Positions 1 to 47,457 of a stretch of DNA of 47,457 nt are shown here, piece after piece (within the stretch, counting starts at the first letter, position 1; each line of letters starts with the position of its first letter). Below the pieces are notes generated by a model, which did no database searches, had not been told where the DNA came from, and saw nothing but the letters and a program-made list of their open reading frames with translations. The position numbers were made by a program, and so were the translations under genes. The stretch is from NCBI GenBank assembly GCA_020631955.1, contig JACKGL010000005.1, forward strand, positions 1-47,457. The letters run 5' to 3'. This stretch comes from Candidatus Nomurabacteria bacterium (lineage in GTDB: Bacteria; Patescibacteriota; Minisyncoccia; Phycocordibacterales; UBA9973).

Positions 1-1586
1 ACCATCTCTTCACCTTTAGATGTATTACCTATGACCATACCTTCATATACTTCTGTCGCTGGTGCTATATACAAAATACCTCTATCTTGTAGATTCCAAA
101 GTGAGTATCCAAGAGCTTTTCCGTTTTCCATAGAAACCATACTTCCGACTTCTCTCTTCTTTATTTCTCCTACATAGTCCTCAAAACCTATAACACGAGA
201 GGACATGATACCTTCTCCTTTAGTATCTATCACAAACTGTCCTCTGTACCCAAACAAACCTCTTGTAGGGCCTTTAAACATCATACGCACTGAAGCGTCG
301 TGTATTTTCATATCTATCATAGAGAAAGATCTTAGCCCTAGTTTTTCGATAATAGCTCCTTGGTATTCGCTAGGTGTATCTATAGTCACTTCTTCAAATG
401 GCTCTAGTTTTTGCCCGTCTATTTCTTTGAAAATAACCTTTGGTTGTGAGACCTGTACTTCATACCCTTCTCTTCTCATGTTTTCCAAAAGAACAGCTAT
501 GTGCATCTCACCTCTTCCATAAACTTTATACCCTTCTATGTCTCTGTTTGGATCTGGAGTAAAATCTACTTTAAGCCCTACGTTGATCTCTAGTTCTCTT
601 TCTAATCTTTCTTTTATTTGTCTTGATGTCACAAACTTTCCTTCTCTTCCAGCAAAAGGAGAGTTGTTTACAAGAAAGTCTAGTACTATTGTCGGTTCGT
701 CTATAGATATAGCAGGAAGTAGATCTACATCTTTATCTTTGGATATTGTCTCACCTATAAATATATCGGAAATACCTGCGATCATTACTATGTCTCCAGC
801 TTCAGCTTCTGTCACCTCTTCTCTTTTCATACCTTTGAAAGTAAATAGTTTTGTTATCTTTGCTTGTCTTACAGAACCTTCATGATTTTTTACAAAAATA
901 GTATCTCCAGCTTTTGCTATACCTTCATACACTCTACCTACAGCTAGTCTACCTAAAAAGTTGTCATAAGCTAGATTAAAAGCTTGCATACGAAAAGTTG
1001 CTGTTGTGTCGTTTTTAGCCACAGGAACTTTTTCTAAAATAGTTTCAAAAAGTGGTTCTAAGTTTTCACGAGGATCATCCTCTTTTCTCATGGCCACACC
1101 ATCTCTACCAACAGCATACACAGTGGTAAAATCTAGTTGTTCTTCTGTAGCACCAAGCTCCATGAAAAGTTCAAATACCGCGTCATGAGCTTCCTGACAA
1201 TCAGCTCCTGGTTTGTCTATCTTGTTTAAGACTACTATAGGACGAAGTCCCAGCTCTAGGGATTTTTTTAGAACAAATCTGGTTTGAGGCATTGGCCCTT
1301 CTTGAGCATCTACTATAAGTAGTACTGAGTCTATAGAACGGAGCACACGTTCTACTTCACTACCGAAGTCTGCGTGACCTGGTGTATCTACTATATTTAT
1401 CTTAGTACCTTTATATTCTACCGAAGTATTTTTTGCGTAAATAGTGATACCTCTTTCTTTTTCTATCTGGTTTGAGTCCATAGAAGCACCTTCCTCTAGG
1501 GCACCACAAAAAGCCAACATCTTATCAGTAAGAGTGGTCTTGCCGTGGTCTACGTGTGCTATTATCGCTATGTTTCTAATCTCCAT
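1..1586 (-). CDS. typA: GTP-binding translation factor TypA/BipA, N-terminal ~528 codons; the 3' end lies beyond the window edge
   Basis: Absent from the ORF track because it is open at the window edge. Reverse complement from 1586 reads MEIRNIAIIAHVDHGKTTLTDKML...IVDTPGHADFGSEVERVL...VLNKIDKPGA, giving G1/G3/G4 GTPase motifs with a TypA-type N-terminus. The + strand ORFs at 205-1188 are its antisense shadows. Confidence 0.85.
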   Translation of the reverse strand, partial: MEIRNIAIIAHVDHGKTTLTDKMLAFCGALEEGASMDSNQIEKERGITIYAKNTSVEYKGTKINIVDTPGHADFGSEVERVLRSIDSVLLIVDAQEGPMPQTRFVLKKSLELGLRPIVVLNKIDKPGADCQEAHDAVFELFMELGATEEQLDFTTVYAVGRDGVAMRKEDDPRENLEPLFETILEKVPVAKNDTTATFRMQAFNLAYDNFLGRLAVGRVYEGIAKAGDTIFVKNHEGSVRQAKITKLFTFKGMKREEVTEAEAGDIVMIAGISDIFIGETISKDKDVDLLPAISIDEPTIVLDFLVNNSPFAGREGKFVTSRQIKERLERELEINVGLKVDFTPDPNRDIEGYKVYGRGEMHIAVLLENMRREGYEVQVSQPKVIFKEIDGQKLEPFEEVTIDTPSEYQGAIIEKLGLRSFSMIDMKIHDASVRMMFKGPTRGLFGYRGQFVIDTKGEGIMSSRVIGFEDYVGEIKKREVGSMVSMENGKALGYSLWNLQDRGILYIAPATEVYEGMVIGNTSKGEEM

Positions 1587-1625
1587 GTAATTGATATTAT
1601 ATATTTTTTTAACTCTTGTGTGCCG

Positions 1626-1676
1626 CTATGCCTGCCCGTCCGTAGCTTTATGCGAAGGCGGGTTTCTAATTTCCAT
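1626..1676 (-). repeat. Degenerate upstream copy of the typA start, interrupted by a 32-nt GC-rich insert (1630-1661); reads as a 16-codon uORF MEIRNPPSHKATDGQA
   Basis: gtttctaatttccat (1662-1676) matches gtttctaatctccat (1572-1586, first 5 typA codons) at 14/15. Beyond the insert, cgctat and gtgtgc also match the gene (atagcg...gcacac in sense). Confidence 0.6.
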
Positions 1677-1736
1677 ATCTCGAAAAAAAATAAGGCCGTA
1701 CGCCTTGTGAGAAAACTATATCATAAAATAACTTTT

Positions 1737-2996
1737 TTACAATTTCATTGGATTTATCATATTTTCTATTTCCATAAGGCGATTATATTTACAAACCCTT
1801 TCTCCTCGAACGGGTGAGCCTGCTTTTATAAAATCACAAGCTAAACCTACCGACAAATCAGCGATAAATGTATCTGTGGTCTCGCCTGATCTGTGAGATA
1901 CAAAAGGTGCCCAGCCGTATTCTTTGGTCATAGACACTGCTTTTATAGTCTCTGTTAGGGTTCCTATCTGATTGAGTTTTATTAATACAGAGTTTATAGA
2001 TTTTTTTTCGAACGCAGTCTTGATCCTATCAACATTTGTAACAGTAAGGTCGTCCCCTACTATTTTTACTTTATCTCCTAAAACATCTACAAATTCAGAA
2101 AACCCCTGCCAATCATCTTCAGCCAAACCATCTTCAATAGATATAAGCTGGTGTTTTTTAAACAAGTCTTCATACCAACTAATAAGTTCGGAGCTAGTCA
2201 GATCTCTTTTGATACCATCGATATTTATTCGATACTTATCTTCTTCAAAAAATTCAGACGCTGCTGCATCTATACCTATCCGTACATCATCCAAAGAATA
2301 ACCAGCGTCAACAATAGCTTGTCTTATCAAATCAAAAGCTTCGTCATTTGATGAGAGTTTAGGTGCAAAACCACCTTCGTCACCGACACTTGTAGCATAA
2401 CCTTTCCCGACAAGTATCTTCTTAAGGGCAGAAACAACTTCCACTGCTACTTCTACTTTTTTCGTAAACGAATCAAATCCAACAGGTGCAACCATAAACT
2501 CTTGTATATCAAGACCACTATCAGCATGTCTTCCTCCGTTTAGTATGTTGAACATTGGTTGTGGTAGCATAACTTCCTTGGTGCCAGAAATAAGAGAGAC
2601 ATATTCATAAAGCTCAACATTTTGTTTGTTAGCACAAGCTCTGGCAAAAGCTAAAGATACTCCCAAAATAGCGTTGGCACCTAGCCGAGACTTGTTATTT
2701 GTACCATCTAGATCTATCAAAGCTCTATCTAAGGATTCTTGATCAAAACTTTTATCTTTAAGGTGGTTATTTATCTCAGTATTTACATTTAAAACAGCTT
2801 TGGTAACTCCAAGCCCTCCGTATCTCTTTGTGTCATGATCACGCAACTCAATAGCTTCATGAACACCTGTACTTGCCCCAGAAGGAACAGAGGCTTTCCC
2901 GTAAACCTGACCATCTACTACACACTCTACTTCAACAGTAGGGTTGCCTCGTGAATCTAAAATTTCTCTTGCTTTAAGCGATAGTATTTTTACCAT
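1737..2996 (-). CDS. eno: Enolase (phosphopyruvate hydratase)
   Basis: 419-aa ORF: MVKILSLKAREILDSRGNPTVEVE..., SHRSGETTDTFIADLSV, KAGSPVRGERVCKYNRL. These are classic enolase stretches at full length. Confidence 0.95.
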   Translation of the reverse strand: MVKILSLKAREILDSRGNPTVEVECVVDGQVYGKASVPSGASTGVHEAIELRDHDTKRYGGLGVTKAVLNVNTEINNHLKDKSFDQESLDRALIDLDGTNNKSRLGANAILGVSLAFARACANKQNVELYEYVSLISGTKEVMLPQPMFNILNGGRHADSGLDIQEFMVAPVGFDSFTKKVEVAVEVVSALKKILVGKGYATSVGDEGGFAPKLSSNDEAFDLIRQAIVDAGYSLDDVRIGIDAAASEFFEEDKYRINIDGIKRDLTSSELISWYEDLFKKHQLISIEDGLAEDDWQGFSEFVDVLGDKVKIVGDDLTVTNVDRIKTAFEKKSINSVLIKLNQIGTLTETIKAVSMTKEYGWAPFVSHRSGETTDTFIADLSVGLACDFIKAGSPVRGERVCKYNRLMEIENMINPMKL

Positions 2997-2999
2997 ATA

Positions 3000-3815
3000 T
3001 TAATTAATCCTTTTTAAAGTATTAAAATGCACTTCACCTTGCAGGTGTTTTTCAGCTTCAGTAATAATTTTTTCCATCACTTTAACTGCTTCGGCAGGAT
3101 ACATACCTTTAGCGGTTTCTTCAGAAAGCATGACAGCGTCAGCGCCTTCTAAAATAGCAGTAGTTACATCTGTGACTTCAGCCCTCGTAGGACTAGGATT
3201 ATCCACCATAGAGAGAAGCATCTGTGTAGCCACGATAACAGGTTTACCAAAACCTTTAGCTTTCTTTATTAAACTGTCTTGAACAAATGGAACTTGTTCT
3301 ATTTTTATATTATCACCCAAGTCACCTCTTGCTATCATCACAGCGTCGGCAGAATCAATAATCTCATCAATATTATTTAAAGCTTCCTTTCGTTCGATCT
3401 TTGCAATAATTTTCTGCTTACCTTTATGTCTATCTATGACCTCTCTACATTTATGTATATCCTCCTTACTCGATACAAAAGATACTGCTATATAATCAAC
3501 TTCATATTCCACAGCAAACTTTATATATTCCTCATCTTTTTCAGTGATAGCAGATAGAGCGTCATGGTTAAAAGTATGTCCGTCTTCATGCTGAATACGA
3601 GGTCCAGGCAAATCCACAATAACAGGTACTTGTCTTTTGAATTCTGTTTCTATGTGTCTTATGAGTTTTATTTGATTGGAGTGCAATTCAAAATCTCCCC
3701 AAGAAAAATTGAGCCTAGCCGCACTGGACTGGTATGAAGTTATATCCTTGAGCACATCAGGGTTTGAAGATGCTGGTCCAAGTGTAAATACAATTTGTGC
3801 TTTAGAAAAAATCAT
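3000..3815 (-). CDS. Pyruvate kinase-like protein, A (TIM-barrel) domain only; no B lid and no C-terminal domain
   Basis: 271 aa. PK motifs LNFSWG (NFSHG-like), DLPGPRIQ, IAKIE, MIARGDLG, ATQMLLSM, PTRAEVTDV, MLSEETA are collinear. DLPGPRIQ is followed after ~15 aa by the ITEKDEEYI segment, and the ORF stops right after the barrel. Confidence 0.6.
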   Translation of the reverse strand: MIFSKAQIVFTLGPASSNPDVLKDITSYQSSAARLNFSWGDFELHSNQIKLIRHIETEFKRQVPVIVDLPGPRIQHEDGHTFNHDALSAITEKDEEYIKFAVEYEVDYIAVSFVSSKEDIHKCREVIDRHKGKQKIIAKIERKEALNNIDEIIDSADAVMIARGDLGDNIKIEQVPFVQDSLIKKAKGFGKPVIVATQMLLSMVDNPSPTRAEVTDVTTAILEGADAVMLSEETAKGMYPAEAVKVMEKIITEAEKHLQGEVHFNTLKRIN

Positions 3816-4444
3816 GCGGGTACGTTTGATTCAGTTTGGCGAACCTCTTTACTTATAATATGACCCTCATCGTCTACATCATAGATAATAATCCCGCCAA
3901 AAGGCACTTCAACATTGGCTATACCTTCGTCAGATATATTTTCAATATATTTAACCAAAGCTCTAAGAGAGTTTCCATGAGCAACAACCAAAACATTTTT
4001 TCCTTCTTTAACTTTAGGTAAAATATTACTGAGAAAATAAGGTACAGCACGGTCATAGACCATCTTTAGTGTTTCCCCGTTTGGTATAGGATAGTCCCAA
4101 TCTCTTCTGACTTTATTCCAATTCTCCTCCCCTATAAGCTCTTGCATGTCCCATTTGTTTTTCCCGGTATAATCACCATAGTCTCTTTCATTAAGAGCTG
4201 AAGAGTGCTCTGTCGGTACTTCAAAACGCTCACACACATTGAGCATACATGAAAGTGTTTCTATGGAGCGTACTTGCATAGAAGCAAAAGCTTGATCTAT
4301 TCTAAGATCTTTTATCAAAAGACCCATATCTCCAGCTTTTTGAAATCCGTATTCTGTTAGATGTCTGTCACGTCTACCAGTCCAAAGACCTTTTTTGTTC
4401 CAATCTGATTCATGGTGACGTGATAATATTAGCTTACCTTCCAT
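3812..4444 (-). CDS. gpmA: Histidine-phosphatase family phosphoglycerate mutase (cofactor-dependent type)
   Basis: 210 aa. N-terminal LILSRHHESDWNKKGLWTG (RHGE-type catalytic motif) and later VVAHGNSLRAL. Its stop overlaps the start of the pyk-like gene (ATGA). Confidence 0.7.
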   Translation of the reverse strand: MEGKLILSRHHESDWNKKGLWTGRRDRHLTEYGFQKAGDMGLLIKDLRIDQAFASMQVRSIETLSCMLNVCERFEVPTEHSSALNERDYGDYTGKNKWDMQELIGEENWNKVRRDWDYPIPNGETLKMVYDRAVPYFLSNILPKVKEGKNVLVVAHGNSLRALVKYIENISDEGIANVEVPFGGIIIYDVDDEGHIISKEVRQTESNVPA

Positions 4445-4452
4445 ATAAAGAA

Positions 4453-5427
4453 TTATGAATTTACAATATTTCTTGGTGTCCTTCCTTCAAAAAAATCGAC
4501 AATATTATTCGCTGCTATCTCTGCCATTTGATCTCTAGTCTCATTACTTGCAGAAGCTATGTGTGGTGTAAGAACAATGTTTTGAAGTTTTTTAAGACCG
4601 GAAGATATTTTTGGTTCAAACTCAAACACATCTAGACCTGCTCCTGCTATCACTCTATTCTTTAATGCAAACTCAAGAGCCTTCTCGTCGACAACCGGAC
4701 CTCTAGAAGTATTTACCAAAAAAGCTGTAGGTTTCATCATTTTAAGATGTTTTTCATTTATAAGATGTCTTGTAGAGTCTAGAAGAGGAACATGTAAGCT
4801 CACAAAATCTACCTGCGGTAGTAGAGTGTCAGGAGAGTCACAATAAGTAGCATCTAGTTCTTTTTCTATTTGTTCGTTTCTATTTACGTCTGTATACAAA
4901 ATCTTCATTCCAAGATTTTTTGCATATTTTGCAACACGTCCACCTATCCTACCTGTACCTATAAGACCTAGAGTCTTCCCCGCTACATCAGTTCCAATAA
5001 AATTCATTGGTGACCATCCTTTATATTTACCAGCACGAACAAATTTATCTCCTTCTACTATCCTAGTCGCCAAACAAAGCATAAGTGCGATTGTGTGCTC
5101 CGCTACAGCTTCAGAAGACATATCAGCTGGTGCATTTGCGACCACGATACCACGCTCCTTTGCTGCTGCTATATCTATATTATCGAACCCAGTAGCATAG
5201 TTTACATACAACTTTACACTTGGCGCAACTTCAAATACTTTTTTATCTATTTTGTCAGTAAGCAGAGTCAGCACTGCGTCGTATTGCTTTTTCCGCAAGA
5301 AAGAAATTATCTGTTTCTGTGTAGGGATAGAAGATTTAGGATTTACATCTACTGTATAACCTTTTTCTTTCAAAATCTTGATCCCAATATCTGGGATTTC
5401 TCTGGTGACAAAAATATTTTTACTCAT
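4453..5427 (-). CDS. D-isomer-specific 2-hydroxyacid dehydrogenase (glycerate/hydroxypyruvate reductase-like)
   Basis: GLIGTGRIGGRVAKYA Rossmann motif and C-terminal LTPHIASAS. The track ORF extends to 5469, but the ATG at 5427 (MSKNIFVTREIP) sits 6 nt downstream of a TATAAT box, so I prefer it. Confidence 0.8.
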   Translation of the reverse strand: MSKNIFVTREIPDIGIKILKEKGYTVDVNPKSSIPTQKQIISFLRKKQYDAVLTLLTDKIDKKVFEVAPSVKLYVNYATGFDNIDIAAAKERGIVVANAPADMSSEAVAEHTIALMLCLATRIVEGDKFVRAGKYKGWSPMNFIGTDVAGKTLGLIGTGRIGGRVAKYAKNLGMKILYTDVNRNEQIEKELDATYCDSPDTLLPQVDFVSLHVPLLDSTRHLINEKHLKMMKPTAFLVNTSRGPVVDEKALEFALKNRVIAGAGLDVFEFEPKISSGLKKLQNIVLTPHIASASNETRDQMAEIAANNIVDFFEGRTPRNIVNS

Positions 5428-5433
5428 ACCAAT

Positions 5434-5439
5434 ATTATA
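5434..5439 (-). promoter_or_regulatory. -10 box TATAAT exactly 6 nt upstream of the ATG at 5427 (leaderless-type promoter)
   Basis: Minus-strand sequence tataat-attggt-ATG, with no purine-rich SD in between. Confidence 0.5.
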
Positions 5440-5492
5440 ACAATTATTGATATCAATTACGAATACCAAATATTAGTAAAATAAAGCCTATC

Positions 5493-5513
5493 AATGAGCC
5501 AATGATCGGGATT
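5493..5513 (-). repeat. Orphan 21-nt copy of the tRNA-Thr 3' end (T-loop AATC through acceptor, discriminator and 4 nt of trailer)
   Basis: aatgagccaatgatcgggatt at 5493-5513 is identical to 5626-5646, which lies inside and just 3' of tRNA-Thr. Confidence 0.85.
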
Positions 5514-5535
5514 TCACGTCGTCGCAAGCTCCTCT

Positions 5536-5599
5536 TTGGAAACCACTCGGTTTCCAACGCTGCGCTGCCTTCCTCCACAGGGAAACTACCGTTTCCCTG
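5536..5599. repeat. Twin-hairpin element, copy A (two 9-bp stems with 4-nt loops)
   Basis: ttggaaacc-actc-ggtttccaa (5536-5557) and cagggaaac-tacc-gtttccctg (5578-5599). Homologous to copy B at 5949-6004, with compensatory changes in both stems. Confidence 0.75.
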
Positions 5600-5629
5600 A
5601 CACCCTTCCCTATTCAATCAAAATTAATG

Positions 5630-5702
5630 AGCCAATGATCGGGATTGAACCGATGACCTCTCCCTTACCATGGGAGTGCTCTACCAACTGAGCTACATTG
5701 GC
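5630..5702 (-). tRNA. tRNA-Thr (anticodon GGU)
   Basis: Manual cloverleaf: GCCAATG TA GCTC AGTTGGTA GAGC A CTCCC ATGGTAA GGGAG AGGTC ATCGG TTCAATC CCGAT CATTGGC T. 73 nt, no encoded CCA. Confidence 0.9.
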
Positions 5703-5781
5703 AAATAATAAACCTACAATTATTTATGCGTAGTATTATATCACAGCAAACTACCACAATAACTGAATATAGCGAAGTTGG

Positions 5782-5835
5782 TACCCAACTCCCGCCCGAA
5801 TGTACCATTCGGTACGGGCGGGGAGCTACATTGGC
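5782..5835 (-). pseudogene. tRNA-Thr 5' fragment (acceptor, D stem and D loop) split by a 32-nt GC-rich palindrome
   Basis: Sense strand: GCCAATGTAGCTC [cccgcccgtaccgaatggtacattcgggcggg] AGTTGGGTA. The flanks match tRNA-Thr nt 1-13 and the D loop. There is no anticodon or T arm. Confidence 0.7.
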
Positions 5836-5913
5836 TTATAAAGTGTCTCAATGTTATCAAACTTTTATATTTTTTCAAAGCAAAACTGCCCTGATACACA
5901 GGATAGTTTTTAG

Positions 5914-5929
5914 TGTTGCGGGTGGTGGA
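5914..5929 (-). repeat. Orphan 16-nt copy of the initiator tRNA-Met 3' end (last T-loop nt through discriminator plus CA)
   Basis: tgttgcgggtggtgga at 5914-5929 is identical to 6075-6090. Confidence 0.85.
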
Positions 5930-5948
5930 CGCTTCGCTATCTCACTTC

Positions 5949-6004
5949 TGGGAAACCCACGGTTTTCCCAATCCTTTCTCCACGGGGAAACAAATGTTTC
6001 CCCG
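5949..6004. repeat. Twin-hairpin element, copy B
   Basis: tgggaaacc-cac-ggttttccca (5949-5970) and cggggaaac-aaat-gtttccccg (5983-6004). The flanks (ctccac before hairpin 2, gac-cccttc after it) are also shared with copy A. Confidence 0.75.
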
Positions 6005-6034
6005 ACCCCCTTCTTGTTCGACTCCAACCCAAAA

Positions 6035-6069
6035 ACACAAAACACCTACTAATAAAAGTAGGTGTTTTA
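6035..6069. terminator. Bidirectional intrinsic terminator just 3' of initiator tRNA-Met
   Basis: acacctac-taataaaa-gtaggtgt, flanked by an A-run and a T-run on both strands. Confidence 0.6.
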
Positions 6070-6076
6070 TGTAATG

Positions 6077-6147
6077 TTGCGGGTGGTGGAATCGAACCAC
6101 CTTCTTCAGGTTATGAGCCTGACGAGACACCATTTCTCTAACCCGCG
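6077..6147 (-). tRNA. Initiator tRNA-fMet (anticodon CAU)
   Basis: CGCGGGT TA GAGA AATGGTG TCTC G TCAGG CTCATAA CCTGA AGAA GGTGG TTCGATT CCACC ACCCGCA A. The C1:A72 mismatch and A11:U24 pair are bacterial initiator hallmarks. Only two G-C pairs close the anticodon stem. Confidence 0.8.
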
Positions 6148-6262
6148 ATATGTGTAAGATAGTTTATAACATAAAAGTACTCATGAGACAACATAATATC
6201 TGTGATTTACCTTAAAACGCTTGAGTTTTATATGTAAACATGATATTTTATTTCTACCCTTA

Positions 6263-6336
6263 GCCGGGGTAGCTCAGTTGGTTAGAGCGTAGGACTCATA
6301 AACCTAAGGTCGGCAGTTCAATTCTGCCCCCCGGCA
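6263..6336 (+). tRNA. tRNA with CAU anticodon, elongator Met (or Ile2 if lysidinylated)
   Basis: GCCGGGG TA GCTC AGTTGGTTA GAGC G TAGGA CTCATAA ACCTA AGGTC GGCAG TTCAATT CTGCC CCCCGGC A. 74 nt, with an A31:A39 mismatch. Confidence 0.8.
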
Positions 6337-6399
6337 CAATACCACTTTCTTTTTTTATAGAATTTGGTAGTATATGTATCACTTGTTTATAACAAGTTG

Positions 6400-6448
6400 C
6401 TGCAGAAATGCAGTAGTACCTGCCTACCGGTTTAGGTAGGGCTCAACT
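6400..6448 (+). pseudogene. Upstream pseudo-copy of the tRNA-Asp leader plus 5' end, interrupted by a 22-nt GC-rich hairpin
   Basis: ctgcagaaatGCAGtaGTA [cctgcctaccggtttaggtagg] GCTCAACT compared with the genuine ctgcagaaatGCAGCGGTAGCTCAACT at 6471-6497. Confidence 0.7.
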
Positions 6449-6480
6449 CAATATAAATTGAATTGATTCACTGCAGAAAT

Positions 6481-6554
6481 GCAGCGGTAGCTCAACTGGT
6501 TAGAGCACCCGCCTGTCACGCGGGAGGTTGCGGGTTCAAGTCCCGTCCGCTGCG
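6481..6554 (+). tRNA. tRNA-Asp (anticodon GUC)
   Basis: GCAGCGG TA GCTC AACTGGTTA GAGC A CCCGC CTGTCAC GCGGG AGGTT GCGGG TTCAAGT CCCGT CCGCTGC G. 74 nt. Confidence 0.9.
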
Positions 6555-6623
6555 CATCGATTGATTAAATAATTTTCTTATGCTATCGTCAGATTAAATT
6601 TAATCAACTTAAAATCAAATACC

Positions 6624-7148
6624 ATGGTTGACTTCAAAAAACCTGATAGTCAGACGCAAATTATAAATTTGCAAAATATTCTGAAAACACCAAATGCAAC
6701 CAAAGAAGATGTGGTGTTAGCTATGCTTCTTTCTATAATGATTTTTTTCCGAAATCGTCCTGGAAGGTTGAAAGATTATAAACCGTACTTTATCCACGGA
6801 ACAGGATGTCATAATCCAACATCGGAAAAAACTGGTAAAACAGTCTGGGGTATATGGAGATATGAGATTACTATAGTAAGTACTGAGAAATCAAGACTTG
6901 AGATAAAATATGAGTACAAGAACCCTGGATACCTTAAAGCAGTTTTCAAAAGCGGTAAAAAGAAACGCATCGTTACAGGTGATATTTCAATACACAGGAA
7001 ACTGTTTAAAAAAGAAAGGACAGTAAAAATAGCATCTGCTACGTGCTCTCAACCCGATCTTTTGATGAGGGACCTAAATAAATTTTTGAAAGACCCACTC
7101 GATGAACTGTTACGTGTAATTAATGAAATACGGAAGCCGGTTCTGTAA
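6624..7148 (+). CDS. Hypothetical protein (174 aa, Lys-rich, no recognisable motif)
   Basis: Clean ORF in an otherwise non-coding gap, with TAAAAT 8 nt upstream of the ATG and a hairpin plus T-run at about 7161-7190. No family recognised. Confidence 0.5.
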   Translation: MVDFKKPDSQTQIINLQNILKTPNATKEDVVLAMLLSIMIFFRNRPGRLKDYKPYFIHGTGCHNPTSEKTGKTVWGIWRYEITIVSTEKSRLEIKYEYKNPGYLKAVFKSGKKKRIVTGDISIHRKLFKKERTVKIASATCSQPDLLMRDLNKFLKDPLDELLRVINEIRKPVL

Positions 7149-7205
7149 ACATACTATAAAAGCACTCCAAAACAATATGGGTGCTTTTTATTTTAAACCT
7201 GATCG

Positions 7206-7234
7206 TTGACTTTTCACACTATATAGCGTATTAT
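7206..7234 (+). promoter_or_regulatory. Sigma70-like promoter of the cold-shock gene (TTGACT-17 nt-TATTAT) giving a ~85-nt 5' UTR
   Basis: -35 at 7206-7211, exact 17-nt spacer, -10 at 7229-7234. A long leader is typical of csp genes. Confidence 0.5.
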
Positions 7235-7325
7235 AAATTCATCAAATAATTACTATCAAAGAACTGAGTCGAGTTAAATTTTTGGGTTTTTGTTTGAAAT
7301 TTAATAACTTGGTTTAAACGAACAA

Positions 7326-7526
7326 ATGCAAAAAGGAACAATTGCACGTTTAACAGATAAAGGATTTGGCTTTATCACTCGCGAAGGCGAAGATAGAGAT
7401 CTATTCTTTCATTCAAGTGAACTTCAAGGCGTAGCTTACAACGATCTAAGCGTAGGCCAAGAAGTAGAATTTGAAGTAGCACAAGGACCTAAAGGACCTA
7501 ACGCTACAAACGTTAAACTAGCTTAA
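7326..7526 (+). CDS. cspA: Cold-shock protein, CspA family
   Basis: 66 aa. MQKGTIARLTDKGFGFITREGEDRDLFFHSSEL contains the RNP1 (KGFGFI) and RNP2-like (DLFFH) motifs. Confidence 0.95.
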   Translation: MQKGTIARLTDKGFGFITREGEDRDLFFHSSELQGVAYNDLSVGQEVEFEVAQGPKGPNATNVKLA

Positions 7527-7556
7527 CAAAAAAGACCGGAATTCCGGTCTTTTTTG
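7527..7556. terminator. Bidirectional intrinsic terminator between convergent genes
   Basis: aaaaaa-agaccgg-aatt-ccggtct-ttttt. Confidence 0.8.
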
Positions 7557-7558
7557 TT

Positions 7559-8203
7559 TTATATATAATCAAATTCTCTAAAAACTTGTTCAAAGTTGGC
7601 CACACTTTCTAGTGCTTTCCTTCGAGATAAATTATACAAAGCTCCACCGTGAGCCACATCATTTCTTACTTTATGAGCTGACCAAGCTTTGTCCAAAGTG
7701 ACAAAGTCTCCTACTTCTGCATTTTTTAACATTTCTCCTACGCCGTCTCCTGAATACCCTTCTTCCTTTAAAAGATCTTCCAACATATTATCCGCGTCAA
7801 CTATAGCAAAACGCCAATCGTTCTCATTGTCACTTTCTAGGTGTTCTACTATGTTGTTCCATCTTTTTTGATTTATGAGTTTGTGTTCGTTACCACTAGC
7901 ATAAGCCCCCGAAGCGGCTTCCCTCTCAAAAGCTGTGGCTTCATAATAATCTTCTTCTAGTTTTTTATCATCATCTTTATGAGTCTTATATATACCAATA
8001 ATAAAATATATTATCATTATCAGAAAAACCAGACACAAAAGTATAGAGAAAAATTTTATCCAAACACTGTTTTGCAGCCACCAATCATCGATACCTGCAA
8101 AAAAGCTATAGATCTTATAAAACAAATATTCAAGATTCAAAAAAGTAGGGTCTACTAGTTTGTCTCCATTTATTATTTTGTCTATAAGTCCAGCTTCTTG
8201 CAT
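7559..8203 (-). CDS. Single-pass membrane protein with a C-terminal DUF4145/HEPN-like domain
   Basis: TM segment VWIKFFSILLCLVFLIMIIYFIIGIY. The C-terminal domain ends with AHKVRNDVAHGG, an R-x4-H motif in the RN..aH context. Confidence 0.45.
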   Translation of the reverse strand: MQEAGLIDKIINGDKLVDPTFLNLEYLFYKIYSFFAGIDDWWLQNSVWIKFFSILLCLVFLIMIIYFIIGIYKTHKDDDKKLEEDYYEATAFEREAASGAYASGNEHKLINQKRWNNIVEHLESDNENDWRFAIVDADNMLEDLLKEEGYSGDGVGEMLKNAEVGDFVTLDKAWSAHKVRNDVAHGGALYNLSRRKALESVANFEQVFREFDYI

Positions 8204-8204
8204 G

Positions 8205-9626
8205 TTATTTTATTTTATCTTCTATATCTATACAAAAATCAATAAGTCTTTCGTCTTCATACTTTCTACCGGAAAAATGTATATCTAGTGGCATACCGTT
8301 GCTATGTTTGCCTGTAGGTACTGATATGGCAGGTATACCAGATATGTTGGCAGTAGAAGTAAATACATCAGAAAGATACATCTCTACTGGGTCACTAGTT
8401 TTTTCTCCTATCTTGAAAGCAGGGCTAGGTGTAGTAGGAGTAGCTATGACATCTACTTTTTCAAACATATCATCAAACTCCTTAGTGATGGCATTCTTCA
8501 TGTTTACAGCTTTTTTGTAGTAGGAATCATAATACCCATGTGAAAGTACATAAGTCCCAAGCATAACTCTTCTTATAGTTTCTTTTCCAAAACCTTCTCC
8601 ACGACTTTTCTTGTATACACCAGAAAGATCTTTATCACTTACTCTGTTACCATAACGTATACCATCAAATCTTGATAGGTTTGTAGACACCTCTGCCGGC
8701 ATAATAATATAATACACCGCCAAAGAATAAGGAGCTAGAGGCAAATCTATAGGCACTATCTCATAACCTTCTTTTTCTAAAAGAGAAATATTGTTTTTAA
8801 AATTCTCCAACGTCTCTTTGTCTATACCTTCTATATCAACAAGTCCCCAAGGCACACCTATCTTTTTTACTTTCTTATCATTTTTGTTTTTTTGTCTTAT
8901 TTCTTCTTTTATACTAGTAGCATCATTTTTGTCATAAAAACTTATGAAATCGTTTATTATCTTTGCGTCATGCGAGTCTTTTGTTATAGGACCTATCTGA
9001 TCGAAAGAATTGGCCATAGAATAGAGTCCGTACCTAGTCACTAGTCCATATGTAGGTTTGAAGCCTACAACCCCACAGAAGGCAGCTGGTTGACGTATAG
9101 ACCCTCCTGTATCAGAACCTAAGGCAAAAAGACACATACCAGACACCAAAGCACTCACACTACCTCCAGAAGATCCTCCTGGTACTCTGGTGGTATCTAG
9201 TGGGTTTTTAGTCACACCATACGCAGAGTTCTCAGTAGAAGAACCCATGGCAAACTCGTCCATGTTTGATCTACCTACTATCACAGCACCAGCTTCTAAA
9301 AGCTTTTGTACTACAGGTGAAGAATAAGAAGCTTTGTAGTTGCTAAGTATTTTAGAAGAAGAACTACTTATATGTCCTTTGTATAAAATATTGTCTTTTA
9401 TCACTACTGGTATACCTGTGATGGCAGTAGCTTTACCACTATCTATCATATCTTGCGCTCTTTTTACATCATCTTTTACATCAAACACTTCCAAAAGCGC
9501 ATTTAACTCCTGGTTTTTTTCTTTTATATTTTTTAGACACTCACCGACAAGATCTTCTACTGTTATATCTTTACTAAGTAGTTTTTTATGAGCTTCTTTT
9601 ACTGTTAGTTCTTGTATATTAATCAT
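8205..9626 (-). CDS. gatA: Glutamyl-tRNA(Gln) amidotransferase subunit A
   Basis: 473 aa. Amidase signature GGSSGGSVSAL and DTGGSIRQPAAFCG. Overlaps gatC by 8 nt. Confidence 0.9.
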   Translation of the reverse strand: MINIQELTVKEAHKKLLSKDITVEDLVGECLKNIKEKNQELNALLEVFDVKDDVKRAQDMIDSGKATAITGIPVVIKDNILYKGHISSSSSKILSNYKASYSSPVVQKLLEAGAVIVGRSNMDEFAMGSSTENSAYGVTKNPLDTTRVPGGSSGGSVSALVSGMCLFALGSDTGGSIRQPAAFCGVVGFKPTYGLVTRYGLYSMANSFDQIGPITKDSHDAKIINDFISFYDKNDATSIKEEIRQKNKNDKKVKKIGVPWGLVDIEGIDKETLENFKNNISLLEKEGYEIVPIDLPLAPYSLAVYYIIMPAEVSTNLSRFDGIRYGNRVSDKDLSGVYKKSRGEGFGKETIRRVMLGTYVLSHGYYDSYYKKAVNMKNAITKEFDDMFEKVDVIATPTTPSPAFKIGEKTSDPVEMYLSDVFTSTANISGIPAISVPTGKHSNGMPLDIHFSGRKYEDERLIDFCIDIEDKIK

Positions 9627-9906
9627 CGTTTCTCAGTACTGTGTTAACCTTCAAAAATCCATCTTCTTGATCAGGAAAAGATTCTTTTATTATCTTGATA
9701 GTTTCTGCATCAGAACTCACCACGGTATCTTCACGGAAAGTGTTTTCATCATCGTATTTTATATCTATATCACCCGTTTCGACACTCTGTATTTGGTCCA
9801 CATAAGCTAATATAGATTTGAAATCCTCAAGTAATGCAGTCTTTTCTTCTGTGTCGAGGTCTATCCTGGCTAGTTCTGAAAGTTTTGTAATATCATCAAT
9901 ATTCAT
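9619..9906 (-). CDS. gatC: Glutamyl-tRNA(Gln) amidotransferase subunit C
   Basis: MNIDDITKLSELARIDLDTEEKTALLEDFKSILAYVDQI is GatC-like. The ATG at 9906 is preferred over the track start at 9921 because TATAAT lies 6 nt upstream of it. Confidence 0.85.
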   Translation of the reverse strand: MNIDDITKLSELARIDLDTEEKTALLEDFKSILAYVDQIQSVETGDIDIKYDDENTFREDTVVSSDAETIKIIKESFPDQEDGFLKVNTVLRNDD

Positions 9907-9912
9907 AACAAT

Positions 9913-9918
9913 ATTATA
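9913..9918 (-). promoter_or_regulatory. -10 box TATAAT 6 nt upstream of the gatC ATG
   Basis: Minus strand tgTATAATattgttATG. Confidence 0.5.
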
Positions 9919-9937
9919 CACAAATTCGAGTATTATA

Positions 9938-12497
<2,560 letters not shown>

Positions 12498-12507
<10 letters not shown>

Positions 12508-13058
12508 TTAAATATTACTTCTTTTGTCTCAAAATTTTTCTCACTTCCACCTTGCATCCAAGTCACGTTAGACGTGATAAGCACTTCTTGCGATACACCA
12601 GAGAGTATCTCTATAGTGACTTTTCTTCTAAAAGTAGTTTGGTCTCCTGAAATATATCCGTAGTAACCTTTCACATCATCATATTTCAAATAAGATGAAG
12701 TCGTGTATGTATTTACTTGGACACTTGAAGTTTCTGGGTTGTACCATATATTACACCCAGACACAGATTCGCAATTGTCCACATAAGAAAGAAATTCGCT
12801 CCATCTAGTACCAGAGTCTTCATAGTTGATGACCATATCATCTCTTACTTTTCTGACTAGCTCTATGCCTTCTTGGGAAAGATATGTAGCCGTAAGAGAG
12901 TTCTTAAGAGTGTTCACATTAGCAGAACCAGCTGAAGTAGCTACTACCATGACGGCCACCACCATAGAAAGAAGTAACACAGAAACCATGGTCTCTAGTA
13001 TAGTAAAACCTCTCTTAGAATCTTGTATTTTATTTTGGAAAAATATTTTCATCTTCAT
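12498..13058 (-). CDS. Type IV minor pilin (prepilin-type N-terminal cleavage/methylation domain)
   Basis: KRGFTILETMVSVLLLSMVVAV: G/F cleavage site with Glu at +5. Confidence 0.7.
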
Positions 13059-13059
13059 A

Positions 13060-13674
13060 TTATTCTACTGTTATTTCACCCAATCTTCCGACAATAACTT
13101 TCTTTATAGAACCTTGTTGATTTACAATCTCAATACTGACTCTAGTATATTCTGTAGGTAGCCCAGAACTTTGGTCTATAACATAAGGTACTTGCTGTGG
13201 TCTGGTAAATGTAAGAGTCACAGAACTAAGTCCACAATCTTCAAAACCAGATGAAAGTGAAATAGCGCATATCTTACCGAAGCTATATCCAGAAGGAAGA
13301 TTGATAACATCCCTACACTCGTTGAGAGGGTTTTCACAACCTCCGCCGGCGTTGTATCTACCGTTGTTGTTTAGATCTGCAAAATGGTAAAAAGTGCTTT
13401 CATCACGATCTATACGCACACCCCAAGAAGGTTTTGCACCTGAAACGAAGTTGCCGTCTGTCACACCAGACACGGCTTTTGCTTGAGATTCGCGTACCAC
13501 AAGAGCTACATCTTGAGCTATGTTTTCTGTAGATATAGAAGTATTGAAATCAGTAAGGTTGGCTAGTACGATACCTGCAAAAGCTGAAAATATAGATATC
13601 ACAGTTATCATTTCTATTATAGTAAAGCCCGAGTTGGAAATATGTTTTTTATCTTTTCTAGAAAAATTTTTCAT
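13060..13674 (-). CDS. Type IV minor pilin (GspH/FimT-like)
   Basis: NSGFTIIEMITVISIFSAFAGIVL class III signal. Confidence 0.7.
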   Translation of the reverse strand: MKNFSRKDKKHISNSGFTIIEMITVISIFSAFAGIVLANLTDFNTSISTENIAQDVALVVRESQAKAVSGVTDGNFVSGAKPSWGVRIDRDESTFYHFADLNNNGRYNAGGGCENPLNECRDVINLPSGYSFGKICAISLSSGFEDCGLSSVTLTFTRPQQVPYVIDQSSGLPTEYTRVSIEIVNQQGSIKKVIVGRLGEITVE

Positions 13675-13675
13675 A

Positions 13676-14386
13676 TTATAAGTCTAGGTATCTTAAAGCA
13701 GCTCCTGTTTGCACGTCGAAAGCTGTACTCTCGCTCTTATAAAGAACATCACCTTTTATTCTTATAGTGACATATGGCTGAGAAAGATCTATATCACCTT
13801 CTCTTGCACCTTGTACTAAAAATCCAGATTTTTCAAAATCTATTCTAACATTTGGAGGTGTCATAGATATCCATGTTGCACCGGAGTCTGTAGTTTTATA
13901 GAGTCTGGCATCTAAAGTATCGTTTTGGTAAAAAATAGCGTATCCATACTGGTCATTTTTGTTGTCTGGGTCACCCTCAGCTGATTCAAAATAAATGACA
14001 CCACCAGACACACTGAGGGTGGCACAATCATTTGGTGTATACTCACTGATAGCAGAATCCGATATCACTTCTGGTAATTCACCAGCAAAATAAGGAAAAT
14101 ACCCCGGCACACACAGTATATCGCTACCGACTCTTATATTTCTAGCCATATCTTCCATAGAAAAGTTTACATTGTCTATAAGTATCTTTATATTTCTAGC
14201 GACTTTATGATTTTGGTTGGTTACAACCAAAGAACCTATAGCTGTCATCATAACAACAGTAAATATACCCACCGCTACTAGTGTCTCTACAAGAGTAAAA
14301 CCTTTTGCATGTGTGTTGTCAGGATTTGAAAAAATGTTTCTAAGGAAAGTATTTGGAGTATTTTTACTCATACCTATATTGTACAA
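13676..14386 (-). CDS. Type IV minor pilin (PilW-like)
   Basis: AKGFTLVETLVAVGIFTVVMM class III signal. The probable true start is the ATG at 14371, 6 nt after TACAAT (14378-14383). Confidence 0.7.
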   Translation of the reverse strand: MYNIGMSKNTPNTFLRNIFSNPDNTHAKGFTLVETLVAVGIFTVVMMTAIGSLVVTNQNHKVARNIKILIDNVNFSMEDMARNIRVGSDILCVPGYFPYFAGELPEVISDSAISEYTPNDCATLSVSGGVIYFESAEGDPDNKNDQYGYAIFYQNDTLDARLYKTTDSGATWISMTPPNVRIDFEKSGFLVQGAREGDIDLSQPYVTIRIKGDVLYKSESTAFDVQTGAALRYLDL

Positions 14387-14390
14387 CTTT

Positions 14391-15182
14391 CTACAAAATA
14401 ATAGAAATCAATATATCCTCTAGATGAAGTGAATAAACAAAAGCTATAAAAGTACCAAGTACCAAGAAAGGTCCAAAAGGTATCTCTGTCTGCATTTTAT
14501 ATTTTGTACCACGAAGTAACATAAGTATGATAGCCACAGCTGCTCCCATCCAAAAAGATAAAAGTACAGCGGTTGTAGCGGATGAGAGACCTAAGAACCA
14601 TCCCATACCTAGTGCAAGTTTTGCGTCTCCTAGACCTATCCACTTACCTTTGGAAATAGTCCAGAGAAAGTAAAACGGAAAGGCTACTATAGGTCCGGCT
14701 AGTATGTCACCTATAAGAGTCACATCTCTTAAAAGAAACATTCCGAAAAAACTAGTTATCAAGAAAAGATACAAGTATCCAGTGGGTATGAGTTTGTGTC
14801 TATAGTCATAAAAAGATATTACTAGTAGTGAAGAAAAAACTATCAAAGCTATAGCTATACCGCCAAAGAAATAGAAAGGATTTACTAGTCCAAAGTATGG
14901 GAGGAATTTGTAAAACACCATCACAAAGACCACACCAGAAAGTATTTCCATAAGTATATATTCGTTTGATATTTTTGTTTTACAACCTTTACATTTACCT
15001 TTCAGAAATATCTGAGAAAATATTGGCACCATCTCTAGAGCTCCTAGGTTGCGGTTGCAAGTAAAGCACTTGGACCTTCCTCCCATAGTCATGTTTGTAT
15101 TGTATCTATCTAAAGCAACACCCAAGAAACTACCGACTATGGCTCCGAGACAAAAAACGAATATTGTTATCAAAGATAACAT
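14391..15182 (-). CDS. pilD: Prepilin peptidase / N-methyltransferase (A24 family)
   Basis: 263 aa polytopic membrane protein. It has the N-terminal CxxC...CxxC box (CFTCNRNL...CKGCKTKIS) and the GLGDAKL active-site Asp motif. Confidence 0.85.
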   Translation of the reverse strand: MLSLITIFVFCLGAIVGSFLGVALDRYNTNMTMGGRSKCFTCNRNLGALEMVPIFSQIFLKGKCKGCKTKISNEYILMEILSGVVFVMVFYKFLPYFGLVNPFYFFGGIAIALIVFSSLLVISFYDYRHKLIPTGYLYLFLITSFFGMFLLRDVTLIGDILAGPIVAFPFYFLWTISKGKWIGLGDAKLALGMGWFLGLSSATTAVLLSFWMGAAVAIILMLLRGTKYKMQTEIPFGPFLVLGTFIAFVYSLHLEDILISIIL

Positions 15183-15748
15183 TATGAGTTACACCTTACT
15201 GTGCTGTTAGTAAGATCATAGAGCAGTACAGCTGTGGAAGTCGCTGCATTACCAGTCACTTCTCCAGCAAAACCAGTACTGTCTACACACCAGCTCTTTG
15301 TATTATCAGTGGCCAAAGTAGCAGCTATCGCAGCAGAGGCTCCATTTGTGGCACATCTAGTATTGCTAAACCTTTGTGTACCTGTACCAACTAAAGTACC
15401 ATTTGATGCAGAGTTTGATGCTGCGATAGCTTCTTTTGTTTTTTCCGCTTGAGCATCACCGCTTTTAGTAAATACAGAAGTACCTGTAGCTAGTAAACTA
15501 GATACACATTTACTGTTGTTGCCTGTAGATATAGCTGTACCTGTGATACCGTAAGTACCATAAGTACCATTGTTGCTATAATATATACTTATTTCATTTC
15601 TGGCTGATTGGAGATTTTCAAATATGGCTTTGTCTTTTGCTCTTTCTCTTGCAGTCTTTATCTGTCCCAAAACAATAGCAGACAATATCCCTATAATAGC
15701 CACCACTATGAGTAATTCTAGCACTGTAAAGCCTTTTTGTTTTTTCAT
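15182..15748 (-). CDS. Type IV pilin paralogue (188 aa)
   Basis: MKKQKGFTVLELLIVVAIIGILSAIVLG, with C-terminal WCVDSTG...VRC disulfide loop. Confidence 0.8.
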   Translation of the reverse strand: MKKQKGFTVLELLIVVAIIGILSAIVLGQIKTARERAKDKAIFENLQSARNEISIYYSNNGTYGTYGITGTAISTGNNSKCVSSLLATGTSVFTKSGDAQAEKTKEAIAASNSASNGTLVGTGTQRFSNTRCATNGASAAIAATLATDNTKSWCVDSTGFAGEVTGNAATSTAVLLYDLTNSTVRCNS

Positions 15749-15799
15749 AAAAAATGAATAATAATTTTTTTAATAATATAATTATACCACTAAAAGAGA

Positions 15800-16249
15800 T
15801 TATTCACAGGAAGCAGTAGTGCCTGTGACTCCAGCTATACCGCTTTGTACTGCTATACCTTCGCTGTCTATACACCAAGTGTCCCCAGTGTCAGACTTTA
15901 ATGGTACAGAAATAGCCCAACTATCAGCATTTGAACCAGAGCCAGAAGACACGCAGTCAGCTTCTTCACCACCATTTTTAGCTACAGAATCCGCGACAGC
16001 ACTACTAATAACCGAGTCCGCAAAAAGACCTAAAGTACAGTCTGAAGATTCAACCTTGGCACCAAAATCACCATTCTCGGCAAAATATATATAAGCCTGA
16101 GAGCGTATGTTATCTAAATTACCTTTTATAGCAGTATCTGCTGCCTTATCTTTTGCACTACCTATAGCCCCCAAAACTATAGAGGCTAAAGCACCGATTA
16201 TGGATATGGTAATAAGTAATTCTATTATTGTAAAAGCACGATTGTACAT
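15800..16249 (-). CDS. Type IV pilin paralogue (149 aa)
   Basis: MYNRAFTIIELLITISIIGALASIVLG, with C-terminal WCIDSEG...ASCE. Confidence 0.8.
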   Translation of the reverse strand: MYNRAFTIIELLITISIIGALASIVLGAIGSAKDKAADTAIKGNLDNIRSQAYIYFAENGDFGAKVESSDCTLGLFADSVISSAVADSVAKNGGEEADCVSSGSGSNADSWAISVPLKSDTGDTWCIDSEGIAVQSGIAGVTGTTASCE

Positions 16250-16358
16250 AAACTATGTATTAAATATTATACAACATAATATTATAAAAATATATAATTT
16301 CTGTTTGACATATAACTATATATAATTTATAAATAAGCCTAACCAAATTGTTTGAAAA

Positions 16359-19295
16359 GTGAATAATTACTTATTTAACCAAAAAGTCTCAACTTTCCAG
16401 TCATCCAAGGGGGTGATTGATGTGTTGAGCAATTTTTTATTGGTATTCATTATGTTGGTATCAAATCAACTGATGAGCCAGACTTATGTAGATGGGTTTG
16501 ATTACCCTATAGGTGATCGTGGTTATGATACTCTTGGATATGAATACCCGATTCCTGAGCAAATAAACTCTGCTGCTTATACTGTACCTGGATACACAGA
16601 TATAGAAATCAATGAAATGTATCCTGACTGGATAAGTGCTACACCAAACAGAGGTTCAAGCACAACTGTCGGATGGCATAATGATAGTGATGTGGGTGAC
16701 TGGTATACTGGAGGTATACATCCTGGTGAAGATTGGAACTATGGTGCTGCAGGAGATGATATTGGGAAACCTGAGTACTTAGTAGCAAATGGTGTACCGT
16801 GGGATATAAGACCTCTGTCTGGAGACGTGACAATATCTGGATGGTGTATAGTATTTTTACATGTCATGCCATTAACCGGAGACTCCCTTTACAGCTTTTA
16901 CATGCATACAACATGTGCTGCAAATACAGATGGAACAATATGCCTCAATGCATCAGACTTCGGCTTCGTTCCTGGAGTAGAGTTGCCTCGTAATACCATT
17001 GTGGCTCGTGTTGGGAACGTTACAGGCTTCGGATCACATTTACATTTTGAGATTCGTACTCATTACGAAAAATATCCTGCACCTCTCTGGCCAAACGGTC
17101 CTGGAGGCAGGTACCCAGAAAAATCTGCGGAATATCAGTACGGAATCACAATGGAAAAAGTGGCTCAGGCTTACTATGAAATGCAACTTGATGGAATAAT
17201 AGATCCCTCAGACTTCATTGATGCAAATAGGCCAAGTACATTTACTGGAGTGTCCTGCTTAGCCACAGCGGAAGGAGACCCTTTCTCACCTGTGTGGCAA
17301 AAGGTGGTAGGTACATCCGGTAGTGATGTATTAGGATCTATTGTAAAAACCAACGATGGAGGTTACATAGTAGGTGGATCGTCTTCTTCAGAACCTGAAC
17401 TTGATAAAACATCTCCGACGTATGGGTCTGATGACTATTGGATTGTAAAAATAAATAGTTGCGGCGAAGTACAATGGGATAAGTCATACGGAGGATCAGG
17501 TGGTGAAACGCTAGACCAGATAATAAAGTGTAACTCCGGTTATATGTTACTTGGAAGTTCATCCTCAGATATTTCAGGCACCAAATCAGAAAATGGTTTT
17601 GGCTCTAATGATTTCTGGATTGTGAAAATAGATGAAAACGGAACAGAAGAGTGGCAAAAAACTATAGGAGGTACTGCCACTGATGAAAATATGATGGGGG
17701 TACAATTATCTGATGGATCTTATATTGTAGGAGGTCAAAGCCATTCAAGTCTTTCTGGTAACAAAACAGATAGCGGAAAAGGTAGTCTTGATTTCTACTT
17801 TATAAAAATATCTGAAGATGGGAATATGTTGTGGCAAAAAAGCTATGGTGGAAATAGTTCAGACTACCCTAGTTCAATGACAATAGACCCATACGATAAA
17901 GTTGTAATTGCTGGTACTTCGCAATCTGGTATATCTGGGGATAAAGATGAGGGTCTTATGGGTTACTCAGATGCGTGGATTATACAGATTGATGAATCTG
18001 GTAATATAGAATGGCAAAATACGATTGCTGGAAGTGGGTCAGATGGAGCAAGGGGTGTCATCAAGGTTGGTGCCTATATATACACTGCAATAAGATCAAA
18101 TTCAAACGCAGGTGGTGACAAATCCGAAAACAGTTTCGGCCCCTTTGGTGGATCACTTGATAACTGGATTATAAAACTAGACAGCGTAGGAGAAATTGTT
18201 TGGGATAAAACCGTAGGAGGAAATGGAAATGATACTCCAGTACAGATTTACCAAAATGTATCTGGTAAGTTAACAGTATTATCGAGCAGTGAATCAGGTG
18301 TCAGTGGCAATAAAACCTCTGCTTGGTTTGGGGACTATGACGGATGGATTTATCAGATCGATAGTTCTGGAAACTTAAGCTCCGAACAATTGAACCTAGG
18401 TGGAACACTTTCTGAATCACCGGCGTGTTTGATTAGTGCTGACACAATATCTGGAGACGTTATTGTGGGTATGTATTCAAATTCATCAATATCCGGCAAC
18501 AAGAGTGTTGATAACTATGATGCCACTTATACAACAAGTGACTTCTGGCTCGTAAAAGTAAGCCCTGAGGCATGTCTGCTCCCAACTGTTTCTATAGGAG
18601 CTGATGGAGCAACTGTGTTTTGCCAGGGCGAATCTGTCACGCTGACAGCCACACATGATGGTACCACAGTGCAGTGGTATCGAAATGGATCACCTATACC
18701 GGGAGCTACTAGCGACAGCTACATAGCAACCACCAAAGGCACTTACACATGTGAAGTGACGAATGATTGTGGAGTTACTACTTCTGAAAGTATCATGGTA
18801 AATGTGATAAAAGTCACAGTGTCTATAGTTACATTTGACCCTACAACTTTCTGTGAAGGAGATACTGCTACTCTTTATGCCTCGTATTCACCTGGATCCA
18901 CACTTCAGTGGTACAATGGTATGACAATACTTCCAGGAGAAACAGGGGATACATACATAGCTACTACGTCTGGTTATTACAGATGCAAAGCGACAAAAAG
19001 TGGATGTAGCTCTTTCTCCAACATAATACCCATAAGTGTGACCTGTAAAGAAAGCGTTGAGGATACTGATATGCATGTGTTCCCAAACCCCGCAGATGAA
19101 TACATCAGTATAGTATATGGGAACATATCCGGAGTAATGGTCGTGTACGATATAACAGGCCACGCCACGTTCGTTTCACATACAGATGAAAGCGGTTATA
19201 CTACTTTAGACGTAAGCACTTGGACCTCTGGTACTTATGTGCTACGTTTCGTATATGGAGACGTAGATGACAAGGTAGTATTCGTAGTGGAATAG
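16359..19295 (+). CDS. Secreted multidomain protein: M23 (LytM) peptidase, seven ~50-aa propeller-like repeats, two Ig-like domains and a T9SS-type C-terminal sorting domain
   Basis: GTG start. HPGEDWN (HxxxD) and GSHLHFEIR (HxH) M23 motifs. Repeats of the form DGGYIVGGSSSS..SG.K......DFWIVKID..G...W.K..GG span about 17311-18573. Two copies of C.G.SVTLTA....QWY.NG..I.GAT...YIATT.G.Y.C follow. The C-terminus FPNPADEYISIV...GTYVLRF matches the Por/T9SS CTD pattern. Confidence 0.7.
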   Translation: MNNYLFNQKVSTFQSSKGVIDVLSNFLLVFIMLVSNQLMSQTYVDGFDYPIGDRGYDTLGYEYPIPEQINSAAYTVPGYTDIEINEMYPDWISATPNRGSSTTVGWHNDSDVGDWYTGGIHPGEDWNYGAAGDDIGKPEYLVANGVPWDIRPLSGDVTISGWCIVFLHVMPLTGDSLYSFYMHTTCAANTDGTICLNASDFGFVPGVELPRNTIVARVGNVTGFGSHLHFEIRTHYEKYPAPLWPNGPGGRYPEKSAEYQYGITMEKVAQAYYEMQLDGIIDPSDFIDANRPSTFTGVSCLATAEGDPFSPVWQKVVGTSGSDVLGSIVKTNDGGYIVGGSSSSEPELDKTSPTYGSDDYWIVKINSCGEVQWDKSYGGSGGETLDQIIKCNSGYMLLGSSSSDISGTKSENGFGSNDFWIVKIDENGTEEWQKTIGGTATDENMMGVQLSDGSYIVGGQSHSSLSGNKTDSGKGSLDFYFIKISEDGNMLWQKSYGGNSSDYPSSMTIDPYDKVVIAGTSQSGISGDKDEGLMGYSDAWIIQIDESGNIEWQNTIAGSGSDGARGVIKVGAYIYTAIRSNSNAGGDKSENSFGPFGGSLDNWIIKLDSVGEIVWDKTVGGNGNDTPVQIYQNVSGKLTVLSSSESGVSGNKTSAWFGDYDGWIYQIDSSGNLSSEQLNLGGTLSESPACLISADTISGDVIVGMYSNSSISGNKSVDNYDATYTTSDFWLVKVSPEACLLPTVSIGADGATVFCQGESVTLTATHDGTTVQWYRNGSPIPGATSDSYIATTKGTYTCEVTNDCGVTTSESIMVNVIKVTVSIVTFDPTTFCEGDTATLYASYSPGSTLQWYNGMTILPGETGDTYIATTSGYYRCKATKSGCSSFSNIIPISVTCKESVEDTDMHVFPNPADEYISIVYGNISGVMVVYDITGHATFVSHTDESGYTTLDVSTWTSGTYVLRFVYGDVDDKVVFVVE

Positions 19296-19316
19296 ATAAG
19301 TATAAGTTTTTATAAG

Positions 19317-19342
19317 CTCCAGCATTCATACTGGAGTTTTTT
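19317..19342 (+). terminator. Intrinsic terminator of the 978-aa gene
   Basis: ctccag-cattcata-ctggag-tttttt. Confidence 0.7.
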
Positions 19343-19347
19343 AATGC

Positions 19348-19376
19348 AAAAAAACCACCCATAAGGGTGGTTTTTT
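19348..19376. terminator. Bidirectional intrinsic terminator (serves pilA on the minus strand)
   Basis: aaaaaaa-ccaccc-ataa-gggtgg-tttttt. Confidence 0.8.
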
Positions 19377-19395
19377 ATATAACTATAGAGTTAAA

Positions 19396-19794
19396 TTATC
19401 CACAAACTGTAGCTGAGGCACCTTTAGTAGCAGCTGCTGCTGCAGAAGTTCCTGTAGAGTCTACACACCAGTATGAATCATCAGAAAGTTGACCTTCTGC
19501 TGCCCATGCACCGGCAGCAGCATCACAGTCACCTGCGTTTGTACTAGCTGCAGTAACCATGGCAGCAACTTGTGTATCAGTACATACATTAGTTGTAGCA
19601 TCTGTATAATAATTACCATTATCATCATAGTAAAGTTCAGCTTCTGCTCTTATGTTAGCTAAGTTAGCTTTAATAGCAGCGTCTTCACCTTTTGATCTTG
19701 CTGTGTTAAGTGAAGCAAGAACGATAGATGCAAGGATACCAATGATTGCGATAACAACCAAAAGTTCTATAAGTGTAAAACCTTTATTCTTCAT
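19396..19794 (-). CDS. pilA: Major type IV pilin candidate (132 aa)
   Basis: MKNKGFTLIELLVVIAIIGILASIVLASL, C-terminal WCVDSTG...TVCG. It has its own promoter, a structured leader and a strong terminator, and lies directly downstream of pilC. Confidence 0.8.
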   Translation of the reverse strand: MKNKGFTLIELLVVIAIIGILASIVLASLNTARSKGEDAAIKANLANIRAEAELYYDDNGNYYTDATTNVCTDTQVAAMVTAASTNAGDCDAAAGAWAAEGQLSDDSYWCVDSTGTSAAAAATKGASATVCG

Positions 19795-19827
19795 AAAAAA
19801 ATTTATAAACTATTAATAATTACGACT

Positions 19828-19863
19828 CTCGCAGCCCCCGCGCGTTGCAGGGGCAACTGCGAG
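19828..19863 (-). promoter_or_regulatory. GC-rich stem-loop in the pilA 5' leader
   Basis: Sense strand: CTCGCAG-tt-GCCCC-tgcaacgcgc-GGGGC-TGCGAG. It lies about 10 nt downstream of the predicted TSS and has no T-run after it. Confidence 0.5.
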
Positions 19864-19880
19864 CAGTACGAGATAAGATA

Positions 19881-19889
19881 ATTATAGCA
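19881..19889 (-). promoter_or_regulatory. Extended -10 promoter (TGcTATAAT) for pilA
   Basis: Minus strand ttTGCTATAATtatc, located between the pilC stop and the GC hairpin. Confidence 0.45.
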
Positions 19890-19966
19890 AATATTTTCCA
19901 GCTTTGTGTCTACCCCCACCTGTGGAAAACTCTTATTTTACAAATGTAAAACAGCCTTTACTTATT

Positions 19967-21172
19967 TTATGAGATACCAGAAGCGATATTGTATATAGGT
20001 ATAAGCACAGAAGAAAGAAGTATACCGACAGAAACTCCTAGAAAGACTATCATCACAGGTTCTATCAGACCTACAAGAGTGTCCACTGCATCGTTTACTT
20101 CTCTACGATAAAAGTTGGAAAGAGTTTTTAGTATGTTACTAAGTGCTCCTGTTTCTTCCCCCACTTTGATCATTTGTATCATTATTTGCGGTATATAGTC
20201 GTTGTGTTTTTCTAAAGCACCAGATAAAGAAGATCCTGATTTTACAGACGACTCAGCGTCTTTTATTATCTCTTGATATGTTCTACTTCCCACCACATCA
20301 CCTGTTATCTCAAGAGATCTTACTATAGGTATACCAGAAGCGAGCATAGTCTCTAGGTTGTCAGCTATTCTAGCAAGGTAAAGTTTACGATAAAGCTTAC
20401 CGAAGGCTGGCGCTGAAAGCTTCAAACTGTCTAGATATATCTGACCCTTTTCTTTTCGTGACAAAGAATATACATAAGCACCAAGACCAACTAAAAAGAT
20501 AAGTACAAATATCCCATAATGTACGAAAAAGTCTGAAAGTCCGATAACTACTTTGGTATATACAGGTATATCTTGACCAGATTCTTTTATTATTTCTGAG
20601 AGCTTTGGTATCACCATGGTGAACATGAGTCCCATCACTGCGAAGAAGGTCAGAATAACAAAAGCTGGATATATAAGAGCATTTTTTGTTTTGGAAGTAA
20701 GAGCGTATTGTCGGTCCAAGTATTCTGCTAGGAAGTTGAAGGTCTCTGTTAGTTTACCGGACTCTTCTCCGGCTTTTACCATGTTTATATAAAAATTGGA
20801 AAAGACATCTTTATGCTTAGCTAAAGCCCCAGAAATAGAAGACCCAGCTTGTATGTCTTGTGCTACTTGTGCGAGTTGTCTTTTTAGTAGTTTGTTCTCT
20901 GCGTTTTCTGAAAGAAGGTTGAAAGCTTTCAAAGCTGATACTTGGGCTTCAAACAAAGTGGCTATTTGTCTAGAAAAGATAACAAGGTCCTTAGCTGGCA
21001 CTCTTTCCCACACAGTCATTTCTAAGAAACTTTTCTTTTCTGCGTCTTGTATAGAAACCAAAACAAGCCCCCTTCTTTGAAGTGAGGCAATAGCCAGGTC
21101 TTGATTTACCGCTTCTATAGTTCCCTCCTTGGTCTCTCCTTTATTATCTATGACTTTGTATTTAAAAAGCAT
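19967..21172 (-). CDS. pilC: Type IV pilus platform protein (GspF/PilC family)
   Basis: 401 aa. Two T2SS-F repeats, each with the G.S...A......F motif context, and three TM segments. Confidence 0.9.
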   Translation of the reverse strand: MLFKYKVIDNKGETKEGTIEAVNQDLAIASLQRRGLVLVSIQDAEKKSFLEMTVWERVPAKDLVIFSRQIATLFEAQVSALKAFNLLSENAENKLLKRQLAQVAQDIQAGSSISGALAKHKDVFSNFYINMVKAGEESGKLTETFNFLAEYLDRQYALTSKTKNALIYPAFVILTFFAVMGLMFTMVIPKLSEIIKESGQDIPVYTKVVIGLSDFFVHYGIFVLIFLVGLGAYVYSLSRKEKGQIYLDSLKLSAPAFGKLYRKLYLARIADNLETMLASGIPIVRSLEITGDVVGSRTYQEIIKDAESSVKSGSSLSGALEKHNDYIPQIMIQMIKVGEETGALSNILKTLSNFYRREVNDAVDTLVGLIEPVMIVFLGVSVGILLSSVLIPIYNIASGIS

Positions 21173-21178
21173 GTTTTA

Positions 21179-22240
21179 TTAAACTAATCTTTCAAGAGCT
21201 TTTGGATTCACAGAGTGAGCAAAAGCGTTTTCCATAGTAATCTCCCCTTTTCGTACAAGATCTATCAAACACCTGTTCATATCTATCATGCCTTGCTCAT
21301 GTCCTGTTTCTATCACTACATCTATCTCGTGTGTTCTTTTTTCTCTTATCAAGTTTGCTACTGCGTTGTTGTTGATAAGAAATTCATAAGCAGGGATAAG
21401 TCCCCCGGAAATACGAGGTATAAGTCTCTGTGAAAATATACCCAAAAGAGAGCTGGCTAATTGCACTCTTATTTGTCCTTGCTGTTCTGCTGGAAATGCA
21501 TCGATAATACGGTCTATTGTTTGTGATGCATTGTTGGTGTGTAATGTCGATATCACCAAGTGACCGGTTTCTGCTGCGGTCACAGCAGTGGCGATAGTTT
21601 CAGGACTTCTCATCTCACCTATCATTATCACATTTACGTCTTCGCGAAAAACAGATTTTAAAGCTGTTTCAAAATCTTTCGTGTCTATACCCACTTCTCT
21701 TTGGTCGATGATAGATCTTTTTGGTTCAAAAATATATTCAATAGGATCTTCTATAGTCACTATATGTTCTGATCTTTCTTCATTGATCAGATTTACCATA
21801 GAAGCCATTGTTGTAGACTTTCCTTGTCCTACTGGTCCCACTACTAAGAAAAATCCTTGTTTCTTTCTAGCAAACTCAGCTATAACAGGAGGCAGATTGA
21901 GCTCTTGCATGTCTTTCACTTCTGGTATGAGACGTAGCGCTATACCTATAGCTGCTTTATGAACAAAAGCATTACCTCTTAGTCTTGTTTTTTCTTTATA
22001 AGAGTAAGAAAAGTCTGCTTCTTTTTCTATCAAAAATTTATCTAGAGCTTCTTTACTTCCAAGCATTTCTTCTAACATACCAAGTATAACCTCTCTAGAA
22101 AGCTCTGCTTGTTTTACCATAGTTACGAGCTCTTTAGTAATACGCATGATAGGATGCCTACCCTCAGAAAGGTGTAGATCTGATCCGTTTTGTAAAATAA
22201 GATTATCTATTAGATTATGTAGTTCTTTAGCTCCGTCCAT
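21179..22240 (-). CDS. pilT: Type IV pilus retraction ATPase
   Basis: 353 aa. Walker A GPVGQGKSTT, MIGEMRS Asp box and TGHLVISTLHTN His box. It lacks the long N-terminal domain seen in PilB. Confidence 0.85.
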   Translation of the reverse strand: MDGAKELHNLIDNLILQNGSDLHLSEGRHPIMRITKELVTMVKQAELSREVILGMLEEMLGSKEALDKFLIEKEADFSYSYKEKTRLRGNAFVHKAAIGIALRLIPEVKDMQELNLPPVIAEFARKKQGFFLVVGPVGQGKSTTMASMVNLINEERSEHIVTIEDPIEYIFEPKRSIIDQREVGIDTKDFETALKSVFREDVNVIMIGEMRSPETIATAVTAAETGHLVISTLHTNNASQTIDRIIDAFPAEQQGQIRVQLASSLLGIFSQRLIPRISGGLIPAYEFLINNNAVANLIREKRTHEIDVVIETGHEQGMIDMNRCLIDLVRKGEITMENAFAHSVNPKALERLV

Positions 22241-22244
22241 AATA

Positions 22245-22622
22245 TTATTCTATCATTTTTTCTACTTTTTCTACTAATTCTTCAGGTGTAAGAGTAGCTT
22301 TTATTATGTACTCATCTACTCCTATTTCTTTACATTTCTTTATAGAATTTTCATCACTATCATTGGAAAGGGCAAGGAGCACACTTTCTTCTGCTAGGTT
22401 CTCATCTTTTATGGTTTGAAGAAATGTAATACCATCCATCACAGGCATTGTTATATCAAAGATAATAATAGCAGGCTTCATACCTCCTTCACGGAGTTTG
22501 GTTAAAGCTTCTGCTGGTGTCATAACAGCAAAAACATCATACCCTCTTTGATGAAACTTTAAAGAGTACATATCCAAAAGGAATTTGTCATCATCTACTA
22601 TTACTATTGTCTTTTTTTCCAT
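22245..22622 (-). CDS. Stand-alone response-regulator receiver domain (CheY/PilH-like)
   Basis: 125 aa. IVIVDDD...IIIFDITMPVMDG...LSN..D....K, with the acidic pocket and phospho-acceptor Asp conserved. Confidence 0.8.
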   Translation of the reverse strand: MEKKTIVIVDDDKFLLDMYSLKFHQRGYDVFAVMTPAEALTKLREGGMKPAIIIFDITMPVMDGITFLQTIKDENLAEESVLLALSNDSDENSIKKCKEIGVDEYIIKATLTPEELVEKVEKMIE

Positions 22623-22637
22623 ATTAAAATTATATCA

Positions 22638-24383
22638 CTAATAATTGTACACTTCATTAAAAGGTATCTTTCCCTCCATAGACTTTAGTATAGCGTCTTC
22701 TCTCATCGTACGCATACCTTGAGCTCTAGCCACCTTGTATATCTCGTCTTCTGTAGGATGGTGAAGTATGGTTTGTTTCATTTGATCTGTGTTGTTGAAC
22801 ATTTCCATCACCACTGTACGTCCCTTTACTCCTGTAGGACATTCTGCTGTAGATTTTGCTTGGAAAACTTTATTTTTAAGTGGTAATTTTTTTCTAAACT
22901 CTTCTGGCATGTCTTGAAACTCTTTATCCAACATCTTTTGTACAGATTCATCTACTACTTGTTCTTCTGCTGCTCCGTCACATATCACTCTAGAGAGACG
23001 TTGAGCTATAGAAAGCTCGAGTGTAGGCGCTATCAAATATGGATCGATACCCATATCTACAAGTCTAGGCACAGCACCTATAGCAGAGTTGGTGTGAAGT
23101 GTAGAAAGTACAAGGTGACCAGTAAGAGCCGCCTGTATTGCGAGTTGCGCTGTCTCTGTATCTCGGATCTCTCCTACCATGATGATGTCTGGGTCCTGAC
23201 GAAGTATGGATCGGAGCCCTGAAGCAAATGTGTACCCTATCTCTGGCATCACTTGAGACTGACTGACAGAATCCATCTTATATTCTATCGGATCTTCGAG
23301 TGATACTACGTTCCATTTTTCTCTATCTAGCTCTTGAAGCATGGCGTACAAAGTCGTAGACTTACCGCTACCTGTAGGACCTGTTATAAGTATGATACCG
23401 TGAGGTTTTTTAAGAGCTTCTCTTATTATTTTTGCATAATCTTCTGATATACCAAGAGATTCTAAAGTTCTAATACCTTTTTCAGAATCCAAAATACGAA
23501 TAACTACTTTTTCTCCAAATTTCGTTGGTAAAGTAGATACACGGAAGTCTATTTTTCTTCCATTTACTTTGGCAGAAAAATTACCATCTTGTGGTTTTCT
23601 TTTTTCATCCAACCTCAGTTTTGCCAATATTTTTATTCTGGCTACCACACCAGCAAAAGCTGTTATAGGAAGCCAAAGTGATGTACGGAGTTCTCCATCT
23701 ACTCTAAATCTGACTTTTACTTTTTCTCCAGTAGACTCTATATGTATGTCAGAAGCGTTACCGTCTATAGCATATCTTAAAATAACAGAAACTATCTTTA
23801 TAACAGGAGCTTCTTCTACTATCTTCTTCTCTTCTTCTAAAGTCAGTTCTTTTTTACCATTTATGTCTTCTATAACCACATCAGCTAGATCTGCTTTTTC
23901 TAGTTCACCTATATCGTCATCACCAAGTTCAGAAAGAGCAGAATCTACTTGCCCTGTCATACCTTCATAGTTGGAAAGTATTTTTTCAAAATTTTGTGTA
24001 CTTATAAGAAACACACGGAAATTTATATTGGATTTGTTTGCGATAAACTGAAGTGCGTCCATGGCTTGTATGTTGCCAGGATCTATCACACCCACATCCA
24101 ATATATCTCCTTCTAGTGATATAGGAACAAACTTATAATGCTTCGCACTATCTTCTGGTATGAATTTCAATATATCAAAAGATACAGTCTTTGGATCTAC
24201 TACCCTAAAAGGCATGCCATATATTTCTGACTTTACTTTGAGTATTTCTTGTTCATTTACACCGAAGTCTATTAGAGCTTTTTCTGTATCTCCTTCATAT
24301 TTTTCTCTCGCTATTCTCAGCACCTCAGAAGCCTGAGCTTCTTTCAAGACGCCTCTTTGTATAAGCTGCTCTAATATATTCAT
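22638..24383 (-). CDS. pilB: Type IV pilus assembly ATPase (GspE/PilB family)
   Basis: 581 aa. N-terminal GSPII-E N domain, Walker A GPTGSGKSTT, VGEIRD and TGHLVLSTLHTN. Confidence 0.9.
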   Translation of the reverse strand: MNILEQLIQRGVLKEAQASEVLRIAREKYEGDTEKALIDFGVNEQEILKVKSEIYGMPFRVVDPKTVSFDILKFIPEDSAKHYKFVPISLEGDILDVGVIDPGNIQAMDALQFIANKSNINFRVFLISTQNFEKILSNYEGMTGQVDSALSELGDDDIGELEKADLADVVIEDINGKKELTLEEEKKIVEEAPVIKIVSVILRYAIDGNASDIHIESTGEKVKVRFRVDGELRTSLWLPITAFAGVVARIKILAKLRLDEKRKPQDGNFSAKVNGRKIDFRVSTLPTKFGEKVVIRILDSEKGIRTLESLGISEDYAKIIREALKKPHGIILITGPTGSGKSTTLYAMLQELDREKWNVVSLEDPIEYKMDSVSQSQVMPEIGYTFASGLRSILRQDPDIIMVGEIRDTETAQLAIQAALTGHLVLSTLHTNSAIGAVPRLVDMGIDPYLIAPTLELSIAQRLSRVICDGAAEEQVVDESVQKMLDKEFQDMPEEFRKKLPLKNKVFQAKSTAECPTGVKGRTVVMEMFNNTDQMKQTILHHPTEDEIYKVARAQGMRTMREDAILKSMEGKIPFNEVYNY

Positions 24384-24388
24384 ACTTT

Positions 24389-24754
24389 TTATTGTACAAC
24401 ACTTGAGACTTCTCCCTCAGCAGCTGAAACAGATGTTGTTGTAGGAAGATAAGGGTTGTCTCTACCTACAGATTCTGGTATTAGAATTACAGAAAAGTCT
24501 CGAAGATTTGAATAAGCTTTTTCAGACCAAAGTGATGTATCTATAGTAATGGTGCTTACATTTAGCAGTGTATCTACAAAAGTATCTTCTACAGAACTTC
24601 CTCCTATATCTGTAAGAGTATTTCCTCCACTGGAACGCACCAACTCTTCTGGGCTATTTTGACTACCAGTAAATACTCTCCATGCTATAACAAGCAGAAT
24701 GAATATTACTGTACCTATTATCAATTTTTTTACTAGACCATTCATACTATGCAT
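24389..24754 (-). CDS. Hypothetical single-pass membrane protein in the PilP position of the pilMNO cluster
   Basis: 121 aa with N-terminal TM LIIGTVIFILLVIAW. Overlaps pilO by 8 nt. No motif recognised. Confidence 0.45.
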   Translation of the reverse strand: MHSMNGLVKKLIIGTVIFILLVIAWRVFTGSQNSPEELVRSSGGNTLTDIGGSSVEDTFVDTLLNVSTITIDTSLWSEKAYSNLRDFSVILIPESVGRDNPYLPTTTSVSAAEGEVSSVVQ

Positions 24755-25331
24755 TCTTTAACCAATAAGTATTAATCTCAATATCAAAACGATAGTTGTC
24801 TCCATTTTTCAAAGGATCGACTGCTGTAAATCCTAATTTCGAAATATCTATTATACGCAAACTAGACTCCAAATCTTTTAGGAAATTTGTGAAGTTCTCA
24901 TAACCCCCTTCTACTGTAAAGCCAAGAGTAGAAGATGAGTAAGGTCGTTGTGCTTCTTGTATCTCTTCTATAGTAAGAGCTCTGGATGTAGTGTTGGTAT
25001 TCTCTACAGTATCAGAGTCATACTTTGCATTTGAGAAAACAAGTCCGTTTCTTTGAGCTATCTCATCTATAGTGATGACAAGTTTTACGTTGTCTACTGA
25101 GTCAGGCAAAAGAGTATCTAGTTCATCTAGCTCCCTAGTAGAAATACTATTGTAAGAAGTAAGTAAGTCATCCCTTATAGATCTAAGGTCAGCAGCGTTT
25201 TGTAAAGCCACTTGGTAAGAAGCTACTTCTAGTTCTAAAGCATTTCTTTTCTCTAAAGCTGGTTTGGCTACACCAAAGATAGCTCCAACAGATATAAGTA
25301 TTATTACTAATGGCACTATAAGTCTAAACAT
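24747..25331 (-). CDS. pilO: PilO-like pilus assembly protein
   Basis: 194 aa. N-terminal TM followed by a coiled coil (ALELEVASYQVALQNAADL), downstream of the pilN-like gene. Confidence 0.6.
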   Translation of the reverse strand: MFRLIVPLVIILISVGAIFGVAKPALEKRNALELEVASYQVALQNAADLRSIRDDLLTSYNSISTRELDELDTLLPDSVDNVKLVITIDEIAQRNGLVFSNAKYDSDTVENTNTTSRALTIEEIQEAQRPYSSSTLGFTVEGGYENFTNFLKDLESSLRIIDISKLGFTAVDPLKNGDNYRFDIEINTYWLKNA

Positions 25332-25333
25332 AA

Positions 25334-26152
25334 TTAATTTTGCTCAAATGGATTACCGAAAAATGAACTCCCTGACGACCCGCTACTTGTACTTGTGTTA
25401 GTAGTATTTGTGGTTGTTGTATTTGTTGTATTACTAGTGGTAGAAGAAGGCACGCTTGTTGTAGTAGAAGTAGATGTATTAGGTACTATAGTTGTATTGT
25501 CTATAGTAGTAGGTTCTTCTTGTGTAACTACAGGCTCCTCTACTACCGGTATAGGTAATGTCTCTACAGCACTGTTTGCATAATTCAGATATGATTCATC
25601 TACAAAAAATTCTACATCAAAAGATACTTGCCCTCTGTCTCCTAAAGTCAGGTTTGTGAAAACTGGATTTTTTATATATCTACTTTTTGTAAATTCTTCT
25701 TCTTGCAAACCTATAGACTTATATCCTGGAGCCACTCCAGATAAAGACACTTTTACACCTCCGCCATTTATATCTTCTATACTGTAATCAAACTTAGTGT
25801 ATTGCACTGTTTTGAGTGTGATATTTTCTATCAAACTAAACAAAGGAGATATTGCTATATGGTTTGATAATATTTCCTTTGCTCCTTGTATTCTCTTAGA
25901 CAACACTTGCATGGTTTCTATAGTGTCATAGTCGAAAGATTGTTTTTCTTGTTCTAGATTTGATTTAAGGTTGGCTATCTTAGTGTTCAAACTAGAAACA
26001 TAAAAATACAAAAATCCAGACACAACTAGAGTACCAATAAAAAATACAGTAGATATAAAATTCAAAATAGATACTCTCCTAGGAGCTCTGTTACTCACCT
26101 CTTGTGTAAGAGGTTTTTTAGGAATAAAAGATGTTTGAAATTGGGGTTCCAT
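25334..26152 (-). CDS. pilN: PilN-like pilus assembly protein with a Thr/Ser/Asn-rich C-terminal tail
   Basis: 272 aa. TM FISTVFFIGTLVVSGFLYFYV, then a coiled coil. The last ~70 aa are low-complexity (TSTSTTTSVPSSTTSNTTNTTTTNTTNTSTSSGSSGSS). Confidence 0.6.
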   Translation of the reverse strand: MEPQFQTSFIPKKPLTQEVSNRAPRRVSILNFISTVFFIGTLVVSGFLYFYVSSLNTKIANLKSNLEQEKQSFDYDTIETMQVLSKRIQGAKEILSNHIAISPLFSLIENITLKTVQYTKFDYSIEDINGGGVKVSLSGVAPGYKSIGLQEEEFTKSRYIKNPVFTNLTLGDRGQVSFDVEFFVDESYLNYANSAVETLPIPVVEEPVVTQEEPTTIDNTTIVPNTSTSTTTSVPSSTTSNTTNTTTTNTTNTSTSSGSSGSSFFGNPFEQN

Positions 26153-26170
26153 CTGAAAGTCATTATATCA

Positions 26171-27265
26171 TTAGCTTTGTAATCTGCGAAGAGCCAAACC
26201 CACAGCTACAGCAAATTCTGGACCAACCTGAGCTAATACATCTTGTAGGAAGGCAGGGCTCTCGGTTTTGTCAAAAGGATCTGAAAGTTCTACTTCAGAA
26301 TGAAACGCTCTTTTTGCTTCTTCCATAAAACCTTTCATTAGTGAACCACCTCCACTAAGTATGATCTTACTTACAGCTTTGTTATGTTTCTTTTCGTAGT
26401 TGAACAAAGTAGTATTTGCTTCTCTAAATATTTGATCTACCACAAGTCTGGCTATATCAGATACAGCAGCGTCAGATGATTGTGTCATACCGCCTTCCCT
26501 TTTCATTTCTTCCGCGCGCGCAAATGGTGTACCGATACTCTTTGCCATGTTAGAAGTAATATCTCTCGATCCTTTGTTCACTAAGTGGAAGGTACGCACT
26601 ATACCGTATTCCATCACGGCTATTTTTGTTTTCAATGCACCAAAGTCTATGATCATAGTAGTAGCCAAGTCATTTTTTACAGAAGAACGTATTGAAGAAA
26701 ATATTTCTATCTCATAAAATCCAGACATGAGAGAGGCTTTTTGAGCTACCTCTTTATATTTTGCAAGTGTATCGTTTTGAATAGCTGCCAAAAGTATCTG
26801 ATGTGGAGGCACAGCTCCGTCTTCATCTACATGTTTTACCTGAGGTATGATAGACCAGTCTAGTGTCACCTCTCCTATCGGAACAGGAATATATTTTCTG
26901 GCTTCAGTAGGTATGATTTTGCCGATATCTTTTTCTGGCACCACTCCTGGTATCTCTATGTTGAAAATAAGACTAGCACTAGCTGGTATAGCCATAGCAA
27001 TATCTTTTGATGTCACATTTGACTCACGAAGTGTATCTACCAGAGCTTTGGCTAGTGTGTCTGTGTCTAGGTTGGTAGTCATACCTACTTCTTGGTTGGC
27101 GTATGGCCCGAGTGAAAGTGTACCGTATGTCTCTAGCACCGCTTTACTGTGTTTTCTTTTTATTTGTACAACCTTAATAGCCGATGAACCTATATCCACC
27201 CCCACAGCACTCTCGATTTCCTTTTTACCAGCAAATTTAGTTAATAAATCCTTAAGATTGGCCAT
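26171..27265 (-). CDS. pilM: PilM, actin-like pilus assembly ATPase
   Basis: 364 aa. VGVDIGSSAIKVVQI phosphate-1 motif and IILSGGGS phosphate-2/adenosine motif. Confidence 0.85.
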   Translation of the reverse strand: MANLKDLLTKFAGKKEIESAVGVDIGSSAIKVVQIKRKHSKAVLETYGTLSLGPYANQEVGMTTNLDTDTLAKALVDTLRESNVTSKDIAMAIPASASLIFNIEIPGVVPEKDIGKIIPTEARKYIPVPIGEVTLDWSIIPQVKHVDEDGAVPPHQILLAAIQNDTLAKYKEVAQKASLMSGFYEIEIFSSIRSSVKNDLATTMIIDFGALKTKIAVMEYGIVRTFHLVNKGSRDITSNMAKSIGTPFARAEEMKREGGMTQSSDAAVSDIARLVVDQIFREANTTLFNYEKKHNKAVSKIILSGGGSLMKGFMEEAKRAFHSEVELSDPFDKTESPAFLQDVLAQVGPEFAVAVGLALRRLQS

Positions 27266-27291
27266 ATATTGATTTTGATTATCTTTGGTAT

Positions 27292-27297
27292 GATAAT
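27292..27297 (+). promoter_or_regulatory. -10 box GATAAT 6 nt upstream of the comFC ATG
   Basis: tatGATAATtgtatcATG in the pilM/comFC divergent spacer. Confidence 0.4.
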
Positions 27298-27303
27298 TGT
27301 ATC

Positions 27304-27963
27304 ATGAAAGGTAGTATTAGAGCTATATTTTTACAAACCTTATTTCCAGAAAAATGTATCTCTTGTAAGGTGCGTGGTGAAATATTGTGTCTGAATTGCC
27401 AAAGTAAATTAAGTCCAAACTTGGATTATATAAATAAAAACACTCTTGCTTTTTATTCCTACAAAGACCCAAGTATCAAAAAAATGCTGTGGCTTTTAAA
27501 ATATAAAGGTAAAACAAAAGTAGCGCATATTTTAGCAACTCTTATATACAACCAAATACTAGAGCTATTAGTAGATAAAAAAATGATGGATAATTTTGTT
27601 GACCCTATTTTAGTATCTATACCTGTTAGTAATAAAAGAAAAAGAAAGCGAGGTTACAACCAAGTAGATCTAATAGCAAAACACCTAAGCCAAAAAATAA
27701 AAGATGATATTTTATATATTCCTAATGTGTTACAAAAAACAAAACACACAAAAAGACAAGCCGATATAAAAAACAGAAACCAAAGATTACAAAACCTTAT
27801 CGGCACTATGTCTGTACACAAAGAAGCTAAGGGAAAAATACGTAGCCGTAACATAATAATACTAGATGATATAGTCACCACAGGTGCTACTATGAGAGAA
27901 GCTGAGAAAACACTTCGCAAGTCTGGAGCAAAAAAGGTGCTTATGCTAGCAGTGGCACATTAG
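27304..27963 (+). CDS. comFC: ComF family protein (competence phosphoribosyltransferase-like)
   Basis: N-terminal CxxC...CxxC (CISCKVRGEILCLNC) and PRTase motif IIILDDIVTTGATM. Confidence 0.85.
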   Translation: MKGSIRAIFLQTLFPEKCISCKVRGEILCLNCQSKLSPNLDYINKNTLAFYSYKDPSIKKMLWLLKYKGKTKVAHILATLIYNQILELLVDKKMMDNFVDPILVSIPVSNKRKRKRGYNQVDLIAKHLSQKIKDDILYIPNVLQKTKHTKRQADIKNRNQRLQNLIGTMSVHKEAKGKIRSRNIIILDDIVTTGATMREAEKTLRKSGAKKVLMLAVAH

Positions 27964-27972
27964 AAATATTTG

Positions 27973-28200
27973 ATGTATATTTTAGATATGAGTATGGAAT
28001 CAGAAAAACCAATAGCAGGACTAGTACAAGCTTTGGCTCATATAGAAAGCGTAAGAGCTGAGCTACATACATATGGCAACAATGATAGTGAGTTTCATGA
28101 GCTGGATAAAATAAAAGAAGCTGTAGAAAAAGGAATTATGCAACCTATAGAAGGTGTTGCTCGCGCAAATCAAATTTTTGATAGAAAAATGGAAAGATAA
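27973..28200 (+). CDS. Hypothetical small helical protein (75 aa from the ATG; the track starts at TTG 27970)
   Basis: ORF only, no motif. Followed 4 nt later by a second small ORF. Confidence 0.4.
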   Translation: MYILDMSMESEKPIAGLVQALAHIESVRAELHTYGNNDSEFHELDKIKEAVEKGIMQPIEGVARANQIFDRKMER

Positions 28201-28203
28201 TAT

Positions 28204-28419
28204 ATGTTAGAAGGATACAGAGAAAACTACAATCCCCGAGAAAATATAAGAGACCTCATAAGCGAGATAGGTAATGCTCGAATGGAAGCGTACGACCAAA
28301 AAAGACCGGACGTAATGAAAAAGATAGATGCCATAGCTGAAAGACTAAGAAAAGAGGAGTATCAAAAATTCTCTGACTTATATGAAGAGATTTTGATTGC
28401 TTTATCTGAATTAGACTAA
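28204..28419 (+). CDS. Hypothetical small helical protein (71 aa)
   Basis: ORF only; charged, helical composition. Confidence 0.4.
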   Translation: MLEGYRENYNPRENIRDLISEIGNARMEAYDQKRPDVMKKIDAIAERLRKEEYQKFSDLYEEILIALSELD

Positions 28420-28421
28420 GT

Positions 28422-28796
28422 CTACATTGCTGCAAATGTAATAGCAGCACCTAAGATAATCATATTCTTTAGGAAGCTTATCCTTTCCATGTTCCTTATG
28501 TGAGGGTCATTTTGATTCCAAAAATCGTGCATCATCACAGATATAGGTAAGAAAAATATCACAAGTAAGATACCTCCTATGTTTGTATGAAAGTTAGTAA
28601 GCACTGACAAAGAACCGAGAGCTAATATAAGTCCGCTCCCCATAACAGCGAGTTTTGGTGAAGGTACTTTTTTACTTTTAGCATATTCTGTAAGTTTCTT
28701 AACTCCGGTAAAGTGTCCCAAAGCCATAAAAAGAAGTGGTACCGCATACACTATTCTTCCTATAGCAAACAGGATTTCTAAATTAATGTTTTCCAT
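28422..28796 (-). CDS. DoxX-family membrane protein
   Basis: 124 aa with four hydrophobic segments and LFMALGHFTG near the N-terminus, typical of DoxX. Confidence 0.6.
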   Translation of the reverse strand: MENINLEILFAIGRIVYAVPLLFMALGHFTGVKKLTEYAKSKKVPSPKLAVMGSGLILALGSLSVLTNFHTNIGGILLVIFFLPISVMMHDFWNQNDPHIRNMERISFLKNMIILGAAITFAAM

Positions 28797-28882
28797 ATAG
28801 CTATTCTCTCACGCAATACACGCTAATGCAACAATTTGCCTAGTACTTGTTCTTGTGGTATGGTGTTGTGAAACACAATACT

Positions 28883-29401
28883 ATGAAAAGTTTACTCGTC
28901 GCAATTCTTGTTTGTATGAGCTTTGTTTCATGCAGTAAAAAAGAAAAACCTATCTACACAGGGTACAAGGGTGTAGAAACCACGATGTCTGGCAAAGAAG
29001 CCAAGCAATCATTTGAGATCTACTCAGACCTGTCTGACAGAATCAAAAGGATCTCACCGTCTTACATACACGTGAACGAGAATGAGATCTATCTGGAGCT
29101 CATATCTAATATCGAGCGGTATGAGAAAAAAGGCACATACATAGACGACATGCAGCTTGTCACTGAGGCTGTTAAGGTGAGAAACCAGCCACCTAAAGTG
29201 ATAGTAGAGTGTACTGTTTGCCCGTCTGGAGTAAAACAACTTACAAAGAACAAACAGGTTTTGCTCCTGATCACAAATGCCGTAAAGGACGGCTACACAG
29301 TGCGTGTAACATACAACCCAGACCGGGAAATAATCGTCTCGGTGAAGATATACAAAACCCAGCTTTCGCAAGCTGGGTTTTTTTATTCCAATATTCCGTG
29401 A
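28883..29401 (+). CDS. Hypothetical lipoprotein
   Basis: MKSLLVAILVCMSFVSC lipobox from the internal ATG at 28883 (track ORF starts at 28847). Visibly GC-richer than its neighbours. Confidence 0.55.
   Translation: MKSLLVAILVCMSFVSCSKKEKPIYTGYKGVETTMSGKEAKQSFEIYSDLSDRIKRISPSYIHVNENEIYLELISNIERYEKKGTYIDDMQLVTEAVKVRNQPPKVIVECTVCPSGVKQLTKNKQVLLLITNAVKDGYTVRVTYNPDREIIVSVKIYKTQLSQAGFFYSNIP
29354..29384. terminator. Bidirectional intrinsic terminator embedded in the overlapping 3' ends of two convergent CDS
   Basis: aaaa-cccagct-ttcgca-agctggg-ttttttt. Confidence 0.65.
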
Positions 29402-31149
29402 CTTTGATGTTGCCAGAGTTTGTGATAGACGTCTTTGTTTCTAAGAAGTTTGGTGTGTGATCCATCTTCTATTATCTTCCCTTCTTCCAAGACTATTATT
29501 CTATCCATAGACTTTATTGTCGAGAGTCTGTGAGCTATGACTATGCTAGTCCTGTCTTTCATGACTTCTTCTAGAGCGTCTTGAATATCCTTTTCTGTTT
29601 CTGAATCGAGCGAACTCGTCGCTTCGTCGAGTATAAATATAGGAGCGTTTTCAAGTATAGCTCGAGCTATGGCTACTCGCTGTCTTTGACCACCAGAGAG
29701 CTTGATCCCTCTCTCACCTACCGTGGTATCGTAACCTTGAGGTAACGTCATAATAAAGTCGTGTATCTTTGCTAACTTTGCTGCCCTTATCACTTCTTCC
29801 ATATCTGCGTCAGCTTTTCCATAAGAGATGTTTTCATAAAGACTTCTATGAAAAAGTTGAGGATCTTGTGGTACATATGAAATCAGTTTTCGAAGCTGAT
29901 CTTGAGTAGTCTTATAGATACTTTTGCCGTCTATTAATATGTCTCCACTATCTATATCCATAAATCTAAGTAGTAAGTTGGTGATAGTAGTCTTTCCTCC
30001 TCCAGAATATCCTACGAGCCCCACCTTGCTCTTACCTTTTATTTTTAGATTCAAATCATCAAAAACATTTTGTCCGTCTTTGTATCTGAAGTCTACATTT
30101 ACAAATTCTATACTTCCATCAGTCACGTTTATCATCTCCGGGTGTTCTGGATCTTTTATGTCTACTTCTGTCTCGAAAAGTTCTATTATCTCATTAGTGT
30201 CTGATATAGCTTCTATGAGATAGTTGTATGAGTTGGCAACATCCCAAATGCTCCTAGCCAATGTCTGTACATATGTAATAACAAGCACCACCACACCTAT
30301 AGTGATATCACCCCTATACCAAAGTAGTACTGCGTATCCTATACCAAACAAAAACAAAAGTGATACTATCATTCCCTGACGAAGATCAGTATAGGCGTTG
30401 TATTTCCAGAATTTATATATGGATACTCTTTCGGTGTCTGTTATTTTCTTATATCTATCTAGTTCTCTTTCAGAAGAAGAGAATATTTTTACATTTAAAA
30501 TATTTATTATTATGTCAGAAAGAGTTGCTGTCACTTTCGTGTCAGCCGCAGCTTTGGTTTTATTGATAGGAACCTTGTTTTTAGCAAAACCAAAAGATAA
30601 GGCCAAAAAAACTATTGACCACACCACAAACACACCGGCTAGTCTTATATCAAATACACCTAAAGTTGCTATTGTACCTACTAAAACGACGACAAAGAAA
30701 GTTAACCTACCTGTTATAGCTTCGTATATAGTCTGAAAAGCTCTATTGTATCTTCTTGTTTTGGCTATAAGACTACCAGAAAAGTTGTCAGCAAAAAATT
30801 TGTATGAATGTTTACTTATTCTATTAAATGCATCTAGTGATAGACGTTGTTGTATATCGCTTAGACACTTGGACATAAAATAAAAAGCGGAGGCAGAAAA
30901 TATTGTCCTAAATATTCGCACTATAAAAAGCACTATTATGAGATACACTAGGGCTTTTATCTCTTCTGGGGTTTTGGTATTGGTAGAAATATTATCTACT
31001 ATCTTTTGAAAATAAAGCGGGGTGATAACATAAGAAGCTACCATACCAAATATGTGAAAAACCCAGTCTAAAATAACCAATCTAATGTTTGGTTTAATAG
31101 CTGGCCAAAAATATGAAAATGTTTTTTTAAAATGAATATTTTTATCCAT
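29383..31149 (-). CDS. ABC exporter, fused permease and ATPase (MsbA/MdlB-like)
   Basis: 588 aa. Six N-terminal TM segments, Walker A GYSGGGKTT, signature LSGGQRQRVAIARA, Walker B IFILDEATS. Confidence 0.9.
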   Translation of the reverse strand: MDKNIHFKKTFSYFWPAIKPNIRLVILDWVFHIFGMVASYVITPLYFQKIVDNISTNTKTPEEIKALVYLIIVLFIVRIFRTIFSASAFYFMSKCLSDIQQRLSLDAFNRISKHSYKFFADNFSGSLIAKTRRYNRAFQTIYEAITGRLTFFVVVLVGTIATLGVFDIRLAGVFVVWSIVFLALSFGFAKNKVPINKTKAAADTKVTATLSDIIINILNVKIFSSSERELDRYKKITDTERVSIYKFWKYNAYTDLRQGMIVSLLFLFGIGYAVLLWYRGDITIGVVVLVITYVQTLARSIWDVANSYNYLIEAISDTNEIIELFETEVDIKDPEHPEMINVTDGSIEFVNVDFRYKDGQNVFDDLNLKIKGKSKVGLVGYSGGGKTTITNLLLRFMDIDSGDILIDGKSIYKTTQDQLRKLISYVPQDPQLFHRSLYENISYGKADADMEEVIRAAKLAKIHDFIMTLPQGYDTTVGERGIKLSGGQRQRVAIARAILENAPIFILDEATSSLDSETEKDIQDALEEVMKDRTSIVIAHRLSTIKSMDRIIVLEEGKIIEDGSHTKLLRNKDVYHKLWQHQSHGILE

Positions 31150-31230
31150 GAGAAATTATTTTACCACAATAAATATATATCTAGAATTATGATATAAAAT
31201 ATGCTAATCTAGACGAACAATAAAATAAAT

Positions 31231-31320
31231 GGAGGCGTGGCTGAGTGGTCGAAAGTACCTCACTGCTAACGAGGCGAGCTGTAAAAGGCTCCGAGGGTTC
31301 GAATCCCTCCGCCTCCGCCA
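31231..31320 (+). tRNA. tRNA-Ser (anticodon GCU), long variable arm, encoded CCA
   Basis: GGAGGCG TG GCTGAGTGGTCGAAAGT .. CTGCTAA .. variable arm GAGCTGTAAAAGGCTC .. GAGGG TTCGAAT CCCTC CGCCTCC G CCA. Confidence 0.9.
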
Positions 31321-31482
31321 AGTCGAGCTAGCTCGAGATGCCTTAAAAAATAAGAGTTTTCTCTTATTGAAAATCGCAACCCGTCTAGGACGCAAGAACC
31401 AATGAAAAACATAAAACCACCTCACAAAGGTGTTTTTATGTTTGTTGTAGTAAAAAGCAACAAATTATGCTATACTTCTCCT

Positions 31483-31683
31483 ATGAAAGACGATGCGAAA
31501 AAGTTAGGTGAGAACCTAAAGAAGATCAGAACAGAAAAGGATATTACTCAGGTCGAGATTGCAAAAAAGCTTGATGTAAACCGATCCTTTGTGAGCAACA
31601 TTGAGAACGGAAAAACTAATCCTACTCTTTCAACCATTACCAACCTAGCCAGAAGCTCATGGCCGGCCAGTTCTTTTCTTTGA
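31483..31683 (+). CDS. XRE-family HTH protein, C-terminally aberrant (possible truncation)
   Basis: LGENLKKIRTEKDITQVEIAKKLDVNRSFVSNIENGKTNPTLSTITNLA is a canonical Cro/C1 HTH. The tail SSWPASSFL overlaps the convergent gene by 47 nt. TATACT lies 6 nt before the ATG at 31483. Confidence 0.6.
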   Translation: MKDDAKKLGENLKKIRTEKDITQVEIAKKLDVNRSFVSNIENGKTNPTLSTITNLARSSWPASSFL

Positions 31684-31894
31684 TGAGGTTGAGCAATTGC
31701 ACTTCGGTCATATCGTTCACAAACGCCTCACCCTCAACCAAGGCTTCGTCCATGGCGGTCAGAAACTCTGGGTCATTCTGTCGCCACCGATAAGCACTCA
31801 TGCGAGAGATTCCAACCTTGTCACACGCGATTCTTACTACGGGAACTTTCCGAAGGTTCTCCAAGAACTCCTCCTGCTTTTTATTTTTCTTCAT
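31637..31894 (-). CDS. Phage-type HTH protein (terminase small-subunit N-terminal-like)
   Basis: 85 aa. ACDKVGISRMSAYRWRQNDPEFLTAMDEAL is the HTH found at the N-terminus of small terminase/TerS-like proteins. Its start overlaps the methylase stop by 14 nt. Confidence 0.45.
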   Translation of the reverse strand: MKKNKKQEEFLENLRKVPVVRIACDKVGISRMSAYRWRQNDPEFLTAMDEALVEGEAFVNDMTEVQLLNLIKEKNWPAMSFWLGW

Positions 31895-33191
31895 AGTGTT
31901 CGATGACTGCCTTCAGTCCCGTTAGTTTCTCAAAGCGTTTGATTGCCAAGTCACAAAAGACTGGCTCGAGTTCGACCGCGTATACTCGACGCTTCAGCAT
32001 TTCTCCTGCAATGAGCGTACTTGCAGACCCAGAGAACGAATCAAGAATTATGTCGTCAGGCTTGGTACAGCGGCGTATTGCTTTCTCGTGGAGCGTCGGC
32101 GGCTTGCTTGTGGCGTGTTCATACTCCCTGGAAGAAAGTCGCTTTGCTGTCCAGATTTCAATAAAGTCATCCACTTGGGCAATAAGATCATTGCCGGTGG
32201 TAAACTCTTTGTTCATCACCTCATTGAGATCCTTAATGGATTCCGCAAGGTAGGGTCTGCCTCGAGTTCCGTATACCGCAGGTTCGTATGCCTTGTTGCA
32301 ATATACTTTTGGCACAGGGTTCTGAGAATTCTTCAACCACAAGCATACTCGCTTATTGGTAATGCCAATCGAGCGGTACACCTCTTGAATCAGTCCGATG
32401 TAGATTTGGTCGCAGTAGTAGAAAACATGGGTGTCTGGATTTGCTACGGCAAGCGCGCTGGTGAGACTGTCCTTAATGAACTTCTTGTACTCGTCATAAG
32501 TGCGAGTATCGTTCACATTTCCTCCGTAACTTTGCTTGCCGCCAATACCGCCGTCATAGTTGATAGAAATATTGTAAACAGGGTCCGAATAGATCATCGA
32601 TACCTTTTCATTGCCGACCAGTCGCTTGAGAACATTCGGATCAGTTGAGTCTCCACAGATAAGGCGGTGTCTGCCGAGGGTGATAATGTCACCCAGTTTT
32701 GTAATAGGCTTCTTTATCTGTTTTAACTCCTTTTCTATATTGAAGTCGTCGTCTTTGGTTTCCAGTTCTTTGTCCCAGAACTTCGCCAAATCTACTTGGT
32801 CGAATCCAACGTCAAGAAGCATGTCGAAATCGAATGCTTTCAATTTATCCATGTCCCAATCTCCGCCAACTGCGTTGCTGGTTATAAGGTATTGGTCGTA
32901 CTCCTTTTGGGTGAGTTTACGATTCGGTACCCGCACTTCTATTTCTTCATTGCCACGCCCGAGTATTTGCAATGCTCGGATTCTTTGGTGTCCTGCGATT
33001 ATCTTTCCGTCCGTGTCTATTGCAGGAATTTCAACCAAGTTGAATCTGGTAAGACTTTTCTTAAGGTCGTTCATCTGTTTGTCGCTGATTGAACGAGGGT
33101 TCTTTGCATAGGGTAAAAGAGCGTCTACGACACGCTTTTCCGTATGCCAAATTAGTTTCTTTGACATAGTTATATAAGGCAGTTTTTCCAT
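31881..33191 (-). CDS. ParB-like nuclease domain fused to an N4/N6 DNA methyltransferase
   Basis: 436 aa. ParB-N box (IIAGHQRIRAL), then methylase motif IV variant SDPVYN and motif I ILDSFSGSASTLIAGE. No restriction partner is visible, which is the phage/plasmid orphan-methylase architecture. Confidence 0.8.
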   Translation of the reverse strand: MEKLPYITMSKKLIWHTEKRVVDALLPYAKNPRSISDKQMNDLKKSLTRFNLVEIPAIDTDGKIIAGHQRIRALQILGRGNEEIEVRVPNRKLTQKEYDQYLITSNAVGGDWDMDKLKAFDFDMLLDVGFDQVDLAKFWDKELETKDDDFNIEKELKQIKKPITKLGDIITLGRHRLICGDSTDPNVLKRLVGNEKVSMIYSDPVYNISINYDGGIGGKQSYGGNVNDTRTYDEYKKFIKDSLTSALAVANPDTHVFYYCDQIYIGLIQEVYRSIGITNKRVCLWLKNSQNPVPKVYCNKAYEPAVYGTRGRPYLAESIKDLNEVMNKEFTTGNDLIAQVDDFIEIWTAKRLSSREYEHATSKPPTLHEKAIRRCTKPDDIILDSFSGSASTLIAGEMLKRRVYAVELEPVFCDLAIKRFEKLTGLKAVIEHYEEK

Positions 33192-33436
33192 ACGAAAAAA
33201 CCACTAGTTAAATGAATAAAATTCCTTTTCTAGTTCCTTATACCAATGTGAGTTCTGCTCCTCGTTGGTTGTGGAAGCCTTGGGCGAATGCGCAAGGACT
33301 CGAACCGTACGACTTACTTGGATTAAAAAGTTCTGCTCTTTAATCGGTAGCGATCCAATCCGACCGGTTTTTCCGATCAGAAACGGTTGTTATCTAATAT
33401 TATACATCATATTCTTATTTTTGGTAAAATAGGGTT

Positions 33437-34432
33437 ATGAACGGTCGAGAGGATTTGAACAAAATGAAACAAGAGGCTCAAGACGCTGAAAATGGGAAGA
33501 GGTACTTCGAGGCGTCTATTTTATATAAGAATCTCCTTGCGGAAGCGAATAAGCAAAATAATTCAGAACTCATTGCAGAAGCAAAGAATAAAATGGTCGA
33601 AATGAATGGACTTGCAGAGGGGGAATATAAAGAGATTACGGGAGAGACGGAAGTTTCTCGTGAGGATATAGAAAAGCAGATCAAATATATTCTTGGAGAC
33701 AGTGAGAAACTTGATGATGTCCTGTACAGGATAGGTCATCATCCTCACATGTATCCAAAGAAAAAAGAGATAGAGGATACTACAGTTGTTCCTATATTTC
33801 GGGCACTAGCTTCAAATCACATAACATCAAAGGATAATCATGCATTGGGTGGAAATGACCAAAAATACATTTCATATATAGAAAACTATGGAATGCATCA
33901 AAGTGTAATTATGCAATTATGCATGGGTCGCTTGTTCAACGAACTCTACACCAAGTATGGACTGAACTCGGACACACTTACGGCCTATTTTGAGAGTAAG
34001 AAAGTCTTTTCTCAAGAGAATTTATTCTTTATTAAGTCAGGTTTGAAAAACTTCTTTGAGGAGGATTATTGCGCTGCAATACATGTTCTTGTGCCGAGAT
34101 TTGAGAGATGCTTCGTAGAGCTGTCAAAAGCACTTGGTATTAATACGGTTTCCTTAAAAAGAAACAAGAAAGGTGTTGATGACGTTGTTACTTCCGATAT
34201 AACCCTTTCTATTGATCTTCTTCGTAAGAAAGAATTTACCGACAAGTGGACTGAGGATTTTTGCGAGCATGTTATTTATGTGTTCTATGAGCGTCTTGGG
34301 TATGGACTTAGGCACAAAGTTGCCCATGGAACATTATCGTCTGGTGAAGCACATAAAAATGCGTGCGAACTGATCATCTACTTCTATCTAGTATTGGCGG
34401 CAAGAATAAAGATGAAAAATACTGACAAATAA
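33437..34432 (+). CDS. DUF4209-like protein with a C-terminal R-x4-H (HEPN-like) motif
   Basis: 331 aa. HVLVPRFERCFVELSKALG followed ~70 aa later by GYGLRHKVAHGTLS. TAAAAT lies 6 nt before the ATG. Confidence 0.45.
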   Translation: MNGREDLNKMKQEAQDAENGKRYFEASILYKNLLAEANKQNNSELIAEAKNKMVEMNGLAEGEYKEITGETEVSREDIEKQIKYILGDSEKLDDVLYRIGHHPHMYPKKKEIEDTTVVPIFRALASNHITSKDNHALGGNDQKYISYIENYGMHQSVIMQLCMGRLFNELYTKYGLNSDTLTAYFESKKVFSQENLFFIKSGLKNFFEEDYCAAIHVLVPRFERCFVELSKALGINTVSLKRNKKGVDDVVTSDITLSIDLLRKKEFTDKWTEDFCEHVIYVFYERLGYGLRHKVAHGTLSSGEAHKNACELIIYFYLVLAARIKMKNTDK

Positions 34433-34439
34433 TGTTTTT

Positions 34440-34469
34440 AAAAAAGTTACAGAGAATTGTAACTTTTTT
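34440..34469 (+). terminator. Intrinsic terminator of cassette 1
   Basis: aaaaaa-gttac-agagaatt-gtaac-tttttt. Confidence 0.7.
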
Positions 34470-34509
34470 AAAAACATGAGAAATGTGTCACTTTTGTAAC
34501 TTTTTGGGT

Positions 34510-34602
34510 GCTCGAGACCCTTCAGAAATATTTTCTAAAAAATGCTAAAATAACCTTACTGGGCTTGACCTCAAAAGGTTCTAACTCGAGATTGCCCGCC
34601 CG
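34510..34602 (+). repeat. Inter-cassette repeat, copy 1 (~93 nt)
   Basis: GCTCGAGACCC...ATGCTAAAATAACCTTACTGGGCTTGACCTCAAAAGGTTCTAACTCGAGATTGCCCGCCCG. Collinear similarity to copies 2 and 3. Confidence 0.6.
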
Positions 34603-34665
34603 AAATACTTGTTATCGGCAGACCCGACTGCCTAGGACTGTGGGACAACCCGAAAACCTATAGAT

Positions 34666-35217
34666 ATGAAATACGTATATCATTCATCGAAAACTCAAGG
34701 ATTGAAAAATATTGAACCACGAATAAGTACTCATGGAAATTCTTGGGTGTATGCGATGGAAAAACCTGAATATTGTTTGATGTTTCTCGGTAATCACGGA
34801 GACATTATCAATCAGACTGGTTTTACAGGTGGTATACCTTATATTGCCGAACGGTTTGAAGGAGCGCTTGAATATGCTTACAAAGATAAAACAGGCTCCA
34901 TTTATATCCTTGAAGGGCTTGATTTCAAGGCCGGGATGACAACCTTTACCAGAGAATTTGTTTGCGATCATTCTTGTGAGGTGGTTGAAGAACAAAAGAT
35001 TGAAGATACTCTAAAAGAGATCTTACGACTTGAATCGGAAGGAAAAATAAAAATATATAGATATCCTAATTTACCTTCCTGGATGCCGGCGGACAAAAGC
35101 GATTTGATCGAGAAAGTTATCGAATGGGCGAAGAAACCTGGGAGCACTATTTTGGAAGCGGTGAAAGAATTTCATCCTGACATTTTAAATAAAGTTACCC
35201 AGAAATTGAAAAATTAG
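34666..35217 (+). CDS. Hypothetical protein, possible ADP-ribosyltransferase-fold enzyme (weak motif evidence only)
   Basis: 183 aa. N-terminal VYHSS (H6), SWVYAM (Y29) and TREFVC (E97) could form an H-Y-E triad. The start resembles the LYHGT NAD-lobe motif of KptA/Tpt1-type enzymes. Confidence 0.3.
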   Translation: MKYVYHSSKTQGLKNIEPRISTHGNSWVYAMEKPEYCLMFLGNHGDIINQTGFTGGIPYIAERFEGALEYAYKDKTGSIYILEGLDFKAGMTTFTREFVCDHSCEVVEEQKIEDTLKEILRLESEGKIKIYRYPNLPSWMPADKSDLIEKVIEWAKKPGSTILEAVKEFHPDILNKVTQKLKN

Positions 35218-35311
35218 ACCCCGACCCACAAACCTTATTTTAACTTCTAGAACTCTGCTAAAATACTCTTATGGGGCCTCATTGACTTGGTACTGAACCC
35301 GAGTGGCCCGC
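35218..35311 (+). repeat. Inter-cassette repeat, copy 2 (~94 nt)
   Basis: ACCCCGACCC...CTGCTAAAATACTCTTATGGGGCCTCATTGACTTGGTACTGAACCCGAGTGGCCCGC, starting right after the stop codon of cassette 2. Confidence 0.6.
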
Positions 35312-35401
35312 ATCTTAGATGCTAGCACGAGAAGCGTTTAGAAAACGCTTTGTCAAATTTGCATAGAGTAAAATAAGCGGTTCTTCCTATATAATAAGAA
35401 T

Positions 35402-35857
35402 ATGAGCAGATACGTTATTGTCTCTTTTTTAGAGAAAGCTACTCTAGGAATTACGTTTTCTAAATCGGAATGGCTCTTACATCTGACGATTCTCCGTCCA
35501 TTTTTTTCAGACAATGAAGACGGTTATTTAATAGGGATACTGAAAGATTCTCTGTTAGAAAAACAAAAGGTTACTTCGACCGGAAAGGTAAAAGAAATGT
35601 TTGGTCCGAATAAAGACGTAGCAGTTACGGAATTAGAACATAATACTAGGATTCAAGACTTGCACGACAGTATTGAAAGTGCGTTTAAACCATTCATACG
35701 TTTTGAATCCGAACAATACCCCACCTACAGACCACATGTTACAAATCAAGGAAGTAGAGGAATTGTGGTTGGGGAAGAAGTCGTCATTAACTCTGTTTCT
35801 TTGGTAAAAATCGACAATGATTCTCGCCAAGTGTTAGCTACTGTTGCATTAATATAG
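35402..35857 (+). CDS. 2H phosphoesterase superfamily protein (LigT / cyclic phosphodiesterase-like)
   Basis: 151 aa with two H-x-T-x motifs ~84 aa apart: LHLTIL and RPHVTN. TATAAT lies 6 nt before the ATG. Confidence 0.65.
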   Translation: MSRYVIVSFLEKATLGITFSKSEWLLHLTILRPFFSDNEDGYLIGILKDSLLEKQKVTSTGKVKEMFGPNKDVAVTELEHNTRIQDLHDSIESAFKPFIRFESEQYPTYRPHVTNQGSRGIVVGEEVVINSVSLVKIDNDSRQVLATVALI

Positions 35858-35862
35858 AGACC

Positions 35863-35951
35863 GCTCGAGACACATCAATCTAAAGTCTGGAATAATACTA
35901 AATAGCCTTACAGAGCTTGTCCGAGAAAAGTTCCAACACGACGCTCTCCGC
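35863..35951 (+). repeat. Inter-cassette repeat, copy 3 (~89 nt), at the island/backbone junction
   Basis: GCTCGAGACAC...TACTAAATAGCCTTACAGAGCTTGTCCGAGAAAAGTTCCAACACGACGCTCTCCGC, starting 6 nt after the stop codon of cassette 3. Confidence 0.55.
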
Positions 35952-36011
35952 AGATTGAAAAACTTCTATTTTTATAAGATAATATAATTATTAGTATTTA
36001 TCTTTAAAATC

Positions 36012-36350
36012 ATGGAAGAAGTATCACAAACAACACCAAAACAAAACCCTATGGCAGGTTTTGTCGAATTTATACGTACACAAGGAGTTGTCGGACTGGC
36101 GGTCGGATTTATCTTAGGAGGCGCAGTATCAAAACTAGTCTCTGCTTTAGTAGAAAATATTATCAATCCACTAGTAGGTCTAGCGCTAGGAAAAGTAGAT
36201 CTCGCAGACAAAGCTGTCATGCTCGGTGATGCTTCTTTAAACTACGGTGCTTTTGTATCTACAATGATAGATTTCATCATCATAGCTGCAGTCGTATATT
36301 TCGGTGTAAAAGGTCTTGGTTTAGACAAACTTGATAAACCAAAAGCATAA
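36012..36350 (+). CDS. mscL: Large-conductance mechanosensitive channel
   Basis: 112 aa. GFVEFIRTQGVVGLAVGFILGGAVSKLVSALVENIINPLVG. Confidence 0.9.
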   Translation: MEEVSQTTPKQNPMAGFVEFIRTQGVVGLAVGFILGGAVSKLVSALVENIINPLVGLALGKVDLADKAVMLGDASLNYGAFVSTMIDFIIIAAVVYFGVKGLGLDKLDKPKA

Positions 36351-37106
36351 ATGTTTTCTTTCAATAAAAATAATAAAAATATTTCTGGAGAAAAAGATCT
36401 AAAAGAAGCTCTCAACCTTCGTAGTGAAACTATATCCATAATAGCCCACCAACTGCGCACTCGCCTTTCAGCCACAAAATGGGTCTTGGCTATGTTCGTA
36501 GGTGGTGACTACGGCAAGCTTCCACAAGAACAAGAAGTGATGCTCAAAAAAGCCCTAGAGGCTCTTGAGGACTCTATCAAACTTTCTTCAGAACTTATAT
36601 CTATCAACCACGCAGAAGATGTCACTCTCAACTATGATCTAAAACCTATAGACATAGTAAAAACACTAGATGACGTGATCTTCGACTTTTCTGGCGAGTC
36701 ACACAAAAAAAATATTTCTATAGTTTTTCCTCGACCGACCCAGGACATACCAAAAATACTTGCTGATGAAGAAAAAATAAGAGTAGTACTACAAAACATA
36801 ATAGAAAACGCAATAAAGTATAGTGATAGTAATGACCAGATAATCATATCTTTAGTCCATAAAGAAAATGATGGTGTGGAAATATCTATTCATGACAGTG
36901 GTATAGGTATACCAAAAGAAGAACAGGCTCATATTTTCGAAAAATTCTACAGAGCCAGCAACGCCAAACAAAAAGAAGAGACAGGTTCTGGTCTTGGTCT
37001 GTATACTATAAGGAAGATAGTCGAAGGTCATCATGGAAAAATATGGTTTACCTCAGACGGACAACAAGGGACTACTTTTTATATAAATATACCTCTAGCC
37101 AAGTAA
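36351..37106 (+). CDS. Cytoplasmic histidine kinase (HisKA plus HATPase_c only; no TM or sensor domain)
   Basis: 251 aa. H-box IAHQLRTRLS, N-box LQNIIENAIKYS, G-boxes HDSGIGI and GSGLGLYTI. The start codon abuts the mscL stop. Confidence 0.85.
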   Translation: MFSFNKNNKNISGEKDLKEALNLRSETISIIAHQLRTRLSATKWVLAMFVGGDYGKLPQEQEVMLKKALEALEDSIKLSSELISINHAEDVTLNYDLKPIDIVKTLDDVIFDFSGESHKKNISIVFPRPTQDIPKILADEEKIRVVLQNIIENAIKYSDSNDQIIISLVHKENDGVEISIHDSGIGIPKEEQAHIFEKFYRASNAKQKEETGSGLGLYTIRKIVEGHHGKIWFTSDGQQGTTFYINIPLAK

Positions 37107-37132
37107 ATGGTTGAGAAATAATATAAATATCA

Positions 37133-37138
37133 TATAAT
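37133..37138 (+). promoter_or_regulatory. -10 box TATAAT 6 nt upstream of the response-regulator ATG
   Basis: caTATAATagaaacATG. Confidence 0.4.
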
Positions 37139-37144
37139 AGAAAC

Positions 37145-37510
37145 ATGGCAAAAATATGTATAGTAGAAGATGATACTTTCCTACAAGGCTTGCTATCTAC
37201 CAAGCTTACTACTTCAGGTTATGAAGTGATGACTGTATCAGACGGTAATGAAGCCGTAAAAAAGATAGAAGAAGGTAAACCAGCTCTCGTGCTACTGGAC
37301 CTCATGCTTCCGGGTACTGACGGATTCGACGTGTTAGCAGGTATAAGAGAAAATGACGAATTCAAAAACCTACCTGTCATAGTATTTTCCAATCTTTCAG
37401 AAGATGTAGACATAAGTAGAGCAAAAGAACTAGGAGCTACTGAGTTTATGATCAAGTCCAACTTTACACTAGATGAGCTTCTAGAAAAAGTAAAATCTCA
37501 CGTTGGCTAA
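37145..37510 (+). CDS. Stand-alone response-regulator receiver domain
   Basis: 121 aa. IVEDD...LVLLDLMLPGTDG...FSNL......K. Confidence 0.85.
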   Translation: MAKICIVEDDTFLQGLLSTKLTTSGYEVMTVSDGNEAVKKIEEGKPALVLLDLMLPGTDGFDVLAGIRENDEFKNLPVIVFSNLSEDVDISRAKELGATEFMIKSNFTLDELLEKVKSHVG

Positions 37511-37511
37511 T

Positions 37512-37634
37512 ATGAAAAAGTCTTATATTGTTATCATCGTTATAATGCTTCTCCTGGCTCTAGTACTACTCTTCACCGGAGAAGACAGGCTCAAAGAAGC
37601 ACAAGCTCCGACAGTAGAAACTATTCAACAATAA
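37512..37634 (+). CDS. Possible 40-aa membrane micropeptide (below the track threshold)
   Basis: ATG 1 nt after the RR stop. MKKSYIVIIVIMLLLALVLLFTGEDRLKEAQAPTVETIQQ: one TM helix, followed by a terminator. Confidence 0.35.
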   Translation: MKKSYIVIIVIMLLLALVLLFTGEDRLKEAQAPTVETIQQ

Positions 37635-37641
37635 ATACAAA

Positions 37642-37670
37642 TAAAAAAACCCGCTCAATTGAGCGGGTTT
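37642..37670 (-). terminator. Intrinsic terminator of the 37690-38196 lipoprotein gene (weakly bidirectional)
   Basis: aaaaaaa-cccgctc-aatt-gagcggg-ttt. The strong T-run is on the minus strand. Confidence 0.75.
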
Positions 37671-37689
37671 CCCGTGATATACACGGAAA

Positions 37690-38196
37690 CTACATTTGCA
37701 CGAACTCGTCCGGTTCGTATAGGTTGGCATAACCGATTTTTTCATTGAGGTATTTACCTTTTATCAGGACACCCTCAACCTTTTCGTCAGAGACAACAAC
37801 ATACATCCTTGATGTCTCGGTTGCTGTGAGTACATTATATTTGTCCAGCTCTGCAGTCCATGTTGCCACATCCTCATCAGTCTGGCCATACTCTTTGATG
37901 ATTGCATCGATGTAGTATTCCACCTGCATAGAGCGACCGGCGTAATCGGTGAAATAGATGGTCACGGTGGCCACATCTCTTTCTGAAGGCCATCCTTCGA
38001 ATTCTATCTTTTCAGCTTTCATGGGCGTGGCCGTCACCGAGTCAACAGGAAACCAAGCACTCTCAGACTGTGATAAGGCCGAAGGTGCTGAATCCGTATT
38101 TTCTGCCTGACGGATTTTTTTTCCTGACTTGCTTTCGCAAGAAGTCATCATAATCGCAGCTGCTGCAATCATGATGAAACAAATGTTTTTCTTCAT
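37690..38196 (-). CDS. Hypothetical lipoprotein
   Basis: MKKNICFIMIAAAAIMMTSC lipobox. GC-richer than the backbone. Confidence 0.6.
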   Translation of the reverse strand: MKKNICFIMIAAAAIMMTSCESKSGKKIRQAENTDSAPSALSQSESAWFPVDSVTATPMKAEKIEFEGWPSERDVATVTIYFTDYAGRSMQVEYYIDAIIKEYGQTDEDVATWTAELDKYNVLTATETSRMYVVVSDEKVEGVLIKGKYLNEKIGYANLYEPDEFVQM

Positions 38197-38216
38197 TTTC
38201 TGTTATATGTTTTGTG

Positions 38217-38543
38217 TTAAAGAAATAGTTTCAATCCTACCGCAACTTCTGTGCAAAGAAAGAAAATTGCAAGTATGAACCCGGGTATCACTACCCATTT
38301 ACTTACTTTCTTGCTATCACCCAATATCGCAATAAAAGCGATAAAAGTGAATATGACAGCAACTGCAATTGCAAACCTAGCATCATCGACACTACCACCA
38401 TCTCCTGATATAAACACAGAAGAAAGTGATAGATCGGTAGCCATAGGATCAATGTCCGGCACAATCATAAAAATGATCAATGCAGACAACATCAAGCAAA
38501 AGCTTGATAATACGGCGATAAATACACTGTAACCTTTTTTCAT
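38217..38543 (-). CDS. Hypothetical membrane protein (3-4 TM)
   Basis: 108 aa, hydrophobic throughout. 20-nt gap to the downstream lipoprotein gene. Confidence 0.5.
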   Translation of the reverse strand: MKKGYSVFIAVLSSFCLMLSALIIFMIVPDIDPMATDLSLSSVFISGDGGSVDDARFAIAVAVIFTFIAFIAILGDSKKVSKWVVIPGFILAIFFLCTEVAVGLKLFL

Positions 38544-38592
38544 AGTTGCTTTTTTTCTTTTTACAATACCATGTATAAATAATATGTCAAAT

Positions 38593-38620
38593 AAAAAACC
38601 CGCTCAATATTGAGCGGGTT
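38593..38620 (-). terminator. Intrinsic terminator of the 38639-39445 gene
   Basis: aaaaaa-cccgctcaa-ta-ttgagcggg-tt. The stem is nearly identical to that at 37649-37668. Confidence 0.75.
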
Positions 38621-38638
38621 CTCCACACTAAAGTGGAA

Positions 38639-39445
38639 TTACTTTGCCTCGTCGTCGGGTTTTTCCCCTTCTTCCTTCGGAAGACGAGTACCGAGTTCGA
38701 TCTCGGTGTTTGCCCCATTGGCATCAGTGTGACTGATAGATCCTTCACGATTTTTTAATTCGTTTACGATCCCCATCAGGCGTTCCAATCCAGAAACCTG
38801 GTTCTGCTGAACCGGAGGCTCTTCACGTACCACTTCGTGGTGGTGATGAATGTCTCCGTGGAAGTGATAGATGTCCCCATGGTGATGAATCACCATTGGA
38901 TTATCATCCCTACCTTCAGTCTCTGAATGACGTGAAGTCCTGGAACTGGAAAGATTATCGGCAAGCAAACGCCGAATTACCCATATTGCTAACGCAACCA
39001 AGAGTAGCCCAACCACAACCCAGAACAGGAATTTTATCCAATCAGGAATACCTGAACTGGAGCCTCCTCCTGTTACCGGAGTAATAACATTACGGTCGCG
39101 GTCACTGGATGAACCTGTATTCAGCTGGTCCTTATAGAACCAACCTTTCTGGTTCATAGTGTCGCCAGGGATGGCGATACTTTCAGTGACGGTGCTGGTG
39201 TCGTTGTTGACACCCAGCAGAGCCGGGTTCTTCAAGCGACGACCATTTTTTACCTGACAATTACTGTCCACGGTGGCTGCATAGCGTGTAGCTGTGTCCA
39301 GGACGGTGCTTACCACCTGGTCCTGGTCAGTGAATTGAAACTGAGGGGCTTCGCCGGAGATATTTTGCCTGCTATTACAAGCGGAGAGTCCTATCATCAC
39401 AAATGATGCGATGATGGTAAAAATAAACAATGTACGTTTTTTCAT
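38639..39445 (-). CDS. Hypothetical lipoprotein with an internal TM helix and a His-rich cytoplasmic tail
   Basis: MKKRTLFIFTIIASFVMIGLSAC lipobox from the ATG at 39445 (track start 39481). TM FLFWVVVGLLLVALAIWVI. His cluster VIHHHGDIYHFHGDIHHHHE. Confidence 0.55.
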   Translation of the reverse strand: MKKRTLFIFTIIASFVMIGLSACNSRQNISGEAPQFQFTDQDQVVSTVLDTATRYAATVDSNCQVKNGRRLKNPALLGVNNDTSTVTESIAIPGDTMNQKGWFYKDQLNTGSSSDRDRNVITPVTGGGSSSGIPDWIKFLFWVVVGLLLVALAIWVIRRLLADNLSSSRTSRHSETEGRDDNPMVIHHHGDIYHFHGDIHHHHEVVREEPPVQQNQVSGLERLMGIVNELKNREGSISHTDANGANTEIELGTRLPKEEGEKPDDEAK

Positions 39446-39548
39446 ATTCGGAATTGTTTTTTGTTTCTTATATTGTATCACATTTTGTATACTTTGTCAA
39501 ATATAATACCCTTATATACCAAGCTCTTTTGGGGTAAAATAGGTATAC

Positions 39549-41717
39549 ATGTTGTTAAAAGACCCATTAGACAAACACTTCAAAAGGATTGGCACTGAGC
39601 AGAAAAAGGCCTTAGGCAGGCTCGGTATAGCTACTATAGAAGACCTGCTCTACTACTTCCCCACTAGATACTCAGACATATCCGAGCTTCACCATATAAG
39701 TGAGCTAGTAGACGGAGATATGGCGACTATCATGGGAGAGATCAAGTTTCTCGGTACAAAAAAATCTTTCAAGACAAAAGTCCCTATGGGTGAGATGGTA
39801 GTAGAAGACACCACTGGCAAAATAAAAGTTGTGTGGTTTCATCAGGCATACCTAGCCAAGATGCACAAAGTCGGAGAATATGTGAAGATCAGTGGCAAAG
39901 TGACAGTAAAAGACAGTTATAAAAATATCACCAACCCAAATATAGAAAAAATATCTCATCTTCCTATAGAAAGACATGATACACTTTTCGTAGGTGATGA
40001 AAAAAGAAGCAGTGATATCAGATACCCAGTGTACAAAGAAACAAAAGGCATCACATCTCGGTGGCTATATCATGCGGTAAATAAGATCATATCATCTGGT
40101 GCACTTGATGACTCACAAGACTACTTACCAAAAGAAATACTCACAAAATACAACCTCCCTACTTTGAGTACTGCCTTGGTGTGGATACACACACCAAAAA
40201 AAGAAGAACATGCTATGGCCGCGAGAAAAAGATTTGCCTTTGAAGAAGTCTTTTTCATCCAACTCGGCAGGCAGCTGGAAAGAAAGAAGATAGAAGAAGA
40301 AAAAAGTATCGTTATTAATACTGAAGATCAGATATTGAAAAAGTTTGACGACAACCAAGACTTCACTCCTACTAAAGCTCAAGCCAAAGTAGTAAAAGAG
40401 ATAATGAAAAACTTCCAAAGTGGTACACCTATGCACAGACTAGTAGAAGGAGATGTCGGAAGTGGTAAGACATACGTCGCAGCAGCGACCAGCTATATGG
40501 CTATCAACACCCGTCCAGAAGGACAGGATTTTGGTACTCTACAAGTAGCCTATATGGCCCCGACAGAGATACTAGCCACCCAACTTTTCGAAAACTTCAT
40601 AAATTATTTTCCAGAAAAAAATATCCAAATAGGACTCATTACCGGCAAGACTTGTCGCAAATACCCAAGCAAAGTCTACAGTCAAAAAGAAAATTGGACC
40701 AACATATCTAAAAACCAACTCCTCAAATGGGTCGCAAACGGTGAGATACCAGTACTCATTGGTACACATGCTTTGATACAGAAAAATGTAAAATTCAAAA
40801 ACCTAGCTTATGTTATAGTCGACGAACAACATCGTTTCGGCACCAACCAAAGACTCAAACTAGCCAGAAAAGATGGCAAAACAGCTCATTATCTGTCGAT
40901 GACAGCTACGCCTATACCTCGTACACTAGCTCTGACTATATATGGTGACTTAGACCTTTCTGTCTTGGACGAATTGCCTAGTGGTAGAAAAAAAGTCATA
41001 ACAAAAACAGTTTCTGAAAACTCTAGGGAAAAAATATATGAAGAAATAAAAAAAGGCCTAGATGAAGGAAGGCAGCTTTATGTCATATGTCCTCGTATAC
41101 AGGACCCGGATAAAGAAAAAGAAAATGCTCTCAATCTCAAGTCAGTAGTGAGTGAAGCGAAAAGACTAAAAGAAAATATATTTACAGATTATGAGATAGA
41201 TGTACTCCACAGCAAACTCACCAAAGAGAAAAAAGAAAAAGTCATGGACAAATTCTATAAAGGTCAAACAGACATACTAGTATCTACATCAGTAGTAGAG
41301 GTAGGGGTAAATGTCCCCAATGCCACTATGATCATCATAGAAGGAGCAGAAAGATTTGGACTAGCCCAACTCCACCAACTCCGCGGAAGAGTGCAGAGGT
41401 CTTCTTATCAACCATATTGTTATCTTTTCGCTGATGCAAAAAGTGATAACACTACAGACAGACTAAAAGTATTCGCAGAAAATGCTGATGGCTTTGCTCT
41501 TGCTGAGTTTGACCTAGCACAACGTGGTGCTGGCGAACTAGGTGGTGACAAACAATGGGGTGTCACCGATATCGGTATGGAAGCAATAAAAAATATAAAA
41601 ATGGTAGAAGCAGCTAGAGACGAAGCAAAGAAAATAATATTCGAAGAGACTCTAGAAAAATACCCAGAAATAAAAACACAGCTCCAAAGCGAAAAATACA
41701 AAATTCACTTTGAATAA
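39549..41717 (+). CDS. recG: ATP-dependent DNA helicase RecG
   Basis: 722 aa. N-terminal wedge/OB, motif I GDVGSGKT, motif II DEQHRFG, and C-terminal QLRGRV. Confidence 0.9.
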   Translation: MLLKDPLDKHFKRIGTEQKKALGRLGIATIEDLLYYFPTRYSDISELHHISELVDGDMATIMGEIKFLGTKKSFKTKVPMGEMVVEDTTGKIKVVWFHQAYLAKMHKVGEYVKISGKVTVKDSYKNITNPNIEKISHLPIERHDTLFVGDEKRSSDIRYPVYKETKGITSRWLYHAVNKIISSGALDDSQDYLPKEILTKYNLPTLSTALVWIHTPKKEEHAMAARKRFAFEEVFFIQLGRQLERKKIEEEKSIVINTEDQILKKFDDNQDFTPTKAQAKVVKEIMKNFQSGTPMHRLVEGDVGSGKTYVAAATSYMAINTRPEGQDFGTLQVAYMAPTEILATQLFENFINYFPEKNIQIGLITGKTCRKYPSKVYSQKENWTNISKNQLLKWVANGEIPVLIGTHALIQKNVKFKNLAYVIVDEQHRFGTNQRLKLARKDGKTAHYLSMTATPIPRTLALTIYGDLDLSVLDELPSGRKKVITKTVSENSREKIYEEIKKGLDEGRQLYVICPRIQDPDKEKENALNLKSVVSEAKRLKENIFTDYEIDVLHSKLTKEKKEKVMDKFYKGQTDILVSTSVVEVGVNVPNATMIIIEGAERFGLAQLHQLRGRVQRSSYQPYCYLFADAKSDNTTDRLKVFAENADGFALAEFDLAQRGAGELGGDKQWGVTDIGMEAIKNIKMVEAARDEAKKIIFEETLEKYPEIKTQLQSEKYKIHFE

Positions 41718-41724
41718 AACAAAA

Positions 41725-41743
41725 GCGCACCCTGTAGGGTGCG
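41725..41743 (+). terminator. Hairpin after recG (weak terminator, poor T-run)
   Basis: gcgcaccc-tgta-gggtgcg followed by attgctt. Confidence 0.35.
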
Positions 41744-41815
41744 ATTGCTTCCGTGTCGAGCGGTACAAATATTGTATTTATTTTCCTTTTATAAAGCAAA
41801 AAAGTTTTCCACAGA

Positions 41816-41843
41816 TAAAAAAGACCCGCCTGATGAGCGGGTC
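41816..41843 (-). terminator. Intrinsic terminator of the hydroxylase gene
   Basis: aaaaaag-acccgc-ctgatga-gcgggt. The stem is of the same cccgc/gcggg type as 37649 and 38599. Confidence 0.65.
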
Positions 41844-41848
41844 CATAT

Positions 41849-42724
41849 TCATTGTGGATCGTCATATGGTACGACGACCCCTTCTTTTTTTATCTCCTGC
41901 ATTACCAGCACCACAGTCTTGGTCAGAGTATGCTCGAATACTTCGAAATTCTCAAACACCAAGTACTTGGACTGGAAAATGTGGATATTGTGCTTGGGAC
42001 CTTTCACTATGTCCATAAGCACTTCAAAGGCGTTCTCGTTGGTGACAGTTATTCTTTGTATCTGTTCACCTGTATCGAGATGACGCGAAGCTTTGACAGC
42101 ATGTGTTATCTCCCCAGGAGACGAAAGTATACCGGGACCCACTACTTTGATCTGTCCTTCGTGCCACACCAGCGGGAACTCTACTCCCCACCAATGTATC
42201 TTGTCGAGTGCTTTCACACATTCTTCATGGTCGAGATAGTTCAGCGCTATTTTTCCAAACTGCTTGACCGCATTGGCGTATGCCTTAAGGAACAGTGCCA
42301 CAAGGTGCCCGAATCTCTCGTGCACCATGTCGGGTGTTTCTATATAGTCCAGCTGCGCCATTGTCCTTATGAAGAGAGTTGTGGGGAAATACCCCATTGA
42401 GTACCCATATGCAAGTACAGCAAAATCAAGCACCCCATCACACACGTACACATGGAAACCCGACGCTGCACTGAGTATCTTGTCCAAAGATTTGACCGTC
42501 GGTATATTACCAGAAAACATCCCCATTTTCTCTCCTGCTTTCAATAAAGCAGGGTGCACGAACAGGAACCAAAGTGAGTGAAGGTTGTTGGCAACCAAAT
42601 CCCATACTTTGTGTTGTTCAGCGGAATAATTGGCTTCAGCTTTTTCTGCTGCTGCCTCACTTTTATCTACAAGCTCCCAGAAGGCGTCTTGCACTTCTGA
42701 AAGACCACCTTTTTTCATATCCAT
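41849..42724 (-). CDS. phhA: Biopterin-dependent aromatic amino-acid hydroxylase (phenylalanine-4-hydroxylase-like)
   Basis: 291 aa. Iron ligands in TPDMVHERFGHLVAL (H-x4-H) and IHWWGVEFPLV (Glu). Length matches bacterial PAH. Confidence 0.7.
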   Translation of the reverse strand: MDMKKGGLSEVQDAFWELVDKSEAAAEKAEANYSAEQHKVWDLVANNLHSLWFLFVHPALLKAGEKMGMFSGNIPTVKSLDKILSAASGFHVYVCDGVLDFAVLAYGYSMGYFPTTLFIRTMAQLDYIETPDMVHERFGHLVALFLKAYANAVKQFGKIALNYLDHEECVKALDKIHWWGVEFPLVWHEGQIKVVGPGILSSPGEITHAVKASRHLDTGEQIQRITVTNENAFEVLMDIVKGPKHNIHIFQSKYLVFENFEVFEHTLTKTVVLVMQEIKKEGVVVPYDDPQ

Positions 42725-42781
42725 AATTACAAGGTTTGCTTACTTAGAGAGTACTACTTTTATAATCATATTTCAACATGG

Positions 42782-42810
42782 TTGCAATTTGGCGCTAATT
42801 GCTATATATT
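42782..42810 (+). promoter_or_regulatory. Sigma70-like promoter (TTGCAA-17 nt-TATATT) driving the pseudo-fragment plus tRNA-Ile
   Basis: -35 at 42782-42787, 17-nt spacer, -10 at 42805-42810. The pseudo-tRNA copy starts ~12 nt downstream. Confidence 0.45.
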
Positions 42811-42820
42811 TTATTTCACC

Positions 42821-42886
42821 AACCGTCCTTAGCTCAGTTTCCTCCAGAGGCGGACAAGGGTTGGAGCACAGAAATATTGTTTCTGC
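42821..42886 (+). pseudogene. Upstream pseudo-copy of the tRNA-Ile 5' half, interrupted by a 21-nt GC-rich insert
   Basis: aaCCGTCCTTAGCTCAGTT [tcctccagaggcggacaaggg] TTGGAGCACAGAaatattgTTTCTG. The first 19 nt are identical to 42911-42929. There is no T arm. Confidence 0.7.
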
Positions 42887-42912
42887 TAAAAAATAGAATA
42901 ATAACCAAATAA

Positions 42913-42986
42913 CCGTCCTTAGCTCAGTTGGTTAGAGCACAGAGCTTATACCTCTGGGGTCCTTGGTTCGAATCCAAGAGGACGGA
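42913..42986 (+). tRNA. tRNA-Ile (anticodon UAU)
   Basis: CCGTCCT TA GCTC AGTTGGTTA GAGC A CAGAG CTTATAC CTCTG GGGTC CTTGG TTCGAAT CCAAG AGGACGG A. 74 nt, perfect stems, C1-G72. Confidence 0.85.
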
Positions 42987-42994
42987 CAATGAAA

Positions 42995-43018
42995 CACACC
43001 ACTTACGTGGTGTGTTTT
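42995..43018 (+). terminator. Intrinsic terminator after tRNA-Ile, overlapping the last codons of murI on the other strand
   Basis: cacaccac-ttac-gtggtgtg-tttt. Confidence 0.6.
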
Positions 43019-43824
43019 GTTATGTTTACCAATATTAGCTTTGGATCTTTGTGATACCACAGAGTGGCTAGTTCGTGTATGTGAGTAGTTTCTTTTGTTA
43101 CATAAAATTCTATAGAAGACCCCTGCGACAACTTATCATCTATTTCTTTGTGTCTCGATAAATAATCTTTTAGTTTTTGTGGAATAATATTTTCTTGATT
43201 TATGACTTTTACTTCCTCCCCTACTATATTTTGTATTTTATCTTCTAGAAGTGAGTAGTGTGTACATCCCAAAACAAGAGCTTGTATGTTTTGTTCTGTT
43301 AGCTCTTTCAAATATTTTTCTAAAAATACACCTGTATCTTGTATCTTACCGTCTTCTATAAGTGGGACTAACTCCTTCGCCGCTACTTGCACTACGTCTG
43401 CAGTAGGGTCGAGTTTTTGTATTTCTATTTTATATGTCAAAGACTCGACTGTGGCCTGTGTCGCCATGACACCCACTTTTCTAAAAACAGAACCGCAGTC
43501 CAAAGTCACAGCTTCAGCCGTCGGTATGATAACACCTAGTACTTTTTTTTCTGGATGAGATACTGCGAGATACTCTTGTTGTATTTGTCTTAGAGCTCTT
43601 GCAGAAGCTGTGTTGCAAGCAAGTACTACTAAAGAACATCCTTTTTCAAAAAGAAAATCTATTCCTTCTTTTGTGTAAGTGTATACTTCATCATGAGTCC
43701 TACCTCCGTATGGAGCTCTAGCTGTGTCGCCTAGATACACATAGTCATACTGTGGCAAGTACGCAGAAATAGCCCTCTGCATAGAGAGGCCTCCTATACC
43801 TGAGTCAAAAACGCCTATTTTCAT
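43003..43824 (-). CDS. murI: Glutamate racemase
   Basis: 273 aa. IGVFDSGIGGLS, VLACNTASA and LGCTHYSLL (both catalytic Cys motifs). Confidence 0.9.
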   Translation of the reverse strand: MKIGVFDSGIGGLSMQRAISAYLPQYDYVYLGDTARAPYGGRTHDEVYTYTKEGIDFLFEKGCSLVVLACNTASARALRQIQQEYLAVSHPEKKVLGVIIPTAEAVTLDCGSVFRKVGVMATQATVESLTYKIEIQKLDPTADVVQVAAKELVPLIEDGKIQDTGVFLEKYLKELTEQNIQALVLGCTHYSLLEDKIQNIVGEEVKVINQENIIPQKLKDYLSRHKEIDDKLSQGSSIEFYVTKETTHIHELATLWYHKDPKLILVNITKHTT

Positions 43825-43827
43825 ACA

Positions 43828-45747
43828 CTAAGATGTTACTTCCAAACCTTCTTTTTTGTTTTCTAGTTTTTTAGGTTCGATACCAAACTTCTTTATGATC
43901 TCTTCGTACTCTGGTTGCTCGAGTGTCTCTACTTCTATAAGTTTAGTAGATATAGCATCTAGACAAGCTCTATGGTCTGTAAGTACTTGTGTTGCTCTCT
44001 TGAGTGCTGTATCCATGATACCTTTTACTTCTTCGTCTATAAGAGCTCCGACTTTTTCGCTGTATTCTCTATCACTTACACCTTGTCCAAACAAAGTCTT
44101 TCCACCATCACTCTCTAGTGCTATAGGACCTAGTGTATCACTCATACCCCAACGAGTAACCATGGCTCGAGCCAGGTTGGTAGCTACTTGAAGGTCGTTT
44201 GAAGGCCCTGTAGTGATATCGCCAAATATCATCTTTTCAGCTACATATCCACCAAGTGACATAGCTATGTCGTCTAGGAATTCTTTTTTGGTTTGAAGTT
44301 TTCTATCTTCTAGTGGGAGCTTCAGTGTATATCCGCCAGCACGACCACGGGCAACTATAGACACTTTGTGTACCGGGTCTGCGTCTGGAAGAACAGAAGC
44401 AACTAGAGCGTGGCCTGCTTCATGATACGCAGTGACTTCTTTTTCTTTCTTTGTTAGAAGGTGACTTTTTCTTTCTGGGCCGAGCATCACTTTTTCTATA
44501 GACCTGATAAGGTCAAACTGTGCCACTTTCTTTCTATCTTCTCTGGCTGCGAGTATAGCTGCTTCGTTCATAAGTGAATACAAATCTGCTCCAGAAAAAC
44601 CGGGTGTCCTCTCAGCCACCACTTTTAGATTTACATCTTCAGCAAGTGGTTTTTTTCGAGCGTGTATACCTAGTATCTCTTCTCTGTCTGCTCTGTCTGG
44701 TAAGTCTAATACTACACGTCTATCAAATCTTCCTGGACGAAGAAGCGCAGGATCTAGCACGTCGCTTCTGTTTGTCGCTGCTATGACTATGACTTTTTCT
44801 GTCGGCTCGAAACCGTCCATCTCTACTAATATTTGGTTTAGTGTTTGTTCTCTTTCGTCATTTCCTCCACCTACTCCTGTACCACGTATTCTTCCTACTG
44901 CATCTATCTCATCTATGAAAACTATCGCCGGAGAAGCTTTCTTGGCCATGGTAAACAAGTCCCTGACTCTACTAGCTCCCACTCCGACAAACATCTCTAC
45001 GAACTCAGATCCAGAAAGATGGAAAAAAGGTACACCAGCTTCCCCAGCTACAGCCCTAGCAAGTAGAGTTTTTCCTGTACCAGGAGAACCGGTAAGCAAA
45101 ACTCCTTTTGGTATTTGCGCTCCTATGTCGATAAACTTTTTAGGATTGCGAAGAAAATCTACTATTTCTTTGAGTTCTTCTTTTGCTTCTTTTGCTCCAG
45201 CGACATCTTTAAATGTGACTCTGTTTTTTGGATCATTTGGGTTTGTGATGCGAGCTTTGGACTGACCAAAAGAAAATGCTTGCATACCTGCACCTTTGAC
45301 TTGCTTGGAAAGCATCCATATCAAAAATACAACAAATAGTATAGGTAGTGCTATAGGTAGTATGTTGATCAGATAGTATCCAAAACCATCTTCGTTTTTC
45401 ACTTCTATACTGATAGAAGATAGAGCTTCTTTTTCTACACCGTAGTTGGTAAGTGTCTCGGTAATAGAACTCTCAAATTCTTTTTTGGATTTTTTTACTT
45501 CTCCACCCACCAGGGTAATATCCAGATTGTTCCCTTCTACTACTATCTTGTCTACTTCGTTGTTTTCTATCAGATTGGCTACAGCTGATATAGGTATCTC
45601 TTCTGGCTTGGTGGTACCACCGCCCAAAGAAACATAAAGCAAAACTAAAAAGACCAGAGTAAATATGATACTTATTATCTGACTATATAGTACTGGTTCT
45701 TTTTTTCTATTTTTAGGTGATTTTTTATCACCTCCCTGTTTATTCAT
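43828..45747 (-). CDS. ftsH: ATP-dependent zinc metalloprotease FtsH
   Basis: 639 aa. Two N-terminal TM segments, Walker [17 protein letters not shown] region and zinc motif HEAGHAL. ATAAAT lies 6 nt before the ATG. Confidence 0.95.
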
Positions 45748-45849
45748 AAATATATTTATAGCACGAAAATACTGTAACTAAAAGGTATTATACTTATAAA
45801 AATTTGACAAACTATACATACCATACTATTATCACGACAAATCATACTA

Positions 45850-46455
45850 ATGACAAATAACATGGTTCCTATAGAAAAAGTGACAACGTTCTCTGCCAAC
45901 AATGCGGAGTCGATGATAAATTATTTTGGCATAGAAAGTGTCTTCATAAATAAAAAACCTGGGACCAGATTGATCAACTTTTCGGGAACAGTATGTATGT
46001 ATCGTGAAGTAGTGAGGTATTATAAACTTTCAAAAATAATAGAGTCAGTACCAAATTACGAGAAGTATAATCTTGTCGATCTTGGATCAAATGGTGATCC
46101 ATTTATCATAAGGTTTGCAAAAGAAATGAAGATACCTGGCCTGGTTTGTGTAGACATATGGGAACAGTTTGAGCCAGAAAGTGAAAAATTCCTTGGCGAT
46201 CTTCCCATGCTTGGCATACAAATGGACATGTTAGCTTTTTTGGAAAACCTTCCGAATAAGTGTACAAACATTTCAATGTTTGCTATCGATATCGCCATAA
46301 TTTGTGATAAATCATACAGAAATGAAATGTATCATCACTTGAGTAGAGTGGTGCCAGATGATGGAGTAGTTTTTTCTATGAATTCCATTATGGAAAATCA
46401 TCCGGGTTTTGAAAGCTTAAAAAGCTGTGACTACATTTACAGAAAAAAAATATAA
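45850..46455 (+). CDS. Hypothetical protein (201 aa), faint class-I methyltransferase-like motif
   Basis: LVDLGSNGDPFII resembles SAM motif I. Otherwise unrecognised. Confidence 0.4.
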   Translation: MTNNMVPIEKVTTFSANNAESMINYFGIESVFINKKPGTRLINFSGTVCMYREVVRYYKLSKIIESVPNYEKYNLVDLGSNGDPFIIRFAKEMKIPGLVCVDIWEQFEPESEKFLGDLPMLGIQMDMLAFLENLPNKCTNISMFAIDIAIICDKSYRNEMYHHLSRVVPDDGVVFSMNSIMENHPGFESLKSCDYIYRKKI

Positions 46456-46514
46456 TAGTATGACCAGGGTCTCTCCCTGGTCTTTTTATATGTACATCAC
46501 AAAGATGCTACAAT

Positions 46515-46964
46515 ATGTGTATGCAACTCGCAGTAAACAAAACAGCACATCTAGACTATGAAATACTCGACAAATACGAGTGTGGTATTGAGCTGCTTGG
46601 AACTGAAGTAAAATCTATCAAACTAAAAACAGCCAAGATATCAGGTGGCAGAGTCTTGATACGTGGTGACGAAGCATTTCTGGTCGGTCTATATGTACCG
46701 CCTTTCCAAGACAAGAATGCTCCAGAAGACTATGATCCTGCTCGCACTAGAAAACTACTTCTACATAAAAAAGAGATAAAAAAACTAGAGACCAAGCTAA
46801 ACGATAAAGGTTTGACAATAGTGCCACTTGCGTTGTATAATAAAGGTAGAAGGGTCAAGGTAGAAATAGCTTTGGTCCGAGGAAAAAAGAAGTTCGACAA
46901 ACGTGAGGATTTGAAGAAAAAAGAAACACAAAGAAGAATCCGCAAACAATACAACGTACGTTGA
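46515..46964 (+). CDS. smpB: SsrA-binding protein
   Basis: NKTAHLDYEILDKYECGIELLGTEVKSIK and basic C-terminal tail. The true start may be the ATG at 46521, which lies 6 nt after TACAAT (46509-46514). Confidence 0.9.
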   Translation: MCMQLAVNKTAHLDYEILDKYECGIELLGTEVKSIKLKTAKISGGRVLIRGDEAFLVGLYVPPFQDKNAPEDYDPARTRKLLLHKKEIKKLETKLNDKGLTIVPLALYNKGRRVKVEIALVRGKKKFDKREDLKKKETQRRIRKQYNVR

Positions 46965-46976
46965 TCTCTTTTATAT

Positions 46977-47341
46977 GGGGATGCTAGGCATCGACAATAG
47001 AATACCTTTATATTATGCATGTCGAGATTCACGAGTTCTCGAAAAAATCGTGAAAAAATAAATGCAGAAAAAACTGCTGTAAAGTCTCCTTTCATGGGAC
47101 TTGCATTCGCTAGAGTTTAACTCGCGAACACTCTAATACTGGACTTCCGATAAAGTAGTAGAGTGTAATTTCATCGGGATAGAATACTTAGCGCTCACTA
47201 AGTATTCGAAACTAAAGAGATCGACCTGCTATTCGTTTTGCTGTTTTTTTAGGTTGTAGGTCTAAATAAAACAAAATAGACAAGCATGTAGAAGTAATAT
47301 AGAGACTCTTTTGCACGGGGGTTCGATTCCCCCCATCTCCA
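46977..47341 (+). ncRNA. ssrA: tmRNA (ssrA)
   Basis: 5' GGGGATGCTAGGCATCGACA and 3' GGGGGTTCGATTCCCCCCATCTCCA form the tRNA-like domain. Resume codon GCA at 47064. Predicted tag AEKTAVKSPFMGLAFARV, stop at 47118-47120. Directly downstream of smpB. Confidence 0.85.
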
Positions 47342-47385
47342 CAAAAACAAAGGCTTTTAGTGTATAATTGGTGACACATCTATAT

Positions 47386-47456
47386 GGGCTCATAGTATAG
47401 TGGTAACACGCATCCATGGCATGGATGAGTCCGGGGTTCGACTCCCCGTGGGTCCA
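47386..47456 (+). tRNA. tRNA-Ala (anticodon GGC)
   Basis: GGGCTCA TA GTAT AGTGGTA ACAC G CATCC ATGGCAT GGATG AGTC CGGGG TTCGACT CCCCG TGGGTCC A. The G3:U70 Ala identity pair is present. It ends 1 nt before the window edge. Confidence 0.8.
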
Positions 47457-47457
47457 C

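Follow-up and report, generated by a model that had tools for sequence, protein, structure and literature searches.

A putative mobile family of non-coding twin-hairpin elements inserted at tRNA gene ends of Patescibacteria

The window analysed here, a stretch of 47,457 nucleotides from Candidatus Nomurabacteria bacterium, contains two minus-strand tRNA genes, each followed by a homologous two-hairpin core, beyond which the tRNA 3' end recurs exactly (Table 1). One encodes tRNA-Thr(GGU); the other, tRNA-Met(CAU), is probably the initiator, to judge by its C1/A72 mismatch. The duplicated segment, hereafter called A, is identical at 21 of 21 positions behind tRNA-Thr and at 16 of 16 behind tRNA-Met (6075-6090 and the right-hand copy). 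The repeats start at tRNA positions 57 and 60, respectively, in both cases within the T loop, and extend beyond the discriminator by 4 nt (Thr) and 2 nt (Met). The Thr left A is a portion of the working tRNA, and the right A runs on into the native flank and the promoter region of a dehydrogenase gene. The initial annotation had described these exact repeats and the two inserts between them, whose homology is borne out by the covariance-model matches to both copies; it gave 112 nt correctly for the first insert and 144 nt for the second, which is in fact 145 nt long. Beyond what it recorded, the Met repeat in full comprises 19 nt (GAT, then TCCACC...), split by a 9-nt mini-hairpin, AGCGAAGCG.

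Table 1. Features of the two inserts and their target genes (A, duplicated target segment)
Feature	Positions	Strand	Basis
tRNA-Thr(GGU), intact, target gene	5630-5702	-	ARAGORN; Rfam tRNA, 69 bits
tRNA-Thr T loop, TTCAATC	tRNA positions 54-60	-	ARAGORN, Rfam
Thr element, left A: tRNA positions 57-73 and trailer CATT (4 nt)	5626-5646	-	exact 21-nt repeat
Thr element, spacer AATTTT	5620-5625	-	sequence comparison
Thr element, inverted-arm remnant GATTGAAT	5612-5619	-	comparison with intact arms of relatives
Thr core, whole	5514-5611	-	covariance-model match 5499-5627, 81.7 bits, E = 3.5e-19
Thr core, 5' linker AGGGAAGGGTGTC	5599-5611	-	
Thr core, hairpin B	5579-5598	-	
Thr core, linker GTGGAGGAAGG	5568-5578	-	
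Thr core, variable segment	5558-5567	-	
Thr core, hairpin A	5536-5557	-	
Thr core, 3' segment AGAGGAGCTTGCGACGACGTGA	5514-5535	-	
Thr element, right A: displaced orphan tRNA-Thr 3' end	5493-5513	-	exact repeat
tRNA-Met(CAU), intact, C1/A72 mismatch, target gene	6077-6147	-	ARAGORN, Rfam
Met element, left A GATTCCACCACCCGCAACA: tRNA positions 57-71 and trailer CA (2 nt)	6075-6093	-	
Met element, 16-bp palindrome followed by T run	6035-6072	-	terminator scan
Met element, decayed inverted arm GGGTTGGAGTCGAAC	6016-6030	-	
Met core, whole	5939-6015	-	covariance-model match 5918-6032, 115.4 bits, E = 1.1e-27
Met core, AA	6014-6015	-	
Met core, linker GAAGGGGGTC	6004-6013	-	
Met core, hairpin B	5984-6003	-	
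Met core, linker GTGGAGAAAGGAT	5971-5983	-	
Met core, hairpin A, one mismatch or bulge	5949-5970	-	
Met core, T-loop-like 3' end GAAGTGAGAT	5939-5948	-	
Met mini-hairpin AGCGAAGCG, boundary of core 3' end and right A	5930-5938	-	
Met element, right A: displaced orphan tRNA-Met 3' end	5914-5929	-	exact repeat
Weak decayed terminator-like hairpin behind Met orphan end	5889-5903	-	terminator scan

A further feature, absent from the initial annotation, lies at the other end of each core, where a decayed copy of the T arm is found in inverted orientation. Of the 8 positions of the Thr remnant, 7 agree with the reverse-complemented T loop; on comparison with intact arms of relatives, this arm is either short or decayed. 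An undamaged Met arm would have the sequence GGGTGGTGGAATCGAAC, in which the T loop, the T stem and the first part of the acceptor strand are reverse-complemented. I read the palindrome between left A and this arm as the likely tRNA-Met terminator and, at the same time, the turning point from left A into the inverted arm, while the weak hairpin behind the Met orphan end is probably the original tRNA-Met terminator. A simple tandem duplication of 133 nt, considered on account of the equal 133-nt spacing of two tRNA-Thr repeat pairs, was rejected, the intervening DNA being only 27% identical (by eye).

Short-read contigs often break at such elements, and an assembly artefact in the form of collapsed or chimeric repeats was accordingly a concern, for which the initial annotation had asked that both junctions be checked. 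Logan contigs from independent runs and studies cover 5350-5658, across the Thr junction, and 5656-6250 and 5702-6250, the Met junction being likewise spanned, all with 0 differences; NCBI and ENA assemblies also span both junctions. Since both are reproduced by independent public assemblies, an artefact is excluded, and with the same architecture present in more than 50 other assemblies its probability is negligible. Among contigs from 8 runs, no variant lacking the element was found at the window locus. A search for the empty site through synteny with the 2-hydroxyacid dehydrogenase gene, covering 32 related metagenome loci, found no upstream tRNA cluster, and an exact-protein look-up of this dehydrogenase returned no record.

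Relatives of the two inserts were sought with a 20-base pattern, which recovered at least 120 loci, nearly all from Patescibacteria by record title; many genomes carry multiple copies. Out of 121 pattern matches, 54 follow a same-strand tRNA or tmRNA gene at a distance of 43-188 nt, and only 1 has an opposite-strand tRNA upstream. The targets among these 54 comprise 29 tRNA anticodon types and tmRNA. Protein-gene sites include rpsI (3' end), a glycosyltransferase gene (5' end) and fusA (5' end); they follow the same logic as the tRNA sites, and the repeat reaches the start codon. By covariance-model search, about 190 kb of related contigs with almost no tRNA genes gave 0 matches. Of 42 direct repeats, 24 begin 15 nt upstream of the tRNA end and 38 begin 13-18 nt upstream of it. 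The inverted arm is 9-28 nt long, and in 39 of 48 copies it stops 12-13 nt short of hairpin B. Exact direct repeats measure 12-35 nt across the family, and one insertion has a 46-nt duplication. The Met core is 90-95% identical to cores found at tRNA-Arg, tRNA-His and tRNA-Gly genes of other genomes. The homologues that the initial annotation had hoped for thus exist, and its suggestion of one element family inserted at a fixed tRNA position agrees with the start of the repeats in the T loop. The pattern matches show both inserts to be copies of a non-coding, apparently mobile family found across Patescibacteria, and the window copies are real members of it that appear to be older insertions with decayed inverted arms.

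Conservation of the hairpins was assessed both in the window and across the family. The motif GGRAAAC-N4-GTTTYCC, with at most 1 mismatch, occurs 3 times in the window (in both B hairpins and in Met hairpin A), against 0.03 expected by chance, and the covariance model of the family finds just the two copies within the 47 kb. Among 103 distinct family members, hairpin A shows double-sided change at 6 of 7 pairs, with 98% of cells paired; the double-change cells number 148, compared with 41 in shuffles and at most 26 with slid partners. Selection on the stem, which had been proposed from compensatory changes between the two window copies, is confirmed for hairpin A, and the covariation holds as homologues are added. 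Hairpin B is invariant in a way that is uninformative, since all 120 loci were chosen by a pattern that fixes it. On the sense strand, G-T pairs outnumber A-C pairs by 20 to 6, an excess that common ancestry of the copies could inflate, and in the family the mini-hairpin motif GCG[AGT]AGC occurs 53 times in sense against 4 times in antisense orientation, at 7 times the background density. Taken together, hairpin A covariation, the G-T excess and the sense-strand mini-hairpins suggest that the element passes through a single-stranded, strand-specific form.

In tRNA-sense order, the core consists of GAAGGGGGTCG, hairpin B, GTGGAGGAAGG, an optional variable hairpin, hairpin A, and GGAGTGAGAT or a variant of it. 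The transferable core measures about 85-110 nt. Each insertion is laid out as A, turn, reverse complement of A, core and A again, and the target gene is left intact; A is local DNA that starts in the T loop (tRNA positions 53-60), takes in the acceptor strand and the trailer, and sometimes includes the terminator. An empty form of one such site was found: 4 Logan contigs, from 4 runs, lack the 168-nt insert of locus L162 (the same record as L026), and their flanks are otherwise identical. Both alleles of the tRNA-Asp site occur in the run series SRR136170xx. The insert consists, in order, of a 46-nt target copy, the terminator of that locus included (1 mismatch), then tRNA positions 53-75 in reverse complement, GT and the core, the inverted target copy amounting to 23-28 nt. 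Since the filled form holds a 46-nt local copy with a locus-specific terminator, this single pair, for which the alternative is a deletion between the 46-nt direct repeats, shows that only the core is likely to move, the arms being apparently built from the local target at insertion and not imported. For seven further loci (L083, L090, L108, L009, L075, L016 and L001) the search for such pairs met filled sites, a single contig or contigs ending at the repeat; L039 and L029 returned no record, and a 73-nt gap in L177 proved to be a run of Ns.

The junctions of other copies bear on how the arms arise. The inverted arm of L162 starts with TGCGT, the final 5 nt of the duplicated segment, which is complementary to the ACGCA directly after the tRNA; this complementarity fits a possible snap-back start point, and similar 5-nt overlaps exist in L039 and L096. 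At the right junction most copies have GTGAGAT, and L003, L007, L024, L039 and L108 have the native T loop (GTTCGAT and similar); a mismatched primer-template duplex resolved either way would give these two forms. A duplication that includes the terminator does not account for every copy: the picture fails in L083, L108, L016 and the Met copy of the window, because the tRNA/inverted-arm hairpin is absent behind their right-hand copy.

I could not match this layout to any described element: no integrase, transposase, Rfam family or paper fits, and a literature search found no description. The first origin that the initial annotation had put forward was a miniature derivative of a tRNA-targeting integrative element. 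It is taken here as a miniature or decayed element (CIME-like), moved by a T-loop tyrosine integrase or a tRNA-end serine recombinase, with the tRNA-end copies as attL and attR. An identity block that begins in the T loop and continues beyond the 3' end is the classical mark of integrases that target tRNA genes (Williams 2002), and tRNA-end-targeting serine recombinases are common in Patescibacteria. The family shares this block, and like the tRNA and tmRNA islands and prophages of the T-loop class it keeps the target gene functional and has a second tRNA 3' end at the far junction. Moreover, a serine-recombinase allele was met at tRNA-Thr in the 8 runs mentioned above, and a large-serine-recombinase gene has its end at this tRNA-Thr in a strain of 99.9% identity; that allele, however, lacks the twin-hairpin core. 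Whereas islands carry their spare gene end with them, and would be expected to keep one lineage to one tRNA (attP), here the gene end is copied from the local target, own terminator included, and cores that are 90-95% identical serve 29 anticodon types, tmRNA and protein-gene ends. The core is only about 100 nt long, the duplication varies from 12 to at least 46 nt, and the extra inverted copy of the target is not made by simple att recombination. Clustering of the ORFs up to 2.5 kb from the 120 loci found no recurring ORF besides the target genes, and hence no recurring integrase or recombinase gene. The empty/filled pair largely refutes an integrative element, which I regard as very unlikely.

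The second suggested origin was a REP/REPIN or IS200/IS605-type element (PATE), moved as single-stranded DNA by a hairpin-recognising HUH tyrosine transposase. In its favour, REP/BIME/REPIN-RAYT elements and PATEs are likewise small, gene-less, rich in hairpins and intergenic at gene ends, the two hairpins of the family are conserved together with their flanks, orientation to the target gene is strict (54 to 1), and the strand-asymmetric features point to a single-stranded intermediate in both. However, HUH Y1 insertion, as in IS608 and ISDra2, is not known to produce a target duplication or an inverted target copy, and the 168-nt insert has both, a 46-nt direct and a 23-28-nt inverted one. 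REP elements and PATEs carry hairpins with a conserved recognition tetranucleotide, their cognate transposase resides in the genome, and their arms are not derived from the target as those of the family are. Among the ORFs near the 120 loci, no TnpA, RAYT or HUH Y1 gene was seen adjoining any copy. Positive support for this origin is thus missing, and I consider it quite improbable.

Two other kinds of small element differ from the family in the origin of their arms. DDE-type MITEs (Correia/NEMIS, Rickettsia palindromic elements) resemble it in being about 100-150 nt long, non-coding, multi-copy and tolerated at gene boundaries, but each MITE family has terminal inverted repeats of its own, and the target duplication is short and constant in length. 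The terminal inverted repeats of the family differ from site to site, being the target's own sequence, and the length of its duplications is as unlike that of MITEs as had been remarked at the outset. Integron attC sites and the CTX-phi attP used by XerCD also form a long imperfect hairpin with a structured, non-palindromic centre and one apparently active strand; their arms, however, are element-encoded and fixed, their partner site is fixed too, and they generate no target duplication or inversion, whereas the arms of the family are target-derived and variable between sites.

The structural features could instead reflect a functional RNA kept for the benefit of the host, with mobility secondary. 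It might be a tRNA-like acceptor/T-stem minihelix that carries a large loop and serves as a substrate for RNase P or RNase Z, or else an antisense small RNA whose C-rich stretches bind Shine-Dalgarno sequences. Such a role would agree with the covarying stems, whose G-U pairs favour one strand, with the single-stranded linkers GAAGGGGGTCG and GTGGAGGAAGG, which are conserved more than the stems, and with the 15-25-bp helix by which the arms close the core. In Rfam 15, searched at permissive and at gathering thresholds, only tRNAs pass the gathering score in the window region and 17 related loci; the best other match, which counts slightly in favour of an RNA role, is a weak RsaE-like one on the plus strand that scores 30 bits where 79 are required. 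Against a host function, the window cores are intact despite their decayed arms, the sense-strand core sits behind a terminator, and presence/absence polymorphism together with many multi-copy genomes indicates selfish spread; among the RNA-seq runs searched for the window stretch, no run holds it. I therefore judge this explanation unlikely. Hammerhead and HDV-like ribozymes were also considered and set aside, with no core motifs seen and no Rfam match.

Among known systems, non-LTR retrotransposons and SINEs, which insert by target-primed reverse transcription, share with the family a short, non-autonomous element, a long target duplication of variable length, microhomology at the junction and an element 3' end that resembles the nicked target (GTGAGAT and the T loop). 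They differ from it in several respects: the family, known from DNA alone, has no A-rich tail and no linked reverse transcriptase (none was seen among ORFs near the 120 loci), and its systematic inverted target copy is not a feature of SINEs. The closest parallel to the latter is the 5' inversion of LINE-1 by "twin priming", which inverts DNA of the element and not of the target.

The model that I hold to be somewhat probable is one in which a staggered break is followed by snap-back and copying-in of the core, with arms made from the target. In a first step, the T loop would be cut on one strand and the opposite strand 16-60 nt downstream. The 3' overhang bearing the gene end would then snap back on a few complementary bases and be extended up to the T-loop cut, which would yield the inverted arm and often a new terminator-like palindrome. 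The other 3' end (...ATCGAAC) would anneal to a single-stranded core template, either RNA or DNA, at the template's 3' end, which resembles a T loop, and copy the core in, in a manner resembling target-primed synthesis; finally, gap filling would produce the direct duplication. The putative enzyme would act in trans. Because essential genes are hit, an insertion would survive only where its duplication extends to the end of the gene. A mature tRNA acting as primer or template was rejected, for the arms bear genomic trailer bases and not CCA.

Another origin of the arms would dispense with a dedicated element altogether. Where gene ends are strongly transcribed and rich in hairpins, template switching during replication or fold-back repair could produce an inverted triplication with filler DNA, and the succession of A, its reverse complement and A, with microhomology at the turn, is the product expected of fold-back switching. 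Yet the same covarying core of about 90 nt lies in the same place at more than 100 independent sites in many genomes, with precise boundaries unlike those of random filler DNA, and I take an origin by template switching to be highly improbable.

If snap-back and copying-in of the core are pursued further, a more tentative proposal, doubtful in its entirety, is that the family represents a new mode of bacterial DNA movement. A single-stranded template, RNA or DNA, would serve to copy a non-coding core of about 90 nt into a staggered break. The GTGAGAT 3' end of the core would pair with the nicked T loop, and the target would supply the terminal inverted repeats, and often a terminator, by snap-back. 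The result would be a SINE-like "safe-harbour" element in the ends of essential genes, whose arms would fold into a tRNA-like minihelix. This helix could in turn promote the next round, for instance if it marked the transcript for processing.

CPR bacteria (Patescibacteria) have tiny genomes with little room for selfish DNA. The family nevertheless has many copies across the group, and the tRNA, tmRNA, ribosomal-protein and translation-factor genes whose ends they occupy remain unbroken. The presence of these copies accounts for a recurrent annotation puzzle, namely orphan tRNA ends, "inverted T arms" and surplus terminators downstream of tRNA genes; the copies disrupt short-read assembly at tRNA loci and can promote rearrangement between copies. 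The enzyme, once found, could give a compact tool for targeting the tRNA T loop. If every insertion does make its arms from the target, the mode of insertion, with its long variable duplication and inverted target copy, would lie outside the known transposase, integrase and retroelement schemes.

Insertion of the element can be followed at one tRNA-Asp gene, where a single pair of empty and filled alleles was compared. The protein adjoining the copy at this gene (locus L026, same record as L162) was used to find ten contigs from the same study. The Logan contigs L163, L164, L169 and L170, assembled from four public runs, match the MAG contig L162 on both flanks but lack 168 nt. The empty site reads ...GGGTTCAAG/TCCCTTCACCCGCGCAACGCAATAAGCCCTTCGGGGCTTTTTGCGT/AGGCGG... 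In the filled site, the segment between slashes appears twice: a 46-nt copy with one C-to-T difference directly follows GGGTTCAAG, then come TGCGCGGGTGAAGGGACTTGAAC (tRNA positions 53-75 in reverse complement), GT, the core and finally the native 46 nt. The core is the transferable part of about 85-110 nt that carries hairpin B, then hairpin A. It follows from this pair that the element is a discrete insertion, polymorphic in nature, that tRNA-Asp is intact both before and after insertion, and that the arms, including the locus's own terminator, are copied from the local target while the core alone moves. The inverted arm starts with TGCGT, which both closes the duplicated segment as its final 5 nt and is complementary to ACGCA directly after the tRNA; loci L039 and L096 display a similar overlap at the turn preceding the inverted arm.

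Well-preserved copies share one order: the tRNA, a short spacer or terminator-like hairpin, the tRNA's own 3' part copied in inverted orientation, two variable bases, the core, the same 3' part copied in direct orientation, and the native flank. The inverted copy is 9-28 nt long and ends in ...TCGAAC(C), the T-loop sequence in reverse complement; in 39 of 48 cases hairpin B follows 12-13 nt after this end. For the direct copy, the starting point corresponds to a position 13-18 nt short of the tRNA end in 38 of 42 cases. Since both arms represent the same tRNA 3' part, they are mutually complementary and form a 15-25 bp helix closing the core. At loci L083, L099 and L108, the hairpin between tRNA and inverted arm is the centre of one long palindrome starting in the T loop. 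Some elements lack this central hairpin after their right-hand copy of the gene end.

The window contains two copies, behind tRNA-Thr (the Thr copy) and tRNA-Met (the Met copy). As described in the initial annotation, the tRNA 3' ends are duplicated exactly around homologous twin-hairpin inserts: 5493-5513 repeats 5626-5646 (last 17 nt of tRNA-Thr and 4 trailer nt), 5914-5929 repeats 6075-6090 (last 14 nt of tRNA-Met and 2 trailer nt), and the stretches between the repeats, each with two hairpins of the GGGAAAC-N4-GTTTCCC type, align to each other. The length first given for the Thr insert, 112 nt, stands; the Met insert measures 145 nt rather than 144. In full, the Met-copy repeat is 19 nt, GAT[AGCGAAGCG]TCCACCACCCGCAACA, split by a 9-nt mini-hairpin. 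A loose hairpin pattern gave three matches in the window, against 0.03 expected, and a covariance model based on 39 copies found exactly two in the 47 kb, the Thr and Met copies. Both inverted arms, overlooked at first, exist in the window though decayed. The tRNA-Met is probably the initiator, because of its C1/A72 mismatch, and the weak hairpin behind its orphan end is probably its original terminator. An assembly artefact, a concern raised at the outset, is excluded: contigs from public runs of at least four independent activated sludge and wastewater studies span both junctions without a difference, among them those from run X3 (5350-5658 and 5656-6250) and run X13 (5702-6250), and the ENA and NCBI assemblies agree with the window at both. 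The Thr and Met copies are older, partly decayed members of a class of target-copying mini-elements. In a variant strain (run X16), the Met copy has 22 extra nt, as a hairpin, at window 5968-5972 between hairpins A and B, exactly at the family's variable third-hairpin site.

Features of the Thr and Met copies (forward-strand positions in the window)
Feature	Position	Strand	Remark
tRNA-Thr(GGU)	5630-5702	minus	
tRNA-Met(CAU)	6077-6147	minus	C1/A72 mismatch
Decayed inverted arm, Thr copy	5612-5619	minus	reads GATTGAAT
Decayed inverted arm, Met copy	6016-6030	minus	reads GGGTTGGAGTCGAAC
Strong tRNA-Met terminator	6035-6072	minus	centre of a long palindrome of the type starting in the T loop
Weak terminator-like hairpin	5889-5903	minus	behind the orphan tRNA-Met end

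Species-representative genomes were scanned with the pattern GGGAAACNNNNGTTTCCCNGTGGAG (sequences are quoted on the tRNA-sense strand, the minus strand of the window). The further copies that had been anticipated were found at at least 120 loci, nearly all Patescibacteria by name (Nomura-, Taylor-, Kaiser-, Wolfe- and Yonathbacteria, Paceibacterota, "Saccharibacteria"). The "Bacteroidetes" label of L054 is probably a wrong bin, because this 3-kb contig is 99.9% identical to the window; two matches, in a Lachnospiraceae and a Planctomycetaceae record, have only the pattern in common with the family and look like chance. Among the 121 matches listed, 54 have a same-strand tRNA or tmRNA gene 43-188 nt upstream, representing 29 tRNA anticodon types and tmRNA, and only one has an opposite-strand tRNA upstream. 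The covariance model found no match in about 190 kb of relatives' contigs almost devoid of tRNA genes. Protein genes are targets as well: rpsI at its 3' end, and fusA and a glycosyltransferase gene at their 5' ends, these last two running antisense to the core. In the glycosyltransferase copies, the direct repeat is 42-58 nt, reaching the start codon, and the inverted copy spans its inner boundary. Relative to the core, the intact gene is always on the same side, for tRNA and protein-gene targets alike. That the duplication reaches the gene end can be read as an outcome of selection, since an insertion with a shorter one would cut off part of an essential gene and disappear.

In some genomes, twelve or more identical copies occur in a different context. 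Taylorbacteria MHSB01 is the example: it carries at least 12 near-identical cores away from tRNA genes (L006, L011, L022, L032, L040, L074, L088, L089, L111, L113, L114, L118), flanked by CTCGCC-GAA-hairpin-GATGAATGGCGGG units, which represent either a composite repeat or a second type of target. At a tRNA-Arg(CCU) gene (L172:4994-5128, the same as L108), a second, diverged core (31 bits) lies directly behind the first, suggesting that this site received more than one insertion; L024 and L023 likewise have a second match.

Selection on the stems, initially proposed from compensatory changes between the two window copies, holds for hairpin A across 103 distinct copies: pairing is 98%, both sides have changed in six of the seven pairs (one pair is U-A in 54 copies, G-C in 23, C-G in 18 and A-U in 4), and there are 148 double-change cells versus 41 in shuffles and at most 26 with partners slid. 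The invariance of hairpin B is imposed by the search pattern; its eighth pair is G-C in 88 copies, G-U in 11 and A-U in 4. On the sense strand, G-T pairs outnumber A-C pairs 20 to 6. The very stable mini-hairpin motif GCG(A/G/T)AGC, which sits at the junctions and the variable site, occurs 53 times in sense versus 4 in antisense, seven times as densely as in the background, and the most conserved parts are the single-stranded linkers GAAGGGGGTCG and GTGGAGGAAGG. Taken together, hairpin A covariation, G-T excess, strand bias of the motif and linker conservation argue that the sense strand acts single-stranded, as RNA or as DNA.

Several other rearranged gene ends were observed. In a strain 99.9% identical to the window (L156:1-802; L153, the same as L054), other sequence lies directly behind tRNA-Thr, from window 5628/5629: the 3' end of a large-serine-recombinase gene (Zn_ribbon_recom), its frame running antisense into the tRNA. 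The break falls exactly at the tRNA-Thr end, and both alleles occur in run X18. Within window 5782-5841, the initial 13 nt of tRNA-Thr are repeated (5823-5835, 120 nt upstream of the gene); on the sense strand, a GC palindrome of some 33 nt and then D-loop-like bases follow. Here, too, a duplicated gene end comes with a hairpin insert, and this second kind belongs to a family distinct from the twin-hairpin core. tRNA-Asp and tRNA-Ile(UAU) each have a pseudo-copy of their 5' part, with 17 nt exact for tRNA-Ile, about 70-90 nt upstream of the gene (6400-6448 and 42823-42880), and each pseudo-copy is split by a GC-rich insert of 20-23 nt. In L158:1-200, the Met-copy core (one mismatch) is joined to another right arm (CCCGTAGGGTCACCA...), then to an antisense tRNA-Cys-like gene, the product of two copies recombining within one strain or of chimeric assembly; under either reading, the same population holds further near-identical cores. 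Finally, L186:1470-1670, a stretch that includes a run of Ns, has a polymorphic 193-nt insertion in the D-loop region of a tRNA-Arg: duplicated tRNA remainder, filler, inverted T arm and GC hairpin, the same logic with a different core.

The initial annotation had suggested a miniature tRNA-targeting integrative element or a REP/PATE-like element. Neither description is supported: among the ORFs within 2.5 kb of the at least 120 loci, only the target genes and spurious frames spanning the core recur, and no gene for an integrase, transposase or nuclease does; integrase islands, REP/PATE elements and attC/CTX-type sites each differ in at least one defining feature. So do DDE-type MITEs, for which the annotation had called the long target duplication unusual. 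Comparison with Rfam gave no family match, and full-text literature searches turned up no description of the element. The closest analogy in mode of action is a non-autonomous retroelement inserting by target priming; no reverse transcriptase gene was found near any of the copies, and none of the RNA runs contained the stretch.

The layout, the fixed inner arm ends at the T-loop start, the variability of the outer end and the microhomology where the sequence turns back all fit the following course of events. A staggered break, with an antisense nick at tRNA position 52/53 and a sense nick 16-60 nt downstream, would leave two 3' overhangs. The overhang bearing the gene end would snap back on a few complementary bases and be extended to the boundary between single and double strand, yielding an inverted arm that stops exactly at the T loop, often with a new terminator-like palindrome. 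The other overhang (...ATCGAAC-3') would pair with the T-loop-like 3' end of the core, GTGAGAT, and then prime copying of the core. These two sequences can pair at five of seven positions, around a central tandem G-A mismatch. The right junction reads GTGAGAT in most copies and keeps the native T loop in L003, L007, L024, L039 and L108, as fits a mismatched junction resolved either way. The mini-elements represent a widespread, apparently undescribed class that copies its target. I am highly confident that they are a mobile insertion family, and only moderately confident in snap-back and primed copying of the core as the mode of insertion.

Follow-up and report, generated by a model that had tools for sequence, protein, structure and literature searches.

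Tandem elements without a recombinase of their own, closed by attR-like repeats, at the 3' end of a tRNA-Ser gene in Patescibacteria

Results

Three homologous repeats downstream of tRNA-Ser(GCU)

The region downstream of the tRNA-Ser(GCU) gene in the window (the whole stretch of 47,457 nt that was analysed, from a Saccharibacteria-like bacterium) contains a 4.6-kb island in which each of three units ends with a copy of the same repeat. This raises the question of what the repeats are, and how the genes between them came to stand at this tRNA. The explanation that we favour, and as a whole hold to be likely, is that the island consists of three integrative elements in tandem, C, B and A, which have no recombinase of their own and stand at the extreme 3' end of the tRNA gene, and that the repeats are the element-side attR arms (P arms) of these tandemly accreted elements.

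The repeats are about 95-105 nt long and lie on the forward strand. Copy 1 (34492..34599; nhmmer E = 2.8e-19, cross-validated E = 0.002-0.02, eight-member alignment) closes element C and ends with AACTCGAGATTGCCCGC. Copy 2 (35204..35311; E = 2.2e-16 with an HMM constructed from out-of-window members only) closes element B and ends with AACCCGAGTGGCCCGC, and copy 3 (35845..35951; nhmmer E = 2.3e-17) closes element A and ends with CACGACGCTCTCCGC. The right boundaries, 34599, 35311 and 35951, are exact. A preceding sequence-only reading had placed collinear copies at 34510-34602, 35218-35311 and 35863-35951, and the profile matches bear this placement out.

The similarity of copies 1 and 3 (z = 11.4) and of copies 1 and 2 (z = 5.1) was not equalled by any of 1000 dinucleotide shuffles. 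That of copies 2 and 3, compared with dinucleotide shuffles in the same way, is not significant if taken alone (z = 1.3); the proposed similarity thus stands above the shuffled background for two pairs and not for the third, and it is the profiles that link all three copies. The HMM of three out-of-window right ends (those of element D, described below, and of loci L107 and L037), which yields the above score for copy 2, also detects copy 1, correctly registered, with E = 0.021, and an HMM of copies 1 and 3 recovers copy 2 at E = 0.0095. The copies are homologous and fall into two subtypes, type I (copies 1 and 3) and type II (copy 2). No Rfam family was found in the copies at E <= 10. Copies 1 and 3 can be translated in one reading frame as ITLLGLTSKGSN and IALQSLSEKSSN, respectively. 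The idea of a coding remnant was dropped for three reasons: the alignment cannot be made without an indel that shifts the frame, stop codons interrupt this frame upstream in copy 3, and the frame is not kept in the type-II members.

In the alignment of eight family members conservation ends abruptly past an invariant CCGC. All copies are closed by YCCGC, and so is the tRNA-Ser(GCU) gene, at 31318. This gene (31231..31320, forward strand; ARAGORN, and 55 bits with the Rfam tRNA model) is identified as the integration target by comparison with empty sites, and the junctions are all placed after its ...CTCCGC, the last base of which is 31318. The last copy had been proposed to sit at the border of the island with the backbone, and this is exact: the empty site reads tRNA ...CTCCGC followed by AGATTGAAAAAC, and copy 3 reads ...CTCTCCGC followed by the same AGATTGAAAAAC.

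Folding, tRNA similarity and promoter-like sites

The layout formally resembles an integron cassette array, as the sequence-only reading had noted: there is one gene and one element per unit, all genes point the same way, and an integrase is lacking nearby. The copies would then be attC sites, which a tyrosine integron integrase recombines in folded single-stranded form, and the island would be an integrase-less array (CALIN). However, shuffled sequences fold as well as the copies do, on both strands (z from -1.0 to +0.8), and six members contain no conserved or covarying hairpin. The consensus fold reaches only -2.7 kcal/mol, with a weak stem of seven pairs and compensatory changes in just two of them. 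The conservation is in sequence, not in structure. Moreover, no R''/R' cores had been seen in the sequence-only reading, the autonomous relatives carry a serine recombinase and not IntI, and the array is headed by a tRNA end and not by attI. Integron attC identity was therefore rejected, as there is no folded attC and no IntI or attI at the head, and we give it practically no credence. Lacking both fold and intI, the locus is like an integron only in form.

The copies could also be displaced, heavily diverged 3' halves of tRNA-Ser left by islands with tyrosine integrases. Indeed, the tRNA and the copies alike carry GGTTC..AA, placed 23 nt ahead of CCGC, copy 2 contains the word CTGCTAA, and positions -23..-5 match the tRNA in 7-10 of 19 positions (null P(>=8) = 0.05 per site). 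A weak resemblance to the tRNA from the anticodon loop to the 3' end had been suggested; what stands is this half-site-like similarity of about 20 nt, as similarity over positions -60..-24 is no better than chance, and CTGCTAA is displaced by 2 nt from the register of the tRNA. At E <= 100, the right-end HMM gives no match to any of the 64 tRNA-Ser genes present in related loci totalling 1.28 Mb, and with the Rfam tRNA model nothing is detected at the copies at E <= 10. Comparison with empty sites shows just CCGC(A) to be shared across the crossover, and no element contains a tyrosine integrase. As the similarity is confined to some 20 nt beside the crossover, the copies are not copies of the tRNA 3' half, and we consider such an origin extremely unlikely.

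Finally, the copies could be regulatory modules of the downstream genes, such as outward promoters, leaders or terminators, unrelated to recombination. An extended -10-like word, TGCTAAAAT, is found in copies 1 and 2 as well as in L037 and L209, at a distance of 110-140 nt upstream of the ORF that follows. However, it is absent or altered in copy 3, in the right end of D, and in L107 and L115. A scan for two promoter hexamers produced five promoter-like sites, equal to the mean of shuffles, and none of them is in copies 1 or 2; copy 3 contains only a weak 9/12 match at 35867-35896 (GAGACA-18-AATAAT). There is no stable fold, and conservation stops exactly at the junction where the strains differ. 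A regulatory origin is thus very improbable, and a promoter could be a secondary function of the arm.

Elements C, B and A

Element C (31319..34599, forward strand, 3281 bp) is decayed and has no recombinase. According to Pfam, it contains an XRE fragment (31402-31683, forward strand), a TerS-like HTH gene (31637-31894) and a ParB-methyltransferase gene (31881-33191), both on the reverse strand, and a cargo gene with DUF4209 (33437-34432, forward strand). A joint skipping 3281 nt, exactly 31319-34599, is present in three runs. Its left end, a candidate P' arm of type I read from the sequence (31319..31345, forward strand, CAAGTCGAGCTAGCTCGAGATGCC), has GCTAGC.CGAGA in common with the left end of A.

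Element B (34600..35311, forward strand, 712 bp) is a single-gene cassette with a 183-aa ORF at 34666-35217. Its limits are given by the junction of copy 2 with A and by tRNA|B, which is present in L027 and runs X7, X8 and X9. Its left end, a candidate P' arm of type II (34600..34640, forward strand, CCGAAATACTTGTTATCGGCAGACCCGACTGCC), carries GACCCG at +22..+27. The motif TATCGG..GACC of this end also occurs in the left ends of the unrelated element E and of L036, L167 and L238, three of which adjoin large serine recombinase (LSR) genes.

Element A (35312..35951, forward strand, 640 bp) is likewise a single-gene cassette; its ORF at 35402-35857 encodes 151 residues similar to 2H phosphoesterases (Pfam). 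In L006 it is the sole insert between the tRNA gene and mscL, with 0 mismatches. Its left end, a candidate P' arm of type I (35312..35340, forward strand, ATCTTAGATGCTAGCACGAGAAGCG), is joined directly to tRNA ...CTCCGC in L006 and in run X1. The backbone side of the presumed attB, the B' flank (35952..35985, forward strand), is the sequence that follows the tRNA in empty-site strains, and a promoter scan found in it a promoter-like site of mscL, TTGAAA-17-GATAAT, starting 4 nt past the junction.

One of the cargo genes matches a candidate defence family.

Presence and absence in sister strains

Sister strains hold zero, one, two, three or four elements, with borders exactly at the repeats. 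The observed states form a nested series: tRNA|mscL (empty), tRNA|A|mscL, tRNA|B|A, tRNA|C|B|A|mscL (the window) and tRNA|C|B|A|D|mscL, what comes after copy 3 is the backbone AGATTG... in some strains and the left end of D, ATTGACAACC, in others. Element E also occupies this tRNA. All eight junction types are directly after YCCGC; they have only CCGC in common, and the bases on either side segregate with their own arms. The breaks in Logan unitigs are exactly at CCGC(A).

Strains with A only, C-B-A, C-B-A-D and E have 0 mismatches across 3.3-3.5 kb of flank. Different states coexist in single samples: the depths of tRNA|B and tRNA|C were 11.8 and about 4.4, 14.4 and 42, and 18.7 and 50, and A|mscL and A|D were present at about 1:1. 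In one wastewater population, at least seven distinct inserts (A, B, a variant of B, C, D, E and one further right end) were observed at a single tRNA-Ser end. Every boundary is polymorphic (tRNA|mscL, tRNA|A, tRNA|B|A, A|mscL versus A|D), which agrees with the suggestion of the sequence-only reading that the copies are serial att scars of repeated integration at the tRNA; a single block of three genes with fixed boundaries, named beforehand as a possible refutation, was not what the sister genomes held. A, B and C are gained or lost as units at att boundaries, as seen in tRNA|A, tRNA|B|A and the empty site, and so is D; some of these differences are on identical flanks.

These data bear on the possibility that the three elements are decayed remnants, no longer able to recombine, and that the strains differ only via homologous recombination of the conserved flanks (abc/tRNA, mscL) with DNA of other strains, or via old lineage sorting. 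The window contains no recombinase, and the empty-site strain L001 is 1.6-1.9% diverged. In L003 one flank is identical and the other diverged, the pattern expected from flank recombination or from a chimeric contig. Circular or excised junctions were seen neither in assemblies nor in Logan contigs of 12 runs, a weak result, as contigs drop rare forms. The tRNA|B junctions invariably occur with a distinct tRNA allele, CCGTCTCCGC, and thus at least the tRNA|B state marks a lineage and not an event inside one clone. On the other hand, A-only, C-B-A and C-B-A-D are found on flanks without mismatches, and exchange of flanks with a C-B-A donor cannot yield tRNA|A or tRNA|B, for which an event at the internal CCGC sites is required. 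Furthermore, the arms are conserved between species, and single samples contain this site both with and without an LSR element that looks active. We consider dead remnants unlikely, but a more serious alternative than those discussed above; the reading of the copies as attR arms of mobile elements is preferred.

Element D and related recombinase loci

A Pfam scan of every ORF in A, B and C and a tblastn search of the 47-kb window with the LSR described here detected no recombinase. The absence of an integrase from the earlier account thus holds for the window, but not for the sister strains, where element D (17.4 kb) occupies the same site and encodes an LSR. This protein, LSR435, is intact (435 aa), with the catalytic region YVRKST and the Resolvase, Recombinase and Zn_ribbon domains (PF00239, PF07508, PF13408). 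Its best family match is CcrB (1.2e-40), at 140 bits far below the family cut-off of 900 bits, and its best solved relative is SprA/YokA of SPbeta. D also contains a truncated paralogue of the LSR. No other recombinase was found in D, and tyrosine recombinases are absent from both the window region and D. The right end of D belongs to the copy-2 type and agrees with copy 2 in each of its last 17 nt.

Homologues of the D recombinase in Patescibacteria are convergent to tRNA-Ser genes. Among the 100 tRNAs in 80 homologous LSR loci, 64 are tRNA-Ser. A convergent tRNA-Ser gene is found at most 3.5 kb from the LSR stop codon in 22 of the 51 loci that extend far enough, and tRNA-Asn takes its place in eight more. 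Homologues of the ParB-methyltransferase of element C are present in the majority of the 80 loci; a search of IMG/VR with this protein yielded one relative at 68%, without the ends.

A right end similar to the window copies closes LSR elements elsewhere, in L107, L037 and L238 (E from 1e-22 to 4e-16; type II in all three), as well as two further single-gene cassettes at tRNA-Ser, L209 and L115. A metagenome scan with a 27-mer of the tRNA contributed at least L115, L167, L204 and L209; the matches listed were mostly unrelated bacteria sharing the tRNA end. The type-II left and right ends of B are common with D, E, L036, L167 and L238. A junction of a right end and a left end in L238 was considered as a free attP and rejected: as the contig has two LSR genes and host tRNA-Ser genes, L238 is another tandem array. 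An HMM pooled over the left ends of all LSR subfamilies left the window left ends undetected, and being too heterogeneous, it was replaced by comparison of left-end motifs by eye. The left ends in LSR loci carry GACCC(G/A) at +21..+28 after ...TCCGC, as do those of B and D. No autonomous element of type I, that is, of the A and C type, was found, and the attP-like and right-end type-I patterns had no matches; C does, however, carry the ParB-methyltransferase of the family.

Discussion

Proposed mechanism

Three observations lead to the reading of the copies as attR arms: the strains differ directly after CCGC, the only recombinase of D is a CcrB-like LSR in an element with a copy-2-type right end, and homologues of this LSR are convergent to tRNA-Ser genes. 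Each repeat would be a P arm, the element side of an attR-type junction, and its subtypes have matching left ends (type I in A and C, type II in B, D and E). Strand exchange may occur within the shared CCGC or at its end, leaving the mature tRNA unchanged. The enzyme is most probably the CcrB-like LSR, supplied in trans by autonomous relatives such as D. New elements would enter at the tRNA-proximal junction, or at a junction of a P arm with the flank that imitates it, and older ones would be pushed outward; recombination between any two CCGC junctions would remove the block between them. Under this scheme A and B may still be moving as units. The elements probably resemble CIMEs or pseudo-SCC elements that move in trans.

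LSR att sites cross over at a short core with a 2-bp overlap, and attP and attB need share few bases. The characterised attP sites are at most about 50 bp long and roughly symmetric, with imperfect inverted half-sites on either side of the crossover. Here, conservation extends over about 95 nt on one side only, and the predicted attP and attB have inverted-repeat matches around the junction in 11-15 of 30 positions with no consistent centre. The distal 70 nt or so of the arm could contain accessory sites, sites for a directionality factor, or an inherited end sequence. After LSR integration attL and attR are normally not substrates for further integration, and thus repeated entry at tRNA|P' would need a relaxed use of the right half-site.

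Comparison with known systems

Among the closest analogues are SCC and SCCmec composites and the ccr-less pseudo-SCC elements with CcrAB or CcrC (PMC13739063). The recombinase is of the LSR family in both cases, LSR435 having CcrB as its best NCBIfam match; integration is at the 3' end of one conserved gene, and tandem composites are split by internal att sites with short crossover identity. Recombinase-less SCC members keep their att sites and can be excised in trans (PMC13739063); att sites are also kept in the window array, for which we propose excision in trans by analogy. In contrast to SCC, the target is a tRNA-Ser end and not rlmH, a cassette may consist of a single gene (640-712 bp), and the arm is about 95 nt and one-sided, with no degenerate inverted half-sites detected.

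The ssrA islands of Dehalococcoides (DsiB, CcrB-like; PMC3146451) are also tandem, repeat-bounded and downstream of a tRNA-like gene. They share with the loci considered here an integration module by attL on the reverse strand with LSR, ParB-domain and methylase-type genes, and about 85 bp of extra conservation around each repeat. Islands without integration modules were interpreted as cis-mobilizable elements (PMC3146451). However, in Dehalococcoides the 3' end of ssrA is copied in a 20-bp repeat and insertion is in the T-loop (PMC3146451), whereas here only CCGC is shared and insertion follows the discriminator base; those islands are large and carry rdhA, and the host phylum and target gene differ.

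The CIMEs and the site-specific tandem accretion of ICESt1/ICESt3 in Streptococcus thermophilus (reviewed in PMC5704250) involve tyrosine integrases and conjugation, unlike our far smaller elements with a serine recombinase and no conjugation genes. The tycheposons of Prochlorococcus (bioRxiv 10.1101/2020.12.28.424599) are similar in that successive integrations at one tRNA push older elements deeper into the island, cargo-carrying elements stand beside degenerate ones, and populations are heterogeneous for excision. Tyrosine recombinases occur in 910 of 937 tycheposons, and neighbours are separated by partial tRNA copies (bioRxiv 10.1101/2020.12.28.424599); here the separators are element arms and not copies of the tRNA. 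Integron arrays have in common with the window one gene and one recombination element per unit, co-orientation and growth at a fixed platform, but the site here is a conserved double-stranded sequence, and there is no IntI, attI, folded attC or Pc logic.

Thus the kind of system is already known from SCC composites, Dehalococcoides ssrA islands and tycheposons. Its form with tRNA-Ser, a serine recombinase and single-gene cassettes in CPR appears to be undescribed in the literature searched, where no paper on serine recombinases at tRNA-Ser in Patescibacteria was found.

Significance

Specialisation on tRNA gene ends is usually credited to tyrosine integrases. The loci described here point to a clade of serine recombinases with this specialisation and with an att arm that is unusually long and asymmetric. 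The CPR/Patescibacteria have very small genomes, and their gene exchange is little understood; the array, with gains and losses of inserts on otherwise identical chromosomes, offers a concrete and testable route for the turnover of accessory genes. Saccharibacteria are hard to manipulate, and a recombinase for which a natural site in this group is defined could become useful there as a genetic tool.

A broader scenario, which we regard as possible but rather doubtful in its entirety, is that Saccharibacteria and other Patescibacteria have an integron-like gene capture system based on a CcrB-like LSR, in which single-gene cassettes with a portable arm of about 95 nt are individually inserted, excised and reshuffled at the last bases of tRNA-Ser, in trans, by the recombinase of a co-resident element. 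If so, the one-sided long arm without dyad symmetry would represent a novel att architecture among serine recombinases, one that might include res-like accessory sites, and these tiny genomes would gain an exchangeable store of accessory genes, probably directed against phages.

Three homologous copies of one repeat

The region between tRNA-Ser(GCU) (31231-31320) and mscL (36012-36350), the backbone gene to the right of the island, contains six ORFs and three collinear non-coding copies of a repeat, and the positions claimed for these (34510-34602, 35218-35311 and 35863-35951; copies 1, 2 and 3) were borne out in the window. Local alignment against dinucleotide shuffles yields z = 11.4 for copies 1 and 3 and z = 5.1 for copies 1 and 2; copies 2 and 3 are not significantly similar on their own. 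An HMM built from three members of other genomes only matches both copy 2 (E = 2.2e-16) and, in register, copy 1 (E = 0.021), and an HMM of copies 1 and 3 matches copy 2 at E = 0.0095. These profile matches complete the triangle, and therefore all three copies are homologous by sequence; copies 1 and 3 form one subtype (type I) and copy 2 another (type II). This confirms the three related copies of the sequence-only reading. In an eight-member alignment about 95-105 nt are conserved, ending abruptly right after an invariant CCGC. The segment 42811-42950, just upstream of tRNA-Ile(UAU), aligns locally with copy 1 with score 30, equal to the score of copy 1 with copy 2.

The layout had been likened to an integron cassette array. 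This was not borne out. Folding of single-stranded DNA on both strands of the repeats gave z from -1.0 to +0.8, and the only stem common to six members is weak (7 pairs, two with compensatory changes; covariation term +0.08). As the repeats do not fold, attC-type sites are excluded. No Rfam family matches them.

Resemblance to the adjacent tRNA-Ser(GCU) had also been suggested, and it holds near the crossover only. When anchored at the crossover, the repeats match the tRNA above chance at positions -23..-5 (7-10 of 19; GG.T.C..AA..C, spanning the T-loop and acceptor strand). At -60..-24 the matches are at chance level and the profile finds no tRNA-Ser gene; the reading of the repeats as copied tRNA 3' halves is therefore rejected. 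From the sequences we infer that the likeness may reflect target-side (B) and element-side (P) half-sites bound by one enzyme.

The word TGCTAAAAT, present in 4 of 8 members, could be an outward promoter. It is not kept across the family, and a consensus promoter scan, whose sites all lay outside copies 1 and 2, found them no more often than in shuffles. The segment 34432-34477, directly after the stop codon of the DUF4209 gene and upstream of copy 1, holds a perfect inverted repeat of 20 bp (ATGTTTTTAAAAAAGTTACA / TGTAACTTTTTTAAAAACAT) that looks like a bidirectional terminator outside the repeat family.

Variation of the junctions among strains

Searching for exact matches to the proteins of the flanking genes retrieved this locus from further assemblies of the species, from activated sludge and wastewater. 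Two contigs (L001, L003) have the empty site, ...GGTTCGAATCCCTCCGCCTCCGC/AGATTGAAAAACTTC... followed by mscL (slashes mark junctions). In the window the tRNA ends ...CTCCGC/CAAGTCGAG... and copy 3 ends ...CTCTCCGC/AGATTGAAAAAC. Thus the insertion follows the tRNA discriminator base, and the end of copy 3 is an exact junction. All junctions lie directly 3' of YCCGC, and the copies close elements C (31319-34599), B (34600-35311) and A (35312-35951).

Other states of the array were observed. L006 has A alone (tRNA ...CTCCGC/ATCTTAGATGC; tRNA/A/mscL), and L027 and sequencing runs X7-X9 have tRNA/CCGAAATAC, that is, tRNA/B/A. In contig k141_191579 copy 3 is joined to ATTGACAACC..., giving tRNA/C/B/A/D/mscL, where the right end of the additional element D (...CGACCCAC...AACCCGAGTGGCCCGC/AGATTG) is an arm of the copy-2 type. 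A different element, E, follows the tRNA in another MAG (L016; tRNA/ATTGACAAAATAG...). Logan unitigs stop precisely at CCGC or CCGCA, a signature of assembly-graph branching. Within single samples, depths of tRNA/B versus tRNA/C were 11.8 versus ~4.4, 14.4 versus 42 and 18.7 versus 50, and A/mscL and A/D occur at about 1:1; a variant of the B left end also coexists with these, as does a further type-II right end that abuts the mscL flank. Over 3.3-3.5 kb of flank, no mismatch separates the A-only, C-B-A, C-B-A-D and E forms, and the empty-site MAG is 1.6-1.9% diverged.

Strains vary at these boundaries, some of them on flanks with 0 mismatches. This decisively contradicts the absence of boundary polymorphism that would have refuted the sequence-only reading, and the interpretation as serial att scars is supported. 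The arms are likely attR-type ends of elements gained or lost independently.

The empty-site contig L003 is identical to the window on the abc side (0 of 1401 differences); on the mscL side, 3553 nt contain 67 mismatches and 8 gaps. Either natural recombination broke at the att site or the assembly is chimeric. All tRNA/B junctions (L027, X7, X8, X9) have CCGTCTCCGC in place of CCGCCTCCGC in the tRNA-Ser acceptor stem (equivalent of window position 31313), creating a G-U pair. Within element C, the minus strand of 33283-33306, just upstream of the ParB-methyltransferase gene, reads GGTTCGAGTCCTTGCGCATTCGCC(CA), resembling a leftward T-arm and acceptor 3' end of a tRNA, with 79% complementarity to the end of tRNA-Ser (repeat I5); neither ARAGORN nor Rfam calls a tRNA there. 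It may be the scar of another junction, in which case element C would be composite.

Short cassettes and cargo

At least two metagenome contigs of other organisms (L209, L115) have tRNA-Ser(GCU), an insert of 0.85-0.9 kb and a right end (E = 1.6e-14 and 1.4e-8, respectively); therefore the short form is not confined to the strain of the window. The L209 insert is a single-gene cassette with one 183-aa ORF, and that of L115 contains only overlapping ORFs of 111 and 115 aa. At the left end of each cassette the host flank is repeated (L115, 19 nt; L209, 185 nt). The duplicated stretch of L209 (3076-3262 and 3918-4100; ~185 nt) lies right behind the tRNA and again beyond the right end, and it takes in the start (46 codons) of the 291-aa gene downstream. 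It far exceeds the length needed for att identity; this may be host DNA captured through imprecise excision. Both tRNAs carry the same T allele as the tRNA/B junctions. It is possible, if rather doubtful, that elements A and B are still individually mobile.

In a PADLOC search, the DUF4209 protein carried by element C (33437-34432) matches PDC-S39, a candidate for phage defence (E = 6e-14); the alignment covers the C-terminal half of that profile. Neither the 183-aa nor the 151-aa cargo protein has an NCBIfam match or a convincing one in PADLOC, where the 151-aa protein hits Cas5 only weakly (E = 0.0012).

Candidate recombinase

No recombinase is encoded in the window, including elements A, B and C. 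Element D (~17.4 kb) encodes methyltransferases, a ResIII helicase, bAvd, DUF2779, a LexA-like repressor and two large serine recombinases (LSRs); no other recombinase family was found in it. LSR435 (435 aa) is intact, with a YVRKST catalytic region and Resolvase, Recombinase and Zn_ribbon_recom domains. Its nearest curated family is CcrB (E = 1.2e-40, below the equivalog cut-off), and its nearest solved structure is SPbeta SprA/YokA. Its 394-aa paralogue (L012:2895-4079) is without the N-terminal catalytic-serine segment and has stop codons upstream. D could have arisen through fusion of two elements, although no right end was detected in its interior.

A scan of species-representative genomes for LSR homologues gave 80 loci, nearly all from Saccharibacteria or other Patescibacteria. 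They contain 100 tRNA genes, 64 of them tRNA-Ser, with all five anticodons. In 51 loci the sequence extends far enough; of these, 22 have a tRNA-Ser and 8 a tRNA-Asn as the first convergent tRNA no more than 3.5 kb from the stop of the LSR gene. The tRNA adjoining the LSR always ends ...TCCGC, and the adjoining element end has GACCC(G/A) at +21..+28, as do the left ends of B, D and E. The motif TATCGG..GACC of the B left end recurs beside LSR genes in L036, L167 and L238, and the LSR elements of L107, L037 and L238 are closed by type-II right ends (E from 1e-22 to 4e-16). In L238 two LSR elements stand one behind the other at tRNA-Ser. The ParB-methyltransferase of element C is found in the majority of the 80 loci, and we read element C as a decayed member that has lost its own LSR. 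The CcrB-like LSR is probably the enzyme acting at the arms.

The tandem LSRs of L238 (with L242 and L243, a 28-kb IMG/VR contig) are 86% identical, a further example of an accretion array, listed in a viral collection; its cargo includes a Shedu-like gene, a type ISP restriction-modification gene and DUF305.

Proposed model of accretion

An autonomous LSR element would integrate at the tRNA-Ser end, with exchange within CCGC. Elements whose LSR was deleted would retain both ends. Later arrivals would enter at the tRNA-proximal junction or, alternatively, at one that has a P arm, similar to the tRNA end, as its left half. Exchange between any pair of junctions could then remove or move blocks. 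The model has several weak points. Every tRNA/B junction has a private tRNA allele. Hybrid attL/attR sites of serine integrases are not normally substrates for integration. The conserved arm is long and lies on one side of the junction only, and no dyad symmetry is detectable at the inferred att sites. No excised circle was observed in the assemblies or run contigs examined, and a search for an autonomous type-I element found none.

The same scheme is known from CIME/accretion (PMC5704250), SCC composite islands (PMC13739063) and the Dehalococcoides ssrA islands, whose integration module brings together a CcrB-like LSR and genes of the ParB-domain and methylase types (PMC3146451). The general kind, in which a Ccr-like serine recombinase drives tandem elements at a tRNA-like gene and some of these lack a recombinase, is known. 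In the literature searched, no paper was found on such tRNA-Ser elements in Patescibacteria, and the use of tRNA-Ser ends in this group, cassettes as small as one gene, only 4 nt in common with the target and the ~95-nt portable arm appear to make a new variant. A promoter-like site of mscL (35955-35983, TTGAAA-17-GATAAT) starts 4 nt past the integration junction, and therefore the backbone half of attB is predicted to overlap the -35 element; each insertion parts this predicted promoter from its upstream sequence.

Follow-up and report, generated by a model that had tools for sequence, protein, structure and literature searches.

A putative Arr-like gene and a 2H phosphoesterase gene in a CPR genome are probably separate single-gene cassettes of a tRNA-linked array

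Two adjoining genes of a CPR bacterium, encoding proteins of 183 and 151 amino acids (aa), are probably separate single-gene cassettes that lie side by side in a variable array anchored by a tRNA-Ser gene, rather than the two halves of a functional pair. The first product is a putative ADP-ribosyltransferase (ART), related to the Pfam family DUF6886 and Arr-like in its predicted structure; the second is a 2H phosphoesterase, apparently of the LigT/YjcG/CPDase type. The genes lie in a stretch of 47,457 nucleotides from Candidatus Nomurabacteria bacterium (contig JACKGL010000005.1), which was analysed as a whole and is called the window here. The result removes a tempting but unsupported reading of the two neighbours as a "system".

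Results

Organisation of the locus

The preliminary description of this DNA had reported two ORFs adjoining on one strand, in a tRNA-linked island with a HEPN-like gene upstream, and each of these observations was confirmed (Table 1). Both ORFs are present, ARAGORN and Rfam agree on a tRNA-Ser(GCT) gene upstream, and the 331 aa product encoded upstream matches DUF4209 and PADLOC PDC-S39 and has an Rx4H motif of the HEPN type. The two ORFs are separated by a spacer of 184 nt that contains its own TGCTAAAAT motif.

Table 1 Features of the tRNA-Ser-anchored region, in window coordinates.
Feature	Position	Strand	Evidence
tRNA-Ser(GCT) gene, anchor of the island and array	31231..31320	+	ARAGORN; Rfam tRNA model, 55.3 bits
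Box GCTAGCTCGAGATGCC, just 3′ of tRNA-Ser(GCT); sequence type of the 5′ box of the repeat element	31327..31342	+	
Larger insert, four genes	31402..34432	mixed	Pfam, PADLOC, PHROGs
HTH_3 repressor-like gene, in larger insert	31402-31683	+	
Small HTH gene, in larger insert	31637-31894	-	
ParB-N6/N4 DNA methyltransferase gene, in larger insert	31881-33191	-	
DUF4209/PDC-S39 HEPN-like gene, 331 aa, in larger insert	33437-34432	+	Pfam, PADLOC
Perfect 20-bp inverted repeat, AT-rich, terminator-like, at end of DUF4209 gene	34432..34477		
Repeat element copy A, GCTCGAGA box type, includes TGCTAAAAT	34506..34620	+	nhmmer E=2.1e-26
183 aa protein gene, DUF6886-related, putative Arr-like/ART-like family	34666..35217	+	
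Repeat element copy B, GACCCACA box type; travels with the 183 aa ORF	35223..35344	+	
151 aa 2H phosphoesterase gene, LigT/YjcG/CPDase type, H27-x-T29 and H112-x-T114	35402..35857	+	
Repeat element copy C	35859..35967	+	
mscL, first gene past the array	36012..36350	+	Pfam MscL E=1.1e-22

Homology with other contigs ends between the two genes

DNA homology between the window and other contigs extends over one gene at a time. Positions 34653-35311 align with 5988-6646 of contig L001 at 79.5%, a segment spanning the 183 aa ORF and element B only, while positions 35399-35874 align with 1523-1998 of contig L013 at 74.8%, spanning only the 2H ORF and the start of element C. The 183 aa proteins are 85% identical, compared with 39% for the neighbouring ParB-methyltransferases. 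A HIT gene considered as a third, shared cassette was dropped, the HIT proteins of L001 and L013 being only 21% identical.

We propose that the first cassette would run from about 34653 to 35344 and comprise the 183 aa gene with element B, and the second from about 35399 to 35967, comprising the 2H gene with element C. In each, the ORF is followed, from its stop codon onwards, by a ~100-nt repeat in place of a tRNA-Ser 3′ end, and these repeats may be att-type junctions that site-specific insertion into the tRNA-linked site has left behind.

A ~100-nt repeat element accompanies the proposed cassettes

The element was found in 47 copies on ~40 metagenome contigs, all co-oriented with the adjoining genes; of 91 pattern matches in the metagenomes, about half failed the full-length profile and were ignored. 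Of 31 copies, 18 begin between -3 and +6 nt relative to the stop codon of the gene upstream, and the arrays are preceded by genes for tRNA-Ser, Trp, Gln or Arg. Copies A and C of the window align with a score of 41, against 17 ± 2.5 for the null. Boxes of the GCTAGCTCGAGATGCC type also follow real tRNA-Ser genes in five contigs (L013, L086, L059, L026 and L027), and upstream of the 2H gene the junctions are identical in L113, which has the element, and L013, which has a real tRNA-Ser. The 3′ part of copy C matches the T-arm and acceptor end of the tRNA-Ser(TGA) of L013 over 27 nt (z=5.1); this is the only significant tRNA similarity, and the likeness extends, in some copies, over no more than the 3′ ~27 nt. 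The idea that the repeats copy the body of the window's tRNA-Ser(GCT) was rejected, with borderline matches only, to the downstream flank of that tRNA. A supposed syntenic correspondence between an L015 element and the tRNA-Ser of L009 was also dropped, as collinearity of the two loci begins only where the 183 aa gene starts.

Rfam searches of the region at E ≤ 1 and E ≤ 10 found only the true tRNA, and the tRNA model does not match the element. RNAalifold, run on six and then on 32 copies, gave a weak, G-U-rich stem of 5 bp (alifold -2.3 kcal/mol, MFE z -0.35); with no stable or covarying structure, the element was rejected as a structured RNA or attC site, and a "compensatory" outer stem spotted by hand was abandoned when it proved out of register in the alignment. 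A scan of viral contigs for the element returned only chance partial matches. No recombinase or integrase was detected in the window island or beside the arrays (~33 loci), most of these contigs being short enough for a distant integrase to be possible.

The ~100-nt repeat might instead be a vertically inherited promoter/terminator module, with the genes around it ordinary chromosomal neighbours rather than mobile cassettes. We consider this unlikely, though deserving of serious attention. The element does contain an extended -10-like TGCTAAAAT and always points in the direction of the genes, and both the missing recombinase and the lack of a hairpin structure would suit such a module; yet one and the same ORF-plus-element unit has unrelated genes on either side from contig to contig, homology stopping at the element, and the 5′ and 3′ boxes of the element co-vary as direct repeats. 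The replacement of a real tRNA-Ser by the element at an otherwise identical junction, the tRNA genes upstream of the arrays and the disparity in identity between cassette and neighbouring proteins likewise argue for cassettes.

The 151 aa protein is a 2H phosphoesterase

The two H-x-T motifs in LHLTIL (H27-x-T29) and RPHVTN (H112-x-T114) had led to the assignment of the 151 aa protein to the 2H family, and Pfam, homologues and structures all agree with it. The protein matches PF13563 (2_5_RNA_ligase2; E=1.7e-6, 28.6 bits against a cutoff of 27), as do homologues, and both motifs are kept in six of six full-length homologues, RPHVT being invariant. In a Foldseek search with the AF2 model (pLDDT 82.7), the best 44 PDB matches are all 2H enzymes, at probability 1.00 and with TM up to 0.69. 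The Pfam match, the kept motifs and the structural ranking thus identify a genuine 2H phosphoesterase, with a match far beyond chance.

Leading the structural matches are 1jh6 (CPDase), 2d4g (YjcG; TM 0.69) and 5ldm (LigT). LigT, YjcG and plant CPDase share with the protein the two HxT motifs, membership of the 2_5_RNA_ligase2 family and the 2H fold (TM 0.6-0.69); they differ in being longer (~170-185 aa) and are 12-18% identical to it. The two motifs would be expected to support hydrolysis of a 2′,3′-cyclic (or 1′′,2′′-cyclic) phosphate, and the role of the enzyme is probably in nucleotide or RNA-end salvage. Its relatives are found on chromosomal CPR contigs, one of them apparently sharing an operon with genes for PRPP synthase and a phosphoribosyltransferase.

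The protein had also been put forward as anti-defence cargo of the Acb1 type, which would degrade cyclic-oligonucleotide immune signals. Despite a size similar to that of Acb1, the common 2H fold and the mobile cassette setting, we regard this as most improbable. Acb1 (7t27) ranks only 45th among the Foldseek PDB matches (E=0.015, TM 0.36-0.38), behind LigT, YjcG and CPDase and well below the range of cellular 2H enzymes (TM 0.56-0.69). PHROGs returned only weak "RNA ligase" matches and PADLOC nothing relevant, no copy of the element turned up on viral contigs, and the apparent operon of the 2H relative also speaks against such a role. On modelled structure, the protein appears akin to the cellular LigT/YjcG/CPDase enzymes rather than to phage Acb1.

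The 183 aa protein belongs to a large family with ART-like features

The 183 aa protein begins MKYVYHSS, includes SWVYAM and TREFVC, and belongs to an unannotated family of 1,166 clusters related to Pfam DUF6886 (PF21820), which no paper in the literature searched mentions. Across 77 diverse members, the conserved positions are H6, S8, Y29, A30, D46, E62, R63, Y80, F87 and E97; conservation is 90% or higher at H6, S8, Y29, A30 and E97 and complete at E62 and F87. Invariant E62 stands outside the classical triad. In the AF2 model (pLDDT 94.3, pTM 0.84), H6, Y29 and E97 fall in predicted strands 3-8, 26-31 and 97-100. In shape, the family motifs H[SG]S, VYA and ..E resemble the HGS, YFA and ..E triplets of PARPs (PMC7955679).

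The preliminary description had read an H-Y-E triad of the ART fold into this protein. The residues stood up well, being among the best-conserved positions, whereas evidence for the fold is thinner. The sole PDB matches to the model at Foldseek probability 0.97 are the Arr rifampin ADP-ribosyltransferases 2hw2 and 9iaf, with E ~6e-3, TM of only 0.32-0.42 and an rmsd above 9 Å; Arr-2 and DUF952 come further down the list, and no PDB match reaches E ≤ 0.001. The window protein itself has no Pfam match to the ART clan, DUF6886, ART-PolyVal or DarT, no ART-clan family exceeds threshold in any family member, HMMER profiles of the family found no ART among PDB sequences, and hhalign against Arr-2/Arr-ms was not significant (probability 0.7%). 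Below threshold, relative P0127 matches ART-PolyVal (PF18760) over residues 2-45, its N-terminal H/Y region (E=4.7e-5, 24.6 bits, cutoff 31.2), and DUF6886 over residues 5-123, and relative P0194 is named "DarT domain-containing protein" in UniRef. Weak CpcN and Macro matches were treated as chance.

An ART fold is plausible on the modelled structure and is a reasonable lead, the fold itself being unproven. The alternative, that the resemblance to Arr is superficial and that the protein has another fold and function, for example as a non-NAD enzyme or a binding protein, seems to us unlikely but carries appreciable weight. It would accord with a TM to Arr below 0.5, PDB matches that all lie above E 0.001, profile methods that make no connection between the family and ARTs, and a most conserved acidic residue, E62, outside the triad. 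Against these stands the agreement of four independent weak signals: the Foldseek ranking, the ART-PolyVal match, the DarT name and the positions of the H/Y/E motifs.

Read as an ART, the protein would have a minimal Arr-like fold, in which the conserved H6-x-S8 of strand 1 and Y29-A30 of strand 2 may bind NAD+ and either E97 or invariant E62 would be the catalytic acid. Arr (Pfam Arr-ms; 2hw2, 9iaf, 9iba) is its best match of solved structure. Each is a small protein of one domain, with a YH[GS][ST]K motif at the N terminus, then a Y-containing strand and later a G.IY.[LV]E strand, and relatives of the 183 aa protein sit among classes of drug-modifying enzymes. Sequence homology with Arr is not detectable by hhalign, however, and the family differs in an extra β-hairpin/helix insert (residues ~46-75, holding E62-R63), in a C-terminal helical region of ~70 residues and in its acidic residue, which is Glu where that of Arr is Asp. 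Family members match DUF6886 over the whole domain and, in one case, ART-PolyVal over the N-terminal 45 residues, both below the gathering threshold. Likeness to DarT consists of the UniRef name on one member; unlike DarT systems, the gene has no DarG-like macrodomain partner.

Members of the family are fused to GNAT acetyltransferases, SKI/AAA_18-type kinases and GrpB, and in Clostridia the gene neighbours a GNAT, an AAA_33 kinase, an AadA-like nucleotidyltransferase, a metallo-beta-lactamase fold protein, an S66 peptidase and TetR. These fusions and neighbours suggest small-molecule modification, and from them the substrate is most likely a small molecule or xenobiotic; conserved residues and the best structural match, taken with them, point to a modification that would depend on NAD. 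With more than 1,000 clusters of small, unannotated proteins that can be folded with confidence, the family is worth following: it may be a class of enzymes, so far overlooked in Clostridia and CPR bacteria, that modify drugs or metabolites.

The two genes probably do not form a functional pair

The 10 other contexts of the 183 aa family include no 2H gene, and the three contexts of 2H relatives include no member of the 183 aa family; this sample of 10 + 3 contexts includes L014 and L015, which were screened with a narrow subfamily profile only. Profiles A2 and A6, representing the two families, meet at a single locus, that of the window. Precomputed Pfam annotations of the neighbours of the 183 aa family list no 2H family, and its 10 other contexts have no conserved neighbour and no macrodomain. 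A generic double-HxT regular expression for 2H neighbours was discarded because it was too strict, missing the window's own RPHVTN, and a single-protein scan of genomes for related loci yielded only two.

A functional pairing of the two proteins is not supported. Co-occurrence confined to the window, the 184-nt spacer with its own TGCTAAAAT and homology that breaks after one gene indicate that the genes are probably independent, and the functional module, or most system-like block, that the preliminary description saw here is not borne out. It would have given up this idea if the 183 aa structure proved non-ART-like and the families never co-occurred elsewhere. The second is what we found (0/10 and 0/3); the first is not.

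One such module would join a Tpt1/KptA-like ART, making ADP-ribose 1′′,2′′-cyclic phosphate, to an adjoining 2H enzyme that hydrolyses it. Among structures, the 2H model does match the Arabidopsis Appr>p cyclic phosphodiesterase 1jh6 best, CPR relatives of the 183 aa gene have tRNA genes, MiaA and TruB nearby, and some of the kinases fused to family members match tRNA_lig_kinase weakly (E=0.005). The Tpt1 catalytic tetrad is R-H-R-R, however, and the conserved residues of the 183 aa protein are of the H/Y/E type; no family member matches PTS_2-RNA, and no Tpt1 structure is among the best 50 PDB matches of the model. As YjcG, LigT and CPDase fit the 2H model equally well, as the families co-occur only in the window, and as homology to other contigs stops between the genes, this NAD/RNA-end pathway is very unlikely.

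We give equally little credence to a toxin/antidote pair in which the 2H enzyme would counteract a DarT-like ART toxin. A conserved partner is lacking for both families (0/10 and 0/3), and macrodomains are likewise missing from the 10 contexts. The UniRef DarT name and the adjoining HEPN-like candidate defence gene in the island would favour the pair; set against them are the failure of Pfam DarT to match the 183 aa protein, a spacer that holds a separate repeat element, and fusions to GNAT and kinase domains that are atypical of TA toxins.

Relation to known mobile arrays

How ultra-small CPR genomes gain and lose accessory genes is poorly understood. The ~100-nt repeat, simple and recognisable, marks arrays of single-gene cassettes at tRNA genes of these genomes and offers a practical handle on their flexible gene pool in metagenomes. 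Going further than the cassette reading, it is possible, though we hold this only tentatively, that the window contains two units of an undescribed gene-capture system in Saccharibacteria-like CPR bacteria, consisting of integrase-less single-gene cassettes with a ~100-nt pseudo-tRNA-Ser element and co-varying direct boxes, in co-oriented arrays at tRNA genes; the enzyme encoded by one cassette might then belong to a new and very widespread family of minimal Arr-like ADP-ribosyltransferases for the modification of small molecules, perhaps antibiotics.

Integron gene cassettes (ORF plus attC) resemble these units as promoter-poor single ORFs, each with a ~100-nt recombination-type repeat directly 3′, in co-oriented arrays of miscellaneous or unknown cargo. 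An integron cassette array was nevertheless rejected: the element lacks an attC-like imperfect palindrome or hairpin, its boxes are direct rather than inverted repeats, no IntI-like gene or other recombinase was seen beside the arrays, and the anchor is a tRNA gene rather than attI.

A second comparison is with tRNA-targeting integrative islands, such as the tycheposon-built islands of Prochlorococcus (bioRxiv 10.1101/2020.12.28.424599). As in an island of this kind, a tRNA gene stands at one end of the array and tRNA-3′-end-like repeats at the unit boundaries, though the similarity is partial and escapes the Rfam tRNA model. Both have variable cargo directly 3′ of the tRNA gene, in tandem units split by such repeats, with older units pushed distally. 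Here, however, the units are single genes of 0.5-1.2 kb with neither integrase nor replication module, and the repeat is a ~100-nt element with internal, co-varying direct boxes.

Independence of the two neighbouring genes

Both open reading frames singled out in the preliminary description are present in the window with the motifs quoted for them, and were there proposed to act together: as a Tpt1 plus cyclic phosphodiesterase (CPDase) pathway, a toxin with its antidote, or an anti-defence pair. We compared their surroundings with loci on other contigs, including metagenome contigs (L-numbers). Ten other contexts of the 183-aa protein's family (L001, L002/3, L004-6, L007/8, L009/10, L014, L015, L016, L017/18 and L019) and three of 2H relatives (L011/12, L013 and L113) were covered, and the two families occurred together in 0 of the 10 and 0 of the 3. 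DNA homology of the window to other contigs spanned a single gene each time. Window 34653-35311 aligned with L001 5988-6646 at 79.5%, a stretch holding the 183-aa ORF and the following repeat and ending before the 2H gene, and window 35399-35874 aligned with L013 1523-1998 at 74.8%, covering the 2H ORF and the first 16 nt of the repeat after it. Between the window and L001, the 183-aa proteins share 85% identity, against only 39% for the ParB-methyltransferases a few kb upstream. The two genes are separated by a 184-nt spacer with its own extended -10-like sequence, TGCTAAAAT. Given the lack of co-occurrence and the single-gene homology, the functional-system readings are unsupported. The adjacency is incidental: these are two neighbouring, independently assorting cassettes in a tRNA-Ser-anchored array, one encoding a LigT/CPDase-like 2H enzyme and the other a member of a large unstudied family that is probably similar to the rifampin ADP-ribosyltransferase Arr.

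Positions of the two genes, the anchoring tRNA gene and the repeat copies
Feature	Sequence	Position	Strand	Remark
tRNA-Ser(GCT)	window	31231-31320		
Repeat copy A	window	34506-34620		
183-aa ORF	window	34666..35217	+	
Repeat copy B	window	35223-35344		
151-aa ORF (2H)	window	35402..35857	+	
Repeat copy C	window	35859-35967		
Repeat copy	L001	5476-5563		upstream of 183-family gene
Repeat copy	L001	6559-6655		immediately after 183-family gene
Repeat copy	L013	1983-2039		immediately after 2H gene
Repeat copy	L015	545-636		
Repeat copy	L113	998-1088		immediately before 2H gene

A repeat element bounds single-gene cassettes

Downstream of tRNA genes, most of them tRNA-Ser, single-gene cassettes of one orientation are set apart by a family of ~100-nt repeats whose tail resembles a tRNA-Ser 3′ end. 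Three related segments of ~110 nt, copies A, B and C, flank the two genes in the window (A against C, score 41, null 17 ± 2.5; A against B, score 28, null 16 ± 2.3). A profile built from them found the copies in L001, L013, L015 and L113, and a metagenome pattern scan with a profile filter yielded 47 copies (43 distinct) on about 40 contigs (L022-L106); none was found on viral contigs. The consensus comprises GC.CGAGA..CGTC, an AT-rich stretch, TAAAATAaCCTTAC.GGGCTTG and then GGTtCTAaC.CGAg...GCCCGCa, with 5′ and 3′ boxes that co-vary as direct repeats (GCTCGAGA/CTCGAGA, GCACGAGA/CACGAGA and GACCCACA/ACCCACA). Every copy shares the orientation of its adjacent ORFs, and the projected element start lies -3 to +6 nt from the upstream stop codon in 18 of 31 copies. 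In L049, L091, L086, L027, L060 and L024, two or three units of ORF plus element form an array.

In L013 and in 11 metagenome loci the first element is preceded, at a distance of 0.5-1.7 kb, by a tRNA gene. L013 and 8 of the 11 have tRNA-Ser there, with four anticodons among them; the other 3 have tRNA-Trp, Gln or Arg. The window has its tRNA-Ser 3.2 kb upstream of the first element, with a larger insert between. In the window (31327-31342) and in L013, L086, L059, L026 and L027, an element box follows a real tRNA-Ser within 10-20 nt, and 27 nt of copy C match tRNA-Ser(TGA) in its T-arm and acceptor end (z=5.1). In L113 the element ends ...CACCGCA and continues into GACAGAGGTAGCTCGAGAAGCGTTTAAAATATG; L013 instead has a real tRNA-Ser(TGA) with the end ...CTCTCCGCA, and behind it come 31 nt identical to L113 and the same 2H gene. 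The element thus occupies the place of the tRNA-Ser 3′ end. Rfam did not recognise the element as a tRNA, and no stable or covarying structure was found in it, which excludes an attC-like identity.

Sampled cargo is miscellaneous: PF00144 beta-lactamase/PBP-like, Fic, ThsA-Macro, S66, S51 and M48 peptidases, two SAM methyltransferases, RidA, LMW phosphatase, polyprenyl synthase, AIRS-like, an IS481 transposase and six proteins without a Pfam match. L027 and L049 have one methyltransferase cassette in common, with unrelated neighbours, and their homology stops after the first 13 nt of the element. We saw no recombinase in the window island or next to any of the arrays. Among described concepts, the nearest is that of tycheposons, in which serial integration at tRNA att sites leaves partial tRNAs in islands (10.1101/2020.12.28.424599); the CPR arrays differ in their single-gene units, in that no integrase was found, and in the internal direct boxes of the element. 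We found nothing on such cassette arrays in CPR in the literature searched, and this architecture, together with the 183-aa family, deserves follow-up.

Two further loci bear on cassette edges. ARAGORN predicts a tRNA-Ser at L027 1134-1223, exactly where a cassette-boundary element is expected and 1 kb past an ordinary tRNA-Ser(GCT). Its anticodon, ACT, is unusual, and it may represent a transitional form between genuine tRNA-Ser and the element. L009 and L015, both CPR, are collinear at 78-91% DNA identity starting 10 nt before the start codon of the 183-family gene and continuing through TruB, a methyltransferase and other genes, and the genes upstream are unrelated. This break marks the upstream edge of the 183-family gene as a hotspot of recombination or insertion, even without an adjacent element copy.

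The 151-aa protein is a predicted LigT/CPDase-like enzyme

The assignment of the 151-aa protein to the 2H phosphoesterases was right, as judged by a Pfam match, the HxT motifs and structural matches. Pfam 2_5_RNA_ligase2 matched with E=1.7e-6 (28.6 bits, cutoff 27). A word-based search returned only six other clusters, with PF13563 in all full-length ones; H27-x-T29 is present in every full-length homologue and R-P-H112-V-T114 is invariant in their alignment. The AF2 model (pLDDT 82.7, pTM 0.82) has exclusively 2H enzymes as PDB matches 1-44, among them the Arabidopsis Appr>p CPDase (1jh6), B. subtilis YjcG (2d4g, TM 0.69), E. coli LigT, rotavirus VP3, AKAP18 and Usb1. Acb1 (7t27), an anti-CBASS enzyme, ranks only 45th (E=0.015, TM 0.36-0.38). 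Because of this ranking an Acb1-like identity was ruled out, and the protein is predicted to be a cellular LigT/YjcG/CPDase-like enzyme. A 45%-identical relative in L011 is encoded 8 nt after PRPP synthase and phosphoribosyltransferase genes, which suggests a role in nucleotide or RNA-end salvage.

The 183-aa protein and its family

The 183-aa protein had no match above noise in Pfam, NCBIfam, PADLOC or PHROGs, and none among PDB sequences. A word-based search found 24 clusters, all unannotated, and an exhaustive profile search expanded the family to 1,166 representative clusters at E ≤ 0.001 (476 at E ≤ 1e-10), mostly of ~185-190 aa and with many from Clostridia and Lachnospiraceae. In a set of 77 diverse members E62 and F87 never vary, and conservation is at least 90% at H6, S8, H23, Y29, A30, D46, Y80, L82, E97 and Y133.

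AF2 modelled the protein with very high confidence (pLDDT 94.3, pTM 0.84), placing H6 within strand 3-8, Y29 within strand 26-31 and E97 where strand 97-100 begins. Foldseek against the PDB gave nothing at E ≤ 0.001; the sole matches with probability 0.97 were to Arr (2hw2, 9iaf). Arr-2 and 2o0q, an ART-like DUF952 protein, came lower in the list, and TM-scores were only 0.32-0.42. In shape, the motifs H[SG]S, VYA and ..E resemble the triplets of PARPs, HGS, YFA and ..E (PMC7955679). DUF6886 was matched, below threshold, by 9 of 42 long family members. Member P0127 matched ART-PolyVal below the cutoff (E=4.7e-5, 24.6 bits against 31.2) over residues 2-45, where the family domain itself has its H and Y motifs, and in UniRef member P0194 carries the name 'DarT domain-containing protein'. 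Family profiles run with HMMER found no ART among PDB sequences, and hhalign against Arr-2/Arr-ms gave a probability of only 0.7%. The ART fold guessed in the preliminary description is plausible and a good lead; we consider an ART-type fold with an H-Y-E-like site likely, though not demonstrated. A Tpt1-like identity was rejected: PTS_2-RNA gave no match, Tpt1 was missing from the structural matches, and the catalytic residues are the wrong ones.

BFVD matches were better than those in the PDB (unnamed giant-virus and phage proteins, E=3e-8, TM 0.53), so the fold occurs in viruses too. The best overall was A0A5J6VI63, from a Megaviridae sample, and several Caudovirales proteins also matched.

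Long family members are fused to a GNAT acetyltransferase at the N-terminal side (P0052, P0097, P0105), to a shikimate-kinase/AAA_18-type P-loop kinase at the C-terminal side (P0034, P0091, P0111, P0143) or to GrpB (P0033). The family gene of Clostridium sp. MSJ-4 neighbours a metallo-beta-lactamase-fold protein, an AAA_33 kinase, two GNATs, an S66 (MccF-like) peptidase, TetR and a streptomycin adenylyltransferase fragment, and another Clostridial contig has it after an AadA-like nucleotidyltransferase. These partners and neighbours belong to classes of enzymes that modify small molecules, antibiotics among them, and for which bifunctional fusions are typical. Together with Arr as the nearest structure, they make NAD-dependent modification of a small molecule the foremost, if tentative, candidate activity. 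No conserved partner gene was found in the ten other contexts, which argues against an antidote-dependent toxin.

Some members have other architectures: P0112, P0118, P0119, P0127 and P0159 show two matched stretches of the domain, and in P0076 and P0114 (512-551 aa) it is C-terminal, after ~320 residues without a Pfam match. A tRNA-Trp at L002 6011-6082 ends 3 nt ahead of where the 183-family gene truly starts. P0006, P0019 and P0021 have N-terminal extensions (e.g. ...RAISLVVE.RSPK...) that come from reading through this tRNA, and hence are gene-calling artefacts.

Surroundings in the window

Four genes lie between tRNA-Ser(GCT) and the two cassettes. Their products are an HTH_3 protein, a small HTH protein, a ParB-N6/N4 DNA methyltransferase and a DUF4209 protein of 331 aa, for which PADLOC also gives a match to its candidate system PDC-S39 (E=6e-14). 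Downstream, the cassettes are followed by mscL and a two-component system. The closest reference-genome relative of the 183-aa gene, at 70% identity, is in a Candidatus Saccharibacteria MAG, which would fit a CPR origin.

The block directly after the tRNA-Ser (31402-33191) is phage-like, with a cI-type HTH, the small HTH, which has weak terminase-small/transposase-HTH similarity, and the ParB-N6/N4 methyltransferase fusion; no integrase was found in it. The 39%-identical ParB-methyltransferase of L001 (2211-3512) is at a similar distance upstream of the 183-family cassette there. The DUF4209 protein (33437-34477 region) aligns with the C-terminal half only of the ~600-aa PDC-S39 profiles and has a C-terminal RHKVAH, an Rx4H HEPN-type motif; a perfect 20-bp AT-rich inverted repeat directly follows its gene. 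The tRNA-Ile at 42913-42987 has the anticodon TAT (UAU), which is uncommon because most bacteria read AUA with a lysidine-modified CAU tRNA. A 280-aa ORF (38639-39481, minus strand) has a lipoprotein-like signal at its N-terminus and a transmembrane stretch in its centre, and also carries a histidine-rich repeat, HHHGDIYHFHGDIHHHH; two further small secreted or membrane ORFs (37690-38196 and 38217-38543) adjoin it, and GC around it is slightly above that of the surroundings.
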